From positions 13,454,001 to 13,518,000 of the forward strand of contig NC_087258.1 in NCBI RefSeq assembly GCF_037042905.1: a stretch of 64,000 bases of DNA, in the 5' to 3' direction. Origin of the DNA: Lytechinus pictus. Taxonomy: Eukaryota. Under the pieces are notes generated by a model, which was not told the origin of the DNA, made no database searches, and saw only the letters and a list, made by a program, of their open reading frames with translations. Each line of letters opens with the position of its first letter. The first letter of the stretch is position 1. Shown in pieces: positions 1 through 64,000 of the stretch. The position numbers and the translations under genes are program-made.

Positions 1-1019
1 TCACTACCTATGGTGCACAATGAAATCGCAATCATTTCGGTATTGATCGCCTGATTTCCCCCTTTCCCTTTTTCCCAATTCGCAGCCCGAACTTCATGGC
101 AAACTGATGACTAAAATTCAACATAAGCGAGTGTATTTTTGTCATCCACTGACAGTTTATATCTGGTTGCATGCCGAGTGTGGTAATCCCACCATCGTCA
201 TCTTGCAGAGGAAAAGATAACTTTTGATACATTAAGGGGATTAAGAAAATGTCGTTGATTGATCGCATTAGGTAAACTTGGCAATGAAATAGTTGTGTGT
301 CTATATCGGATTGTGTCCTCATTGAGAGTAGGGCATAAATCACTACTCCAATCCAGACAAAACAGTGGTCGCAGAGAATCTAGCGCTAGCAAATTCCATG
401 AAGTGAATCTAGATTGATTCGCGATTTAAAAGTCACTTCACATATAATTTTGAAGAACGCCCCCCCCCCTCCTCTTGGTCCGACACTGCACTGCATTGCA
501 CTAACTCTCCTGGTAATAACACACAACTTAATTTGAGTTTGGGTACAAAATATAAACGAAGAACATAAATACAACAGAAAATATTAAGAATGATTTAAGT
601 AAGTTGATATCTGGTTGTGGGTGTCTCAAAAATCTTAACTGGATTAAAAACTGGGTTCAAACAACATGGACAATATGACTGATATGCCGCTTGTTACTGA
701 ATAGGATAATAAAGAATATATAGATGTGGTAACGATTGGACACGGGGTGGACTGACACTGGAAGGTTATACCATGACATCAAACATATATAATGGAAAAA
801 AAAATGTATCAATATTAAGAAGGAAAGATACTTTTAGGAGATGCACAACCTGATAAAAAGGATACTTTACAAAGATACGTGTATCACACATTCAATAGGG
901 AGCTATTTTACATCACATTCAAGTCTTAGTGTGATGCCATAAATGCTGTTTTCCCCTTGTAAGAAACTGTACGTTCAGCCAAACACAATGCCCAGTAGGA
1001 AACCAATCCATATCCTTAC

Positions 1020-1286
1020 TTGATTATAGCCCTTTAGACTAACCAGTCTTTAGAGAAATCAAGAAAGAATCACTTGCCACAGGACATGCAGGGTCGAAAT
1101 TTCAGGTCGCGTCACCTACACATCTGAAGATAATTTACGTTACGTTGTAAGCAGAGACGTGGTGGTCGGTTATTGGAAAACGCGCTTCTGCAAACGAGAC
1201 CCCAAGAATATCATAATCACGAAAAACGATTAACTTTGAAATTCCAACTGCGCAATGTTATTGAAATCATTGTATTGATTTCCCTG
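1020..1286 (-). ncRNA. Candidate non-coding or 5' UTR exon
   Basis: gttttatttttcag|CAG (NAGNAG acceptor) ... CAA|gtaagg. Confidence 0.3.
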
Positions 1287-1311
1287 CTGAAAAATAAAAC
1301 AGTGTACGTAG

Positions 1312-1718
1312 TGTGTTAAATTGCCAATTCGTCCACCGCCTACTCGTCCACTCACCACATGGTCTATTTTCATTTAGTCTAATGCCATTCCGTCCATCAA
1401 CATTTCGTCTAACAAGCATTTGGTCCAATAACCTTTCGGTCCAATCACCATTCTGTCCATGACCATTTCGTCTCATAACCATTTGGTCTAATATCCATTT
1501 CATTTTCATTCATTTTGCACAATTAACACTTAGTCTAATCAAACCAACTGGTATATGGACTAAATGGCTATTGGACCCAATCGTTAATAGACGAAATGGT
1601 GAGAAGGTTAATGGACAATTAGATCATGTGGATAGTGGACGAACTGATGGTAGACCAGATGATAGTAGACGAATTGGCAATTGGACGAATTGGCACTAGA
1701 CGAATTGTAAACAAACCA
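1312..1718. mobile_element. Foldback MITE built from short ~15-bp subrepeats
   Basis: Left half ccaattcgtcca/catttggtcca units, right half tggacgaattgg units. Related copy at 57897-58271. Confidence 0.7.
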
Positions 1719-1935
1719 AAAGTGTGTCCATATATTGGTAAGATAATATGATACACACTATTAATGGGCTCAAAATTGATTGTGTGAAGACGATTCACGC
1801 TGTGGACAACAATACAGCGTTAGTGTTCACAATGTGTTCACACACTGTACTATGTAAAAATACGATTCAAGCTGCCAAAATGCTCAATTTAACCAATGTG
1901 ATGATGATTTCACAGTGTGTACGCAGCCCGGTACG

Positions 1936-2862
1936 TAGCCTCTTGTCGAGGCCCTGTCGGCTGCTTTTCGAGCGAACATGGCAAAGCAAGGGAGAGAGCG
2001 AAGCAGAGCGCCGCGAGACAGGGCCTCTTGACATCTGACCCGAATTTCACCGACTTTCTTTTGTTTTTTATTGTTTTTACCAATTCACCGACCAAAAACT
2101 GGTCGGTGAAAATCATCCAATGAGAGCGCGAGCTGCTATGACGTCATATTAAATATTTATGAGCTCATCTTGAATGGCGACCCTTGGATTCTTGGCGAAG
2201 AGTGACGACGAAATATCAAAGAGCGCTGAATATTACTCTAAAATGCTGAATATTGACCGATTTAAGGATTTGCAAGTCGATGAAATTAACTCTGCACTGA
2301 AAGGACGAGATGTCTTTGTAAATCTACCCACAGGATATGGAAAAAATGTAATATTTCATGCGATTCCACCGGTCGAACCGGGGCGTCGATTATCGATCTC
2401 CGCTGTGCAGTGCAGTGAGGGAAGCTGGGGTGGAGTTGCTGGGAGTTGACTCGAGTCTGACCAGCGGCTGAGCAGTATCTCCCGGGAAGTTTCGGGGCGG
2501 TGATGGGTCTGTTACGGCCAGTAGTAGTAGTAGTAGTAGTAGTAGTACCACTACTTGTAGCATTTTGCTGGTTATATCCCCTTTAGTGTCCCGCAATTAA
2601 ATGAATCTCCTGCAGAATAATGGACTACTATATTATAGTATTCCGAACCCAAAACGAAACAGCTCTGACATTTCATTGGTTTACTCGGTGACCGGTGATA
2701 TCATTACTCATGTATATTCATTAGGAAGACGTTCCCCATGAATATATAATTCAGGTCAGATGTCAAGAGGCCCTGGCTCGCGCCAGGCCTATTTCGCTTC
2801 GCGAATTAGGGAATCCCTCGCTTCGCTCGGGAAGCAGCCGCCAGGGCCTCGACAAGAGGCTA
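1936..2862. mobile_element. Non-autonomous AcademH-like DNA transposon (internal deletion derivative)
   Basis: Termini TAGCCTCTTGTCGAGGCCCTG...CAGGGCCTCGACAAGAGGCTA, plus a second inner inverted block (cagggcctcttgacatctgacc). Perfect 9-bp TSD CCCGGTACG at 1927-1935 and 2863-2871. Contains a RecQ-like helicase fragment. Confidence 0.85.
2174..2370 (+). pseudogene. Truncated RecQ-like SF2 helicase N-terminus inside the Academ element
   Basis: MATLGFLAKSDDEISKSAEYYSKMLNIDRFKDLQVDEINSALKGRDVFVNLPTGYGKNVIFHAIP: motif 0 (F..FKxLQ) plus GRDVFVxLPTGYGK Walker A. Similarity stops at about 2370. Confidence 0.8.
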
Positions 2863-2930
2863 CCCGGTACGCAGCGCGATGTACTCTGGTACAGTTTACT
2901 TCTCAGCAGGGCAATTTTGGCTGTTCCTTA

Positions 2931-3092
2931 TACCTTGGTCACATTTGTTCTACGGCGGCCGTACGGCGAGTCCAAAACGGTCGTTTTATTCATTGTTATC
3001 CAAACCAACTATATGTAGCTGGTACAAGAAATGTTAAAACGGCTGTTTTCAACTTGCCGTACGGCCGCCGTAGAACAAATGCGACCAAGGTA
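2931..3092. mobile_element. PIF/Harbinger-type MITE
   Basis: About 37-bp TIR taccttggtcacatttgttctacggcggccgtacggc; TTA TSD on both sides. Confidence 0.8.
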
Positions 3093-3116
3093 TTACACAT
3101 GAAATTGGAAATCAAA

Positions 3117-3533
3117 TCAATTGAAAACTGTGTTTCAGTAAGCAATCAAAGCGCGATTCACCCAACCCGATACATTCTTTGAAATGGTATTATCCGCTTA
3201 CGCAGTTGTCAATTTGGATTGATGAACGGCTAAAATTATGAATGGAGAAATAAAACTACTTCGAGCTAAGCGGGAAATAAACCTTTCCCCCCCAAAAAAA
3301 ATATCAAAGCCTATACCTCTTCCTCAATTGAAAACTGTGTTTCAGTAAGCAATCAAAGCGCGATTCACCCAACCCGATACATTCTTTGAAAGGGTATTAT
3401 CCGCTTACGCAGTTGTCAATTTGGATTGATGAACGGCTAAAATTATGAATGGAGAAATAAAACTACTTCGAGCTAAGCGGGAAATAAACCTTTCCCCCCA
3501 AAAAAAAATATCAAAGCCTATACCTCTTCCTCA
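3117..3533. repeat. 207-bp direct tandem duplication
   Basis: 3117-3323 is repeated at 3324-3530, nearly identical. Confidence 0.9.
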
Positions 3534-4116
3534 TTCATGGGATAGATTATGGACATCGTGATGGCCCAATCAAACAATAGGACCTACCCACTCACTGACA
3601 TGATATTCATCATCAGAAGCAAATTCCATAATTAAGACCTGCCCAAAAGGTATCAAATTTTATGAAATACCTCAATTGATAATTCGAGAGATTGCATATA
3701 AATGAGTTAATATTGTGGGATATACCATCATAGAAACGCGTCCTAGGCTTGGGTTATTCCGCATCAGTTAAAATAAGACTAAATATGACTATGAGGAACG
3801 TTTAAGCTGGGGTCAAGTCCACTTGCACTTGTGATATGTTAATTCTATGATCGGTGTCTGGATCCGCCAATTTTACTTTTCCCGACGGACATTCGACGTC
3901 ACGGACCATCGCTTAAAACTATACGGTATGTCGGCCAAGCGAAGAATTAGGAGCGCCGGCGCTCGAAGAGTCATGAGAGAGGAGCGCGAAAATATGACGA
4001 AAATTCGATTTTACACAACATTTGCGCTCTAAGTCAGACTACGTACTGCAGAAAGGAAGTCATATAGTGATCATTAAACTGAGAGTATCATAAACTGGAC
4101 ACAAATAATATCTTAC

Positions 4117-4202
4117 CTTTGCCTTGTTCTATCGATCGATGTTTCTCAGAGAGATGATCTGGAAATAGCTTTTAGGCATACCGCGGTGGCAAGGTCGCAA
4201 AC
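4117..4202 (-). ncRNA. Candidate non-coding or 5' UTR exon
   Basis: atttctag| ... AAG|gtaaga; stops in all three frames. Confidence 0.35.
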
Positions 4203-4461
4203 CTAGAAATCAATTTTTATAAGATGATAATCAAAGGGTCATAGTTCTTTGGACCTTATTTTCCTACTCCCATGATTGCTAAAGGATCGATGCTCACGAG
4301 ACATTAGAAGGGGATTAATTATATATATCTAGAACAGTGAATTTTTAAGATAACCGCTTGTGCCGGCTTGTTTTAAGACGAAATGTCACATTTCGAATAT
4401 GTTACATCTTGTAAATGTCACGATTCGAAAAAAGAAAAAAAAATCACTTTCTATGGCTCCC

Positions 4462-4643
4462 GGGGCCCGTTTCATAAAGATGTTCGTAAGTTAAGAGTGA
4501 TATTAAGAACGACTGGTGATCCGTTCTTGTGGTAAATGATATTAACCATTAACTGTTTATTGGAGATCATTTAGCGTGCAAGAAAGGGTCATCAGTCGTT
4601 CTTAAAGTCGCTTTTAAATTACGAACAGCTTTATGAAACACCC
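4462..4643. mobile_element. Palindromic MITE
   Basis: gtttcataaag.tgttcgtaa ... ttacgaacagctttatgaaac inverted ends. Confidence 0.65.
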
Positions 4644-5385
4644 ACCAATTAGCAACTTCAAATTTAATCCATATCAAACCATATAGACCTTCTTCATGTT
4701 ACCCACGTAAATCTGACTCATGGTGGTGGCATTGTATCACTTGCTTTATCATCATACCTTTACACAAAATTGACACACATGGTAGATATAAATTTCATTC
4801 AAAATTAGGGAATATAATGCAACATAATGAACAAAAACCTCTCCAAAACAAAAACAATTTACAATATCAAGTATATATTTAATTCGAGGTTCTAAACCCA
4901 ATAGAGTATTCAAAGAACACTTCTATAATACATTCTTCCCCATCAGAACCTGTTGAGGCACTAGAGTGTTTGAGAGTGCGTGATCGTAGAGACCGCTTGG
5001 AAGAAAGAGAGATGGAGGGGAGAAAAGGAGAGGGGTGAAATTGATTCGGTAACCCTATCCCATTCTTCAGGGGTGTCAGCTTTCCTTTGAGAGAGCTACT
5101 CATGGTGCGTAGCGCGCGTCATCTCGAGTGTTTCTACTTGGAAGGGAGACGAATTGCGGATAAAAAAGGATGCGGAGAAGAAAGATGGAGAGGGGGTCGG
5201 TTGCTACGCAACGGGCAAGCATTTATCAAGAAAGGGATGGCGGCTTCGTCTCTGTCAATAGATCTCAGCCTATCATCGCCCGTCTATGATTTGGTCTGAC
5301 GTGTAAGAAAGGCAACACCAAACGTTTTAGCACAATGGTGACAAGCCTTCCCATGCATAGGATATCACATGTATCAACTTACATC

Positions 5386-5656
5386 TGGACCCCGTCTTAC
5401 AAAGAGCTACGATTGATCCAATCAATCGTTACTCTATGGAAATCCACCGATGTCATAATTTTTCTACAGGATTTTTGCACAATGTCTTTTGTAAACAAAG
5501 AGAAGGACGGTGAATTTTCAAGAAAACAATGAATGCATGAATATACATCATAGTTAGAAAATATTTGAATAAACATGCATAATAAAAGTTGACGTTGCTG
5601 ACCGTCCATAGTTGTGATTGATCGGATTAATCGTAACTCTTTATAAGACGGGGCCC
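5386..5656. mobile_element. MITE (inverted copy at 56088-56351)
   Basis: ccccgtcttacaaagag...ctctttataagacggggcc TIRs. Confidence 0.7.
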
Positions 5657-8656
5657 TATAGTACGGAACTAGTAATCCAATTATGCAAATATTGCACTAA
5701 TGTTTCTTAAGAGACACCGTAAGATATAATAATAAAAACAATAATAACGGTACATTTACTCAGGGTAGCCACTTCAGTTACGAAAACAGTTCTCCCAGCG
5801 GGCCCTGCTATTATTATTATATGAGTTTGTTTTAACTCTCATTTCAGATTAGAGTTATAAGATTGTTCCTTGAATAATTACAGTGTTTGTGAGTTAAATG
5901 CGAATATATATTTTTTAAATGAATAGTATTTAAATATGCGAATCGCTTTGCGCCCTGATGAAGTTTTCAAGATACCCAGCATGTCCAGTGATTGAACGCC
6001 TATACACATGTCAAGTACTGATCTGTACTTATCCTATGTGTAGTATTTGTAATATAATAATAATAATATAATTACTGACTGACCAGAACGGCAAACAATG
6101 CAGTATTTCAAAAGACTCTTTTGCCAAAGTTGTGAACAGCTCGATATTAAATCCGGATAAACCCATGATTATTCTTTTTTAAACATTAAGTTACTTTCTA
6201 CAATTCGTATCCGATTGATATTTTGAGCCCTTGAGGCAACATCGAATTTTTGTAACTCAACATAGGGGAGGGACTAACGATTATTATGCTCCTGTTCAGA
6301 TCATTGAAAAGAAATGGTTACGATTTTATCTGTTATGACTCAATGGCCGCGAAAATGTGTCTAATCTAATTCCTGAAGCTCCCTATCCCAACATCCCAAC
6401 ACTCTTTCTTTTCTTTCACTTTTGTTCTCCATCGTTTTCCTAAATTGGTGGAACAATGGCTCGAGAACGTTTCAGGAAGCTTTTTAACACCGAAAGTGTA
6501 ATTTGCTGATTAGCCATAACAGTACTTCTCAGACAACATCATAAAGTGCACTGTAAATTGTCAGTAAATATAAAATATCAGCATTATACCAACGATGGCG
6601 GCTCTGTAAATACCATGACATAGCCTTGCTATCTACACGGTCTAGCGCGCGCGAACCCCAGTACGCGCATGCAGTTCTGAAACTGTAATCCAGAAGGCAG
6701 GCCAAAAATAATTGAGAAACAAAAGAATATCCGTGGTAGGAGTGCACTATCTACGACCACTACGACCCACATGTGTTGACTTACGAGTGACGTCACAACG
6801 ACAAACTCCTCTTAATATAACAGTTGCCGGAAGCACAAAGCTTCATAACACCTCTTTAATTAGTGAAGTCAAAGCACTCATCTCAATCGCAAAAAGGAAA
6901 ACATGATATACCGTCTTCCCACTAACACTGCAAATGCCACAGTTACACCAACGAAATCGATTCCAGACCGAACGATGAAATACCATTGGAATGGCGTAAT
7001 ATCTTTGATTGGTTTGTGATCGGTTTCATTGGTGGGACTGGCACAACCCAGTGAAAGCCGACCTATCGTGTTTATTGCATTTTGTACATCACCTTTTCTC
7101 TCTCTATCATCCAATATTTCTATTTTCCAGCTCCTCACCCAGCCTTTCCCTGTATTAGTCTAGATTTAAGGAGTCCAGCCATTGTGTAGCCCTTGGCTAT
7201 TCTAATATCGAATCTCGCTGGACTCTCGATTCAGCTTCAACCTGTTAGTTCAGTGTCTTGCATGGTCTCGTACCGATGGCCTGTTGCCTTTAGTCCGGGG
7301 GCTGGGAGAGTTTATTCAGCTGATCGGGTACAAAAGGTTTGATGGTCCCATCATGTTGGCATGAAAGCAGTGATTAAGGAAAAGTGTTGCTGCCGAGCCA
7401 TATCCTGTACGGAAGGCCCTGATGGCCCCAAATAGGGGCCCCAAAAATTGGTTTATTCAGCTGAAAAGGTACATGGCTAATTCTTTTTGCAATGGACCGA
7501 GTATACATTGAGATTTCAAAAAATACCCATGCCAGCAACTTTATCCTGTACGGAGGCCCAGACAGTAGGCCCAAAGGGCCCCCCGAAAATGGGTTCATTC
7601 AGCTGAATAGGTACAAGGCTAATTCTTTTTGCAATGGACCGAGTATACATTGGGATTTCCCAAAACACCCATGCCAGCAACTTTATCCTGTACGGGGGCC
7701 CAGACAGTGGCCCAAAAGTGCCCATATATCCTGTATATGTCCCACAACTAATTTATTAAGCTAAAAATGTACATGGATAACTCCTTTTGCAATGGAGGCA
7801 GTATACATTGGGATTTTCAAAAATACCCATGCCAGCAATTTTATCCTGTACGGGGGCTCAGACAGTAGGCCCAAAGGGCCCCCCGAAAATGGGTTTATTC
7901 AGCTGAAAAGGTACATGGCTAATTCATTTTGCAATGGACCGAGAATATATTGGGATTTCCCAAAATACCGATGCAAGCAACTTTATCCTGTACGGGGGCC
8001 CAGCTAGTAGCCCCAAAGTGCCCATATCTCCTGTATAATATGTTCCACAACTAATTTATGAAGCTAAAAATGTACATGGGTAATTCCTTTTGCAATGGAG
8101 GCAGTACACATTGGGATTTTCTAAAATACTCATGCCAGCAATTTTATCCCGTATAGGGGCCCAGACAGTAGGCCCGAAGGGCCCCCGAAAATGTGGTTAT
8201 TCAGCTGAAAAGGTACATTGCTAATTCCTTTTTAAAATGGAATCTGCATACTTTAAGGCTCACAAAACTACCCATGCAAGCAATTTACCCTATACGGGGG
8301 CCCAGACAGTAGCCCCAAAGTGCCCGTATGCCCCACAACTAATTTATTCAGCTGAAAATGTACATGGATAATTCCTTTTGAAATGGAGGCAGTATACAAT
8401 GCGATTTAAAAAGAAAAAAAAGAACCCATGCCACAACTTCATCCTGTAAAGGGGCCCAGACGGTAGGCCCGAAGGGCCTCCGAGAATAGGGTTCAGCTAA
8501 AAAGGTACATGGCTAATTCTTTTTAAAATGGAATCTGCATACTTTAAGGCTCACAAAACTACCTATGCCAGCTTTTTTACCCTGCCATGGGCAGCATTTT
8601 ACCTGTGTGGGATTTAAAACAGAATTCATGCAGGGCCCATTAGAATGGTGTCTTAT

Positions 8657-8658
<2 letters not shown>

Positions 8659-8718
<60 letters not shown>
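8659..8718. repeat. (AT)n microsatellite
   Basis: About 30 AT units. Confidence 0.95.
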
Positions 8719-8721
<3 letters not shown>

Positions 8722-9429
8722 GATAGAGAAGGGGAGAAAAATGATAACTGGATAAAGGTAAGTGATTGAGGAAACAGAAGGATATAAAGGCGATCATATA
8801 ATAGGGGGAAAGGAAAGGATAATAAAAAATGTATTTTTGTTTGACAAAAGCCCTTGCCGTCTCGTATAAAATAAAAAAATAAATAAAAGGTAATTGGGAA
8901 ATATAGTTGGGTTTTGGAAGCTGAAGCAGCATCGTCCCTTAAATGGCGACGCACAGGATTATGAGGGATAAAAGAGGAATATAACAAGAAAGCGGGAAGA
9001 AGTTTTGAAAATATATAAACGTGGAAATAGAAAGAAAACTAACCGAAATGAGAAAAAGAGGAGAATTCGCAAATACCACACCTTTCATAAATCAAAATAA
9101 GCTTTTATTCCGGCCTTTAACTATCATCACCAAAAGGAATAAATGTTAGTATTAGGCACACGGCAATATACTCCTGTAGCCCTTGTTGTGATGATTACAA
9201 ACCACCTCGCTTCGCTCGCCCACATATTGATATTATACCGACTTCAGTAACTGAGAAAACTGTTATAATATAGGTATTTAATAATTGTCATAGGCTTAAC
9301 AAGAAAGATGGTAATGTTAGCCAGGTACATGCTTATATTTTCCCGTGTTTTGGCTGTCCCCCAAATTTTGAATTTAATCTCAATATTTCTATGATCACCC
9401 ACTGCTAGGACCGGATCTACGTCACTGGC

Positions 9430-10010
9430 AAATGAGAGGAAATGAGAAGGAAAAGAAGAGGGGGGAGGGAAAAGGTGAGGGGCTATGGGAAAAGGGAGCC
9501 GGAGAGGAAAGAAGTGAAGGGAAAAGAGGGGGAAAAGAGCGGGAGAAGGGAAAGGGACTGAGGGAGAGGAGAAAGGGAGAGCGGAAAGGACAGGAAGTGG
9601 AAAAGAAAGAAGAAAGTAAGGGGGAAGAAATGGAGGAAATAGAAAACGAAAAGAGATTAGAGGAGGGGAGAGAAAAGGAAAGGGAGGAAAGAGAGAAAAT
9701 GAGAAGGGGCATGTAGATGGGAGAGAGTGTGAAGGGGACAAAGAGAAAGAATGAGAAGGAAAGAGTGAAGAGGGGAGAGAAAAGGAATGGGGAAGATAAA
9801 AAAAAGGAGAGAAAAGGAAGGGAGAGAGAGAAGGAAACTGGGAGAGACTAAAGAAAAGGGAGAGTGAAAAAAATAGAGAAAAGAGGGAAGGGGAAGGGAA
9901 GAGAAATAGGAAATATAAAAACTAGGAGATACAGGAAGAACATAATAAAAGATAGAGAAAATGAGAAAAAGGATAATTAGATTAAGGAAATTGATTGAGG
10001 AAACATCCAT
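9430..10010. repeat. Polypurine (GA-rich) low-complexity tract
   Basis: Almost entirely G/A on the + strand; source of several spurious ORFs. Confidence 0.85.
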
Positions 10011-13000
10011 GATATAGAGACGATCATAATGATACTAGGGAAAAGAGAAATGAATAACAGTAAATGGAAGAAATGATTCTTTTAACAAAAGCCCTTGCCG
10101 TCTCGTAAAAAAAAATTGAAAAGGGAAATATATGGGAAGATGAAGTAGGATCTTGGAAGCTGAAGCAGCCTCGTACCTTTGATGGCGACACAAAGGATAA
10201 TGAGGGATAAAAAGAGGAAAATAACAAGAAAGGAGGAAGAAGTTTTTAAAAATACATAGAAGTGGAAATGGAAAGAGAATTAACCAAAAATATCACACCT
10301 TTCAGGTTAATAAATTAAAATACTATTTTACTATATTCGGGCCTTTAACTGTAATCATCAAAAGTGATGATAGTATTAGGCACACGGCAAACTACTCCCA
10401 TATCCATAGCACTTGTTGTGATAATGACAATTCACTTGAAAGAGGTATTTGGGGATACGCAATTCTGCGCACTCGCTTCGCTCGCTACTGCGACTGTCAT
10501 TATTTCAGTTCAAGAAAAAAATATGCATGTTTCAATCTATTTTGTAAACCCTCACTTATAATGTAGTCATGTAAATAATTATCCCTCTATGTATTTAGCC
10601 CAGTAAATCAAGTGTGGTATTTCCGCCAGTTCCAAGCATATATTCGATATCCCCAAATGAAACTACATGTATAGGCCTATATATTGCACACTGGGCCCCT
10701 TTCAGGCATATATTACTGGAAATAAGGACCAAGGTATACTGATTACACTACAAAATTAATTATCCATGTACTAGTATATCCTATTATCCTAGGGACTTTT
10801 AGGGTTGACTGCATGTCTGGGCCTTATACAGAATAAACTTGATGGCATTGGCATGATTGGTATCTTTTAAAAACCTTAGCTGAGTGCATACAAATTCCAT
10901 CCAAAAAAGTTATATCCATGTATCACTTCTGCCGAAAAAAAATTGGTTGTTAGACATCTGTTTCCTTTTTGGCTGCTATCTGGACCCCCATACAGGGTAA
11001 ATTTGCTGGAATTGACAATTATCCATGTATGTCTTCAGCCTAAAATACACTTTTTGGGGAGGGGCACTATGGGGCTACTGTCTGGACCCCCGTACAGGAT
11101 AAAGTTGCTGGAATGTGTATTTTTGTGAGCCTTAAAGTATGCAGATTCCATTTCAAAAAATAATTGACCATGTACCTTTTCAGCTGAATAACCCAATTTT
11201 TGGCGGCACTTTGGGCCTACTGTCTGGGCCCCGTATACAGGATTAAGTTGCTGGCATGGGTATTTTTGAAAATCCCATTGCATACTGCCTCAATTACAAA
11301 AGGAATTATCCATGTACATTCTAGCTGAATAAATTAGTTGTGGGGCATATTGGCACTATGGGGCTACTGTCTGGGCCCCCGTACAGGGTAAAGTTGCTGG
11401 CATGAGTAGTTTTGTGAGCCTTAAAGTATGCAGATTCCATTTTAAAAAGAATTAGCCATGTACCCTTTCAGCTGAACAACCCCATTTTCGGGGGCCCTTC
11501 GGGCCTACTGTTTGGGCCCCGTACAGGATGAAGTTGCTGGCATGAGTTTTTCTTTACAAACCGCATTGTATACTGCATCCATTTCAAAAGAAATTATCCG
11601 TGTACGTTTTCAGCTGAATAAATTAGTTGTGGGACATATATGGGCACTTTGGGGCTACTGACTGGGCCCCCGTACAGGATAAAATTGCTGGCGTGTGTAT
11701 TTTTAAAAATCCCAATGTATACTGCCTCCATTGCAAAAGGAATTATCCATATACATTTTTAGCTTAATAAATTTGTTGTGGGACATATACAGGATATATG
11801 GGCACTTTGGGGCTACTGTCTGGGCCCCCGTACAGGATAAAGTTGCTGGCATGGGTATTTTGGGAAATCCCAATATATACTCGGTCCATTGCAAAAAGAA
11901 TTAGCCATGTACCTTTTCAGCTGAATAAACCCATTTTCGGGGGGCCCTTTAGGCCTACTGTCTGGGCCCCAGTACAGGATACAATTGCTGGCATGGGTAT
12001 TTTTGAAAATCCCAATGTACACTGCCTCCATTGCAAAAGGAATTATCCATATACATTTTTAGCTGAATAAACTAGTTGTGGGACATATACAGGATATATG
12101 GGCACTTTGGGGCTACTGTCTGGGCCCCCGTACAGGATAAAATTGCTGGCATGGGTATTTTTGGAAATCCCGATGTTTACTCAGTCCATTACAAAAAGAA
12201 TTAGCCATGTACCTTTTCAGCTAAATAAACCCATGTTCGGGGGGCCCTTTGGGCCTACTGTCTGGGCCCCCGTACAGGATAAAGTTGCTGGCATGGGTAT
12301 TTTTTAAAATCTCAATGTATACTCGGTCCATTGCAAAAAGAATTAGCCATGTACCTTTCAGCTGAATAAACACATTTTTGGGGCCCCTATTTGGGGCCAT
12401 CAGGGCCTTCCGTACAGGATATGGCCCGGCAGCAACACTTTTCCTTAATCACTGCCTTCATGCCAACATGATGGGACCATCAAACCTTTTGTACCCGATC
12501 AGCTGAATAAACTCTCCCAGCCCCCGGACTACTTGTCTAATATACGAAGTGCATCTTGTGATAATAACCCCGCTTTGCTCATCGCTCAGTTCCTTCAAGA
12601 GGAAATAAGGAGGGTAACATAATGAAAACAATTCACCCGACGGTTTCCGTATTACGATCAAATAGAATAAAAGGTCGATGTTTAAATTAATTAGCAGCGG
12701 CTTCCAGCAAAGATGGAACACATGTTGGAGTAGCATCCTTCGGGGGGGAGCTCTCGATGCCGTGTAAATACGACTGTTATTCGGATTCAGCCATTGTTTC
12801 GTGACCTAGTATTTCAAAAATGACATTTAAAAAGTTGAATGAACCAGAATTTTTAAAGCTCTTTATAGGTACTTCGTTCGCAAACATATTTTCCCTATCT
12901 ATCCAATATTTACAGATATTTGAAAAATACTAATTGAATCAGGAGACATTGGCAAGAGAAAATAAAGTAACCAGAACGTCGATCCCCTCCTTTCTTGTTA

Positions 13001-15754
13001 TGCATGCAATAGCCTATCAAGGTATTTTGACAGACGGTAGAAAATATTTATCTCCAAGACGCTTGGAGAATATAAAAGTCCAGGGAGCATCATCGGTAGA
13101 GCAGTCGACTGAAGGAAATAAAATAAAACTATTTATGACTAACATAATATTATCTTACCAGAAATACAACATACAGAAAAAAATGTGAGTTATTTCTAGA
13201 ATGGCTGATTTACCATCACCTATTATACGATTTGTTTTTCTTCAATTAAATAATCAATGGACCAAGTTATACATACATGTAGATCAAAAAGAATTGTTTG
13301 TTTTACCACTAAGTAACAAGCGAAATCTTTTGTTTAAATGATGTAAGATGCTTAATTTGAAATATTTAAAATTTCTATTTAGATCCAAAATCTGGGGAAA
13401 TAAATGATAAATCTGAAATGCATCATTAGTCAATTCTCAACAATTTAATTTTGTTTAATTTGGAAATATTTTAAGCTAAAGAAAGACGTCATGTCCGATC
13501 GATTTGTTTGTAGTTGACACTGACCCTGATTTTGTGACATTAGTGTAAATGTAAGAACGACCTTCACATGACCTTCACCAACCGTGTAATAACTCGATGC
13601 GTAATGAAATCGTAAGGAGATCTTAAAATGAGCAATAATGTGGATCAATATATTTTACTACCAATAATATCGAGCTTGATTTGATCTTTCGGCGCCTTTG
13701 AAAAAGAAATACGTATGAATTATTCACGAGACTTCACACTTGTCCACTTGCATGTAAAGGACACTATCTCTCTTCATTTCATTTGGGTTGCAGTCAATAT
13801 CGAGTCAAGTATATGGTCTGATACTAGCGGAAATGCTAACTTTCGTCATCAGTATTTTTTTCATACATATTACTTTAAAGGTAACTAAATTTTCCTTCGA
13901 ATAATAAGAATCTATTTTTTCATTGCTCACGTGGCCTTTGGTCCAGGCCCTTCGGATTTTCCCCGTACAAGACAGGACAATCCAACAATCTGTATTCCCC
14001 TGCACATTTTTGTATAACAATGCGGATGCAGGCTGTGGCTTCTAATGCTCCCACCCTCCCTGTCGAAGAGAAGGATAGTACGTAATTTTCTTGCTGACAA
14101 TTTCCTTTCCTCTTCTTTTTGCTAATCTTAATTATGGGAAGCAAAATGGGTTAGTTTTATGACTGAGATCTTTTTTTTCAGAACCAGAAGACGCGTGGTA
14201 CATTCATGTGTTTCTTCAGAGTGCGCCGCATCCTCTGAAGTGCCTTTGGTGCCGTGTACAACAACACAGTCTACGGCACATCGGAGATGTATGTCGACAG
14301 AAAAATAATCGAAAAGTTCCTTTCGCTATTGGCGGATTTCGCTCCACCACAAACTGTGACGTACTAAGTAATTCAATTTTGTTTGCGTTCCTATTCTCTT
14401 TCAGTTCGAGTTACTACATCATCAGAGTGGAGGTAATTGAAGATAACCGTTCTTGTTTTTCTAATCTATCTATTACCGCTGATCAAAAACGATTTTTCAT
14501 GTGTCTCATTGTTGGAGAAAATATCGACGTTTGAAGGGGTGTGGAATGACGGGAGTCTGCTTCCCTGCCAAAGGAAATTGAGGGAGAGGCGTTTTCGGAA
14601 ATCATAAAAGAGGGGTCTTGTGTTGATAATAATATTCGTAAAGATGAACCAAGCCAGTTGTCCTGGAATTCTATTATGTAAAACCTGCAATGATCAATCT
14701 GTCTTTGTCGTCTCTTTGCACAATTTCATTGTCAGGTTGATGAAACGCACTGTTCACCACCAACCCCTTGAGAGCGTTTCATCAAAAGTAATGGCAATGA
14801 ATATCACGAACAAGAATGATATCAGCCTATCAGATGCATGTATTTTAGTAGCTTAGTAACAGTAGTCTGTTGAAATCGCCGTCAATACGATTCATGTGAC
14901 TTCCCCTCTTTGTCAAGTGCGGAATAGTAAGGAGTACATGTGTTGCATCGAATTTATAGGATGCGATACTGTGCTTCCAACCCTAAAGCAATTGTCGTAA
15001 GCAGAAGATAGCGCGGTAAGAGCCTCGGGGTTTAGGCGTATATAAAGCTCCGCTACATTTCGTCTTCCCCTAGTTCAACCATGAAGCAACCACTACATAC
15101 TCCTTGAAGAAACCACTTCATGCTCCATGATACCAGTTCAATACCACCAGATATGCATTTCTTGTATACTGGTTTTCATTCACAGACTTATGCAAAAAGA
15201 AGGTCTTTGTGTCCTAGTTATAATCATGAAAAATATTTTTGAAGATGTCTCATTTTTCGTTTCATTACCAATACGGACAGAAAGTGCGAGTTTACTTTTA
15301 CCCGAGACTTTGAAAACTTGATGCAAACTTTAAAAAAAACTTGGGAGATACATGTCCCAGTCCACCAACTTTCGACGATGGCCTCCAATCCGTCCATTGT
15401 GATTTGACGGATATTTTCAATAGATTTTGAACGTTGCACAAAGCGTCTGCGAAGTGGATGATAAAATACGTCCTGTTTTTTTTTCTGAGACCGTAATGAA
15501 GAAGCACCAGTGGAATCCAATGGAAGTCTGCTATGAAATTGTCTCTAAAAACAGTTCCAAAATGATTCAAAGCTATTTACAATGTTCAGTGATTTTTTTT
15601 TTAATTACCTGCCACCATGTAATGTGTGGTTGACTCTAAGATAAACTGAAATAACGACACGTCATGCACGTGGAGAGAATTGATATCAGTTCAGGACCAG
15701 CCAATCTGGACGTAAATATGTGTATGGTGTGCCAACAATGGTGTCTTATATATA

Positions 15755-15900
15755 CCAAGGTTTTTTACCTGACTGCTAAGAAAGCACGAATGCCTGTGAG
15801 CAAGCAACCAGAGGACCGACGGCTTAAGGTCCTCTCCGAGGGACCTGGTAATGAGGATAAATGCCTTACCAAAGGGCACTAGCGCACCACTAGGGACTTA
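15755..15900 (-). mobile_element. SINE fragment
   Basis: The - strand reads gtgccctttggtaaggcatttatcc...gaggaccttaagccgtcggtcctc, resembling a conserved invertebrate SINE body with a hairpin. Confidence 0.5.
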
Positions 15901-15989
15901 GTTTGTTTATGTTTGTGTGAAATAGACATGAGATAACATATGACACTGTATAAGCAAGAAGTTATGAGCTAATTAATTGAGCATGGAGT

Positions 15990-16290
15990 TGATGCAAGCT
16001 CACAGTGTTTTCTTTTCCATCCTGCGACCTTGGTGCAAGCTCGCAAAATTATATTGCAGCCCGTGAGCTTGTCGCAAGCTCGCAGAGTTTTCTGTTGCAG
16101 CCCGCGAGCTTGCATCAAGCTCGCGAAGAATTCTGTTGCATACTGCGAGCTTGCGGCGAGCTTACGGTAAGCTTACGGTGTTTCTTGCAGCAGCCCGCAG
16201 GCTCGCAATAAGTTGGCTGTATGATCGCGTGTGATTGTGTGCGCAAGCTTATTAAGATTGCGGTAAGCTTGTCGCAAGCTTGCCGTGAGC
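15990..16290. repeat. Degenerate GCAAGCTCGC/GCGAGCTTGC repeat cluster (probable transposon subterminal region)
   Basis: More than 10 copies of the motif in both orientations. Confidence 0.6.
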
Positions 16291-17345
16291 ATAATTTATG
16301 TAAGGGTATGACCAATGCGGTGGTTCGTAATATACACCACAGATTGTGGAATTGAAGTTCCATTTTGTCTAAGCAGACTTTATGAGACTTACTCCCATGA
16401 AGTAATCCGACTGTATATTCATGGAGCTTAGGAAAAAAAAACATGTTAACAAGAAAGTACATCGATACATACAAGATGAGAATAGAATTAACCATGCGGG
16501 CATTCACATGTTGATTTTAATTTGTCGGCAAACGGCAAAAGCGTGATATTCAAAGCACTTTCTTGTTGAGTAATATGGGGTTTTATCTTCCCCGCAACCT
16601 CGAGTAGTCTAAGCTTCCACGTAGATTAAAATCAATCCGATACCACAATGAAATCTAGCCAATAATTTTTTTTCTTAATTTTCCTAATACTTTTCTCTCT
16701 GCTTTCTAAATATCAACGAATCTATAATATTGATATTCTTACTATGGTTTTAGAATACTTTGGAGAAAACAAATGTATATCGAGGGTTTGACTTTGCATC
16801 AAACATCCAGAATTTTTTATTTATTTACATATCATATCGATTATCAACCGCCCTGTTAATAATCACTAAAAGTCCTTTATTTATAGCTTAACGTATTTTG
16901 TTTCGCTAGACTATTATTCGTCTTTATGCTTATGATATAATTAGGCAGTTTTAAATCTAATATAAGTTTCGAAGTACTTTCTTAAGATTACAGATATCTT
17001 CTTATCTCATGATTTTGTCATTAAAGTTTCCAATAGTTTAATGGTTCCCGCCAAAAGTTGGATAGTCACATTTCATCGTTGATGAAAACAATATAGCTCT
17101 GAATTAAGTTATTGAAATTTGTGGATTTTCTTTTCTTCCATAACGTAGCCACCTAATCTTAAGATGAGTGGCTGTTAATGAATGCCTAATATTGCAATGA
17201 TAGGAATCCAACTTATTACTTGTTGCTATGTCTGTCTAGCATCTGGCAAGCTTCCCGGACACAAGGAATGTCTTATTTTTGGACATGACACCCCCAAACT
17301 AATAAGTCGACCCAAAATGAATTTCGATATTCTTATGAAGCTCAA

Positions 17346-17917
17346 AAGACAAGTCTATCCCAACCGAAAGTTGATTTGAATAAAAAGAGAAAAATTCAAC
17401 AAGCACAACACTGAAAATTTCATCAAAATCAGATGTGAAATAAGAAAGTTATGATATTTTAAAGTTTTCCTGAATTTCACAAAACAGTAATATGCACACA
17501 CTGGTCGGTATGCAAATGAGGAGACCGATGACGTCATTCACTCACTATTATATGAAATATTCTAATTTTCTCCTCATTGTCAATTGAAACAACGATTAAT
17601 TCCTCCCTGAACTTTTGGAATGAGCATTGTTTAATACTATAATTATGATTCAGTCAAGTTGGTCCTTATTGTCAAATCTAAAAAAAAAATGAAGTATTGT
17701 ATAATTCAAACAATAAAACACAAAAAAAATAGTGAGGGACATCATCGATTGTCTCATTTGAGTTGTGCATATCTCTGTTTTGTGAAAAATTAGCAAAACT
17801 TTGAAATGTCATAACTTTCTTAGTTTACATCCGATATTGATGAAATTTTCAGCATCTTGCTAGTTGGACTTTTCTCTATTTGTTCAAATCAACATTTTTG
17901 TGAGGAGGACTTGACCT
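17346..17917. mobile_element. Kolobok-like MITE (TTAA target)
   Basis: Long TIRs a(g/a)gacaagtc...gacttgacct with TTAA on the right; same family as 41039 and 47756. Confidence 0.75.
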
Positions 17918-19623
17918 TTAAACATGCTATGCACATCGTAGATTTTGAAATGATATAACTTATCATAATTGATCAACAATAACCAACAGAAGTCCTTGAT
18001 TGAACGCAAAAGAAATTTAGTGAGACCTGCTAACTGTGCTAAAACGATGTCACGTCCAATCAGTCCTCAAAATATAATAATGGTGGGGTTTAAGAAACTC
18101 TTATTTCTTACTTTAACTTTACATCTTTAAGTTCTTGTCGAGGGGAGGTTGAGGGCTATTGGCACCACTGTTTACTTCAAACCACACAAGTGTTACATGA
18201 ATTATTCAGCACATAGTATTTTCAACAGTTCTCTACGGTGATGATGGAGTCCGCTCATTCTTTACCTCATACACTCTTTCCGGCATCACCTCTCAATATC
18301 TACCGCCTATACATTTACCGCACTGGTATGCGTTGCTGCGTTGTCTGCCAAACGGCGACGGTTAACCCACAAGAAATAGATTCTATTTGTCCCATTCGAT
18401 CGAAAATACCCCCAAGCGACTCCTGTAAGAGGACAAAAGAAAAGTCGCGGCTCTTTTTCAAGGCAGATTGTCCGATGATTAGGGCAGAAAAGCAAATTTC
18501 CGCCGGGGGAACCGGTGTCCGCGGTGTAATATACATACGACCGGCTTCCAAGCTCCCCCCCCCCCCCCCTTCAAAAACATGTCTGTTTCGCATATCAACG
18601 ATTTCAGATGTCGTGAATCTCAATCCCTTCGGGAAACGTTTCACAAATTCACCTTTTTTTTTTAGAATAGGAGAAGAAATTCGAGAAGTAAGTCACATGA
18701 TGGCAGGAATAGGAGATGAGATTTCGGTGCTAGCGACGAAGGAGTGTCTTGATTTTGCTTTCAAAGGGCATAATACTCGAACAGCCACTAATATCGTTCA
18801 TCTCATAATTACAGTAAATGGTAACAAAAGTTCGTATCACATGCATGCATGATATTTCCAACCATTTTACCCAGAGCCACTGGCATACGGGAGGGAAGGG
18901 GCTGTTCTCACAAAACAATTTTTTGTATGTAAAATACTGTATCATATTTTTCAATTTCCATCAAATTTCCTTGCATATTTTTTTTTGCAAATGTGGATAA
19001 ATTGCATGATTTTGGCTCGCCCGCTTTGTTCGTTCATAAAGATGTACCATAGATTGTAGCAGAGCTCAAATGAACATTTTGTTCGTGTCTTTACTTGAAA
19101 CGAAATTTCCATTCTTCCGTCTTCCTGTGGTTTCACTGAAAAGGAGCGAATACATCACTGTATCCATATTCCCTCTGAGCAATGAAAAAGAGCTATACTT
19201 AATACGAGGAACGCCTGAAACCACCATTAAAATCTCTATTTCAACTCGTCTCTCTGACCAATTGGCCTATTAAAGGAAGACCAACTTGATTGTACACCCG
19301 TCGTCATGTTGCTTTTGTACTAAAACTAGATTTCGTTTTGGCTAATTTACCCTTGTTGTGTTCACATGATGGACCATTTTTTACAAGGGCCGTTTGAACA
19401 TGTACTAAAGTGCCCGTTGGTTTGTTAAGTACCGTGTTTACACGTTGACCCTTGAACGCGTCTATCAAGCACATCACAGTATTGAATACCAAATTTGGTT
19501 TATCGATGCCTGCAAAATAGTAAAGTCTAAACTTATGAAATAAACGAATGGTGATCATGGAACATAAGTTTAAACGCCATCAGAACCTGACATGCGACAG
19601 CCACACCGGAGAAACCAACTCAA

Positions 19624-19755
19624 GGGGAGCGTTTCATCTTTTTTTTGTCCGACAAGTTATCAGATCTGACAACTTTCCTTCATTTTGATTGGCTGAGAAG
19701 CACTGTTACTGTGGGAACTGTCGGATAAAATGAGACTTGTCGAATGAAACGTCCG
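19624..19755. mobile_element. Short MITE
   Basis: cgtttcat...cgacaagt / acttgtcg.atgaaacg inverted ends. Confidence 0.5.
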
Positions 19756-20334
19756 AGAAATCATTTCATGAAACCTCTCCAGAACGACCACAGCTGTATT
19801 ACATTATTTTCAATGACAGACCAGCGGTCGGTTGGTGTGACTGTAATATTACGGTATCGATCCAAGAGGGGAGCTATCGAAATACAATCACGAATGTACA
19901 TCTACTATGACTGGACAACAAGGGAGTTCTCGTGGGTGTATTTCTAGGAGCTTTGGTCGATGTTTCTATTTAGCATCTCTTTACCCCTTGGGCATGACTC
20001 TTCAAGGAGGTACAAGGGGTGTGTGTTTACACCCTTCAACGCTCAAGGACAGGGGGGAGGACATCTCACTTGCTCTCAATTATTTCCTCGTCCATTTACC
20101 CTGTCGACATCGTGAGCGCTGGGGCTCATCCACATCGTAAAATCATTGAGCTGCTGAATAATAACTCCATGCTCTAAACAAGATTGCATAGGCCACAATG
20201 TATACGACTTGTGTCATCACAAGGGGTTTATGGCGTCCGGTCGAGAAATAGCCCCCCCCCCTAAATTCCCGAAAGATCGGGTCCAGTTTACCCGACGTTT
20301 CGTGAAAATTATCAGTCATGTAAGTAAATGTTAA

Positions 20335-20712
20335 AGTGATTGGTTAACATTGGTTTGACTTTAAAAAAATATGAGCTAGAAGGTCACACTTGTCACCTGT
20401 GTCTGTGATATGTTACAAAAATGAAGCCCAGAAAAAATTGCGTTCGAAAATAATTATTTAGTGCTTCAAAAATTGAAATATGAAGTGACCGAAAACACCA
20501 TCTTAATTTCATCCCATACACTTATGTGTACTATTTAGGCATCTATAAGACGCCTATTTACAAAATCGGGGTTTGCCTTGTAGTTTTAGCTTTTCATTCT
20601 CAATAATGGTTGTTTTCAGGGTTTATTAGTTCTAATACATGCACTTGTACACATGTTTCATCTTGGTTTGATAATTCTTTAAATCGGCTGCTCACAAAGT
20701 TAAACAATACCT
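20335..20712. mobile_element. TTAA-flanked MITE (Kolobok-like)
   Basis: TTAA|AGTGATTGGTTAAC...GTTAAACAATACCT|TTAA. Confidence 0.55.
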
Positions 20713-23281
20713 TTAAGGTCCACTTACCCTTGTTTTGTGAAAACTATGAATAGGCCTATACAAAGGGTTGGTTAAACTCGACCCGACCTTTCGCGTGAAA
20801 GGTGAACGTTGACGTTAATCGAGTACGGTGAGAAAAACACATTCAAGATTGCAAAGTTTGATGAAGCACGCAATTAATTAAGTCTTCCTAAGAAGTCACG
20901 ACTCACGCACAAGACAGCCATAAATCCATGCAGTTCACATGTGTATGGTTTCATAACCTTCATTGGATACCTTTTCAAACCTTTTTATATTTTATGAAAT
21001 AGATATCATATGTCATCATATATTTTATATAATTTCATATTATTTTCCAGTTTTATAAGTTACGTTACCTCGTCAAAGATGTTATGCAACATGGGTTTGC
21101 ACTAAGTTTTATACATTAATTGTATAAATTGGAAGTACGCCATAAGTGTCAATCTTACTTTACTTTTACTTTAATAATAAAGTGGGGGAAATATGGAAAG
21201 TCGAAGTAAAGCACGCATAAAGTCCGTACCCAATTATGACAGTATGCCCTGCTAAGATGTTTTAAGTTTGCGCCCACATGCACCCCGGAGCCCTTCCCTC
21301 TTTCTATTTTCCTATATTTTTAAAATCATTTTCCAGTCAAGTAAAGTATTTATCACACGCGTTATGTTATTTAATTTCCTGTCAGGTATACTCATTTATT
21401 AAACCTCGATCGATGCAGTGAACAAATGTAATTAGAAATCTCATTTAGAGGGAAATTTCGCCATTCTATCAATCGTCATGTTTGTACATTTTACTTAAAA
21501 ATCTACTTCCAGCCAGAAAGAAGGCTTCGTAAAAATCAATCGGTATTGCATAGAAAAAAAGGTACATGCGTGCATGTAGGTTTAAAAAAAATCCGGAAAA
21601 AAATATTTTCATCGGTAAAACTGCAGATTACATTGTGTATAGAAATGACGCAACATTTCACCATCAAACATGCATGTTTCCTCTTTGCCCAACAATTGGG
21701 TAAACTTTTTTTTTCATTAACTGTACAAAATATGAGACGCTCCCAAAAATTAAACAGCAAAGCGTGACTAGTCAAATATGACCAAACTTGCTCGAAAACA
21801 GTGTGCAATCAATGACTGGCTCACGTGAACTCTCACATAGACAGACATGATCAAACTTTGACAGCGGAAGGAAAAGATGTATTAATTGGAAAGTACAAAG
21901 AAAATGGTTGGAAAAAAATGGATCACGGAACCGAGGAAATGCAGAAATAAAATACAAAGACCGCCATTAGCACACCTACACGGCCAAATTTGAGTGAGGA
22001 AATAACTCGACTGAATAACCGCAGTTAAAGCTGACAACCCATTTCAATTATATTCCCCTTTGTGTTTCTGGCAGTTCTGACGATATGGAATGAGGTTAAA
22101 GCGAGAGATTCGGCGGGAATACCGATTGGGAATCGAGCAGGGGTATCAGATGCGTGGTTGGGTTTGGAGAGACACTGCTTTCTTTTCACGTATCTAGGTG
22201 GATGGCAAGTGTAAATACGGTTGGATAGTAAACAGGAGGTCTCTAAATGTATTACATTACTCGAGTATTGAGTTGAAGTGGCATTTTATTTTGTACTTTC
22301 AATCAAGAATCTTGCTCATTCTCAACATCGACGCATCCTTACCACTCCTCATCCTACATATTTATCTTTTTAGTTATATTCCAATATCATGTTTTTTTTT
22401 CACTTTTCCCCGCTAAATGCATCCCTCCATCTCCCCAGCATCCCTCGGTTTAAGGGGGTAAACGCGTGTGTGTATCTGGCTGTCTGTATGTCTGTGTGTT
22501 TATCTCTGTTATTCATCTCGCTGTATCTCTCTGTTTCTCTTTCCCTATTCCTCTCTTTCCCTTTTCATTTATCTCCCATAAAGAGGCCTAGAGTGAGGGG
22601 CAATAATTGGCTGAAGCAAGGTAGATAAAATAATTGACAATGAAGTGTTGCCCTACCCCCTACCGGCTCTTTATCTCACAATTTACCATCGTGTGTTAAT
22701 ATTTGTTCCTTTCAGTTTTGAAAAAGACCTAAATAAGAGTGAACATAAACCAAAGAAATATGGACCAACGTCTAATTCTCGTGTCACGCCTTATCATGTT
22801 GTTGCGAATAACGACGTCATTCTTTTTCAGATAAAACATCAGAAATCGAATGGCGTTTGTTTTTTCCTTTTTTAAATTTTTCTCTGGCAGTAGAGCCTTA
22901 TAATTGCTGATCATGCAGTTCATCTGCTTCGGAAAACAGGAAATCTGCGGATGTTTTAATGTCAACGCATTTATTTTACAATAGAAGGATATTAATCACA
23001 GATATGGATTTTTAAACTTCATTTTTGTTAGCAAAATATAAAACGAACGTTTCACCTGCTCTTTGGCAATCTTCAGTCACATATCAATATAATTAAATGT
23101 TTAGGCAGTATAGATCTGTGTATTCCGAAAGTGTAGAAGGCGCAGTTCCTGTACAATTTCTATTGATCCAATGCACGTCATTTAGAAATTAAAATGGGTG
23201 ACATATGTAATGATCTTTGGGGTAGTATTTCATTGAACATGATTTCAAGCTTTTTTATGGCGCTCGTTTTAGAATTATACA

Positions 23282-23521
23282 CACTGGAAAAACTCTGGTG
23301 TTGATTTAACACCAGCCCGGAATTTATATGTCCACACCAGAAAAGTGTTAAACAACACCAGTTTCGTTTTGGTCTAACACCAGATAGGTGTTTATACAAC
23401 ACCAATTAGTATCAAAACAACATCGGTTTGATTCCAAACTGGTGTTGTTTCAATACTTCTCTGGTGTGGACATATACAGATTCCGGGCTGGTGTTAAATC
23501 AACACCGGAGTTTTTGCAGTG
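23282..23521. mobile_element. EnSpm/CACTA-type MITE
   Basis: CACTG...CAGTG termini, aacaccag subrepeats, 2-bp TSD CA. Confidence 0.8.
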
Positions 23522-26500
23522 CACATTATTTTGATAAAATGTGGTGTTAGGTAAACAGTCAAATATTCCCAGCCTCTAATCCTTCAAAATACGCAATAAG
23601 TGCTTCGAAATTTCTTACAACGATAAATTCCTGCTAAATTTTCACAATATTACTCGTATATTATTCATTAATCAAACCAAGGTTAAACCAAAAACATGGG
23701 TTTTAGCTGCATTTTTTCCCAATCAAATTCATATTCTGAATCAACTAACCTTTAAGATTCAGATTCTCTTCTCACTTGGTTTAGCTATTGTTACGATACT
23801 GCAACAAATAACAATGAAAATTTAGTTTTATATTTGATTTCCTTTTTTTATTACAGGAAATAATCAACCATACACTAAACTAATCAAAAATGATAATGAT
23901 CTTACATCTCTTGAAGTGTCAGATGTGCAATCCAAAGTTATGATAGTCCAGTATTTAATCCAGATAAATTCTAAGTTGGTTGGCGAAGTTTCCTTAAATT
24001 AAAGTTCACAATGATGGCGATGATGACATTGAAGCACGATGAATAACAAGAGTCACTGTAACATGTTGAAATGTATGTGAAGACGATGTTGATGATGATA
24101 AACAGTCAATTTCAGCAATCCATGGGTTGAAAAGCTTTCATTAAAACAGATTGATGATCTCGATGAGCACTGATAATTCCTCTCTCAAAGTAACTGCAAA
24201 CAGTTTATTGATGGCGTACAAATAATTCCAGATAAATGTTGTATTCCAGTTGGAAATAAACTATGCTCTGACATAAAGTCTGGTGTGAAACTCTGAGTTC
24301 TGATCTGATATGATGACGACCTTGAAGAAACTGCCAGCTTATATATATAAATTCCCCCTATTCTGGAAGCTTCTAGTATTGTCTTTAAAAAGAACATTAT
24401 CCTTCTTTCTAGAATAGTCCACTTCTAGAAGACTCTTGAATGACCTCAGTGAAATTAACAATGTAAACAACATAGCTGATTCTATTGTCCTTTTCACTGC
24501 CACTAGTAGTCTATTGTTTATCTTTGCACATTCCAGAAATAACAAAAATTACTTAAATTAAATTAATCTCATTTAATATAGTGCCTAATAAAAGTTAACT
24601 GAGACATTGTGGAATATTCTTAATCATTCAATGCTATAAATATCCTTAAAGAGGAAATAACTAAATACATGAATGTAATTGCTCTTATAATTATACTAAT
24701 ATATAACACTATCTAGTTAAAATCTAATATTTCGTTGACCACCACCCCTTTTCATTCTTTTTCCAATCAGAATTGTAAAATCAAATGGACATAGACACAC
24801 AAAAATACTGGGAATCGGTGAAGGTGGTAGTAGCAAAAGATAAGAAGACGTAGGATCAAAGAGGCTGAAGAGAAAAAAAAAATCGATTTTCACATTTTCC
24901 TGCAAACGCTGCGAGTGGATTCTAAGTAATTTTCGATGCAATTGTATTCATCTACTGCAGATGTCACTTTCCTACCATTTTATGTTCGATATCGTGTTCC
25001 AATTTCTTTGTTATGCCCTCGAAAATGAGAAGGGAAATTGTTTCTTGGCGTGCGAGCGACATCCGCGCATTTGGACGAAAGGGCAAAATACAAAATCGAA
25101 TATCAATGGAATGTTAGCAAGCCTTTCCGGTCATAAATGAAAACGTGTTTGTGCATAGACAAGGGAAGCTATGGAGGAAGGGCACGTCTACACTTCTTTT
25201 AAAAAGTTATCAAAAGAACAGCAAAATCAGCGAACTGAAGAAAAACTGGAATACGAAAGATATTTGTGGAGAAAACAGATCTTGGCCATATACAGCCATA
25301 ATAATCATACAATAACCTTTATTGTTTCATTAGCGGTACAAAATAGATTTGCTTCTAGGTCAACGTGTCACCCACCCTCGCATGTGCCCCTGTCTGTCAA
25401 AATGCCATGGTTTGATTGTTTCTAATTTTTAACCCTGTTTATGGAGTGAAATTACTGGAGCGCAAAACCATTGGAAAGGAGTTTTCTTACGGGTGTTGAT
25501 AGTTTGCTGCATGGTAACTTATAGTTTATCCTCTTTCATGTTTTCCTCCCTGTTTGTTGCGAAATAATCGGTTGAAAACTAGTACACTGATGGCAATATC
25601 ATATTATTATGTTAATGTTGAACGTACTTGTTGTTATATTTATGTTTTGTTATAGTGATTGTATATACAGACTTACTAAAAAAATCCAACGGCTGAAAGC
25701 AATTTTCTTTTTTCCCCGTATTGAAATAAATAAAACAAACAAATGAGTACCTCTAACAAGCGTAAGTTCGTTCTCATCGTCCCTTTCAGAAAATTTCACA
25801 GTCCAACAAAGATGCATCTGTTGAAATTAACAAATAAATAGGATAAAACTTTGTGTGGGAGACTAGGAGTACATTCCATCAACACTATTTGACTTCGTCT
25901 ATAAGAAATTACTTCAAAACTTATTTGTTAGTATCAAAACAGGTGACTAGTATTTTTCGAGGATGTTGCATGCCGTCTAAATATGTACAGCGACGTGTGA
26001 AACAACACAAAACATAAAATTGACAGATTACAAGTTTGCAGTTGATTACAGTCTAGTTTCTCGCATGACGGATTGTGTTATCTGTAAGGCTGGCAGCCAG
26101 CGTTGGTGGCAAAATGAATATTGATCTGAAACTGACTAAATAAAGAGTCAATCTATTGTCTTGAATAGACAGATAGTTATGTGCAAGATCATCTGATATT
26201 CATATAATGATCCGGTGAATATCAGTACGTTTATTCAAGGGATTCAACCCTGCAAAGGGCCAAGGCCCTTCATATATGTTTTATCTTCTATAACCTAAAG
26301 TTATATCTTGGCCGACGCCACAGTTAACGCCGAATAATCGCCGTGTGCATCCCCTCAGCGCTTTTCACAATCTCTGAGGCAGATAAATTTAGATATATCA
26401 TTGGTTTAAAACGTGTCCATGTAAAACGTGGACTAGCATGGCCAAGGAAGAGTATAAATTATTGTATTCTATTTTGCCTCTTGTGAGGCTATCATTCATT

Positions 26501-29500
26501 GTTATCTACATGATCGATATGGAAAAAAAAACTAACGGCATGTAGCTATTGGAAAAAATTACACATCGGCTTTTAAAGTTTTCAATATTTCCTCTCAAAA
26601 CTGGACGATTCAAATTACCACCAGAACAGTGACGTCAGATTTTGGGTCAGATGCGTCCTGACTAGCTGACAAAGGCATCATTACTTTCTTATTTGTTAAT
26701 CTGAATTTGTGTAACTGATTGATAAGCATATTCAAAACGAAGATAATATGATTATTCCTGTCAGATGAGATGGAACAAATCGATTGCGGACACATAATGA
26801 TTTTGATTTTTATGATAAACCATTTGCTGAATAAGCAACTTTATTGATTTGTGACTGTTGAACATTCCAACATTCAATTAAATAAAGTGCAAAATCAACG
26901 ACTTCTTTGCCATGGTAGACGTAGCTATATCTCTTCGTTAATGATAAATGACGATGCCAACTGACCACTGAAAAAATGAGTAGTTGCTCGTAAAAGATAT
27001 AGCAAGTTTGATAAGTGCTCGGTTAGCCTTCGTCAGTGATCTCGATCTCTTCCTTTGCGATAAGTGAATTTGTAACTCGGGAGATTATGAATTCACGGTA
27101 GTAAAACATGCATTATGATAGTTATGACAATGAAAACCAGTTCCTCTGTAGGTCAGTTTTCTGCCGGAGGCAGGCATTGAATAAAAAGCATTGGAAACCT
27201 TTACAATATACGTATGTACTCACGTTACAATTCTTGACCTTTTGTGAATCCAAAACGTGCATTAGGAATAGCAATTTGTCTTTAGCGATTATCATCTTCA
27301 TTGTCATTGTCATAACTGTGGAAGCTTTGGGGCATCAGCGTCTTCCGCGGCATGCAACAACACATTCCCAAGTGCACATTGCTCTATTTCAAATCAATTT
27401 TCATTTACTTTACGAGACTTTTCCTCCATCGCTGCAATCGCTTCTTCGGACGATGGATCCCTACCTTATTTATTGTTCCTTTACCAACCTTATAAAAATT
27501 GACAATGAAACATATTTTTGAACATGATTAACAGTCCAAAAGGGATTAGAGTTCAAAATAAAAGCAAACATAATTTCATCATTAACAACTTTATTCCATC
27601 TTGATTTATAAAAAAAAAATGAAATATTGTTACCGCTTTTCATAACTTAATGTCGTGAACATTAATTGTTTCAGACGTTTTTACAGAAAATAGATAACAA
27701 ATATCTTTGATAATTCAATTGTTTCATAATACTGTATGAATATGTTTCAATTACAATGAATGAATAAATTCAATTGTATTCAAAGAACTGGCGTTGCTAC
27801 TTTAAATAGAGATTTATGCAAGCACTTACAAACGAATGCAAACCACAATACTGTTCAAGATCTTGAAAAGAAAGGTAAACATGGTAAAGAATTTTTGGAT
27901 CAAACTTGAATCATGAACTACAAATCTGCTAATGCGCTCATGATTACCAACTTTGTGATCGAAATCCGATTACATACACAAAGCCCACACCCGAACGCAT
28001 CCACACATGTGAACACTCATCACACGCACGCAAACCCACCTCCCCACACACAGACACACAGACACACCCACACACACTGCACAATAAATGTACGCGTCCA
28101 CCCGCACCCTTGCTTACACAACCCTATATACACACACGCCAACGTTTAACTTATGAATACAAAAACAATCCAGCATCTTCAGTCGTTCTCAAACAGTTCG
28201 TGGTTATTTGGAAACCTATAACAAACTCCTCGAAACCTTGCCCTTGGTTCTCTGATTATTCCCTTACACGCAACTATACTTCTATTTATCGTGATCTAAA
28301 ACCACAATTATTCATTTATAATAACAGGGGTGAAAAAGTGGGATAAAAATTGATAAAGAGAATTGATACAAAATGCATGCGGTTCCCTGGTAGTGACGTT
28401 GTCTTAGATACTCGTGTTTATTCAATTCATTAAAATCATATAGAAAATTGAATAAGTATACGATATACAATAGTTGCACAACAGTCATAATATACAATAC
28501 CAACGATAAATAAATAAGGACACCTTTTACATTTTAATATAAACGACCATGACAATTGCTGGCTCACGGTTGTTTAAGTGTTGACCTTTCAAAATATAAT
28601 AGCTTTTCTCTTTCTCTTTAAATTAATGGTGGTGTTTCTTAAGTAAATATCCGTTAGTTCATTGCAAATGGTGCTTTTATTTTCTCTTTCGCACGCGATT
28701 AAGGAAGTGAGGGGGTTGTAAATGTGATGAGAGAGAACAAAAAAGAAATGCACCATTAATAAAAATCCATTTATGAATTTCTTTTGTGTCTGTGCGACAC
28801 CATACATTAGTTGTACGCACTGGCATTGGAGCGCGGGAAAAGAAACCTAAAACAAATACAAAGTACTTTCTCGATTCCCGGTCTGTCGTCTGCCGCGATC
28901 TCAACGGCAACTCCAATTAGGGCTTGGCTATTCATGCGGACATGTTAATCAAATCAAAGTCTATATCGTCGTCGTGGTCATGAGATGGAAAAGAGACGGA
29001 TGTGGACAACGAGGAGGGGGCGTATGTCATCAAACCATGCAATAGTCATGAGATGTGCTGAAACACGATATCTCCCTTTATACCGAGTTACTCTTTTATT
29101 CCCTCAAGGCAAAGATGTTGAACATTATTTTGTAAGGTTTATTCCTCTTGGGAAATATTGGATCAGAATTGTGCGAATCCGTGATCAATGACACGAATGT
29201 GATATGAAATAATGGTAAGCTTTATAATGTTTTAAGCAAGCTAAAAAGGTTCCTCGACTTGTTATCAAAGCCCTTACTTTTCCATAAAGAGGATCCGTTT
29301 TATTCGTGACTGTTTTTAGTTGCCTCTTCTTCTACCTATTCGTGTCGATTCAGGTGGATAGAAAACACAAGATGAAAGTTTATAAGACAATGCTCCTTTT
29401 AATTTCACTGTTACCTACCTTAGATAAATACACCTAAGCACGCCCTACCTTGTCCATCGCAAGCAATTGATAGTCTCAGTATTTGTCCTCACATAAAATT

Positions 29501-32453
29501 TAAAGTTACCACATGCACTAGCTGAACTGAACACACACCTTGTCATTTTAATTTGATCAAGGTTTACTCGACCCGTGTCGACAAAACAAGCCAAATATCT
29601 TTATCAAATTTTACCTGAGCAAAGTATGAAACACGGTGGGGTTCATCTCGCAATAATTGCACGGATTTATGGACGGTCACAAGCGTTATAAGTTGTCACT
29701 GAATGCGTTACGGGGATAAATCCAAGATAATTCTTTCAATCATCTCAAAAGAAAATGGAGGATCAACATCAGAGAGTGTTTACCTAGTTATGGCGCATCA
29801 AACCCAAACAAAATCTAGGAAGTAGATTTAAGAATATCACACTCTGAATTCTACGAACTCCTGATACTGTAATCACATCATCAACGGTCGTTAGATGTAA
29901 CCTGGTATTAAGCTCCTAAAAGTTTTAGTTGAGACGTAAAAACGTTGGTGCTGATTTAACACCAGTCCGGTATATATTACTTAAATTTTTCTTGGCCAAT
30001 GACGAGCTATATTTCTGTAGTATATATTATTGTTTGCTGCCAACACAAATTTTTAATTCACTATGCATAATTTACTTTTGGTAACATCAGTTAGTCCTCT
30101 GGCAGACAAGGTTTCAGCTTCTCAGCTATACAAAATTTGTTTGAATATTTTGCTGAACGTCTGACTACTTACTAGTTGAACTTATTAAAAAGCTGCTGCA
30201 AGTGCTTAAAAGCACAATTCAAGCTAAAGACATGAACCGTTACCATTTATGATAATGCCTTGGAAAACTATGAATGTACAATTAAGTCATTAAGTACATC
30301 ATTAAGTACACTTAAGTACACTTCTGAATAAATAATATTGATTGGTAGAACAATAAATTGTTGATGCTATTTGTGAATTTGTCATGTGTTTACTTGTATT
30401 TTTCCTCAGAGAGCTGGAATAAACGATGATATTAATGGGATATCCAAAATTCTACTGTATTATGTTAACTTTTAAAAGGGTAGAAAAGTCATAAAGTAAC
30501 AATTGAAATGCCACATCTGACAAACATCATTATAATAACGGCTTCACCAAATTGATTTCGGGTACTTATTTATGCAATTCCTTACAGAGCCATGCTTACT
30601 CTTCTGCCTGGCTTAATTATTTTCATTAAAATTAAAACAATATAAATGGTACAAACATGGCATAAATCAAACTGTGACGGAATACATAGAAAACATGACA
30701 ATATCATTTAGATATTCTATTAATGTTTCAGGTTATACTGATGGTACAATCTTTAAGGTTTTTTTTTTCATTTCATGCCGCTATAGCTGTATAGACACAA
30801 AATGTGTCCCAAAAAGCCCAACAAATTGTTTATGAATGCCGGAGCAGATTCGAAAATGGGTTAACGTACCTCAATTTATAGCGAGGATTACTATTCATTT
30901 TTATGAGATAACACAAATTACATCTGTCCATTATTCCATTATTCTACATAAAATCCCCATGGTCACTTTACCTTGTTTACGAAAGGTCTACTTCTATTCT
31001 CTGTTCGTCTCAAGAGAAATTGAAAACCAAAATTAATAGTTTGCGGGATATCGAGCGAATTTCCTCCATCTGGTTTTCATTTCTTGATGGTTCTCATTCG
31101 TGCAATATTCTTAAAATAAAGTCCATTCATCCATTGAACTAGATTAAACGATATAACTGCAAAATACAACTCTCTCGTATCTTCGATTTAACTCACCCGA
31201 ATCCTCTCGTATTGCTTTATTCTGTTATTCGGACAGTGGCGTAGCCGGAACCAAGTTATTGGGAGTGGGGTGCTTGGTGGATATTAGTATTTCAGGTTGC
31301 AGATCTATATATTACACTTCTTTGACAAAACGAAGCAAAGAAGAAAAAGAAAAGTGACATTTCCGGTAAAAGAGTAAACTGTGTCTGCTATTTAAAAAAT
31401 AGATGCCAATACGGGTATATCTCGTGGCAAGATCGGCATTTTTTCTGTGATAACTTGGCCAGGAAGATTTTTTTTAATGTAAAGATAGAAAAAAAAAAGT
31501 TTGATTAAGAACCCACTTGCTTCCCTTTGCTACCTTAAAGTAGAGCAATGTAATAAAAACGTCGGAACTCAGGTTTGCTCCATCGTGTAATATCAAATGA
31601 ACTGATAAGCTATAAAAAGATTATCGTGTGCTAATTACATACATTCATAAGTCAGTTGTTCCTAATTCATTATTGATTTCTGATTCTTATTCCTCTTCTT
31701 CCTCTTTATTCATTTCTCTACTTTGTTAACTTTGTTTTTGGCCATGCGATGGCGAGAGACGACACACACCCACATCCACACGGCTACGCCCATGGCTAGG
31801 TTGACAGCATCACCAGTGTTCACAGCGAGACTCCAGAGGCAAAAATCAATTTCTAATGTTGCCTTGGACAAATCTATGCAACGCACTTTAAGCGGACGCA
31901 TATATTCTTTTCATATTTTATATTCATTAAATGTCATTTCGGACGAGGAATGAATGAAACTGGATTAGTCTGATAACTTTGCAATCAAATTTCAGTCAAA
32001 TGTAAATCCTTTAATGGATACGCGACATTCACCATGTAATTTAAAACCGGATTTAGACGGAGAAAACAGACACTTTGTACCGTTTACCAAGGGCAACGAC
32101 TACGCCACGTTTTTATTTTCATACTGTCATCTGAATGGCTTTTAAAGTACGGTTAGGACACTGAACTATCGCAGCGAAAATATATTAATTTCTACGGACA
32201 GAACGGACAGCGGCTATCTGGAGCAATAAGTGCGAAACCGCATACACATTTTTTTGTAGATTACTCGATGCCCTAAATAAAATCAAAATCGATTTTTTTT
32301 TTTTTAATCACGGAAATACTAGATTATCGAGAGAACTAGTTTAAGCTATACCCTATTCATTACAAAAATGGCCTGTTACCTTCTATTTCGCCATATATTA
32401 AATATTGTCTTAAGATGTCTTTTTGGCCATAGTTACAATATAGTGTACATGTA

Positions 32454-32706
32454 CACTCTAAAAAATATTGGGTAAAAGCGCTCCATGAGGGCAATGATGT
32501 GTTCAACCAACATCGGGCATTTCTTTTGGGCATTTTTATTTATGTAGTGTGATGAAAATTTTGCCTATTCTAAAGTAATTGCTGCTTATTTTTTTAACCT
32601 CACTGGACAATATGCTTCCCGCATTGGGTAAAATACTGCCCAAAATTGGTTGGACACATAATTACCCTCGTGGTGGTAAAAATTTTACCCAATATTTTTT
32701 ACAATG
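32454..32706. mobile_element. EnSpm/CACTA-type MITE (second family)
   Basis: cactctaaaaaatattgggtaaaa...ttttacccaatattttttacaatg; TA flanks. Confidence 0.7.
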
Positions 32707-33047
32707 TAATTCTTTACAAATTGTCTTATCTACCCATGTCACTATTGTCAGAATTATCGCAGACTTAGCCAAGCAGCCATTCCGCATAATCATTTGTAGA
32801 TAGTGGAAGAATACAAGGAAAAGAGAACCTCGAGCACAACAATGTTCATGTGATGCCTGTATATTAGAAAAATACACCCCCTTTACTTGGCGTAGCAACA
32901 ATCATGAACCGAATTTCTTTCAAAGACATTTAGACAGGGATGGGGTGAAACGGCACCAGAAAGATGACATAAGCCATTCCTGGACCAGCCTGGTAATAAA
33001 ACTGAGGTACGTTGTATATCTGTAAGATGCCCTTCCAAGAATCTTAC

Positions 33048-33471
33048 CTCGGGATCGTTTCACTTATTTTCTGCTATTCATTGTTGATGGTATACAGTCT
33101 TTTATGGGATGTTTTCCTATTATGAGTGACAGCGCCATGAAGTTTGTTTTGTTAAGATTGCCCATTCCTTGGTGTTTACGCTACCACGTAGCTCGTTAAG
33201 TGAAAATCTTGATAATTACGATAGTTTACGATCTACCCTAGATCATGTAGATCTTGACAATAGCAAATATAATGCGCAGGACGTGTTAAGAGAACGCTCC
33301 GCTCTATACAGTGTGATTAAAATACCATGCATGTTGCGTTTGGGGAAGTACTTTCTTTTGAATGTTTAGGCGTCAGCGATGGGTGGTTTTTCTCCTCTCC
33401 GCTAAAATTGATGTCGCCATGTGGAGTAGGCGTACACTCGATCAAGCTTTCATTAAAATGAAGACGCCTTT
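33048..33471 (-). ncRNA. Candidate non-coding exon, antisense to the neuropeptide gene
   Basis: Pyrimidine tract plus ccgcttag acceptor, consensus donor GAG|gtaaga; no long ORF. Confidence 0.35.
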
Positions 33472-33599
33472 CTAAGCGGAATATTGAAGAGAAATAATGG
33501 GGGAGAATTGATTGGAAAAGTGACAATGAAGGGGAACGAAATAAATGAAATTTATTAGCGAATTCTGCACCTTCTCCCCCACATATAGACAGACAGAGG

Positions 33600-33730
33600 G
33601 AGGAGAAGGAAGAAGAAGAAGGAAAAAAGAAAAGAAAGAGAAGATGAGGAAGTAGTAGTAGACATGGTAGAAGGAGAAAAAAAGAAGGAGAAGAAGAAGG
33701 AGGAGGAGGAGAAGAAGAAGAAAAAGAAAT
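33600..33730. repeat. (GAA/GGA)-rich simple repeat
   Basis: Purine triplet repeats. Confidence 0.8.
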
Positions 33731-35901
33731 AGCATAAGTATGAAAAACCAAACAATCAAATTTGAGTCCTAGAACGTCCCAACTTTGGAACAACTGATTA
33801 TAACCGTAAGAGAAAAAGAAGAAGTAGAACGATGTGATGAAATTTAAATTACATTTAGCATAATTATAATGTGGCAGGCAACAGGCGTGTGAACGTCCGG
33901 AGCCAATCGGGGTATAGAGCGGCGCATTAATTTCGTCGACGATTTAGTCAGCAAACTCTGGACGAGGATCGGATTCCAAACCCTCGTATACTCGGTCGAG
34001 GTCAGATATAAACTGCCGATCGATTACGCCATGGTGCTGTACCATGACGTCATAATACTCCTCATGTCGCCCTCCGAATTGCACTTTGTCTCGCAGACGT
34101 TCGGCTAGAGCACTAGGATGAATTTTTCCTCGAATTTTGAATTTGAAAAGGGTCATTATGGGTTTTTAGTGGTTATTTGTATTCAGTTAGTTGTGAGACT
34201 TTGTTTTAGCGAGAGTTGGAGTATGAACTTACCGAATGTTGAAAAACCATTAGGGCCCCTCGTATCGTTGTCGTTATCTATACGTTGGTTGTTGAATACA
34301 AATCGAAGAATCCGCGGCTCAGTGCGGACTTGGCGCATTTAGTGCGTTTTGAACGCCCAATTTGAAGCCCACTTGAAAATCATCGCCAGAGTGCAAATCG
34401 AATGGGCTGCGGGGTCTTGAGCAGAGGAGAAGGCCTTTGCCGACGGTTCAAGTCTTATATCGATTTCACTGATGCCAGGGCAGTGACATATATTAGAAAG
34501 TCAGACGAGATTTAGAAAATCTATACCATCGAGATTTGTCATGTTGTTCTGGTCCTGGGGGATAAAATTCTTAACCCTTTCCATGTTGGATTTTGAATTT
34601 CACCGAGACCAGATATCGGAGTCACGTGGTTTCGGTAAAGAAGAGGATAAATCTTGTACACTTTAACTAGATGACTGAAGTGGCTTGTCACTTTATTGCA
34701 CGTAGTTTTGAACAGCGCCGATATTGTAATTACCACTTAAAAAACTCAACGTCTGATAAGTTTATTTATTAAATTATATCGGACACAAGCTGGCAGAAGA
34801 GAGAGAGAGAGAGGGGAAAGGAGAGGAGAGGAGTTTTTTAAAACTTAAACAACATTGAGAGAGGGGTGTAAAAAGGAGGGAGGTAATACACTGAAACCTG
34901 TCTAGAAAGACCACTCCAAAGATTCACGAAAAGTGGTCCTTATGAGCAGGTGCATGGTCTTAATGGCAAGGACCAAACACATTTCAAGTAAGAATTGTCA
35001 TACCATTCACCATTGCCACCACATCCCCTCATAGAATTCCCAAGCAATTAAACTCCACTTGGTTCCAAACGTGTACCCACAGGAAGCGGTGCATGCATAC
35101 ATGTACGTGAACAATACAAAACTTCGGTCAGTTACCTCCACACTGCAATAATCATATGCATAGGTTTTCAGGCAACGAACTATCGACTGCGACTGCACTT
35201 TTCTTTTTTTTCCTAATAAACGGTTATTTATACACACACGCTGGTATTATCGGAAAAAATCACAAAAACTCCCCCCTCCTGAAACATGATTACGTGCATC
35301 GAACCTAATTAGTTGAGTAACATAACCCCAACTGTCAAAATGAAATGCCAAAGTTTGCATTGGAGCGAAACAAAAACCCATCCGTCCATAATGAATTCAC
35401 AACAACAGTGGATGGGCAGTTCGATGTCCTGCGTCATGCCTGGTCTTAAAAGTTAAAAGACTTGCTTCGTTGTTTATGATTAAATTCCTGTTCTCATATT
35501 ATGTCATCTACTTTCTTTCCTTGTTCTGTATGGCGTAGACCCATTTAAGAAGCATCACCACTTTTAAATGAAAACAGAAACGGAACTAATTTAAATATTC
35601 TTTATGTCTGAGTTCTTCTATATACAAAATTCATTAACATACAACATGTACAACACTTTTCATGATGTACTTGCATGGAACGATCTCAATTTCAAAGTAA
35701 TGTTTAAATTAAGGCCTAAGGCCTGATTAATAGGCTTTAAGACCTAATTAATATCTAAGATCGGAATAATGATGGACTTCGCGGGATGGTAAGAGGTAGT
35801 GTGCAGTTTGACTGTCCTACATCAACACTCTTAATAATAACAACTCTGAAAAAGATAAGAGTTTAATGTTTTCCCAAATATTTTTGCTTTTTCATCTGCA
35901 G

Positions 35902-36396
35902 GACGGTCTCGATAACGATGACGCAATCGACGCAGAGAAGAGGTTTGGAAACCTGAACATGGAACCGCTACAATCCGGTTTCTACAAGCGATTCGGTGGC
36001 GGTATGAACATAGAACCGATGCAGAGTGGATTTTACAAGCGTTTCGGAAGCTCCCTAGAACCAATGCAAAGTGGATTCTTTAAAAGATTCGGCGGATCCT
36101 TCGACATGCAACCGATGCAGAGCGGATTTTACAAGCGATTTGGAAGTTCTCTGGAACCGATGCAAAGCGGATTCTTCAAGCGATTCGGAAGTTCCCTGGA
36201 ACCCATGCAAAGCGGCTTCTTCAAGAAAAACTTCGGAGGCGCAGTCGACTTGCCGATGCAAAGCGGATTTTACAAGCGATTTGGAAGCTCTCTGGAACCG
36301 ATGCAAAGCGGATTCTTTAAGAGATTTGGTGGCGGTTCAAATATGCAACCGATGCAGAGCGGTTTCTACAAGAGGTCACAAGACGAATCAGACTGA
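35902..36396 (+). CDS. PPLN2: Pedal peptide/orcokinin-like neuropeptide precursor (PPLN2-type), main coding exon, 5' incomplete
   Basis: Polypyrimidine tract plus ctgcag acceptor ending at 35901. The exon reads DGLDNDDAIDAEKR, then nine dibasic-flanked peptides (FGNLNMEPLQSGFY, FGGGMNIEPMQSGFY, FGSSLEPMQSGFF x4, FGGSFDMQPMQSGFY, NFGGAVDLPMQSGFY, FGGGSNMQPMQSGFY), an acidic tail SQDESD and TGA. Motif and tail match the S. purpuratus PPLN2 precursor as I recall it. Confidence 0.93.
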   Translation, partial: DGLDNDDAIDAEKRFGNLNMEPLQSGFYKRFGGGMNIEPMQSGFYKRFGSSLEPMQSGFFKRFGGSFDMQPMQSGFYKRFGSSLEPMQSGFFKRFGSSLEPMQSGFFKKNFGGAVDLPMQSGFYKRFGSSLEPMQSGFFKRFGGGSNMQPMQSGFYKRSQDESD

Positions 36397-37345
36397 ATTT
36401 TGGGCAATATAAGAGACAACTATTACATTTAAATAATAATCGTCAGTTCTATCCAACCTTTTTCACTCTCCTTCGCAAGATTCCATTGGTCCCCATTTTA
36501 TCTTTATTTCAATATTTAAATTATTAAGTCGGATTGATTGGAAAGTAATAAAAGTAATAAAATGGCGAGTATGTGTTGATATTTCGGGCAACAAATGAAG
36601 AGATTGAAATATATCAAGCTTATCACAATTATAAATAATTATTACCAAACTGTATAAAAGCACAATTTTTCATAAATGATAGATGCAAAATAAAGAGTGT
36701 TTCGTTATCATCATGATGTTTTCCGGACATCAAATTGTGAATTTCAATTTCTAACATTAGTCATGTTAGTAACAACATTGCTTTATCTCTTTTGTCAAAA
36801 AAAGATCTTGCTTTTAAGTCCTCTATAGAGTAGGCCTGTAATGTTCTTTCATTGTACCAAAAGTAATTACACCCCCCCCCCAAAAAAAAGGATGGAGAGA
36901 AAAACAATACAAATGTGACAAAAGTACATAATATTTTCTGGATGACAATGAAGGCCTAAACATTTACTTTTATATAATTTAAAATAAGGGAGAGCCCTTT
37001 TGAAAAATACGATTTTTTAAAAGAGTGAATTGTAAGGACATTTTATATTGGAAGGTTATGATAATTTTTTTTTCAGTGTTTGTTTTAGATGGATATATTT
37101 TATAAGGCTATAATGGTTCTCATTTCTTTACTAGAGTAATTACAGATGATATTTGCACACCTTCTAAAATATTGAATACTTGAATACCGCTCTTCAAATT
37201 TAATCATCTTAATACACAAAAGTAAAACCACACGCAAGATTCGGTGCACTGCAGTGTTTTCCGCTTCCTGTAAAAGCAAACATTATTGTGAAAGTCAAAT
37301 ATATAGCTTTTAATTTCCTTGTATATACATTTGCAAAATAAAAAT
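36397..37345 (+). other. Probable 3' UTR of the neuropeptide gene
   Basis: AT-rich sequence after the stop, with AATAAA at about 36546, 36555, 36689 and 37338. The true end is unknown. Confidence 0.45.
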
Positions 37346-38798
37346 ACATATTTCTATTTTCATCCATAGTCTAAGTTGTTTTGATAAGTTGAAATGTTTT
37401 GTAGAGCAGTGGATTTGTAATTGTTGCACTTTAAACTTCACTTTCATTCAATTAGTGCATGATTATTCACTACATAAGTCAGCAAGTGTTTCTATTACAT
37501 GAAAGACGATTAAAAAAATAAACGTATGATGTTAACGTGTACTGAACACGATGTTTTGCTAATAAGTAGGCCCTGTACTAAAATCATAACGTAAGCTCTA
37601 TCGAAAGATTAAAACAAGTGAAAATACTTTGAAACAAGCTTCAAAACATTGAGGTTTATTGATTTTATAAATTATCATTTCTTTTTTCTCATCCATGATA
37701 TCGGGTGAATCAGAGGAGGGGTTTACAATATCATTGATCACTCAAAATGTTGTTGATTCGTTGGAATAAAGATAAATGTATGGATAATGGATAATGAGTG
37801 CAATAATTGGTAACAATTATTGTCTTCAATGGGACTAATCTATAGGTTGTGGTCGATTATATTATGAATGGTCTCTCCTATATCTTACAATAGAGACGAG
37901 ATTGGAAAATAATTGATTGTGCAATATATTGAAATCTAGACTAAGATTTTGAAGAGAAAAATTAAGAGGACAGCAGTACAGTCTATATACCACACATTAC
38001 ATGATGATAGTATTTTAAAAAAATCATGTCTACGACTCCAAGTCCTTTTAATTTCTTAGAGAAATCGAGAATAGTTCCATGACTGCAGCCAGAGCTCTGG
38101 GGTGAAATTAGAGCAGAAGTCGAATGTCTCTGATTGAAAGGTTGATTATTCTGTAAACCCAGCCCTCTGGAGGGCAACATTTCCTCTTCTCTTCATCGTG
38201 TTGATGATATTCATAGCAGCATCCTTTATATGCATATAAATTGTCATGACGAAATTTCATAATGAAGTTATGTCACATTTGTCGCTCTGTCCTTTCTATG
38301 TCAGAATAACAAAAAACCAAAGCAATTACTTATTTGAAGTTCATTTACGTGGTGTGCATTGTGTTTATTCTTGTTTTTTGCTTCCTGTGAGAAAATCACG
38401 TTTAGAAAATGGTGGGTGAGCTTATTCAAGATCGAGACGCGTTAATGTTCCTTTTTAGCACAGATTTGAAGAGGTGGGTGGGAATGACATTAAAAAAATG
38501 CGATAGAATGAGTGAAGACGAAAAGTGGAAAATGTGGACCCAAAACGGAGGAGCTGAAAAGAGTGGAGAACGGAATTGATATTTGGGATGGAGAGACACG
38601 AATGAGGAGGAGTGAGAGACTGAGATATAGAAAAATACAAATGCGAGTGGATGTTTGCGTGTGTGTAAGGGCAAGTGTGCGCGTGAGGGTGTGTGTGTGT
38701 ATGAGGATGCTGGCTGGGTGCTTGTGTACTGTGTGTGCGTGTGCGTGTATGTATAAGATAGAGTAAGGATAAAAAAAGAGAAATAGAATACCATTTAA

Positions 38799-39371
38799 AG
38801 GGAAAATATTCATATCTACATAAATAGAGTAAAATTCACCAAGCAAAATGCTGGAAATTTCATCAACATCGGTTAACAAATAACGAAGTTATAGCAATAG
38901 TTTGTGAAAAAAAAGTTATATGCATGTCTTCATGAATATTCATTAGGGGGGCTGATTATGTCACATCCTCACTTTCATTTTTCTTATGTTATTACATGAA
39001 ATCATAACTGCTTTATTTTTTTCATACATGTGTGAACAGTGAGTCTCCTTTATAATGAAATGAGTTGCAGCAATGAATATATAATGCACTAAATCAGTTG
39101 TCGATCCAATTTTTTCAGTTATGGTAGAAAAAATTGAATAAACTTAATTTCGTATAATAAAATTACAAAATAACAAGTGGGGATATGACATCATCAATTA
39201 GCTCATTATTCATGAAGACATGCCTAGAACTGTTTTACCGGAAAATGCAAATGTTTGAAATGCCATAACTTTGTTATTCCTTGTCCGATTTTGATCAAAT
39301 ATTCAGTGTTTTGTTTGCCTAATTTTTCTTCATATGTTTAAATGATATTATTTTCAGCCGGGATCATCCTT
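38799..39371. mobile_element. Kolobok-like MITE, diverged subfamily
   Basis: TTAA flanks; subterminal ctg(g/a)aaatttcatcaa..atcgg motifs shared with the 41039 family. Confidence 0.6.
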
Positions 39372-39620
39372 TTAAAACAAAAAAATAAAGGTGCAGCATT
39401 GCACGGGGAATGACTTTGTCGTCAAACGGGTTAACCATAACTATAAATTTTGGTATTATGGATTGGTTACTCTTCAAACACTGTAGTTGCTCATTCCTTA
39501 TGTGGCACTATGCGATTTGGTATAGAACCCCCCCCCCCCCTCATCCCCCAATTTGGAGTGATGAAAAATTAAAAGACATCGCCGCGCGTGGTTCTATTAC
39601 ATCTTATAGAAGACAGACTT

Positions 39621-39840
39621 AGGGGGTGTTGCAAGAAAATATTTGCAATCAATCGCAAATATTCCGTTGCAATTTTACAATTGATTGATCACTTTTAACT
39701 ACAGCAAATCAGATTACACTCCTTGTTTCATGGAGCAGATTAGCAATCAATCGCAAATTTGCAATTAATTGCACGGCATATGCTTGATTTCGGGAACAAA
39801 AATTGACTTGCAATTGATCGCAAGTTTCTTGCAACGCCCC
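39621..39840. mobile_element. MITE
   Basis: ggggtgttgcaagaaa...tttcttgcaacgcccc TIRs. Confidence 0.65.
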
Positions 39841-41038
39841 ATAAGGCTTGTCTGATCAAATAAAACAAACAATTTATGGTTGTTAATCTTGTTAATATTA
39901 AGCATTATTATGTTCAGCATGTTCAGGAAAGAGATCGTCAAACTGCTATGCTTAACAGAGGAATTAAGGGGGTGAGATAGAGATGAAAAAAAGTGTGGAG
40001 GAAAGAAAAGTAATTCAAACTTAACAAAGAGTACAGAATATACTCTGCAATCATTATAGGCAAAATTATTTTCTACCATTTTCTAGTCTGAAATTAGTGT
40101 ATTCTAGCCAAATTTAACTAGAAGTATTTACAATTGCATCCAGTTGACTCTTTCAAGTCAGGGATTTTGGGGTGTTGTTTTCAGTGTAAAAAAAATGTTG
40201 GAAAAGAAAAAAAAATTAAAAAAAACCCAAAAAGACAGAAAAGAGAGTAAAAAGCAGAAAAGAAAAGGAAGGGAAAAAATCAGAGACGAGTGAAGGAGAC
40301 TGGAGAAATAAGAAAGAGATGAGAAGAGATTAGCCAAAAAAGAAGGCAGTGGAAGGGAATTAGAAGGAAAAGAGCGAAAGGGGTAAATGAGAGAGTCATA
40401 TAACTAAGGGAAGAGAGGCGGAAGAAAGAGAAGAGTCATGGAAAAGTTAAAGAGGTGAAAAAAGTGATAGAGTCAGATAAAGCCAAAAGGTACAGATTCA
40501 GATAAAATCAATAGAAGAGTATGGGGGTGGAGCGAAGGGGAAAAGACCGAAAAGTCAAGAAAAGTGAAATCTACTAATGAATACTGCTGCCTTTTCAATG
40601 AAAATCACTGGACTGGACTCTGTTGTTTCCTGAATGATGCCCACATACTCATTTTCTTATCCCTCATGCTGACGCTGTGCCGAATATATATTCATTTTAA
40701 CATATATCTAATTGGCCATAATGGGAATACCCTTGCAAAAACTAGTTCCGCAAATCTCATTTAAGACCTAAAATGGAATGAAAATCCAAAAATAATCTGT
40801 AATTGGATGTTGAGCAGTCTCGATGGATCAATCGTTGAGGCTTAATATTGTGCAGGGAAACCTTAATTACTTTCCAATTATATTTTGTTATTTTCCGAGC
40901 CCTCATAATCATTACTGATAAAACAAAACTACAAGATTGTCACGTAAAGACACCATCATTCATGCATTAAGAATAGTTATCATGGTGGCGTGGGAGCCCA
41001 ATCAGAAATCATAATCGTCTGCATTAATTTGTCTTTAA

Positions 41039-41638
41039 AGGACAAGTCCACCCCAAAAATAGTTTATTTGAATAAAAAGAGAAAATTCCAACAAATATAA
41101 CACTGAAAATTTCATCAAAATTGGATGTAAAATAAGAAAGTTATGACATTTTAAAGTTTCGCTTAATTTCACAAAACAGTTATATGCACATCCTGGTCGG
41201 TATGCAAATGAGGAGACTGATGACATCATCCACTCACTATTTCTTTTGCATTTTATTATATGAAATATGAAATATTCTTATTTTCTCCTCATTGCCAAGT
41301 GAAACAACAATAATTCCTCCCTGAACATATGGAATTAGCATTGTTTAATACTATATAGTTCAGTCAAGTTGGTCCATATTGTCAAATTTGTAAAAAATGA
41401 AATATTGTATAATTCAGATAATAAAAACAAAAGAAATAGTGAGTTAGGAACATCATCGACTGTCTCATTTACATGTCACTGAGTTGTGCATATCACTGTT
41501 TTTTTAAAAATAGGCGAAACTTTAAAATGTCATAACTTTCTTATTTTACATCCGATTTTGATGAAATTTTCAGCATTATGCTAGTTTGATTTTTCTCTAG
41601 TTATTCCAATCAACATTTTCCTGCGGTGGACTTGACCT
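41039..41638. mobile_element. Kolobok-like MITE
   Basis: TTAA|AGGACAAGTCCACC...GGTGGACTTGACCT|TTAA. Confidence 0.8.
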
Positions 41639-41939
41639 TTAATAATGTGAACTGAACATAGGAATGATAGGGAACGACATATACAAATAGGGCAGCGTCA
41701 TAAGGGACAGTGGGCGACTGCCACATTAATTGATGCCAAAGTAATGAGATGAAACACGCAAAATGAAAAAATTAAAATAAAAGAAGGGGAGTGGATAAGA
41801 AAAAAAAGAGGGAAAGTCTAATAAAAAGGGAGAGGTTTGGTCGAGTATCTCTATATTACCCCTATAACTCAATTGAAAAAAAAAATGAGGTCACCATGCC
41901 CCCCCCCCCTAAAAATATCATAGTCCTGCGCCTGGATAC

Positions 41940-42170
41940 AAAGAAAAAGAAGAACAAGAATAAAAAAAAATAATAAGACGATGACGACGACGAAAAAGAA
42001 TGGAAAGGAAAAGAAAAGAGGAAGAATGGTAAAATAAAGGAAGAAGATGATGAGATGGAGGAGGAGGATCGGAATGAATAAGACGAAGAAAAGAAGAAGA
42101 AGACGAAGAAGAAAAAAAGAAAAAGTAGAAGAAGGGGGAGGAGAAGAAGGAGGAGGATGAGAAAATTAAT
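41940..42170. repeat. (GAA/GGA/GAC)-rich simple repeat
   Basis: Purine triplet repeats. Confidence 0.8.
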
Positions 42171-45100
42171 AATAACAAAGTAAGAAATGGAAATTGGTTC
42201 ACGCATTTTAACCATACTGAAACATTATACTAATTGCTTATCAAATTTCAATTTGCCTTGTTGTTGCACATGGCCGTACGCAGCGGGGGGGGGGGGGGCA
42301 GCTGCCTCCTCTCTCCCCCAGAAATTTTTTTACTGAAAATTTTCACAAAATTAACTTAAAGTGTGCACAAAATCCTTCAATTTCACTTCAGATATTGCAA
42401 AAGGGCCCCCATGACATTCAGGCTCGGTCGCTTCTGAGTTTCTTTAAAAAATATATATATATCAGCGTAAGGCCATCATGTGGTTGCAGATTTAACCGAT
42501 AAATATGTTCACCTCCTCCCTTTACCAAGAAAATTATACAGATATAGACGAGCTTGATCGAAATTATCAAAATATGGAAATGGTTGTCCGTGCACTGGCT
42601 TATGTGCAACATGAATATTTAACTGATCTATAATGACTGTCTGTGCAGAATAGTCAGTCAGAAATCTGCAAATGAACCAAAGATTGCAATTATCATTGGA
42701 AAGATAAAATGGTAAAGAAATAAAATGAATATTAAATAACCCACCAAACTCATATATTTGGTTGTAAGACAATCGTGGAAAAAAGTATCAATTTTGGTTG
42801 TACAAAATTAAAAAAAAAATAAAAAACATATATAAATGAGCATCAGTGTTTTATGATTTATCTTGCCTCATCGCTATCGGATTTCGGCAGACGAATTGAG
42901 GAGACGAACATTTGGCGCAAAACATGTTCCCGCCAAAATCATTCCAGTCACGGCTTCGCGAAGAGGCTGATCATGATCCGGAGTACACTCCCATACAAGT
43001 CCATTAGAGACTCTTCAACAAGAGTGTACCTACCCAGTCTGAATACAAATACTATTTATTCTATTCGTATGCGTGGTTTGAGATGAGGGTAGACCTAATG
43101 GCCAGTCGTGATGCGTATCAATGGGTGTACTACATCGTAGTCACAATGCATTTTTAATCCCGAATGTATCTTAAACTTATGTTACCATTTACACGCCATG
43201 TTTATTAATGTCATTATTGAATTGGATAATATGTAGAGGTAGACCTTGGTGAGTTAATTTCAAGGAATATGACTACGGGTAGCGCCGCGGCGGGACATTT
43301 TTATATGGGCAAGACGAATATAGGCTACATAATTTTGTTCTCAATTGAATGAAATGTGATACTGAATCACATGACCCACTTCTTTCTTTCTCTTCCCTTT
43401 TACTACTTTTTTTCTCCTCTTGTTTATACTTGGAAAATCGAAGGGGGTGGGAACGTGCTCCCTTGCTAAAATCTGTGGATTGTGCTCGTTTATTGGAAGT
43501 GCCCCCTTTATGATACTCAGTATGAAGTAAGACTCACTTGTTTTCATTTAATATTACACCCCTCTTTTATGAAACACATAATGAGCCCTTGGTTACATTT
43601 ATCCTTAAAATTAATGAAAGTATCATGTCTAAAATCAATATCTCAAATGAAATGTTCGAACTCATAAAAACAATTTGTATTAACTATATGAAAGTAAAAT
43701 AGTATGGCCCATTTTTCAGCAAACGATTTTGATTTTTCTTTATTTAATTTGTAAGACTTGAAAATATAGAGGACGACAAAGAAGGTATCGAGCGGCTTAC
43801 AAAATATTTCGAAAATATATAAAAGTAATAAAAGAGAGAAAATGAAAAGGGAATTTGCCGAACAAACGAATATTCTGAAAAAGAATGGCTCCTGTATTTG
43901 TAATGCCACTCTGTCGAGCTGTTTTCAGTCCGAAATAGTATCTTACAAAAGGTGTGTCCGTAACGTTCTTCAAAAAGTGTCGTCCGTGACATGGGATATC
44001 AGATCTCTTTTCTGCGGTCATTATCTTTCTCAATGAAAATTAAAGAATCGTGAATAATATCCACAAGTTATTACGTCAAACGATGTACTGCAATCGAATA
44101 AATTGGAGACAATGATTTCTGAGGGACGCATTGACTGGGACTGTGCCAAGAATAAATATCAATTCTATATTATGATTTCAAGAGCTTGAAATTTTTCATG
44201 CGGCGGTGTTACTAGCGCGAAGGGGACAGGGCGCGTGCCCCCCCCCCCCCCCCGAGCCAATTTTAAGGGGGTGCAAAAAGGGTAAAATGTGCAGAAGAAA
44301 TCCTTTGAAATGAAGAAAGGTGAACAGAGGGAAGGGGAAATGCTTATCATGCAAAACCAAAGAAGATACCAGCGTTAATGATTGGTAGGATTATGATTCC
44401 AGAGCTGCTCCCGCCCCGACTCGCCCACTCCCAGGCGTCAGATGTACGTTGGAGGGGTGCAAATCTAGCAATTGCCCACGGCGGATTTTCCCTACCACTG
44501 TCTGCATGCATGGATGATGATGGATTTCCCAACATTATTTTGAGCAGGGATTGGGTCAGATGGTTTACAGGGGCAATATGACGTAAGGGTGATGGTATAT
44601 GGGGCAATGCCACCTAAGAGTGACGTCATATTTTGTTTTCAATCGAATACAGTATCAGGGGTATTTTTTTATAAAGTTATTACACGACACACACCACTCT
44701 GTTTATATCTCTCTTTCTCCTCTCTTTCTTTTTTCTTCTTTCCTTTCTATTTTGATTGAAAAATAGGGGGTCGTCCTAAGCCCTATGTGGCGCCGCCCCA
44801 CCGCCCGAGACGCCTTATTCGAGACGCCTTTTCGTACACGTACTGCTAAAGGCAAAAAGAGAAGATGAATCCAAAATCCTGGTATTTCTCAAATGATGGA
44901 GAGGTCTCAGTGCGGGAGAACCTCATAAACATTGCACATGCAGTACTGCATCTCAGAAATTGCGAATGACAGCGCTCGGATGAAGCGCGCAAGGGACGAT
45001 CGTGTTCAATCCAAACCAGTGATCGAAGAAAAATGACCCAAACGTACTTTCTACACGCCGGTGGTCACGTGTCACTACAAATTGAATAACAAAATATGCA

Positions 45101-46144
45101 AATACACCTCGTGTCCAGGACTGGTGAATAAAAGTTAAATGCATTATGGTAAGTATCACAGTGATCATATTCCCCACAAAATGATATTTGCAGGTCAATA
45201 TACAGGATAGATTTCAAATACTGAATACTATATTAAGGTGTAGGACTATTTTTTTTTAAACGTCTTTTCAAGCCGAGGACTCCCCTTTATACAATGTCAT
45301 GTATATTGCATCTTCCTCTTCGCTTATAACTCCTCGTATCCATCTTCTTTCTTGTTCTCTATTTTCATTATTCCTCTTTTTCAACTTCTCTCCCTCTTCC
45401 TCTCTCTCGCACACCCATCCACTCGTCCTTAAACACACCCACCTTACACACATTGTCACACGGCTGGTAGAAGGGCACAAATTTCTCGCTAAGCAGAAGG
45501 GCGCACACACTAAATCCCATCTAACCTATGAAATATGAACTTATTTGAGCCCAAACTTAGATGAATGAATAAAGGGATGAAATGGAACACGCATAGTAAA
45601 TTTGGTTTGAAATAAGTTGATATTTTATAGGTTATATGGGATTTGGTGCGTGTGCCCTTCTGCTTGGCGGGAAATTGCGCCCTTCTGCCAGCCGTGCAAT
45701 GTCATTATCTCTCTTACCCACACACACTCTCTCTCTCTCTCATACACACCTCACAATTACCCTTTCTTCCCCGCTCTCTATATTTGTACACTTTACCCTT
45801 TCTTCTTTTCTTTCTCTTCCTCCCTCACCCGTTCTCTCTCCTATTCTCTCTATACTCCCACTTATCTTCTTTCGAATATCCAACGCTCATCCCTTAACAA
45901 GCAGAGCTCTACAATCATCGCTCCTGAAAACTAGTCATGTATAATATCAGTTTTAAAAGAATGTACCCAGCCAGTTAGCCATAACAAATTATAAACATGG
46001 AGAACATAAAATTAATTTCATTGGAAAATTTTATTTAGATGTGGTTTCCTGCACATGTACATCAATTTGAGTCTTGATGAAAGACTTGACTTCTTATATT
46101 GTATAATACACACAGTGATTTAAAATCATCAACAATTGTATATG

Positions 46145-46386
46145 CACTGCAAAAACTCTGGTGTTGATTTAACGCCAGCCCGAAATCTATATATGTCCAC
46201 ACCAGAGATGTATTGAAACAACACCAGTTTGGAATCAAACCAATGCTGTTTAAATACTAATTGGTGTTGTATAAACACCTATCTGGTGTTAGACCAAAAC
46301 GAAACTGGTGTTGTTTAACACTTCTCTGGTGTGGACATATATAGATTCCGGGCTGGTATTAAATCAACACCAGAGTTTTTGCCGTG
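46145..46386. mobile_element. EnSpm/CACTA-type MITE, same family as 23282, inverted
   Basis: CACTGC...GCCGTG termini, 2-bp TSD TG. Confidence 0.8.
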
Positions 46387-47755
46387 TGCATACCAAATCC
46401 ACAAAGGGAAAACAAATAATGTCCATAAATGGAGATTATCATAAAATAATGGCAGTACTATGGAAGAGAGAGAGAGGACAGACAGACAAACAGACAGACA
46501 GACAGGGAGGGGGAAAGGGAGAGGGGGGATGGGGAGCAATGGGGTAACATACAATTATCGTAGTGTGGTTACAAAAAAGACACACGAAGTTCGATCTTTT
46601 AAAGAAAATATCCATCTCAAATAACTGTCAAGTTATTATACTTATTGCATACAAGGAATTATTTGTATGGATACCTGGAAGAAGTTGAACAAATATAATG
46701 AATTTATCCCTGAACATTAAGTCACTACACAAATTCATTCATCATTTTGGCACTCTTCAGTACTCATGTATAACAATGAAATGTTAGTATTAGCAAACTA
46801 GTTACAAAATTGATATGACAAGCAATATACAAACAAAATAAAAATAGCAAAATAAATCTGTCGTATGCCTTCTGTCAAGTGTAATTAGAGGTAAAAAATA
46901 TACATAAAGCTGAAAGAATAAAAAGGACGTATTTTCATACCAAGTAATCAGACTTAATTAGCGGAACAAATTAAATACTTGACATTTGAGTATGCATTAA
47001 CTTTATTTCATAGTACTTGACCATTGAGCAATCAATTATTAATCTTATTACTTGTTAACTAATTAATAAAAGTCAATTGATATTGACAAGAAAGTAAGTA
47101 GTCTCAAGCACAAGTAATTCAATGAAATGAACATCTGAGTTTTATTGACTCTCAAAAAACTTCTCTTTCAATGTCTGAAAGAAGATCTTTCATTGTCTAT
47201 TATTATTAATCTTATGACTAAATGTTTTAACTGAACACAAATTTCTTTTAAAACTTTAAAGGCTATGTTTCCAGGAAATCTTACAATTTTTACATTGAAT
47301 CCATTTAAGTACTTGAGGAAGATATTGTATTAATCATATTTTTATAAGTATACAATTCTAACAATTATTAATTCATGGAATGAAACTTTTTTTTACATAA
47401 AAAGATTCTTTTTAAAAAGTCATAAGTGATCTGTATATGAGCATGAAAAAAGAAGAAAAAATTAAAATGGACTAAAAAGGAATTTAAAGGGAAATGGTGA
47501 AAAGATCATTATTATTATTACGACTATGTTTATTTTTATTATCATTAAATGCTACAAAATTATAATGCAGACCTGCATTGTCACAAATCCTAGGTTGTAC
47601 AAGTGATTCATTTCAATACAGGGCTGTATTTTTCTATTCTGATGTAGACAAATCAGAGCTGTATCAAACATTGCAGAATGTGGCAGAGTAATCAAACTTA
47701 GCTCAACAGACAAAACCCCAGAGTGAACCCATGGATTAAATGATTTAAAGTTTAA

Positions 47756-48340
47756 AGGTCAAGTCCACCCCAGAAAAAATATTGATTTGAATCAATAGAG
47801 AAAAATTGAACAAGCATAACGCTGGATACTTCATCAAAATCGGATGTAGAATAAGAAAGTTATTACATTTTAAAGTTTTGCTAATTTTTCACAAAATAGT
47901 TATATGAACAAGCTAGTGACATGCAAACAAGAAAGTTGATGATGTCCATCACTCACTATTTCTTTTTGTTGGTTTTAGTTTAAATCACTCAATATTGCAA
48001 TTTTGACAGATTTGTCAACAGGGGCCAACTTGACTGAACCGTAAAATGTAAAACAATGGTAATTCCACATGTTAAGAAATAAAACTTTCTTTCACATGAC
48101 AATGATGGGAAAATTAGAATATTTCATATGATAAAATATAAAATAAATAGTGAGTGGATGACATCATCAGTTCCCTCATTTGCATACAGACCAGGATGGG
48201 CATATAACTGTTTTGTGAAATAAATGGAAATTTCATAACTTTCTTATTTTACATCCAATATTGATGAAATTTTCAGTGTAATGCTTGTTGGACTTTTCTC
48301 GTTTTATCAAAAACAACCTTTGTTGGGGTGGACTTGTCGT
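47756..48340. mobile_element. Kolobok-like MITE
   Basis: TTAA|AGGTCAAGTCCACCCC...GGGGTGGACTTGTCGT|TTAA. Confidence 0.8.
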
Positions 48341-48782
48341 TTAAGGAACATCTTTCTGAGTATGCACCCATATTTTGAATGCCAAAGATCAAAGCTGCTG
48401 TACTTATTTGAGCTCTTTCACGAAAAAGATAACAGAGAGCCCTGGAGGGTCCGCCTCCACTGTCGAGTGGATATCATCCGTGTCCTTGGGGTTTCAAAAA
48501 GCACCCTAAACAAGTAATTTCCATGTTCTGAAACCTTATCCTTATAGGAAAACAAAACAGTACCCTTGACAAGTATCCCCTTAATTTGACCCCCTTAATA
48601 AGAATAGCAATAGTTTAACAGCACCAGCAATCCTTTTCTCAAATGTGTATGCACATTTGAGTTACAATTACATCAGAGAAGCAAACTAAACAAACAACTG
48701 ATGAGTAAGTTTGCAATTAAATTTGTATTTGATTTGATTCCATGAAGATGGGATGAATCACTTCAAGAAATTTCATGACTAA

Positions 48783-49783
48783 GGGTGTGTTTATGCTTCC
48801 ATTGCGAGGACAGAATCAGCGTTTTTTCAAATGTCGTTTCAGAACGCCGATCGTAAACGTGGTTCTGGGGTGCTGTTTATACTTAACTTTTCAGAGGCGA
48901 AATCACGATCTCCAGCTGGCTTCACATCGTAATTTTCGTTGAACAGGAAAGCGAGATCAAATTGGGCGCGCCCTTATTCGAAAGTTTTTTTTTTTTCGAG
49001 TGTTGTTATGGTCGTCTATTATTTAACCCTTTCCACGCATACTTCGCACCAATGCACACTCGTGCCGTGCGAACTTCGCATTTCACACTCAACAAACAAT
49101 GCATTGTTTCCCTCCCTGAAAATAATTCAGTACAGATGGGTTCATGGTCCAGCGCACAAAGAGTTAAACATCGAAAAATATCCGATATTTTAGTAATTCC
49201 ATGGAGCTACTTGACATAGCCATAGAATTTCCACCATGGTGATGATAATAGTGAGACAAAATAAAGAATATTAAAGTAGACATAAGGAAATAATAAGACA
49301 TCTATTTGTTTATGCTTCTGGCTCAGCGATGTCTCCTCATCATAATTCATGTTCCGGGATTTTTTTGTAAATCCCTCAACATTCATGGTGATTACAAATT
49401 AGAAGAGTATAGTGATAGTACTTAAATCAATAATCACACATGCAAATGTACATTGGTCATTATCAGAAACAGGGAGATGAGAGGCAATTCCGTGGAGGTA
49501 AATAGAACCATGCGACTGTATTTGCCCGCGGATTTTCATCTCACCGGAAGCATGTACCAAATGACGTCATTGAAACACATTTACGATCGTGGTTCTGTTT
49601 ATACTTCCCCAGAAACCCTGATTCTGGTCAAACGATGTATTGAAACGTACCTTTTTGTGAGTTTACGATCGGCATTCTGAAACGTTGTTTAAATGAAAGT
49701 AAGCATGGACACAACCGTGTTTTGGACTAATCACGTATGGAAACGCTGATTCTGGCCTGAAAAGTGGAAGCATAAACACGCCC
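48783..49783. mobile_element. PIF/Harbinger-type non-autonomous element
   Basis: GGGTGTGTTTATGCTTCCA...TGGAAGCATAAACACGCCC TIRs; TAA TSD on both sides. Confidence 0.8.
49027..49163. mobile_element. piggyBac-like mini element
   Basis: TTAA|CCCTTT...AAAGAG|TTAA with imperfect TIRs. Confidence 0.45.
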
Positions 49784-50826
49784 TAAGTTTTTGGTTTTAT
49801 ATTCTGCACCATACTGAGTGTACTCCTTTAAAGGAGTATGTGTATTTGTGCACGCATGTGATAGAGTATAGTGTAGTAATATTACAAAATTGCTTGCCAC
49901 ATACCCCTTTTTATAATCATCGCTTCCCTGGGGTCTCCGAACCATCTATGTACTATTTGCTTTTTTATCACTATGTGAATCCCTTTTTATACTTTTGATG
50001 GTTGAATAAATGAATTGAATACGTGATCATGTACGTTGCATCATAGGGCCGGCGCGGCCGGACATACGTCGGCTTTACCTTTACTTACATTGGGTTTAGT
50101 ACCGCCCCATGTCCCAAACCTCGCTCAAATCAGACGCTAAACATGTAATGTTGCCACAAAAAGTACATTGTTTATAAAGCGTTTTAGTCTTTTTATACCC
50201 TCGCAAATTGGGCCATAAACACATAGCTTTCCTAGCAAAATATATACCCTTTTTCAGTATTTTAGTGTTTTTGACACCCTTATCATGTTACATACATAAC
50301 ATTCCTAATCTTGAAAAGGAGACGCTTTTTACATGTTTCTTTGAGCATGATATCCACTCGTCAATGGAGGCACCCCTATATTTCAGCATAAATGAGAGAA
50401 ATTTAAAAGGGTACAAAACTTTCCAGTTACCTGTGGATTTGGATAGACTTGGAATAATCTGCACACAATTTGGCACGCATCTCTGATTATCAAAGTCCAA
50501 TTACTCCAAGGCAGACCTAGCATACTCTTTTCATAAGGAAATTCCATGGCGATTTAGCTTAGAAATTCCACTCAGAAATTGAATATAAATATTTCAGGGC
50601 TTAATGAAAATATTCCATCAAGTTCAAGTTCCTCCAATATAACAAAAGTTACAGGTTAATAGAATGGACTTTGCTTTCATCATTGCTTAGCATCTGCAAG
50701 AGATGTAACCCCAGAATCAATATGCAAATTATTCTCAATATTCCACACAATATTAATGAGGGCATTGCTTTACAGACCAACCTTACGACCTTTGACCTTG
50801 GCTCGTGATTCCACAACCTCTCTGTT

Positions 50827-50928
50827 TTACTGTGTAAAGTCGCTCCTGATACGGCCTGTGCTTATTCTTGCTAACATGCTGTATGGGTAGGGTAGGGCTA
50901 CAGCACTGGCCTCATTCAGCCGCTTCAT
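50827..50928 (-). CDS. Aldo-keto reductase alternative terminal exon G2 (distal)
   Basis: ttttttcttgtcatcag|ATG...TAA, 102 nt. Encodes MKRLNEASAVALPYPYSMLARISTGRIRSDFTQ*. Confidence 0.85.
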   Translation of the reverse strand: MKRLNEASAVALPYPYSMLARISTGRIRSDFTQ

Positions 50929-51119
50929 CTGATGACAAGAAAAAACACATACAAATAAAACCAAAAAAACAAAAAACATTAATACTTGAATAATTCATCT
51001 CAGCTTGGTATTGAAGAAGATATATTTGAAATGTTTTTACAGGTATTCTTTGTAGGAAATGAGATGTGCTGATTGATTGTTTCATCCAATAATACAAATT
51101 ATTGAAGAAATATTGATAG

Positions 51120-51290
51120 NNNNNNNNNNNNNNNNNNNNNNNNNNNNNNNNNNNNNNNNNNNNNNNNNNNNNNNNNNNNNNNNNNNNNNNNNNNNNNNNN
51201 NNNNNNNNNNNNNNNNNNNNNNNNNNNNNNNNNNNNNNNNNNNNNNNNNNNNNNNNNNNNNNNNNNNNNNNNNNNNNNNNNNNNNNNNNN
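51120..51290. other. Assembly gap (171 N)
   Basis: N run flanked on both sides by a similar ~45-bp sequence. Confidence 0.99.
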
Positions 51291-51640
51291 AATTGTTTAA
51301 TCCAATGATACAAACTATTGAAGAAATATTGATAGATGGATGGATGGATGAATGAATGAGTGAATGATAAATGAATGAATGAATGATTAGACGAAAGAAT
51401 GATATTCCAGGTTTGGTGGGAGAAAGTTGCCATCTCCCCCCCCCCACCACCACAAAATACACTTTTTAATCAAATTCAATGGATGTTAGGATGGAATTTG
51501 CCTTCATTGTGGCCATGCATCTTCACGAAAGTATCCCAGAATAAAACGATGACTCTATTATAAATTTTACAGAATTTATGAGGACTATGCTCATCCACAC
51601 CTGTGTATGATATGTGTAATATGAAACCCATCCATGTGCA

Positions 51641-51742
51641 TTACTGTGTACAATCGGTCCTGGGACGGTCCTTGCCTACTTTAGCTATTGTGCAGTAAGG
51701 ATATGGATGCGAAACAGCGCTAGCCTTATTTAGCCGTTTCAT
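51641..51742 (-). CDS. Aldo-keto reductase alternative terminal exon G1 (proximal)
   Basis: gatag|ATG...TAA, 102 nt, phase 0 after exon F. Encodes MKRLNKASAVSHPYPYCTIAKVGKDRPRTDCTQ*; ATTAAA on the - strand near 51465-51470. Confidence 0.8.
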   Translation of the reverse strand: MKRLNKASAVSHPYPYCTIAKVGKDRPRTDCTQ

Positions 51743-52409
51743 CTATCATCAGGTCACAAATAAAACAAGCATATTAGGTAAAATCGGATTAAGAATAATT
51801 TTTTTTTATACTGGGCACCCAGACACAATAGCACAGAGGCTTTCAATCAGTAACTAAGTTGTACTGGCCAATCGAGATCATTGTAGCATGCACATTTCGT
51901 TCAAACCTCTAACCCAGAACCAATCAGAATTGATCTTTCATATTCATCGCAAACCTTTGCATTGTTGGGATCTGAAGTATTTTTAGTGGTGTTCTGTGAA
52001 AGAAATCAGATTTACTGCTTTATTGTTGAAGGAATGAATGAATCAATCAATTAATGAAGGAACAAATGAAGAAATGAACAGACAAATAAAGGCACAATGA
52101 TATGATATGTCAAACGATTCTTGGGTTATCGCGGGAACAAGGCATCAAAGGTATATATTGGCCTCTGTGACCTTCAACCTTTGAACTCCATACCCCTTAA
52201 ACTAAGCAGTTCCTTGTCACTCCCATATACATGATCAAAATATGAAGTCAATTTGTCAAATAATTATTGAGTAATCGTGAGAACAGGATGGATTGACAAC
52301 CTGGAAACATAATGCCTCCAACACCATCTACGGTGGACAGACGCATAATAACAATTACCAAGATCAACTCTTCAGAATTACTTCAACACACAAATATTTA
52401 AAGGATTTG

Positions 52410-52985
52410 GGGATATTTGACAAAGAGTTAAGTGTGACTTATTTGCTTTTCACAATGCACATATTTTCCTTAACCCCCCAAAATTGGTGGGGCTAAGCTC
52501 AGCCCACTTCCTTTGGTTTCACACTACATTTTAGCAAAACGGGCTAGCATGGTAAATAGTAAGGTACTATCTGGCCCAGCAAGAAAGCAGGTTAGCCAGC
52601 TTATTGCAATGCTAAGAGATGCAGTGTGAAACGAAACAAGGCTAAGGAAAAGTGGGGCTAAGCATTAGCCAATCACAAAAGTCAAAATTGCACGTTAATC
52701 ACGCTCTGTGTGGCAAAATCATAAATATTCATGAGCTTTGTGCGATAGACTCGGGTTAAGGCCTTAACCCCGGCTAAGCAGTATGGGGTTAAGAAAGAAG
52801 TGTGAAACAAAAAAAAAGATAGTATGGGGTTAAGGAAATGCAGTGTAAAAAGCATATTACAGTTATGCTTACACGCTGACTGGCACATGATATGTAACAC
52901 GCAATCTTATTTATAACAAATTGCACGCCTGATTTGCCTTTTATACGACTCTAAGTCACACTTAACACTTTGTGAAACACCTCCC
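52410..52985. mobile_element. MITE with a probable nested insertion (~52445-52860)
   Basis: Outer inverted caaagagttaagtgtgactta / taagtcacacttaacactttg; interior has ttaacccc/ggggttaag and tttcaca/tgtgaaa inverted motifs. Confidence 0.5.
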
Positions 52986-53141
52986 TGAGTCTTCCAATAC
53001 AACACCCTAATCCTTCATTGGCCTCTCATCCTAATCCCTTTACATTGAAAGCACCCAAATACATAATACCCCCATCGTCCCCTCCCCCTCTTTAGGTCAA
53101 TATATTATGTTGTAACCCTAAATTGGTATTCTACAAAGTAC

Positions 53142-53281
53142 CTGTTGGTCAGTAAGTTCCCATCCTGCGGAAGCACCCATGTTGTTGTTGAGCTGGTCTA
53201 ATGTCTTCACTCCGATGATGACGGAGCACACAGCTTCTTTCTGTAGCAGCCATCGTAGGGCCACTTGGCTGACAGTCTTAC
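53142..53281 (-). CDS. Aldo-keto reductase exon F
   Basis: ttgtag|GT...CAG|gtactt, 140 nt. Encodes (G)KTVSQVALRWLLQKEAVCSVIIGVKTLDQLNNNMGASAGWELTDQQ (QVALxW and cofactor-binding region). Confidence 0.93.
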
Positions 53282-54531
53282 CTACAAACCAGAATGATTA
53301 AAACTCAATGACTTTATGTTAAATTAGACTAATGAATATAACTTTTCAAATAAAATTTTTCATATTTTTTTTTCTTTGTTAAACCAAATAATAAACGGTG
53401 AAATGTGTAGAGCAAAATAGACATCAGACAACTGAGACAACAAAAATCAGTGAATTTAAATTCAAATTAGACTCTTTAATCAAAATGCTTTTCAACTTTT
53501 TATGGAAAACCAAAGTCAATGAATGCTACTTTTCAAAAACAATTTTTTTTTGCAATTTCTTTTTGTTCATCGGTTAAACAAAATGCACTCTTCATTAATC
53601 ATTTCACAAGGTACATGGTCCACTATAGGTAGTAATACACGCTTGTAGGCATCATTCATTTGTGTATATATGTCAGCAATAATTAATATAGAATATATTA
53701 ATAGAACGTCACTGTAGAAGGATATTAATAATTTTGATGGATGTGCAATGAAATGGTCTAAAGTATAAGCAGGATTATCAAATGCATGGAATGGAGAGAA
53801 ATCAAAACTATATTTGTGGCAAAATGGGTAGCTTGCAGTGGCAGGAATATTAATTTCTCAAAATGCATATGATCTGGGAAGGAACAGTTAAAGCCATGAG
53901 CATTGCAAAAATGGGCCAAGTTTAAACTTTTGAAGTTAACAAACGTCAAATTGTTTCAGTTCTTGAGAACAAAGCAGAACAGATGGACAGACTCCCATCC
54001 TTAAAAAAAAAAATTTATCAGATTTTTACAAAAAAGACACAATATCACAAGGGGGTTGTAAATTGCTCTCCTCATACTTTGTTTTTATACAGAGAATTTT
54101 AAACTTCAAGGTCATTCCAGATGATTCCGGTGGATTCATGAGGATTAAGGACCTCTCAAATTATGCTTCAGTAGAGTGTTTTATAAAAGGAACCCCTTGA
54201 TTCGACCAGCATGAGCTTGAATTAGGACTTTCTGTGCATACACAAAGTAAACCTCCAGATCGGGATGATCTTATTGTGCATGTGTTAGAAATGAGTTTTG
54301 TGAGACGTATATCTATCAGATATGATTATTTACGTCTGGGACCGACCTCTGACGTCACCATCCGAAAGACATGACCAGGGCTTGAACCTCGAACATGTAC
54401 ATCAATTTGTTACTTCCCCACATAGCTTGGAATACAGGCACATGCCACATCGTCAAGTTTAAATTAAATTAAATCTAATCTCTTATAGGGGTCCTATTGG
54501 ATGGTTGTGACTCTATTAGGGTTCAACCTAC

Positions 54532-54707
54532 CAGCCTCCTCCGCTATCGACTGCATCACGTCCAAGAGATTCCAAACTTTCTCTTCTTGAGCAAACTTCG
54601 AGAAGCTTGGCTGGCTCTCACTTTTGACCTCCCCTTTGGCTTCCATGAAAGCGACTCTGCTGCCCTCTGGGGGCGAATCACGTTTAATCTTACCCGTCAA
54701 CCACCCC
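54532..54707 (-). CDS. Aldo-keto reductase alternative exon E2 (mutually exclusive with E1)
   Basis: Long pyrimidine tract, cccag|G...G|gtaggt, 176 nt. Encodes GWLTGKIKRDSPPEGSRVAFMEAKGEVKSESQPSFSKFAQEEKVWNLLDVMQSIAEEA(G); same length and phase as E1. Confidence 0.9.
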
Positions 54708-55204
54708 CTGGGTGTCATGGGAGGGAAGGGAAAAAGGAGGATAAGGAAAATGAATAGACAAATGAATGGGCAAAGTAGACCTTGCTGCTGTTACTGGTGT
54801 GTGAATGGAGTGCAGGGGTGTTTCATGGTGTTTGGCTCAAACTTTTGCATTTTTAGCTGGCACTCATCTGCGTATTGCCCGAATACAGAAAATGCAGTCA
54901 AATCCAACAAAACACAATGAAACAAGCATATAGGAGGTCAAAACTAATGCTTTGCATTCTAGCCCACTTATTTGCTAGTTTGGCTGGCTAATGCAGCAAC
55001 AGCAGCTACAAATAATGCAAAGGTGTGAGCCGGGCCTAAAGCTATTTGTAAAGTAATGCATAACCTTGTGACCAAATGAAAATGAGACAGCCCAAGTGTA
55101 AATGATTTTTTTTTAATAAAGTGTGACCATATTTATAATAATTTACATTAAATTGTAACAAGAATGTACATTGAATTGATTGTTAGCAACAAGAATGCTA
55201 TCTA

Positions 55205-55617
55205 CAGACCTGCCAACCTTCTACAACAAAAAAAGTATTCTTAGAAGGAAAAAAAGTATTTTTTGACAAAAAGAGTATTTTTAAAAATTTATCTCAACAT
55301 AACAACCAGCCTGTTGTAGTGAGATCAGTGAAAAAACATGTGAAATGACTCTACTTGAAAACTTGATGACTCACCATTTTAAACATGTGCTCATAGGCAA
55401 GAATTTACTTGTTCTTTTCATGCAACAAGTTACTGGCCCGACACAGATTTTCACTGGTCTGGGACTGTCGCACCGGAGCTAGTCTCGCATGCTGTGTATA
55501 TTACATACCCCATGATCGGAAATTTAAAAAAAAGTATATCATACAAAAAAGTATTGGCGTATTCATAGCAAAAAAAGAGGAATAAATACTCTAAAAAGGG
55601 AACGGTTGGCATGTTTG
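55205..55617. mobile_element. TIR MITE
   Basis: cagacctgccaacc...ggttggcatgtttg ends, aaaaagtatt subrepeats, tatcta on both flanks. Confidence 0.6.
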
Positions 55618-56087
55618 TATCTAATATGAACTTTATTTACCTTTACATGATGTGACTAACAAGAAAGAATGAATGAGGTTCTCATTTGGATTTTTATTAT
55701 TCTAGTTATTCACAAAGTCATACATAACTTTACCAAGCAGTTTCAATGAAACAAATCCTGGAGTGATTCACAAAAAATATGTGTGACTTTGTGACAAGTT
55801 GCTCTTCGATTCATATTTGCGGCCAGTATATGATGCAACACAAAGGACAGATGTAGGTGTGCATGACTGCATAGTCATTTGTGAAGTTATGCATTGAATA
55901 CTCATCCTAGGGTTCTCCACAAAATCATATGTGACTTTGTGACAAATAAAATCCCTAGTTGCATGATGGACATGTATATAACGCATCACCGGAATGATCA
56001 GATAATGATCAATGGGTGTGCGCTACTGTGTAGTCATCAATGATGTCAAGTACACATTAAGGCATGATCTCTTTGTGGAACACCTCA

Positions 56088-56351
56088 GGGCTCCGTCTTA
56101 TAAATAGCTGAGATTGATCCGATCAACCACAGCTATGGATAGCCAACATTCTCAACACCTAAAATTCATGGTTTTTTTTTCTGGATATGCTGTATATTCA
56201 TACATCCATTGTTTTATTAAGAAATTAGTGTGTTTTCCCTGGTTTACAATTGATATTGTACAAATTTCCTTTGGAAAAAAATTGACATTGATGGATTTCC
56301 ATAGAGTTAAGGTCAATCGGATCAATCGTAACCCTCTGTAAGATGGGCCCT
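56088..56351. mobile_element. MITE, same family as 5386-5656
   Basis: Same TIRs, interior in the opposite orientation. Confidence 0.7.
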
Positions 56352-57367
56352 AAGTCCTGTAACACAACGGTTATCGATAAATCATATGCTTCATTTTCAT
56401 GATTAAGTATACTTTGTAGTCAATGTAATCAATCATTAAAAAAGTGCAGTACGATGATTGCTAAAGCTTTGTGTTATAGGCCTCAGGTGTATTTAACTGC
56501 ACATATACTGCAAAGTTTAGTCTACAAGAATGACAAAGTTTCTGCATTAGGCTTTTTTTATGAATTGCTTAATGGGAATTATTGCAGTTTGAATAATTTT
56601 CACATTGTTACTGCAACAGGGCTTTGCATCTAAATAGTTTAAAAGTTAAAGGGGGGGGGGGGCTGGGGCGATTTTGCCCCAAAGTGCTCAAGAGAGCACT
56701 GGAAACTAAAAAGGAGCCCTGGAAAATCCCCATTCATCGCATGTTGCAGATTTAGGCAGTAATTTGTGAAAAGTAGCCCCTAAAAATAAAAATTAACTTT
56801 TTTGCCTGTTACATGTACAAAGATGAGCATCCAAGTTGAACTGGTCTGAGCTTGCACCGAATTCATGTAATATTCGAAATGTCACTCAAATGACAAAACA
56901 CTGAATATACAACATACTTTTATCTATACCAAATCATAGAGATAGATTGACATTAGGCCTAGGAGTAATAGGACTAGATCTAGTGGAAGTCTTGACTCTT
57001 TAGGCTGACTCATTTTTCTCACCTTTTTTGTGTCTGAATCTGATCCAATATACCGGTAACTGTAGGAATGACGCACATGCAAAGGATCCAAATCATCCCA
57101 GGAAATCACCAAGTCGAAAGCAGGATTTGAAAAACTAACTAAGACTCTAACTTTCAGCTCCACAATGCAAAATCCGAATCGAATCCTCTTAACCGAATGC
57201 TATCTTAAAATGCTATCTGTTCTGGAATCTATTCCACAACCGAACCGCTTACTTGAGCATGCAACATACGTCAATTGCATGGCTTGTACGTGTAACTGTG
57301 CAAAAGCCGACCCTCGTGCATGTCATGTGACCAACAATTATTCATTCATTAAGGTGTCTAGGCATTC

Positions 57368-57562
57368 TAATAATAATAATAGGCATTTATATAGCGCCAT
57401 CTATCTAGAAATCTTCTATTCCGAGGTGCACAAGAAAAGAAAGTATGAGAGAGTTTGGAAGAGTGTCAAAGTGCCAATATCTCATACTGTTAGAAAAGAT
57501 AAGACTTTGGTTTAGATTTGAAGGTCTCCAGTGATGATATAATTCTTTAATTCAACAGCAAA
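57368..57562 (-). mobile_element. L2/CR1-type LINE 3' fragment
   Basis: The - strand carries a degenerate ORF2 C-terminus (...SSLETFKSKPKSYLF) followed by gcgctatataaatgcc and a (TTA)n tail. Confidence 0.55.
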
Positions 57563-57896
57563 TTATTGAGTTCTATGTGATGTATGATTAATGCAGGAAA
57601 TGGATGTCAATCACGGGGGATAGACAAATAATATACAATCCTATCCAGGTTTGTCAGATGGCATCATAGCTATTTTTTTCCTATTGAAATGTTTGCAATT
57701 GAGAAGCATTTGGCAATGATATGATGATCTACAGCAAAGCTTTGAAAAAAGTGTGATTGGTATGTACATCTAAAGGGGCATTCAAAAAAATTATTGAATA
57801 AAGTACATTTGAAACAAGCATGTGGAAGAGGTAGCCATGAGGATTAATATGCAAAATAAAATAAATGCCTGGTCAAGTGTGCATGTACATCCAATC

Positions 57897-58271
57897 GGTA
57901 AATTACCAATTTGTCTACTGCCACCTCATCCACTCACCAAGCTTCATTTAGTCTATTGCCCTTTCATCCATCAACATTTTGTCTTACAACCATTTGGTCC
58001 AATCATCACTTGGTCTGATCACCAGTTCGTATATATCCATTTTGTCTTAACCAGTTGGTCTATATCTATTTATTTTCATTCATTTTGTCCAATTAGACCG
58101 AATGGTATACGGACTAAATGGCTATTAGACCAACTGGTTATTAGACGACATGGTGAGTGGACGAAATGGCAATTAGACCATGTGGATATTAGACGAACTG
58201 ATGGTAGACTAAATGATAGTAGACGAGTTGGCAATCGGACGATTTGGCATTAAACCGATTGAAAATAAATC
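57897..58271. mobile_element. Foldback MITE, same family as 1312-1718
   Basis: Collinear similarity, e.g. cattttcattcattttg and ggactaaatggctatt. Confidence 0.7.
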
Positions 58272-58404
58272 AAAATCTCATCATCTTATACCGGCTTATA
58301 AATTTTTGTAAGCTAGCTTAGATGATTTTCTTAGATTTTCTCAAGCCCCCCCCCCCCCCCCACATAAAATGAATGCAAATAATAATACACAGCTTTGCTA
58401 TTAC

Positions 58405-58580
58405 CTTGATCATTTGCGATTGATTTCATTATGTCTAGTAGATTCCAGACTCTTTCTTCCCCCACAAATTCTGAAAAGGTTGGATGGCTTTCCCTAGCAA
58501 TGTATCGTCTGGTCTCAACGAATGCCACCCTACTCCCCTCCGGTGGGGAGTCTCGAGTCATTTTGCCCGTTAGCCAACCA
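58405..58580 (-). CDS. Aldo-keto reductase alternative exon E1 (mutually exclusive with E2)
   Basis: tgcag|T...G|gtaata, 176 nt. Encodes GWLTGKMTRDSPPEGSRVAFVETRRYIARESHPTFSEFVGEERVWNLLDIMKSIANDQ(G); in phase with exons D and F. Confidence 0.88.
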
Positions 58581-59135
58581 CTGCATTGTCAAGTGCAAAT
58601 AGCAAACCCATTTTCACAAATGCTAATGTTCGTTTTTAGCCAATCAGGCACCTATATAAGGGGCCGATTCGTCCCAACTGGAGAGTTTGTAGAAAGAAAC
58701 TTTATTCTTATTTGAAATATTGAAGAATTAAGTGACTTTTTTTTTACTTGATGAAGGCAAATACTTTATTCATAATGTAGGTTCACCTGATTGCCATCAC
58801 CAACTACAGTATTTGAGCATTTCTTTAATAAATGTAGAACCAGTTTCAAAGTGCACACCTCATCATCAGGCAGAAATTCATACAGACAATCATACAGAGT
58901 TGGTACATTTCTGCCTGATTTTTTCTTCAAGCTATTATGTCTTGTTCCTTTCATAAAATAATAGTATTATCATAAACCACTATATAAGACAAGCTACGAA
59001 ATTGATTTTTACTTTAATTTATGGTAATCAACATCAATATTGCAAAAGTAAAAAGTAGAATTGAAAAAAAGAATGATTTCCCTCACTTATCACTATATCA
59101 TTTTAGCAATGATATTGTTGGGGAAGCAGACTTAC

Positions 59136-59233
59136 CCTTTGAGCGGACTCCAGGGAAGAATACCAAGGGCTTCATTCTTACAGCAATCTACCAACTCCCA
59201 TTCCAACTCTCGATTTAAGAGACTGTACTGTGC
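59136..59233 (-). CDS. Aldo-keto reductase exon D
   Basis: ctag|GCA...AAA GG|gtaagt, 98 nt. Encodes [32 protein letters not shown](G). Confidence 0.93.
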
Positions 59234-59681
59234 CTAGAGAGACAGATAGACAGGCAGACAGGGCAGGGGGATAGAAGGGGAGGAAGGGAGGGAGGGAGAT
59301 GGAGAGGGATGGAGGGAGGAGCAGAGAAGGAAGGGGACATAGGACATAAGAGCAAGGGGGCAGCCCAGGAAGGTGGAGGAAAGGGAAAAATTATCATGAA
59401 AGACTTAAAATTTACACATAGGACAACATCCTTTATCTATCCACCACATGTTAGAAGTCTGTACTGAACCTATTCAGACATAAAAAGGAAGAGAACATCA
59501 TATTCAAACTTTCATTCAATTTTTTTTCATTCCACTATTTTGGTTTTGAATACTTATCTTTGAGTTTAGGATGAGAAAGAGCATTTGGGAAATGAGATAA
59601 ATCTACTATCAATAAAGGTGGTCCTTTCATACAGGTTGAGCTCAAAGACGGTTTGACTGATATTACATTACATCACTTTAC

Positions 59682-59855
59682 CTGTAGTGTTATCCATCGG
59701 TTAAACCCCTTGTACTGACATAAATCCATGATCTTCTGCATCTGCCATCCGGTCACGTTGCTGGCCCCGACATAGCGGATCTTACCGGCCCTCACTAGGT
59801 CATCCAGGGTACGCATGGTCTCCTCAATGGGCGTGGCTGGGTCCCAAGCATGAAT
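59682..59855 (-). CDS. Aldo-keto reductase exon C
   Basis: atcag|ATT...CAG|gtaaag, 174 nt. Encodes [58 protein letters not shown] (catalytic His; GKIRYVGxSN motif). Confidence 0.95.
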
Positions 59856-59927
59856 CTGATAAATGAACATTGTCTTTGTAGTCATTGGAAACTGTCTTGA
59901 GGTCATTTCAAGAAACATCACAAAAAG

Positions 59928-60933
59928 AACAAGTGGAATGCCTCTGGCCGTCTCACCTACATCACGCGATTCAATATAGCAGCAGTGCTGATTTTGAAAA
60001 CTACTATAACTCGCACAAGATGTTCAGTGATACTTGGTTACTCGTATTTCCACGTTTTATGAACTAGACCAATACACTTATAGAGATATGATGGCAATTC
60101 AACAAATACCCCCAACGTGGCCAAAGTTCTTTGACCTTACATGACCTTTGACCTTGATCATGTGACCTGAAACTCGCACAGGATGTTCAGTGATACTTGA
60201 TTACTCTTATGTCCAAGTTTTATGAACTAGACCAACACACTTTCAAATTTATGGCTGTAATTCAACAAATACCCCAATTTGGCCAAAGTTCATTGACCCT
60301 AAATGACCTTTGACCTTGATCATGTGACCTGAAACTTGCACAGGATGTTCAGTAATACTTGATTACTATTATGTCCAAGTTTCATGAATCAGATCCATAA
60401 ACTTTCAAAGTTATGATGGTAATTCAACAGATACCCCCAATTCGGCCAAAGTTCATTGACCCTAAATGACCTTTGACCTTGGTCATGTGACGTGAAACTC
60501 ATGCAGGATGTTCAGTGATACTTGATTAACCTTATGTGTAAGTTTCATGAACTAGGTCCATATATTTTCTAAGTTATGATGGCATTTCAAAAACTTAACC
60601 TTAGGTTAAGATTTTGATGTTGATTCCCCCAACATGGTCTAAGTTCATTGACCCTAAATGACCTTTGACCTTGGTCATGTGACATGAAACTCAGGCAGGA
60701 TGTTCAGTAATACTTGATTAACCTTATGGCCAAGTTTCATGAACTAGGTCCATATACTTTCTAAGTTATGCTGTCATTTCAAAAACTTAACCTCAGGTTA
60801 AGATTTGGTGTTGACGCCGCCGCCGCCGTCGCCGTCGCCGCCGCCGCCGCCGTCGCCGCCGCCGTCACCGTCGCCGTCGCCGTCGGAAAAGCGGCGCCTA
60901 TAGTCTCACTCTGCTATGCAGGTGAGACAAAAA
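59928..60933. mobile_element. Helentron-associated non-autonomous element (Tsp/pearl/DINE-1-like) with internal tandem array
   Basis: Starts aacaag; subterminal inverted repeat gtctcacct (~59950) / aggtgagac (~60920). Contains 4-5 tandem units (periods 163, 162, 163, 192 bp), a (GCC/GTC)n microsatellite at 60815-60884 and a terminal hairpin. Confidence 0.75.
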
Positions 60934-61010
60934 TGAGCTTCTTGTTGCACCCTTGAGCCTGCTTCATACCTACTTATACAATTAGTTGGAATTCGTAAGC
61001 AAGTGATACC

Positions 61011-61290
61011 ACTTTCAGTAACTCAGCAGTCCAGACCAGCTCCGGGCTATTAAAGTCGTATAGTTTTGAATTTATGAATGCCGCGTGCTAAAATAGCCTG
61101 CGCCAGACGGTGCTATTTGACACTGCTATTAGCAGCACCAGACCAGCGCCACCCATTATGTGCCTGAGTATTTGAATGGGTGATAGTTAAAGTAGCGCCG
61201 CTGTGCTACGTAGTTACTGAATGCTTGTGGTGCAGTCTATTTTAATGCGAGCCTGAAGCAGACCACAAAATCATGAGTTACTGAAAACGG
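61011..61290. mobile_element. MITE
   Basis: tttcagtaactca...tgagttactgaaa inverted ends. Confidence 0.5.
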
Positions 61291-61694
61291 TTTGAGAAGT
61301 CAGTGATTGATCAGTCAAAATAATTTGTCATTATTATTTGTTACATTGACAATTTTCAAAAATCTTCTATGAAGCAGGCCAGGTTTCAATGGACATGACA
61401 CTATTCCTTATAAGTCATGAAGAGAAAGTAGACTACTAGAATGGAGAAATGTAGAAGAAACAGAATAAAAGGAAGAATAGTTTAAGTATGAGAAAATAAA
61501 TACAAATTTCACCATGATATAAACAAAACCAAAAAAAGAGATCACAACAGGTAGCCGAAAGTTATAAGTGGCAAAAGTAAACATGTATTCAGTAGAAGAG
61601 GGAGAAGATGAAGAAGAATATAAGGAGGATGAGCAACATGAGTAGGAGGGGGAAAAGTGACAGCACAAGAAATTATCTCTAAGATGTATCTAAC

Positions 61695-61848
61695 CTGGTA
61701 CAGATCAATGTAATCAGTCCGCAGCCTTTTCAGACTTTCTTCTAAGCTCCACACAATGTTCTTACGGCTCAGTCCTCCACTGTTTGGATTGCTTGGATCC
61801 ATTTCAAAGCGGACTTTGGTAGCCAAAACAAAGTCTTCCCTCTTTCTC
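61695..61848 (-). CDS. Aldo-keto reductase exon B
   Basis: ttacag|G...CAG|gttaga; phase matches exon A. Encodes [51 protein letters not shown] (catalytic Lys in ATK; [13 protein letters not shown] motif). Confidence 0.95.
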
Positions 61849-62533
61849 CTGTAACATTAAGATAAATAATGTGTCAGAAGGGCAGTGAAACCTTTTCAGA
61901 TCATTTCAATTAAATTCTTTAAAAGAGAATATCTATTGCAATTAAAAAAATACCCTAGATGGAAATGCAAGATATTATGAATTCAATACTTTGTGATTAA
62001 TTGAACACTAACTTTAAAACTAGGTATACATGTATATTGTAGGCCTCCTTTTATTAATTCGCTCTGCAGAAAGAAGACATAAAATCTGTTTATATGAAGA
62101 TAAGAAAAAAATAAAAAAATACACTGATCACTCAAAGATCAGTTTCTTCACAAACCAATTACTTTTACATCCCAATATTGTGATGCACAGATATTTCCCC
62201 AATTTTGTACCACCATATTAAATAGTTGCCATTTTAATGATTCTGGATCTTGTAGACACAAAGCTTTATGACCGATCAAAGAGCTGAATATAAACTTTAT
62301 TGCACTGGTTGTTATTATGTGCAATAAATTGTCAAGATAAATCGAAGAGTCATTCTCTATGCCTGCATTGTGTTCGAGGGACCTATAGTTTTCATGTGCA
62401 GCAATGCATATGTAAAGGAGCGGAAACAGGAAATCAGAAAAAATAAACCCACTGCAAACTTATCTACATGTAGATTAATATTAATCAAGCCATTTTCTGC
62501 CCCAAGTAATATCAAAGATATTCCTTATATACA

Positions 62534-62762
62534 CAGTTGTGCGCAAAAGTTAGTGAACCCCACCACAAAATGCACTCCTTCATGCCAAGTGTTGAATGTA
62601 GACAACAATACTACAATGTTCAGTGAGCCCAGAGAAACAAAATTTATTGAATGTAATATTTTATCACCTGACTTCACAATTAAATATCTAAAACATGGCA
62701 GAACTTGAACACTTTAAATATGTTCATTTTCTGGTGGGGTTCACTAACTTTTGACTTCCACA
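62534..62762. mobile_element. Tc1/mariner-like MITE
   Basis: caaaagttagtgaaccccacca...tggtggggttcactaacttttg TIRs in a TA-rich context, directly beside the exon A donor. Confidence 0.7.
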
Positions 62763-62777
62763 TATACTAGTGCTTAC

Positions 62778-62923
62778 TTTGCCAACCAGTTTCCCACTAT
62801 AGATTCAGAGACGCCCATCACATAGACATTAGCAGTGTCTATGAAGTTCCCTCCAAGCTCTGAAAATCGGTCCAAGATCTTATGAGCTGCTTCTTCATCA
62901 CACTGCCCTGGTCTGGTTGGATC
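62778..62923 (-). CDS. Aldo-keto reductase exon A (first exon visible in the window)
   Basis: ttttag|GAT...GCA AA|gtaagc. Encodes [48 protein letters not shown], including the AKR GxNFIDTAxVY motif with the catalytic Asp and Tyr. Confidence 0.93.
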
Positions 62924-64000
62924 CTAAAATAAGGGACAAGAAATTTGATAAATGCTAGAAGAAACATACACCTTTTTTCCTTTATTTTGACATTTTATAT
63001 TAATCCACAAACATACCCTCCTTCTTTATCCTCCCTCTACTCTTCTTTTCTTCCTTTTTCGCTTGTTTTCTATGTTTTTCCTTCTCAAGTCACCATCTTC
63101 ACAGAAGCTTTGAACTTCATCCTCTTCACATTAATTTTTGTATGAACTTACAAAAATATTCAGTGTCTAGATAAAATCAGATTTTTTTTTTTTGCTAGTC
63201 AATTTTCTCTGGTGAAAGTATGTTTGATTTGGGAATGACAACTTTGGTTATTCAGTCCCCATCTTTCACTAGATTCATTCTATAGAAGTGAAGTCATTTA
63301 TTTCTTCTAGTTTAAATAAGGAAACCAATAAATTTTAATATTTGGCACCTTCCTGTGCACTCATGTCAGTGAATAGAGGTGGAAATGGGATTTGATTGAC
63401 TGAAGCAGGCCTGGACTAAAAAAGCACAGGTGCATAGAAAGAAAACATAATCCCTATTTCATGATAATTAAAAAAAATAAAACTATGAGAAATAAAAATA
63501 CATTTCCTATAACAACAGGCAGTAGATCGAGAGGTGATTTCATGAACAAGAGGGGGGTACGGAATTGTAAGAGTTCCTTCTGAGCATGTTAAAATCATCC
63601 AAACGTGTACAATATGGCGCATAACTCCAAAGTTCTTGTGGACTTCAAAATGATGATTGACGATTGTATTGCCTCTCCAGCATTGAAGAACTTTGATAAT
63701 TCTATTTCCATCATCTCTATCTTTTGGACAAATGAGCTAATACGAAATTTATTCAGAATGCGAAGAAAATAATTCTTTAAGTTGTTAAGCATTGAAAATC
63801 AAGGGAGGACAGAAAAAAAAATTGAGGGTGGGGGACACGTCCCATTTGCATCCCCCATCCCTCAGCCAGAGATGATCACCACCAGCTGACAAATAGTCAG
63901 TTTAGCATATTTGTACCAGTTAATGATACCAAAAGAAAAGAGGTCTCTATCAGCTATCTAACTTTTTAAGTAGAAAGTTTAGTTTATGATCTGATTTCTC

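Follow-up and report, generated by a model that had tools for sequence, protein, structure and literature searches.

The question raised by this Lytechinus pictus locus is how many proteins are made from one gene in which two different exons have each been duplicated. The window analyzed here, a stretch of 64,000 nucleotides, holds a minus-strand aldo-keto reductase (AKR) gene with single copies of exons A to D and F and two copies each of exon E and of the last coding exon, G. A sequence-only reading had proposed that splicing could place interchangeable specificity loops on one catalytic core, giving up to four isoforms. Two isoforms are supported by our analysis and the four-isoform combinatorial switch is not. 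Our overall explanation, to which we give a probability of roughly three in four, is that E1 and E2 define mutually exclusive isoforms sharing a common core and a G2 tail, and that G1 belongs to a later duplication and is skipped.

The gene and its predicted fold

The gene is named "1-deoxyxylulose-5-phosphate synthase YajO-like" in RefSeq, and its predicted product is an aryl-alcohol-dehydrogenase/YajO-type AKR; among solved structures, the DepB enzymes of bacteria are its closest relatives. The exon layout, with duplicated E and G, was recovered exactly as first described. Exon A (62778-62923), the second coding exon, has AG/GT edges, encodes the catalytic Asp and Tyr (FIDTANVY), is recognized by Pfam PF00248 (E = 9.5e-10) and matches the RefSeq proteins P0235/P0237 exactly. 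Exon B (61695-61848), delimited by splice-site, frame, and cross-species searches, provides the catalytic Lys (LATK), and exon C (59682-59855) the catalytic His (IHAWD), with a Pfam PF00248 match at E = 3.5e-14 and PDB sequence matches to 4xk2, 7utf, and 8hwn. Exon D (59136-59233), placed by its splice sites and frame, ends in WSPLKG in phase 2, and the single-copy exon F lies at 53142-53281 (Pfam PF00248, E = 2.5e-8). Exons A, C, and F each score individually above the gathering threshold of the PF00248 (Aldo_ket_red) profile, to which all full-length relatives of the protein also belong. The tetrad D58, Y63, K89, and H131 is encoded in exons A to C, in agreement with the claim that catalysis resides in the shared exons, and is invariant in an alignment of 36 sequences. 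A search of the window did not turn up exon 1 (29 aa), which sits past the window end.

The proximal and distal alternative exons, E1 (58405-58580) and E2 (54532-54707), are 176 nt each; the two copies of the last coding exon, proximal G1 (51641-51742) and distal G2 (50827-50928), are 102 nt each, that is, 33 codons and a stop. At all four copies the acceptor is AG and the phase matches, and E1 and E2 each carry a GT donor, as had been noticed from the letters. Every join from D to either E copy, on to F and then to either G copy is open. The product encoded by E2 and G2 is an exact 329-aa suffix of RefSeq isoform X1 (XP_063965444.1 and XP_063965445.1; P0235/P0237 comparison), and that encoded by E1 and G2 is an exact 329-aa suffix of isoform X2 (XP_063965446.1).

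The AlphaFold2 model (pLDDT 89.7) is an (α/β)8 barrel in which exon E comprises residues 221-279, including a low-confidence loop (245-254) and a helix (262-278), and exon G comprises residues 326-358. The top Foldseek matches are AKR structures (E = 4e-35), the best of them DepB (8hwn and 7utf), which is 43-45% identical to the sea urchin protein with a TM-score of 0.80 when normalized by the model and 0.89-0.91 when normalized by the PDB chain. In DepB, loop B (β7-H1) serves mainly in coenzyme binding and forms a lid that is disordered without cofactor, and loop C, the C-terminal tail, contacts the substrate and projects into the partner protomer's active site (PMC9427786). By analogy, exon E, which spans loop B and the helices up to α7, would encode the lid over the coenzyme and not a loop for the substrate. 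The structural premise of interchangeable specificity loops has to be amended accordingly. The sea urchin protein shares with the DepB/YajO/aryl-alcohol-dehydrogenase-like AKRs (8hwn, 7utf, 4xk2) the PF00248 domain, the Asp-Tyr-Lys-His tetrad, a long loop B after β7, and a C-terminal loop C that is likewise long and contains a conserved Arg. However, these solved relatives are bacterial and single-exon with one fixed loop B, whereas the sea urchin gene encodes two versions of it.

The E1/E2 exon pair

E1 and E2 are identical at 111 of 176 nucleotides (63%) and at 39 of 60 amino acids (65%), the two isoforms differ at 21 of the 59 residues of the lid segment, and the tblastn match of E1 and E2 within the window (E = 6e-24) is far past chance. 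The likeness stops at the exon edges, the flanking introns being without similarity, and the family-invariant residues G221, L223, G225, K226, R237, and P253 are present in both copies. Differences at the three codon positions number 14/8/43 (pS 0.96 versus pN 0.21); third positions are saturated and first and second positions conserved, and therefore E1 and E2 have long been read as codons. The pair is an old tandem exon duplication. Both copies are found in unchanged order in L. variegatus and Strongylocentrotus purpuratus, which makes three camarodont sea urchins with L. pictus; Diadema setosum has a single E. The E1 orthologues retain intact splice sites and amino acid identities of 97% (L. 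variegatus) and 78% (S. purpuratus), the E1 sequences of the different species form one clade (support 96/94), and 78 of the 80 nt upstream of the E1 acceptor are identical between the two Lytechinus species. The dN/dS values for the same two species, 0.09 in E1 and 0.48 in E2, both come from few changes.

The two exons are neighboring, homologous, and equal in length and phase, each with its own splice sites. The frame, at the least, imposes exclusivity, because 176 is not a multiple of three and inclusion of both copies, or of neither, causes a frameshift and premature stops. The RefSeq isoforms of L. pictus, L. variegatus, and S. purpuratus carry one E copy each. Taken together, E1 and E2 are most probably an ordinary mutually exclusive exon pair already present in public annotation, in which use of E1 is read from the RefSeq models. 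The suggestion that such an arrangement had no prior description therefore survives only in part: a full-text literature search found no paper describing the E isoform pair or an exon swap of this kind in an AKR, but both isoforms had been annotated.

RNA splicing was examined over a single 6-kb stretch, outside which E1 lies, in four runs, two of them from L. pictus, as Logan contigs plus one raw-read run. The E2-F joint occurs in three of the runs, and one RNA contig of 1777 nt continues from the upstream exons through E2 and F to G2. In run X15, contigs break at the E/F boundary, for which unspliced RNA or E1-F splicing could each account. Neither the E1 isoforms nor a partial S. purpuratus E1-F-G model returned an exact match when looked up in transcript assemblies, and P0170 likewise gave none. 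When the E-F-G portion of that isoform (P0237:227-358) was compared with the protein collection for transcript fragments with G1 or E1, four word-sharing candidates came up, none of them with a score. The nearest exon-level match, P0002, leads just to 1-kb unspliced contigs.

One may ask whether a single E copy is used, the other being a silent, well-preserved pseudo-exon and the second RefSeq isoform a modelling artefact. The contig of run X1 goes through E2 unbranched, the joints to F seen in reads come from E2 while E1 is known from annotation, and the echinoid transcript P0162 is E2-type, all of which would fit. This reading would, however, have to accommodate the contrast between saturated third and conserved first and second positions, the retention of E1 with intact splice sites in three species together with the near-identical sequence before its acceptor, and the independent modelling of E1 isoforms in those three species, including older S. 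purpuratus releases, in which E1 was the form given. We consider it very unlikely and retain the mutually exclusive pair.

The duplicated last coding exon

G1 and G2 are identical at 73 of 102 nt (72%) and at 19 of 33 amino acids (E = 1.6e-9), and their 3′ flanks are homologous over about 190 nt. The ungapped L. variegatus assembly contains both copies (32/33 aa each) at a spacing of 652 nt, compared with 712 nt in L. pictus; a single G is found in S. purpuratus and in Diadema. The last coding exon, along with this stretch of 3′ flank, was probably copied in tandem within the Lytechinus lineage, later than the E duplication. Recurrence of both duplications in other echinoderms, looked for by tblastn, is thus seen for E in L. 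variegatus and S. purpuratus and for G in L. variegatus, but not for G in S. purpuratus nor for either exon in Diadema.

An assembly gap of 171 N (51120-51290), which is in no exon, separates G1 and G2 within the non-coding interval, and its edges are bordered by a 44-nt direct repeat (51076-51119 and 51292-51335, 93%). Both features would fit if two haplotypes, or a mis-join, had been placed in tandem at the gap, in which case the G1/G2 duplicate, or its linkage to the gene, would be an artefact of assembly. However, an identity of 72% is far under allelic similarity, and the independent L. variegatus assembly is colinear across the gap region, showing the G1-G2 tandem and both copies of the 44-nt repeat, about 91 nt apart. 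Moreover, four runs contain RNA contigs or reads that join exon F, to the right of the gap, to G2, to its left, so that spliced RNA bridges the gap. Within the limits of these data an artefact is already refuted, and we regard its probability as negligible.

The terminal exon in use is G2. The F-G2 joint (53142>50928, with GT..AG ends) skips G1 in four of four RNA runs, a 3′ UTR contig beyond G2 reaches about 50250, and in the two RefSeq-annotated Lytechinus species G2 ends every annotated isoform and G1 is in none. An F-G1 joint is not listed in the four runs; this absence is weak evidence because rare variants are lost from Logan contigs and only about three junction reads for the gene come from the raw-read run. 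Depth is zero on G1 and on the G1-G2 interval in both L. pictus runs, and G1 words occur in no L. pictus RNA run, though eight RNA-type runs of the same species contain exon C, at 100% of the words sampled. The sole contig covering G1, from the L. variegatus run X27, runs on for 155 nt into the upstream intron and is therefore unspliced at the G1 acceptor. A few G1-region words occur in six L. variegatus RNA runs.

G1 is nonetheless intact in sequence, although every RNA examined skips it. Comparison of the two Lytechinus species shows changes in G1 at 4 of 99 nt, three of them synonymous and one not (dN/dS about 0.09), and nearby intron windows of the same species pair mostly have 7-14 mismatches per 100 plus gaps. 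The per-100-nt conservation of G1 (95/4/1) is close to that of F (96/4/0) and G2 (97/3/0). It keeps L329, S333, Y339, P340, and R351, and ATTAAA signals lie downstream. Being intact and conserved, and not like a decaying relic, G1 may have some unseen use. That it serves as an alternative terminal exon under particular conditions, for example stress, or in adult tissues such as gut, gonad, or coelomocytes, nevertheless seems doubtful. If G1 were used, and if loop C were domain-swapped as in the homologue, one gene could, by combining G1/G2 with E1/E2, give mixed oligomers that bring together active sites and cofactor lids in several distinct ways.

The full combinatorial model, in which both pairs are alternatively spliced and one core is fitted with exchangeable loop B and C-terminal segments in up to four isoforms, draws on the intactness, phase, and acceptors of all four copies, and on the exon-like conservation of G1 with its low dN/dS, its retained family residues, the downstream ATTAAA, and the scattered words in L. 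variegatus RNA. It is opposed by the annotated isoforms, all of which end in G2, by the skipping of G1 in every run with no F-G1 joint listed, by the absence of G1 coverage from both L. pictus runs, by the unspliced state of the only G1 contig, and by the single G of S. purpuratus and Diadema. We judge four isoforms improbable. The alternative use originally proposed for both pairs is supported for E, where constraint, conservation in three species, RefSeq isoforms, and frame agree, and is not supported for G. As in alternative last exons and tandem terminal duplicates, G1 and G2 stand in tandem with homologous 3′ flanks, but the mRNA shows G2 alone, and G1 serves as a reminder that an exon copy which is intact and conserved need not be spliced in.

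Exclusion, likely function, and known parallels

In the explanation we favor, the exon encoding loop B, the β7-H1 coenzyme lid, and the helices that follow would have been duplicated in tandem to give E1 and E2, and their mutually exclusive splicing would yield two isoforms with a common catalytic core and G2 tail and a differing lid segment. The likeliest effect of the swap would be on the kinetics of coenzyme binding and release or on coenzyme preference, perhaps also on the active-site rim; a wholesale change of substrate class appears less likely.

Mutually exclusive exons that arose by tandem duplication are familiar from PKM exons 9/10, FGFR2 IIIb/IIIc, tropomyosin, and SLC25A3 3A/3B. 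Like these pairs, E1 and E2 are homologous and lie side by side, match in length and phase, each bring their own splice sites, occur one per annotated isoform with a break of the frame otherwise, and have been retained across species; they differ in that the host is an AKR and the E1-E2 intron is long (3.7 kb). This length rules out steric exclusion as the mechanism, and U2/U12 incompatibility is ruled out by the splice sites, all of which are ordinary GT-AG and U2-type in look. An inverted-repeat scan from D to F for docking/selector RNA pairing returned low-complexity or weak pairs only. The E1 donor is followed by a G16 run that is not preserved in L. variegatus.

The locus is otherwise an ordinary case of tandem exon duplication with both isoforms publicly annotated beforehand. 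It nonetheless offers a natural experiment on AKR loops, with two versions of the putative coenzyme lid on one core kept since before the Lytechinus-Strongylocentrotus split, and bears on the role of the poorly ordered loop B in the cofactor preference, release rate, and substrate range of YajO/DepB-type AKRs. For amphioxus, Lingula, oysters, and other relatives, cluster listings give length variants, and an E-type exon swap is demonstrated in none of them. Within this animal AKR family, mollusc proteins that share 53% identity with the sea urchin one are named HdRed in databases, names that would hint at NADPH-dependent reduction of DEH to KDG. As summarized in PMC8778563 (citing Mochizuki et al. 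2015), abalone HdRed is an AKR that reduces alginate-derived DEH to KDG. Algal grazing is common to sea urchins too.

One AKR gene with two duplicated exons

The coding exons of the AKR gene, all on the minus strand, were delimited from open segments and splice motifs as A (62778-62923), B (61695-61848), C (59682-59855), D (59136-59233, ending in …WSPLKG in phase 2), E1 (58405-58580) and E2 (54532-54707) of 176 nt each, F (53142-53281), and G1 (51641-51742) and G2 (50827-50928), each with 33 codons and a TAA stop. Every exon has an AG acceptor and every internal exon a GT donor. The sequence-only reading, which spans from the end of G2 (50827) to the start of E1 (58580), had described single copies of A-D and F with paired E and G, all with intact frames and sites; sequence, frames and splice motifs confirm this. 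Three exons (A, C and F) are each sufficient for a PF00248 (Pfam) match, and the catalytic residues lie in A (Asp and Tyr, FIDTANVY), B (Lys, LATK) and C (His, IHAWD). Exon 1 was not found within the 64-kb window.

A profile of E1 and E2 was searched against 1.84 billion representative proteins and matched mainly exon-sized fragments, plus a few full-length AKRs, one of which served as query to reach the sea urchin proteins and their cluster members. Translated with E2 and G2, the gene in the window agrees exactly with the last 329 residues of L. pictus XP_063965444.1/XP_063965445.1, named '1-deoxyxylulose-5-phosphate synthase YajO-like isoform X1' in RefSeq; translated with E1 and G2, it agrees just as exactly with the C-terminal part of XP_063965446.1 (isoform X2). 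Corresponding isoforms exist in L. variegatus (XP_041479809.1 carries E2 and XP_041479810.1 carries E1) and in S. purpuratus (XP_030842690.1 E1-like, XP_030842691.1 E2-like), so the E1/E2 alternative is already in public annotation. The earlier statement that no description was known thus holds for our full-text searches, which brought up no article on this sea urchin gene or on mutually exclusive AKR exons, but not for RefSeq, where both E isoforms are annotated in three species. Two further protein models, L. pictus XP_054768292.1 (P0238, 290 aa) and S. purpuratus LOC587705 (P0239, 315 aa), have ends that read E2 straight into the next intron; the listing of P0239 under another locus suggests that the S. 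purpuratus assembly contains a second copy of the gene, or a haplotypic one.

Database names of the relatives range from 'YajO-like' to, in molluscs, 'DEH reductase'. The latter derives from abalone HdRed, which reduces an alginate breakdown product (PMC8778563). For an algae grazer, DEH reductase activity of the sea urchin enzyme might be taken as a lead, and nothing more.

Age, use and exclusivity of E1 and E2

The two E copies share 63% of their nucleotides and 65% of their residues. Their 65 differences fall 14/8/43 on codon positions 1/2/3, with synonymous sites saturated (pS 0.96; pN 0.21), and the similarity ends at the exon borders. Saturated third positions together with exon-limited similarity indicate that the E duplication is old and that both copies have been coding ever since. 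We searched the orthologous loci of three other sea urchins with the exon peptides, and, as the sequence-only reading had proposed to check, both E copies were found in L. variegatus and S. purpuratus, with a single E in Diadema setosum. When the E segments were placed in a tree, E1 of L. pictus, L. variegatus and S. purpuratus grouped together (support 96/94), which places the duplication before the Lytechinus-Strongylocentrotus split; the position of the E2 copies and of Diadema is not settled in this tree. The S. purpuratus locus (L004) also carries, at 16130-16758 and 17769-17842, a tandem series of five or six D-like pseudo-exons, degenerate and interrupted by stops, upstream of the true D, and a truncated, frame-shifted E1-like relic upstream of E1. 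Exon duplication has happened more than once at this locus.

RNA was placed on one 6-kb stretch, with E1 lying outside it. Three RNA runs show E2 joined to F, and in run X1 one 1777-nt contig connects upstream exons with E2, F, G2 and the 3′ UTR. Contigs of run X15 end precisely at the E2/F and D/E2 boundaries, with intron contigs at a depth of 3-5, which fits a second path into F or, equally, unspliced RNA. For E1, use is indicated by three independent RefSeq models and by conservation. We conclude that E1 and E2 are probably a genuine, ordinary mutually exclusive exon pair. As far as we could find, such a pair is new for the AKR superfamily, although RefSeq already lists both forms as predictions.

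Exclusivity follows a frame rule: D-E1-F and D-E2-F are open, with either G after them, while inclusion of both copies (D-E1-E2-F) or of neither (D-F) meets stops. As to further mechanisms, the 3.7-kb intron between E1 and E2 is too long for steric hindrance, the absence of U12-type sites rules out U12-type incompatibility, and no convincing competing RNA pairings came out of a scan. Ahead of the E1 acceptor, 80 nt (58581-58660) are identical to L. variegatus at 78/80 positions, where most aligned intron reaches about 80-84%, a hint of a regulatory element. About 150 nt before G2 (50972-51119) are 94-96% identical, and for the two stretches together the level of most aligned intron is given as ~80-90%; both are candidate splicing-control elements. 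A 16-G run on the gene strand (58346-58361), about 40 nt past the E1 donor, is missing at this site in L. variegatus and so is probably not a conserved enhancer. Directly downstream of E1, a stretch of about 390 nt (57883-58270) composed of short repeated 'ttggtc/gaccaa'-like units has 64% identity to its own reverse complement.

The terminal exon copies and the assembly gap

The only N run in the window (51120-51290) lies between G1 and G2 in non-coding sequence, so that no reading frame crosses it. Correct joining of its sides is supported by three observations. F (53142, right of the gap) is spliced to G2 (50928, left) with GT..AG on the gene strand, in contigs or raw reads of all four runs; the L. 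variegatus assembly, which is independent and has no gap here, runs colinear with the window to the left and to the right; and the 44-nt direct repeat that borders the gap (51076-51119 and 51292-51335, 93%) is likewise found twice in that assembly, at a distance of about 91 nt. The last point also rejects the repeat as an overlap of contig ends in favor of a real small repeat. G1-G2 spacing is 652 nt in L. variegatus and 712 nt here, where the gap length is merely estimated. Elsewhere in introns and the 3′ UTR, RNA contig depth reaches hundreds to thousands in all four runs (50200-50400, 52400-53000, 54200-54400 and 55200-55600), with many variant letters and many loose ends; these stretches resemble expressed, dispersed repeats and do not look like AKR gene parts.

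G1 and G2 share 72% of their nucleotides and 19/33 residues, and remain similar for about 190 nt of 3′ flank; the duplication took in the terminal exon region as a whole and is younger than that of E. Among the four species compared, two G copies occur in the Lytechinus species only, so that the check in other echinoderms proposed earlier finds the pair in L. variegatus but not in S. purpuratus or Diadema setosum, each with a single G. The sole S. purpuratus tail has its first half in common with G2 and the motif VGKDR in common with G1, so that each copy has retained a different part of the ancestral tail.

The sequence-only reading had proposed a combinatorial switch with up to four isoforms. 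This is not supported: all six annotated isoforms end with a G2-type exon, and of the proposed junctions E2-F and F-G2 were recovered, the latter bypassing G1 in 4/4 runs, but no F-G1 joint is listed in these runs. That absence is weak evidence, since rare variants are lost from contigs and only about three junction reads of the raw-read run belong to the gene. In both L. pictus runs the RNA depth is 0 over the G1 bin and also over the interval between G1 and G2. A search of RNA runs with words from G1 and its flank returned no L. pictus run, though eight RNA-type L. pictus runs hold exon C, and 2-4 of 29 words in six L. variegatus runs; in one of these six runs, X27, a contig over G1 reaches 155 nt into the upstream intron, so the G1 RNA there is unspliced. 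G1 nevertheless does not appear to be decaying. It differs from L. variegatus at 4 of 99 nt (three synonymous, no indel), is the best-conserved 100-nt window from F to the gap (95 matches/4 mismatches/1 gap; F 96/4/0, G2 97/3/0), and retains the family-conserved L329, S333, Y339, P340 and R351. It may serve as a terminal exon rarely or under particular conditions, or have fallen out of use only recently. The G pair is a genuine duplication of which G2 alone is used in the available data.

Structural meaning of the swapped segments

In an AlphaFold2 model of isoform X1 (pLDDT 89.7), exon G covers residues 326-358 (a helix, a PYPY loop and a low-confidence final helix) and exon E residues 221-279, comprising a short helix after β7, a loop, helix 237-244, a low-confidence loop (245-254) and helices 255-258 and 262-278. 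The top structural matches are the bacterial DepB reductases 8hwn and 7utf (43-45% identical), which a sequence search had also picked out. The 26-residue loop C of DepB is domain-swapped so that it enters the partner protomer's active site, with an Arg modelled on the substrate, whereas loop B (β7-H1) chiefly binds the coenzyme, is disordered without NADP(H), and contacts the 2′-phosphate through a Lys (PMC9427786). The C-terminal tail would thus be the more plausible substrate determinant, and its second copy, G1, is the one not seen in use. For exon E, the earlier assignment of loop B to both substrate and cofactor binding stands for the cofactor, with substrate secondary by the DepB precedent (PMC9427786). 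The E1/E2 choice may be a swap of the cofactor lid, expected to act less on substrate class than on how tightly a cofactor is bound, how it is released or which one is preferred. Both E copies have the invariant K226 and R237, and their differences are concentrated in residues 241-262 and helix α7.

What the first reader, a model, noticed from the sequence alone, without database searches (positions are those of the whole stretch)
50827..51742. Duplicated alternative last exons give two different AKR C-termini
G1 (MKRLNKASAVSHPYPYCTIAKVGKDRPRTDCTQ) and G2 (MKRLNEASAVALPYPYSMLARISTGRIRSDFTQ) are the same length, 19/33 identical, and share the PYPY motif and stop position. G1 has two cysteines that G2 lacks, a possible difference in redox sensitivity (inference). 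Each would carry a different 3' UTR. An assembly gap lies between them, but the copies look too divergent to be two haplotypes.
Basis: partly seen in the sequence, partly recalled or inferred. Interest (0 to 1): 0.7.

Follow-up and report, generated by a model that had tools for sequence, protein, structure and literature searches.

The report
Duplicated last exon, one copy used
A sea-urchin (Lytechinus pictus) reductase gene really has two tandem copies of its last coding exon, but all the RNA examined and all public gene models use only the downstream copy, so the intact upstream copy is an unproven candidate for a second protein tail.

Summary
Two 33-codon terminal exons lie on the minus strand: G1 at 51641-51742 and G2 at 50827-50928. 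They are 19/33 aa and 73/102 nt identical, and they are the only two such copies in the 812-Mb genome.

They are not haplotypes or a mis-join:
- Spliced RNA reads join exon F, on one side of the N gap, to G2 on the other.
- The gap-free L. variegatus locus has both exons in the same order.
- S. purpuratus and Diadema have a single G exon, so the duplication is confined to the Lytechinus lineage or was lost elsewhere.

In two raw RNA runs, 26 reads join F to G2 and none join F to G1. G1 has zero depth in all four runs laid. All RefSeq models (L. pictus X1/X2, L. variegatus X1/X2) end in the G2 tail.

G1 nevertheless looks maintained. Its frame, AG acceptor and an ATTAAA about 171 nt past the stop are conserved in both Lytechinus species, and its substitutions are biased toward synonymous (10 S : 10 N, P about 0.01-0.04).

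By homology with DepB (7UTF), the G exon encodes loop C, which reaches into the active site.

Most likely G2 is the default end and G1 is a rare or conditional alternative last exon. A recently silenced relic is nearly as likely. This would be a new member of a known kind, of modest interest.

The parts
53142..53281 (-). Exon F, the penultimate coding exon. It ends in phase 0 (...TDQQ) and is followed by a GT donor at 53140-53141.
   Evidence: RNA joints 53278/54529 (cut +3) and 50928/53142; splice context; 95.7% identical to L. variegatus.
51743..51744 (-). AG acceptor of G1 (TAG in L. pictus, CAG in L. variegatus). The pyrimidine tract is modest: 12/20, and 6/12 in the last 12 nt.
   Evidence: The single, constitutive G exon of S. 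purpuratus has an acceptor of the same strength and shares the motif tgacct..a..atag.
51641..51742 (-). G1, the upstream copy of the terminal coding exon (33 codons plus TAA). It would encode an alternative loop C. No RNA support was found.
   Evidence: Sequence; zero depth in 4 runs; ortholog in L. variegatus with 32/33 aa and 98/102 nt identical; substitution pattern.
51465..51470 (-). ATTAAA hexamer 171 nt past G1's stop, a candidate poly(A) signal for a G1-ending transcript.
   Evidence: conserved at +172 in L. variegatus. This is a consensus match only; no RNA 3' ends were seen there.
51292..51335 (.). Copy A of a 44-nt repeat, directly after the gap and followed by a (GATG/AATG)n microsatellite at 51336-51402.
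   Evidence: Its best match in L. variegatus is L002:17181-17222.
51120..51290 (.). Assembly gap (171 N) inside a local tandem repeat, in non-coding DNA between G1 and G2.
   Evidence: It is bridged at transcript level by the F->G2 joints. The flanks are collinear with the gap-free L. variegatus locus. Not filled.
51076..51119 (.). Copy B of the 44-nt repeat, directly before the gap.
   Evidence: Its best match in L. variegatus is L002:17315-17356.
50929..50930 (-). AG acceptor of G2, with a strong pyrimidine tract (15/20, and 10/12 in the last 12 nt).
   Evidence: used in all junction reads.
50827..50928 (-). G2, the downstream copy of the terminal coding exon (33 codons plus TAA). This is the copy actually used.
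   Evidence: F->G2 joint seen in 17 + 9 reads and 2 contigs. Identical to the C-terminus of RefSeq L. pictus isoforms X1 and X2.
50250..50826 (-). 3' UTR of the G2-ending mRNA, about 530-580 nt.
   Evidence: Contig pieces cover 50250-50928 and 50345-50928. Stranded depth of 2-8 is confined to one strand down to about 50400. Six molecules end at 50300.

Best explanation
The last coding exon of a YajO-like aldo-keto reductase gene was duplicated in tandem in the lineage leading to Lytechinus. The gene is the L. pictus one behind RefSeq models XP_063965444-6. The exon encodes the conserved LN..SA...YPY motif plus the C-terminal tail, which is loop C of the AKR fold.

The two copies diverged in complementary halves. 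G2 kept the ancestral first half and G1 kept the ancestral VGKDR block of the second half.

Shown: G2 is the default terminal exon. Exon F is spliced straight to it, skipping G1.

Shown from sequence only: G1 remains an intact, in-phase exon with an AG acceptor and a conserved ATTAAA.

Inferred: G1 is kept by protein-level selection because it serves as a minor or condition-specific alternative last exon. Use would require splicing F to G1 and cleaving at G1's own poly(A) site before the stronger G2 acceptor is used. That would give an enzyme with a different loop C.
For: Duplication is real and lies on one molecule:
- These are the only two copies in the genome.
- F->G2 junction reads span the gap.
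- Both exons sit 652 nt apart in the gap-free L. variegatus contig.
- S. purpuratus and Diadema have one G exon.

G2 is used:
- 26 junction reads and 2 contigs support it.
- All six RefSeq models end in a G2-type tail.

G1 is constrained:
- It has had no stop or indel since a duplication about as old as the S. purpuratus/Lytechinus split, whereas the flanks no longer align.
- The G1 branch shows 7 S: 9 N changes (omega about 0.38), close to G2's 0.25 and the S. purpuratus exon's 0.34. Adding the two Lytechinus tips gives 10 S: 10 N, P = 0.007-0.036 depending on the transition bias assumed.
- Every residue of the motif shared with bacterial relatives is kept in G1.
- Between L. pictus and L. 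variegatus, G1 is 96.1% identical against 90.7% for its flanks (P = 0.04), with 3 synonymous changes and 1 non-synonymous.
- The AG and the ATTAAA are conserved.
- The constitutive S. purpuratus acceptor is no stronger than G1's.

Functional relevance:
- In the close solved relative DepB (7UTF), loop C swaps into the partner's active site, and its last residue, Arg-343, is modelled on the substrate (PMC9427786; alignment).
Against: - No read touches G1 in four runs from three studies (depth 0.00 for 51600-51799), and no F->G1 joint was listed. The 95% upper bound on G1 use in the two raw runs is about 11%.
- The word shares of the other contig runs (0.21) equal what E2 + F + G2 + UTR alone would give (my arithmetic).
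- RefSeq pipelines for two Lytechinus species produced no G1 isoform.
- The selection tests rest on 16-20 substitutions. The species comparison loses significance if the better-conserved upstream intron (92%) is taken as the neutral rate.
- The tissues and stages of the coded runs are unknown, and only about 6% of each raw run was read.
Confidence: 0.48

Rival explanations
1. G1 is a relic. It worked as a coding terminal exon for much of its history but is now silent. It would be a pseudo-exon skipped because the downstream G2 acceptor is much stronger, and simply too young to have decayed.
For: - Zero RNA depth and no junction in 4 runs.
- No public model in two species.
- G1's branch is the longest of the three (16 changes against 11 and 13) and has the highest omega (0.38), which fits relaxed constraint.
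- Its pyrimidine tract is weaker than G2's.
- Conservation between the two Lytechinus species is only marginally above the flanks (P = 0.04).
Against: - Three of the four differences between the two Lytechinus G1 copies are synonymous, and there are no indels although the flanks have about 3 per 100 nt.
- The AG and the ATTAAA are both kept.
- All deeply conserved motif residues are intact.
- An acceptor of the same strength is used constitutively in S. purpuratus.
Confidence: 0.4
2. G1 and G2 are routinely co-expressed alternative last exons that give two abundant isoforms in ordinary tissues. This is the strong form of the first reader's reading.
For: Only the sequence anatomy supports this: two in-phase exons, each with its own acceptor and stop, plus a poly(A) hexamer after G1.
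Against: There are 0 of 26 junction reads to G1, zero depth on G1 in all runs laid, and no G1 isoform in RefSeq.
Confidence: 0.07
3. The pair is an assembly artefact: two haplotypes or two loci joined at the N gap.
For: A gap lies between the exons, and 44 nt are repeated on both of its sides.
Against: - The exons are 72% identical and their flanks do not align.
- Transcripts splice across the gap.
- The gap-free L. variegatus contig has the same G1 - repeat - repeat - G2 order.
Confidence: 0.02

Closest known systems
Tandem exon duplication-derived C-terminal substitutions, produced by alternative poly(A) use (for example 77 of 236 such events in human GENCODE; PMC8373072)
   Same: Adjacent homologous copies of the last coding exon, the same length, each with its own stop. 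The proximal copy would need its own cleavage site.
   Different: In the catalogued cases both ends are seen in transcripts and most are ancient. Here only the distal copy has transcript support, and the duplication is confined to one urchin lineage.
The E1/E2 mutually exclusive exon pair (loop B) of the same gene
   Same: Same gene and the same mechanism of origin by tandem exon duplication. Both pairs affect an active-site loop of the AKR barrel.
   Different: E1 and E2 are both in RefSeq isoforms X1/X2 of three species and predate the S. purpuratus/Lytechinus split. G1 is in no model, and S. purpuratus has only one G exon.
DepB-type bacterial AKRs (PDB 8HWN, 7UTF) and AKR loop C
   Same: About 50% identical over residues 4-342 (E 1e-90). 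The same LN..SA...YPY motif and a C-terminal tail of the same length, 15-16 residues past YPY. Loop C governs substrate binding and swaps between protomers (PMC9427786).
   Different: These are bacterial single-exon genes with one tail. The substrate of the urchin enzyme is unknown, and whether its tail is domain-swapped was not tested.
S. purpuratus LOC100889047 and the Diadema orthologs
   Same: Orthologous gene and exon structure, with the G exon spliced in phase 0 after ...TDQQ or its equivalent.
   Different: They have a single G exon. The S. purpuratus tail combines the first half of G2 with the VGKDR block of G1, as expected of the pre-duplication state.

Membership tests
Aldo-keto reductase superfamily (Pfam PF00248) | Significant match to the Aldo_ket_red profile along the protein | tested here: met
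   Exon-by-exon Pfam matches in the window, best E 2.8e-14. The full-length public models of this gene carry PF00248. PDB relatives match at E 1e-90.
Aldo-keto reductase superfamily (Pfam PF00248) | Catalytic tetrad Asp-Tyr-Lys-His | tested here: met
   In the alignment to 7UTF, the query's [13 protein letters not shown] and QIHAWD align with the DepB residues. PMC9427786 names Tyr-53 and His-122 of DepB as catalytic. Asp and Lys were read off the alignment by position only.
Tandem-duplicated alternative last exons (C-terminal homologous substitution) | Two adjacent homologous copies of the terminal coding exon on one chromosome | tested here: met
Tandem-duplicated alternative last exons (C-terminal homologous substitution) | Each copy has an acceptor in the right phase, its own stop and a poly(A) signal | tested here: met
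   AG acceptors, phase 0, TAA stops, and ATTAAA at +171 after G1. For G2, the UTR end at about 50250-50300 is seen in RNA. The G1 signals are consensus matches only.
Tandem-duplicated alternative last exons (C-terminal homologous substitution) | Transcripts exist that end in each copy | tested here: not met
   G2: 26 junction reads and 2 contigs. G1: no junction and zero depth in 4 runs, and no G1-type protein in public models. Sampling was limited: about 6% of two raw runs, tissues unknown.
Tandem-duplicated alternative last exons (C-terminal homologous substitution) | Both copies conserved under purifying selection across species | tested here: inconclusive
   Both copies are conserved in the two Lytechinus species, and G1's substitutions are biased toward synonymous (P 0.007-0.036). 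The numbers are small and only two species carry the pair.
Haplotype or mis-join duplicate at an assembly gap | Near-identical copies with alignable flanks, and absence of the pair from gap-free assemblies of relatives | tested here: not met
   72% nt identity, flanks that do not align, and the pair present in the gap-free L. variegatus contig.

The most novel reading that the evidence does not exclude
G1 is a Lytechinus-specific, conditionally expressed alternative loop C. It carries a new Cys17 next to the YPY motif and a changed distal tail, the part that in DepB reaches the partner's active site. Together with the proven E1/E2 loop-B switch, one gene could then make up to four reductases with different substrate or cofactor behaviour, with G1 switched on only in an unsampled tissue, stage or xenobiotic/oxidative stress.
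Probability: 0.3. Interest if true: 0.5.

Novelty: new member of a known kind. Interest (0 to 1): 0.3.

Why it matters
If G1 is used, it is a young and datable example of a new protein end arising by duplication of a terminal exon. The two copies diverged in complementary halves of an active-site loop, in an enzyme family whose C-terminal loop sets substrate choice. It would also add an exon missing from the current RefSeq annotation of two model sea urchins.

If G1 is not used, it shows that an intact, in-phase duplicated exon with good-looking signals is not evidence of alternative splicing. In either case the result settles that the assembly gap does not undermine the locus.

Tried and rejected
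1. Allelic-overlap reading of the 44-nt repeat at the gap edges. Rejected because L. variegatus has both copies 134 nt apart in gap-free sequence.

2. Search for further G-like exons in the genome. None were found beyond the pair.

3. Search for a decayed G1 in the S. purpuratus F-G intron. There was only a 13-aa match at E 0.22 and no nucleotide match, so I treat it as noise. Flanks of G1 and G2 against S. purpuratus gave nothing significant.

4. Search of the 5.8-billion-cluster protein collection with the G1 peptide to catch F+G1 fragments from transcript assemblies. G1's frame cannot be lengthened because the acceptor TAG is itself a stop. A spliced F+G1 or full-length G1-type protein has no reference, so I did not type one in. 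No G1-type protein could therefore be searched or folded.

5. Rfam scan of 50000-54800. It gave only a sub-threshold SNORD77-like match (27 bits against a cut-off of 35) on the strand opposite the gene and with no RNA depth, which I take as chance.

6. The paper on human tandem duplicated exon evolution (PMC9741552) has nothing on terminal exons.

Their word shares were used only as a rough hint.

Full report
**What is there**

The window is G000:C14:13454001-13518000. The contig length of 28,770,610 equals that of the record carrying the RefSeq models for Lytechinus pictus '1-deoxyxylulose-5-phosphate synthase YajO-like' isoforms X1 and X2. Both models end in the G2 peptide, residue for residue.

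The gene lies on the minus strand. Its first coding exon is just beyond the window (L001:~480-567). Further exons lie near 62.8k, 61.7k, 59.7-59.9k and 59.1-59.2k. Two copies of exon E lie at about 58.4-58.6k and 54.5-54.7k. Exon F is at 53142-53281. Two copies of the terminal exon follow: G1 at 51641-51742 and G2 at 50827-50928.

**Observation**

They are 19/33 aa and 73/102 nt identical, with the same length and stop position. Across the whole 812-Mb genome, each finds only itself and its partner. Outside the exons the two copies do not align. Both follow an AG and continue the phase-0 end of exon F.

**The gap**

The 171 N at 51120-51290 lie in non-coding DNA between G1's stop and G2's acceptor. 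Three lines of evidence show that the two sides belong together.
- RNA reads and assembled transcripts join 53142 (F, on G1's side of the gap) to 50928 (G2, on the other side) with GT..AG ends.
- The L. variegatus ortholog, fetched as a gap-free locus (L002), has F, G1 and G2 in the same order, with 652 nt between G1's stop and G2.
- The 44-nt repeat that borders the gap on both sides is also present twice in L. variegatus, 134 nt apart. Each L. pictus copy matches its positional counterpart best.

The gap therefore sits inside a small real tandem repeat next to a (GATG/AATG)n microsatellite. It is not a join of loci or haplotypes. I did not fill it.

**Which exon is used**

I laid two raw ribo-depleted RNA runs (X9, X10) and two contig runs (X1, X5) on 49000-54999.
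- The F->G2 junction (50928|53142) is seen in 17 + 9 reads and in one contig of each contig run.
- The E2->F junction is seen in 13 + 15 reads.
- Exons F and G2 have depth of about 7-9 on one strand only. The G2 3' UTR is covered down to about 50250-50300.
- The 200-nt bin holding G1 (51600-51799) has depth 0.00 in all four runs, and no F->G1 joint is listed.

With 0 of 26 junctions, the 95% upper bound on G1 use in these samples is about 11%. The other contig runs hold 0.21 of the sampled words. That is what E2 + F + G2 + UTR alone amount to (my arithmetic). Only about 6% of each raw run was read, and the tissues are not known to me.

**Public models**

A profile-free search with exon C led to a full-length relative. 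That relative led to the urchin proteins and their cluster members.

L. pictus X1/X2, L. variegatus X1/X2 and S. purpuratus X1/X2 differ only in the E exon, and all end in a G2-type tail. No G1-type protein is in those clusters.

**Evolution**

L. variegatus has a G1 ortholog that is 32/33 aa and 98/102 nt identical. Its acceptor is CAG, and it has an ATTAAA at +172 against +171 in L. pictus. S. purpuratus (L004) and Diadema setosum (L003) have a single G exon.

The S. purpuratus exon carries the first half of G2 (EASAVALPYPYSML) and the VGKDR block of G1. That block includes an identical 15-nt run. The ancestor was therefore of that hybrid form, and the two Lytechinus copies diverged in complementary halves.

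Three-way distances are star-like. By parsimony the branches carry about 16 (G1), 11 (G2) and 13 (S. purpuratus) changes. This puts the duplication near the S. purpuratus/Lytechinus split, or earlier with loss in S. purpuratus.

**Is G1 constrained?**

- Pairwise, G1 against G2 gives dN/dS of 0.22. In the motif half, pS is 0.83 against pN of 0.10. In the tail half, pS and pN are about equal at 0.31.
- On the G1 branch there are 7 synonymous and 9 non-synonymous changes (omega about 0.38). This compares with 0.25 for G2 and 0.34 for the constitutive S. purpuratus exon.
- Adding the two Lytechinus tips gives 10 S: 10 N, with P = 0.007-0.036 for transition/transversion ratios of 1-4.
- Between the two Lytechinus species, G1 is 96.1% identical, like G2 (97.1%) and F (95.7%). 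Its flanks are 90.7% identical (Fisher P = 0.04). G1 has no indels, while the flanks do.
- G1's acceptor is weaker than G2's, but no weaker than the S. purpuratus acceptor, which is used constitutively and shares sequence with it.

These tests rest on few sites. They argue that G1 was translated for much of its history, and they do so more strongly than they argue that it is translated today.

**What the exon encodes**

The closest solved relatives are DepB-type bacterial AKRs (8HWN, 7UTF; E about 1e-90). Their alignment runs through the YPY motif and leaves tails of equal length.

For 7UTF, the C-terminal loop C is described as 26 residues long. [quoted passage not shown] I derived the numbering offset of 20 from the catalytic Tyr.

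The G exon is thus essentially loop C. The half in which G1 and G2 differ most is the part that approaches the substrate. This is inference by homology. I could not fold a G1-type protein because it has no reference.

**Verdict**

The duplication is real, lineage-restricted and correctly assembled in order. G2 is the working terminal exon. G1 is an intact, apparently constrained and unannotated copy with no transcript support so far.

My odds are:
- 0.48 that G1 is a rare or conditional alternative last exon.
- 0.40 that G1 is a recently silenced relic.
- 0.07 that the two are routinely co-expressed.
- 0.02 that the pair is an artefact.

C-terminal substitutions from tandem exon duplication through alternative poly(A) use are a known class: 77 of 236 human events (PMC8373072). 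At best this is a new member of that class.

Noticed in passing
window 54292-54422 (intron between E2 and F): A stretch of about 130 nt has very high one-stranded RNA depth (about 750 in both raw runs). Nearly all reads carry the same fixed mismatches and have loose ends at both borders. The reads therefore come from a highly expressed near-copy elsewhere in the genome. There was no Rfam match at E <= 0.1.
   Followed up: partly
window 50979-51119 (intron just upstream of G2's acceptor): This block is 95.7% identical between L. pictus and L. variegatus. That is as conserved as the exons and more than the neighbouring intron (84-92%). It overlaps a sub-threshold SNORD77-like match at 50976-51036 on the opposite strand and shows no RNA depth. 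It could be a splicing or polyadenylation control element, or chance.
   Followed up: partly
window 51641-51646 and 50827-50832: Both G exons end CAG TAA, so the stop overlaps a donor-like GTAA. If G1 were spliced from that GT to G2's acceptor, the frame would read CAA TGA and give the same G1-type protein end. No reads support this; it is only a reading of the sequence.
   Followed up: no
L004:10769-10924 (S. purpuratus locus): A third, broken copy of exon E, with stops and a deletion, lies upstream of the two working E copies at 11366-11542 and 12408-12581. Exon E was therefore duplicated more than once.
   Followed up: no
window 58403-58579 and 54530-54706: The E1/E2 pair (loop B) of the same gene. 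Both versions are in RefSeq isoforms X1/X2 of L. pictus, L. variegatus and S. purpuratus. Diadema has one E exon. This pair was already followed up by another report.
   Followed up: partly
window 49000-49800, 50000-50400 and 52400-53000: These stretches have RNA depth on both strands from reads only 90-95% alike, with many loose ends and odd joints. They are dispersed repeats, not part of the gene's exons. L. pictus/L. variegatus identity collapses to 45% below 50246, where the G2 UTR ends.
   Followed up: no
proteins P0292 (L. pictus, 290 aa) and P0293 (S. purpuratus LOC587705, 315 aa): Two public models, one an L. pictus accession no longer among its X1/X2 isoforms and one a second S. purpuratus locus, run through the donor of the E2-type exon into the intron and end early. 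These look like truncated predictions rather than real isoforms.
   Followed up: no

What the first reader, a model, noticed from the sequence alone, without database searches (positions are those of the whole stretch)
54532..58580. Mutually exclusive exon pair E1/E2, both apparently under purifying selection
E1 and E2 share 37/58 residues by my count. Conserved residues are mostly encoded by different synonymous codons (cta/ttg, ggc/ggt, cga/cgt, gac/gat, tcc/tcg, agt/agc, agg/aga, gtg/gtc), which suggests an old duplication with both copies constrained. 176 is not a multiple of 3, so including both or neither frameshifts the mRNA and could enforce exclusivity through NMD. Differences concentrate in one stretch (VETRRYIARESH vs MEAKGEVKSESQ). 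E2 has a strong pyrimidine tract and E1 a weak one, suggesting E1 is the regulated exon.
Basis: partly seen in the sequence, partly recalled or inferred. Interest (0 to 1): 0.8.

Follow-up and report, generated by a model that had tools for sequence, protein, structure and literature searches.

The report
Alternative loop-B exons in urchin reductase
A sea-urchin aldo-keto reductase gene carries two tandem copies of one 176-base exon that are spliced in one at a time, giving two enzyme versions with a different cofactor-binding loop; it is a real but ordinary mutually exclusive exon pair, and public gene models already show both versions.

Summary
The gene lies on the minus strand. It is a YajO/Tas-like aldo-keto reductase (AKR) of Lytechinus pictus. 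E1 (58405-58580) and E2 (54532-54707) are each 176 nt, in the same phase, with AG/GT splice sites. They share 37/58 residues.

RefSeq already lists both forms in three species: L. pictus isoform X1 uses E2 and X2 uses E1, and L. variegatus and S. purpuratus have the same pair. Diadema setosum has a single E exon.

RNA contigs and raw reads show D-E2 joints that skip E1, and E2-F joints. E1 appears in fewer runs, in contigs that stop exactly at its predicted splice sites. Its own joints were not displayed.

Both copies are under purifying selection between Lytechinus and Strongylocentrotus: dN/dS is 0.14 for E1 (p about 1e-6) and 0.28 for E2 (p about 0.002), against 0.06 for the constitutive exons. 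Including both exons gives ...QGGG*, and skipping both gives ...PLKG*, so only single inclusion keeps the frame.

The exon encodes AKR loop B, the coenzyme lid, plus the following helices. I found no conserved docking or selector RNA.

This is a new, undescribed member of a well-known kind, and interest is modest.

The parts
58405..58580 (-). Exon E1 (upstream copy, 176 nt). It encodes AKR residues 221-278 of isoform X2. It is the minor, sample-restricted form.
   Evidence: The frame is open and the splice sites are canonical. It is 100% identical to L. pictus XP_063965446 isoform X2. Run X1 contigs end at 58580 and at 58401, which is the donor plus the 4 nt GTAA shared with the start of exon F. 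dN/dS is 0.14.
54532..54707 (-). Exon E2 (downstream copy, 176 nt). It encodes the same residues in isoform X1. It is the major, default form.
   Evidence: It is 100% identical to XP_063965444 isoform X1. Joints 54707->59136 and 53281->54532 are present in X1, X14 and X11 (8 and 13 reads in X11). dN/dS is 0.28.
59136..59233 (-). Constitutive exon D (98 nt, ...LPWSPLK + GG). It is the upstream splice partner of E1 or E2.
   Evidence: Sequence and splice sites; tblastn mapping; the D-E2 joint.
53142..53281 (-). Constitutive exon F (140 nt, begins GT AAG...). It is the downstream splice partner.
   Evidence: Sequence; the E2-F joint; mapping.
54708..58404 (-). The 3.7-kb intron between E1 and E2. 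It is rich in repeats, and no element in it is conserved with Strongylocentrotus.
   Evidence: blastn between species finds only the exons and their immediate flanks. Repeat-like depth in RNA runs. Inverted repeats are not conserved.
50830..51742 (-). Second duplicated pair of the same gene: last exons G1 (51644-51742) and G2 (50830-50928), which encode the C-terminal loop C. The pair is found only in Lytechinus, and the annotated isoforms use G2.

Best explanation
E1 and E2 are a tandemly duplicated exon of a single-copy YajO/Tas-like aldo-keto reductase gene of Lytechinus pictus, and they are spliced in a mutually exclusive way. Exon D joins either E1 or E2, and the chosen exon joins F. E2 has the stronger pyrimidine tract and is the default. 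E1 is included in a subset of samples.

Because each exon is 176 nt (3n+2), including both puts a stop at the 4th codon of E2, and skipping both puts a stop at the 2nd codon of F. Both stops lie well upstream of the last exon junction. Only single-inclusion mRNAs can therefore make the enzyme. The aberrant forms are expected to be removed by NMD; this step is inferred, not shown.

The exon encodes loop B (the beta7-H1 loop that closes over the NAD(P)H coenzyme) and the following helices. The coenzyme-contact residues (GWLTGK with Lys226, PEGSR with Arg237) are kept in both copies. The middle of the loop differs (VETRRYIARESH, net +1, versus MEAKGEVKSESQ, net -1). The gene therefore most likely makes two isozymes that differ in coenzyme binding and release kinetics, or in the shape of the active-site lid. 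This functional step is also inferred.

The duplication predates the Lytechinus/Strongylocentrotus split. It is not seen in Diadema.
For: Gene model and family: the exons were mapped by tblastn. Homologues carry Pfam PF00248. PDB hits are DepB 8HWN at 2e-90 and 7UTF at 4e-88. The catalytic D58, Y63, K89 and H131 are invariant in a 70-sequence alignment.

Isoforms: L. pictus X1 (E2) and X2 (E1), L. variegatus X1 and X2, and S. purpuratus X2 and X1 differ only at residues 224-278.

RNA: the D-E2 joint that skips E1 and the E2-F joint are seen in contigs of X1 and X14 and in X11 raw reads. E1 contigs in X1 end at the exact exon edges. E1 has zero depth in X14 and X11. E1 words are held by fewer RNA runs than E2 words.

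Selection: omega is 0.14 for E1, 0.28 for E2 and 0.063 for the constitutive exons.

Orthology and age: the E1 clade has 95/97 support. The pair lies in the same order in three genomes, and Diadema has a single E exon.

Frame.

Loop B assignment: from the alignment to DepB, the DepB structure paper (PMC9427786, read), and an AlphaFold2 model with pLDDT 93, where confidence dips to 79-86 across residues 231-260.
Against: The E1 joints themselves (D-E1, E1-F) were not in the displayed part of the joint table; 29 lower-depth joints were not shown. E1 splicing therefore rests on contig ends at exon edges and on RefSeq models.

In organism B run X3, E1 occurs together with unspliced pieces of the D-E1 intron, so that run does not prove mature E1 mRNA.

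NMD was not tested. No biochemical data exist for either isoform. Exclusivity at the level of splice choice, as opposed to removal of the wrong products, is not demonstrated.
Confidence: 0.85

Rival explanations
1. E1 is a relic or splicing-noise exon. Only E2 makes functional protein, and E1 inclusion is rare and unselected.
For: E1 is absent from X14 and from the raw-read run X11. It is held by fewer runs than E2 and has a weaker pyrimidine tract. In X3 it co-occurs with unspliced intron.
Against: E1 dN/dS is 0.14, lower than E2's, with p about 1e-6 against neutrality. Its exact length, phase and both splice sites are kept in Lytechinus and Strongylocentrotus. By contrast, the real relics in S. 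purpuratus (an E1-like fragment and the D-like copies) carry frameshifts and stops.
Confidence: 0.07
2. Exclusivity is set at splice choice by competing RNA base-pairing (a docking site with selector sequences), as in insect Dscam, 14-3-3 or MRP. The frame/NMD filter is only a backstop.
For: The E1-E2 intron is long (3.7 kb), so steric hindrance is excluded. All sites are U2-type GT-AG, so spliceosome incompatibility is excluded. Short stretches downstream of the E2 donor are conserved across genera.
Against: No intronic block beyond about 7-25 nt next to the exons is conserved between Lytechinus and Strongylocentrotus. The inverted repeats in the L. pictus introns are low-complexity or repeat-derived. 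The G16/C12 pair is absent in L. variegatus.
Confidence: 0.1
3. The pair is an assembly or haplotype artefact, or belongs to two adjacent gene copies rather than to one gene.
For: Sea-urchin assemblies are highly heterozygous. S. purpuratus also has a second, truncated model (LOC587705) with an E2-type exon.
Against: Only the E exon (and, separately, the last exon) is duplicated in the window; all other exons are single. The same order D-E1-E2-F is found in three independent assemblies. The copies are saturated at synonymous sites, so they are not alleles. A transcript joint runs from D across E1 to E2.
Confidence: 0.01

Closest known systems
Mutually exclusive exon pairs from tandem exon duplication whose length is not a multiple of three (for example vertebrate PKM exons 9/10, FGFR2 IIIb/IIIc, tropomyosin). 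This comparison rests on my own knowledge.
   Same: Two adjacent homologous exons of equal length and phase. One is included per mRNA. Double inclusion or double skipping shifts the frame. The variable part changes a functional surface of the protein.
   Different: The host gene is an AKR enzyme of echinoids. No regulators are known, and NMD dependence is untested. No paper describing this pair was found in two full-text searches.
RefSeq models '1-deoxyxylulose-5-phosphate synthase YajO-like' isoforms X1 and X2 of L. pictus (XP_063965444/5 and XP_063965446), L. variegatus (XP_041479809 and XP_041479810) and S. purpuratus LOC100889047 (XP_030842690 and XP_030842691)
   Same: These are the very products of E2 and E1 inclusion. 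The L. pictus models are 100% identical to the window exons.
   Different: They are automatic predictions. Nothing in them says that the exons are paralogous, exclusive or under selection.
Bacterial DepB (AKR18-type, PDB 7UTF and 8HWN), E. coli Tas, Kv-beta2 (AKR6A2)
   Same: The same fold and catalytic tetrad. The E exon aligns to loop B with its coenzyme-binding Lys (DepB Lys-217 corresponds to Lys226 here).
   Different: About 45-50% identity at most. The substrates of the urchin enzyme are unknown. The urchin loop B is 5 residues longer in the variable stretch.

Membership tests
Mutually exclusive exon (MXE) cluster arisen by tandem exon duplication | Adjacent exons that are homologous, with the same length and reading phase | tested here: met
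   176 nt each, same phase, 37/58 residues identical, E about 1e-24.
Mutually exclusive exon (MXE) cluster arisen by tandem exon duplication | Transcripts contain one exon or the other | tested here: met
   D-E2-F joints that skip E1. E1 contigs end at the exon edges. E1-only and E2-only RefSeq isoforms exist in three species. The E1 joints themselves were not displayed.
Mutually exclusive exon (MXE) cluster arisen by tandem exon duplication | Transcripts with both exons or with neither are absent or non-productive | tested here: inconclusive
   Both-in gives QGGG* and both-out gives PLKG*, so these forms are non-productive by sequence. No E1-E2 or D-F joint appears among the 15 joints listed, but 29 were not shown. 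NMD was not tested.
Mutually exclusive exon (MXE) cluster arisen by tandem exon duplication | Both copies maintained by selection | tested here: met
   omega is 0.14 (E1) and 0.28 (E2), both significantly below 1.
MXE controlled by docking/selector RNA pairing | Conserved complementary intronic sequences | tested here: not met
   No conserved intronic block between Lytechinus and Strongylocentrotus. The inverted repeats are not conserved. Very short pairings cannot be excluded.
Aldo-keto reductase superfamily (Pfam PF00248) | (alpha/beta)8 barrel with the catalytic tetrad Asp-Tyr-Lys-His | tested here: met
   PF00248 on the products. PDB AKR hits down to 2e-90. D58, Y63, K89 and H131 are invariant. 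The AF2 model has pLDDT 93 and alternating strand/helix elements.
Aldo-keto reductase superfamily (Pfam PF00248) | NAD(P)H-dependent carbonyl reduction | not testable with these tools
   This needs an enzyme assay.

The most novel reading that the evidence does not exclude
The loop-B swap (E1/E2) changes coenzyme preference or release rate. In Lytechinus a second, independent swap affects the substrate-contacting, domain-swapped C-terminal loop C (G1/G2). One gene would then encode up to four AKR isozymes with different coenzyme and substrate properties, deployed by tissue or stage. The locus also appears to be a hotspot for new exons, given the decayed D and E copies in S. purpuratus.
Probability: 0.3. 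Interest if true: 0.45.

Novelty: new member of a known kind. Interest (0 to 1): 0.3.

Why it matters
This is a clean, conserved case of an enzyme's coenzyme lid being swapped by alternative splicing. The conservation spans the whole time since Lytechinus and Strongylocentrotus split, about 50 million years by commonly cited dates (my own knowledge). The two isoforms form a natural pair for asking how AKR loop B tunes coenzyme binding and turnover. The neighbouring relic exons in S. purpuratus show the birth and death of duplicated exons at one locus. It does not change any general picture, because MXE pairs of this kind are well known and the isoforms are already in RefSeq.

Tried and rejected
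(1) The search for homologous proteins with the 58-aa E1 peptide and with P0187 restricted to residues 221-278 found nothing. The length window and the 90% clustering hide the E1 isoforms, so no E1 orthologues beyond the three species were obtained.

(2) The whole-library phmmer search with E1 gave only an E2-type fragment of a strongylocentrotid (P0002, locus L001) and distant AKRs.

(3) The look-up of encoding contigs for the E1 isoforms P0187 and P0186 found no record. Only one product per gene is stored.

(4) Isoforms of homologous AKR genes in oysters, Lingula and Ptychodera were checked for the same MXE. They differ at the N-terminus or are paralogues, not at the E segment.

(5) Rfam found nothing in 53000-59400.

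(6) NG86 pS of about 1.0 between E1 and E2 looked like 'more different than random'. A codon-usage simulation showed it is ordinary saturation.

(7) The placement of the Diadema exon relative to E1 and E2 is unresolved on a 58-residue tree. 'Duplication after the Diadema split' therefore rests on finding a single copy in that locus. Loss of a second copy in Diadema is not excluded.
Full report
WHAT IS THERE

The region lies in an intron-rich animal gene on the minus strand. Translating the minus strand of 58405-58580 and 54532-54707 gives one open frame each:
- E1: GWLTGKMTRDSPPEGSRVAFVETRRYIARESHPTFSEFVGEERVWNLLDIMKSIANDQ
- E2: GWLTGKIKRDSPPEGSRVAFMEAKGEVKSESQPSFSKFAQEEKVWNLLDVMQSIAEEA

The two share 37/58 residues and 111/176 bases. 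Among the 37 conserved residues, 12 codons are identical and 25 are synonymous but different; 21 codons are non-synonymous.

Mapping with a homologous full-length protein and reading the sequence gives this minus-strand gene model:
- upstream exons at about 62777-62905, 61695-61841 and 59682-59855
- D, 59136-59233
- E1, 58405-58580
- E2, 54532-54707
- F, 53142-53281
- two alternative last exons, G1 51644-51742 and G2 50830-50928

Every exon other than E and G is single in the window. Both E copies have AG acceptors and GT donors. D ends with GG, and the first base of E (T in E1, G in E2) completes a Gly codon.

IDENTITY

The protein is an aldo-keto reductase.
- The best solved relatives are DepB (8HWN, 2e-90; 7UTF, 4e-88), followed by Tas, Kv-beta2 and others.
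- Homologues carry PF00248.
- The catalytic Asp58, Tyr63, Lys89 and His131 are invariant in a 70-sequence alignment.

A profile search seeded with the window's exon peptides (alignment A1; search) and cluster look-ups showed that the window is Lytechinus pictus.
- XP_063965444 (isoform X1) matches all window exons at 100% with E2.
- XP_063965446 (isoform X2) matches at 100% with E1.
- L. variegatus (X1 uses E2, X2 uses E1) and S. purpuratus LOC100889047 (X2 uses E2, X1 uses E1) have the same two isoforms. They differ only in residues 224-278.

The pair is therefore already present in automatic public annotation. Two full-text searches found no paper describing it.

TRANSCRIPTS

Sampled 31-mers of E2 are held completely by four RNA-type runs of organism A and about half held by at least ten runs of organism B. 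E1 words are held by two runs of organism A (0.85 and 0.46) and weakly by three runs of organism B.

It showed the following.
- The joint 54707->59136 (D to E2, skipping E1) and the joint 53281->54532 (E2 to F) are present in contigs of X1 and X14. In the raw ribo-depleted reads of X11 they have 8 and 13 reads.
- E1 has no depth in X14 or X11.
- In X1, three contigs cover E1 and stop at 58580 (the acceptor) and at 58401 although the records continue. Position 58401 is the donor (58405) plus four bases. The E1 intron begins GTAAT and exon F begins GTAAG, so a four-base overhang is what an E1-F junction predicts. The E2 piece shows the analogous three-base overhang (GTA).
- The E1 joints themselves were not among the 15 displayed; 29 with lower depth were hidden.
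- In X3 (organism B), E1 is present together with unspliced pieces of the D-E1 intron and without E2. That run does not prove mature E1 mRNA.

Overall, E2 is the default exon and E1 is a sample-restricted alternative. This fits the pyrimidine tracts (0.83 against 0.61, with the same ranking in the other two species).

EVOLUTION

Genomic loci were fetched for S. purpuratus (L003), L. variegatus (L004) and Diadema setosum (L005).
- The order D-E1-E2-F is found in both Lytechinus species and in S. purpuratus. E2 there is 173 nt, one codon shorter, in the same phase.
- Diadema has one recognisable E exon, even at a permissive threshold.
- The three E1 exons form a clade with 95/97 support. The position of the Diadema exon is unresolved.

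Nei-Gojobori estimates:

| Comparison | dN | dS | omega | Fisher p |
|---|---|---|---|---|
| E1, L. pictus vs S. purpuratus | 0.102 | 0.743 | 0.14 | 9e-7 |
| E2, L. pictus vs S. purpuratus | 0.163 | 0.576 | 0.28 | 0.002 |
| Five constitutive exons together | 0.044 | 0.705 | 0.063 | not computed |

Both alternative exons are thus under purifying selection, though more relaxed than the rest of the gene. E1, the rarer exon, is the more constrained of the two.

Between E1 and E2, synonymous sites are saturated: 9 of 34 degenerate conserved residues share a codon, against 12.5 +/- 2.7 expected by chance.

Assuming constant protein rates, the E1-E2 dN of 0.24 is about 1.8 times the summed orthologous dN. 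This suggests a duplication roughly twice as old as the Lytechinus/Strongylocentrotus split. It is a rough inference.

HOW EXCLUSIVITY WORKS

D-E1-E2-F reads ...ANDQGGG* and D-F reads ...PLKG*. Both stops lie more than 100 nt upstream of the last exon junction, so such mRNAs cannot make the enzyme and are expected NMD targets. This is inferred from the general NMD rule and was not tested.

Other mechanisms:
- Steric hindrance is excluded, because the intron is 3.7 kb.
- U2/U12 incompatibility is excluded, because all sites are GT-AG.
- Competing RNA structures have no support. Between Lytechinus and Strongylocentrotus only the exons and 4-25 nt of their flanks align, although a manual alignment shows patchy similarity for about 60 nt downstream of the E2 donor. 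The inverted repeats in the L. pictus introns are low-complexity or repeat-derived. A G16/C12 pair is absent in L. variegatus.

WHAT THE SWAP DOES (INFERRED)

The E exon aligns to DepB residues that the DepB structure paper calls loop B. This is the beta7-H1 loop; it orders on coenzyme binding and carries Lys-217, which binds the 2'-phosphate of NADP+. DepB Lys-217 corresponds to Lys226 in GWLTGK here (PMC9427786).

An AlphaFold2 model of the E1 isoform (pLDDT 93.2) shows residues 225-254 as a loop with short helices and lower confidence, followed by a long helix at 262-278.

The coenzyme-contact motifs are identical in E1 and E2. Nine of the 21 differences fall in residues 241-252, where the net charge goes from +1 to -1. 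The most likely effect is a change in coenzyme affinity or release, or in the lid over the active site. The last-exon pair G1/G2 encodes loop C, which in DepB reaches into the partner's active site. That pair is the subject of another note of this scan.

VERDICT

This is a real, conserved and selected mutually exclusive exon pair. The kind is well known and the isoforms are already in RefSeq, so interest is modest.

Noticed in passing
L003:9115-9770 and L003:10769-10842 (S. purpuratus orthologous locus): Upstream of the functional exon D there are at least five decayed D-like copies with stops. Between D and E1 there is a truncated, frame-shifted E1-like pseudo-exon whose 25-nt upstream flank also matches the L. 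pictus E1 flank. The locus seems prone to tandem exon duplication, and most copies die.
   Followed up: partly
window 51644-51742 (G1) and 50830-50928 (G2), minus strand: Duplicated last exons, both ending ...TQ + TAA and both with AG acceptors. The pair is present in L. pictus and L. variegatus only; S. purpuratus and Diadema have one last exon. G1 is 32/33 identical between the two Lytechinus species. All RefSeq isoforms retrieved use G2. The single S. purpuratus exon looks like a G2-type first half followed by a G1-type second half.
   Followed up: partly
window 54222-54440: A repeat about 100-300 nt downstream of the E2 donor has very high, strongly strand-biased depth in all four RNA runs (about 800x in X11). 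Most reads are only 90-95% alike, so they come from other copies of an abundantly transcribed SINE-like family. No Rfam match.
   Followed up: partly
window 58345-58368 and 56646-56669: In the pre-mRNA, a G16 run 40 nt downstream of the E1 donor is complementary to a C12 run 1.7 kb further into the E1-E2 intron. The G run is absent in L. variegatus, so the pairing is probably incidental.
   Followed up: yes
window 54561-54589 (inside E2): A 29-nt purine-rich stretch (AAGTTTGCTCAAGAAGAGAAAGTTTGGAA) is identical in L. pictus, L. variegatus, S. purpuratus and a second strongylocentrotid, synonymous sites included. It could be an exonic splicing enhancer. The run is not clearly beyond chance for an exon this conserved.
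   Followed up: no
window 54495-54531 (intron after E2); P0188, P0189: Older or parallel RefSeq models (L. pictus XP_054768292, 290 aa; S. purpuratus LOC587705, 315 aa) read through the E2 donor into the intron (GRLNPNRVTTIQ*). Patchy similarity for about 60 nt downstream of the E2 donor is shared between genera. This may be an intron-retention or early-termination product, or a model artefact.
   Followed up: no
window 51120-51290: An assembly gap (171 N) lies between G1 and G2. It was left as it is.
   Followed up: no
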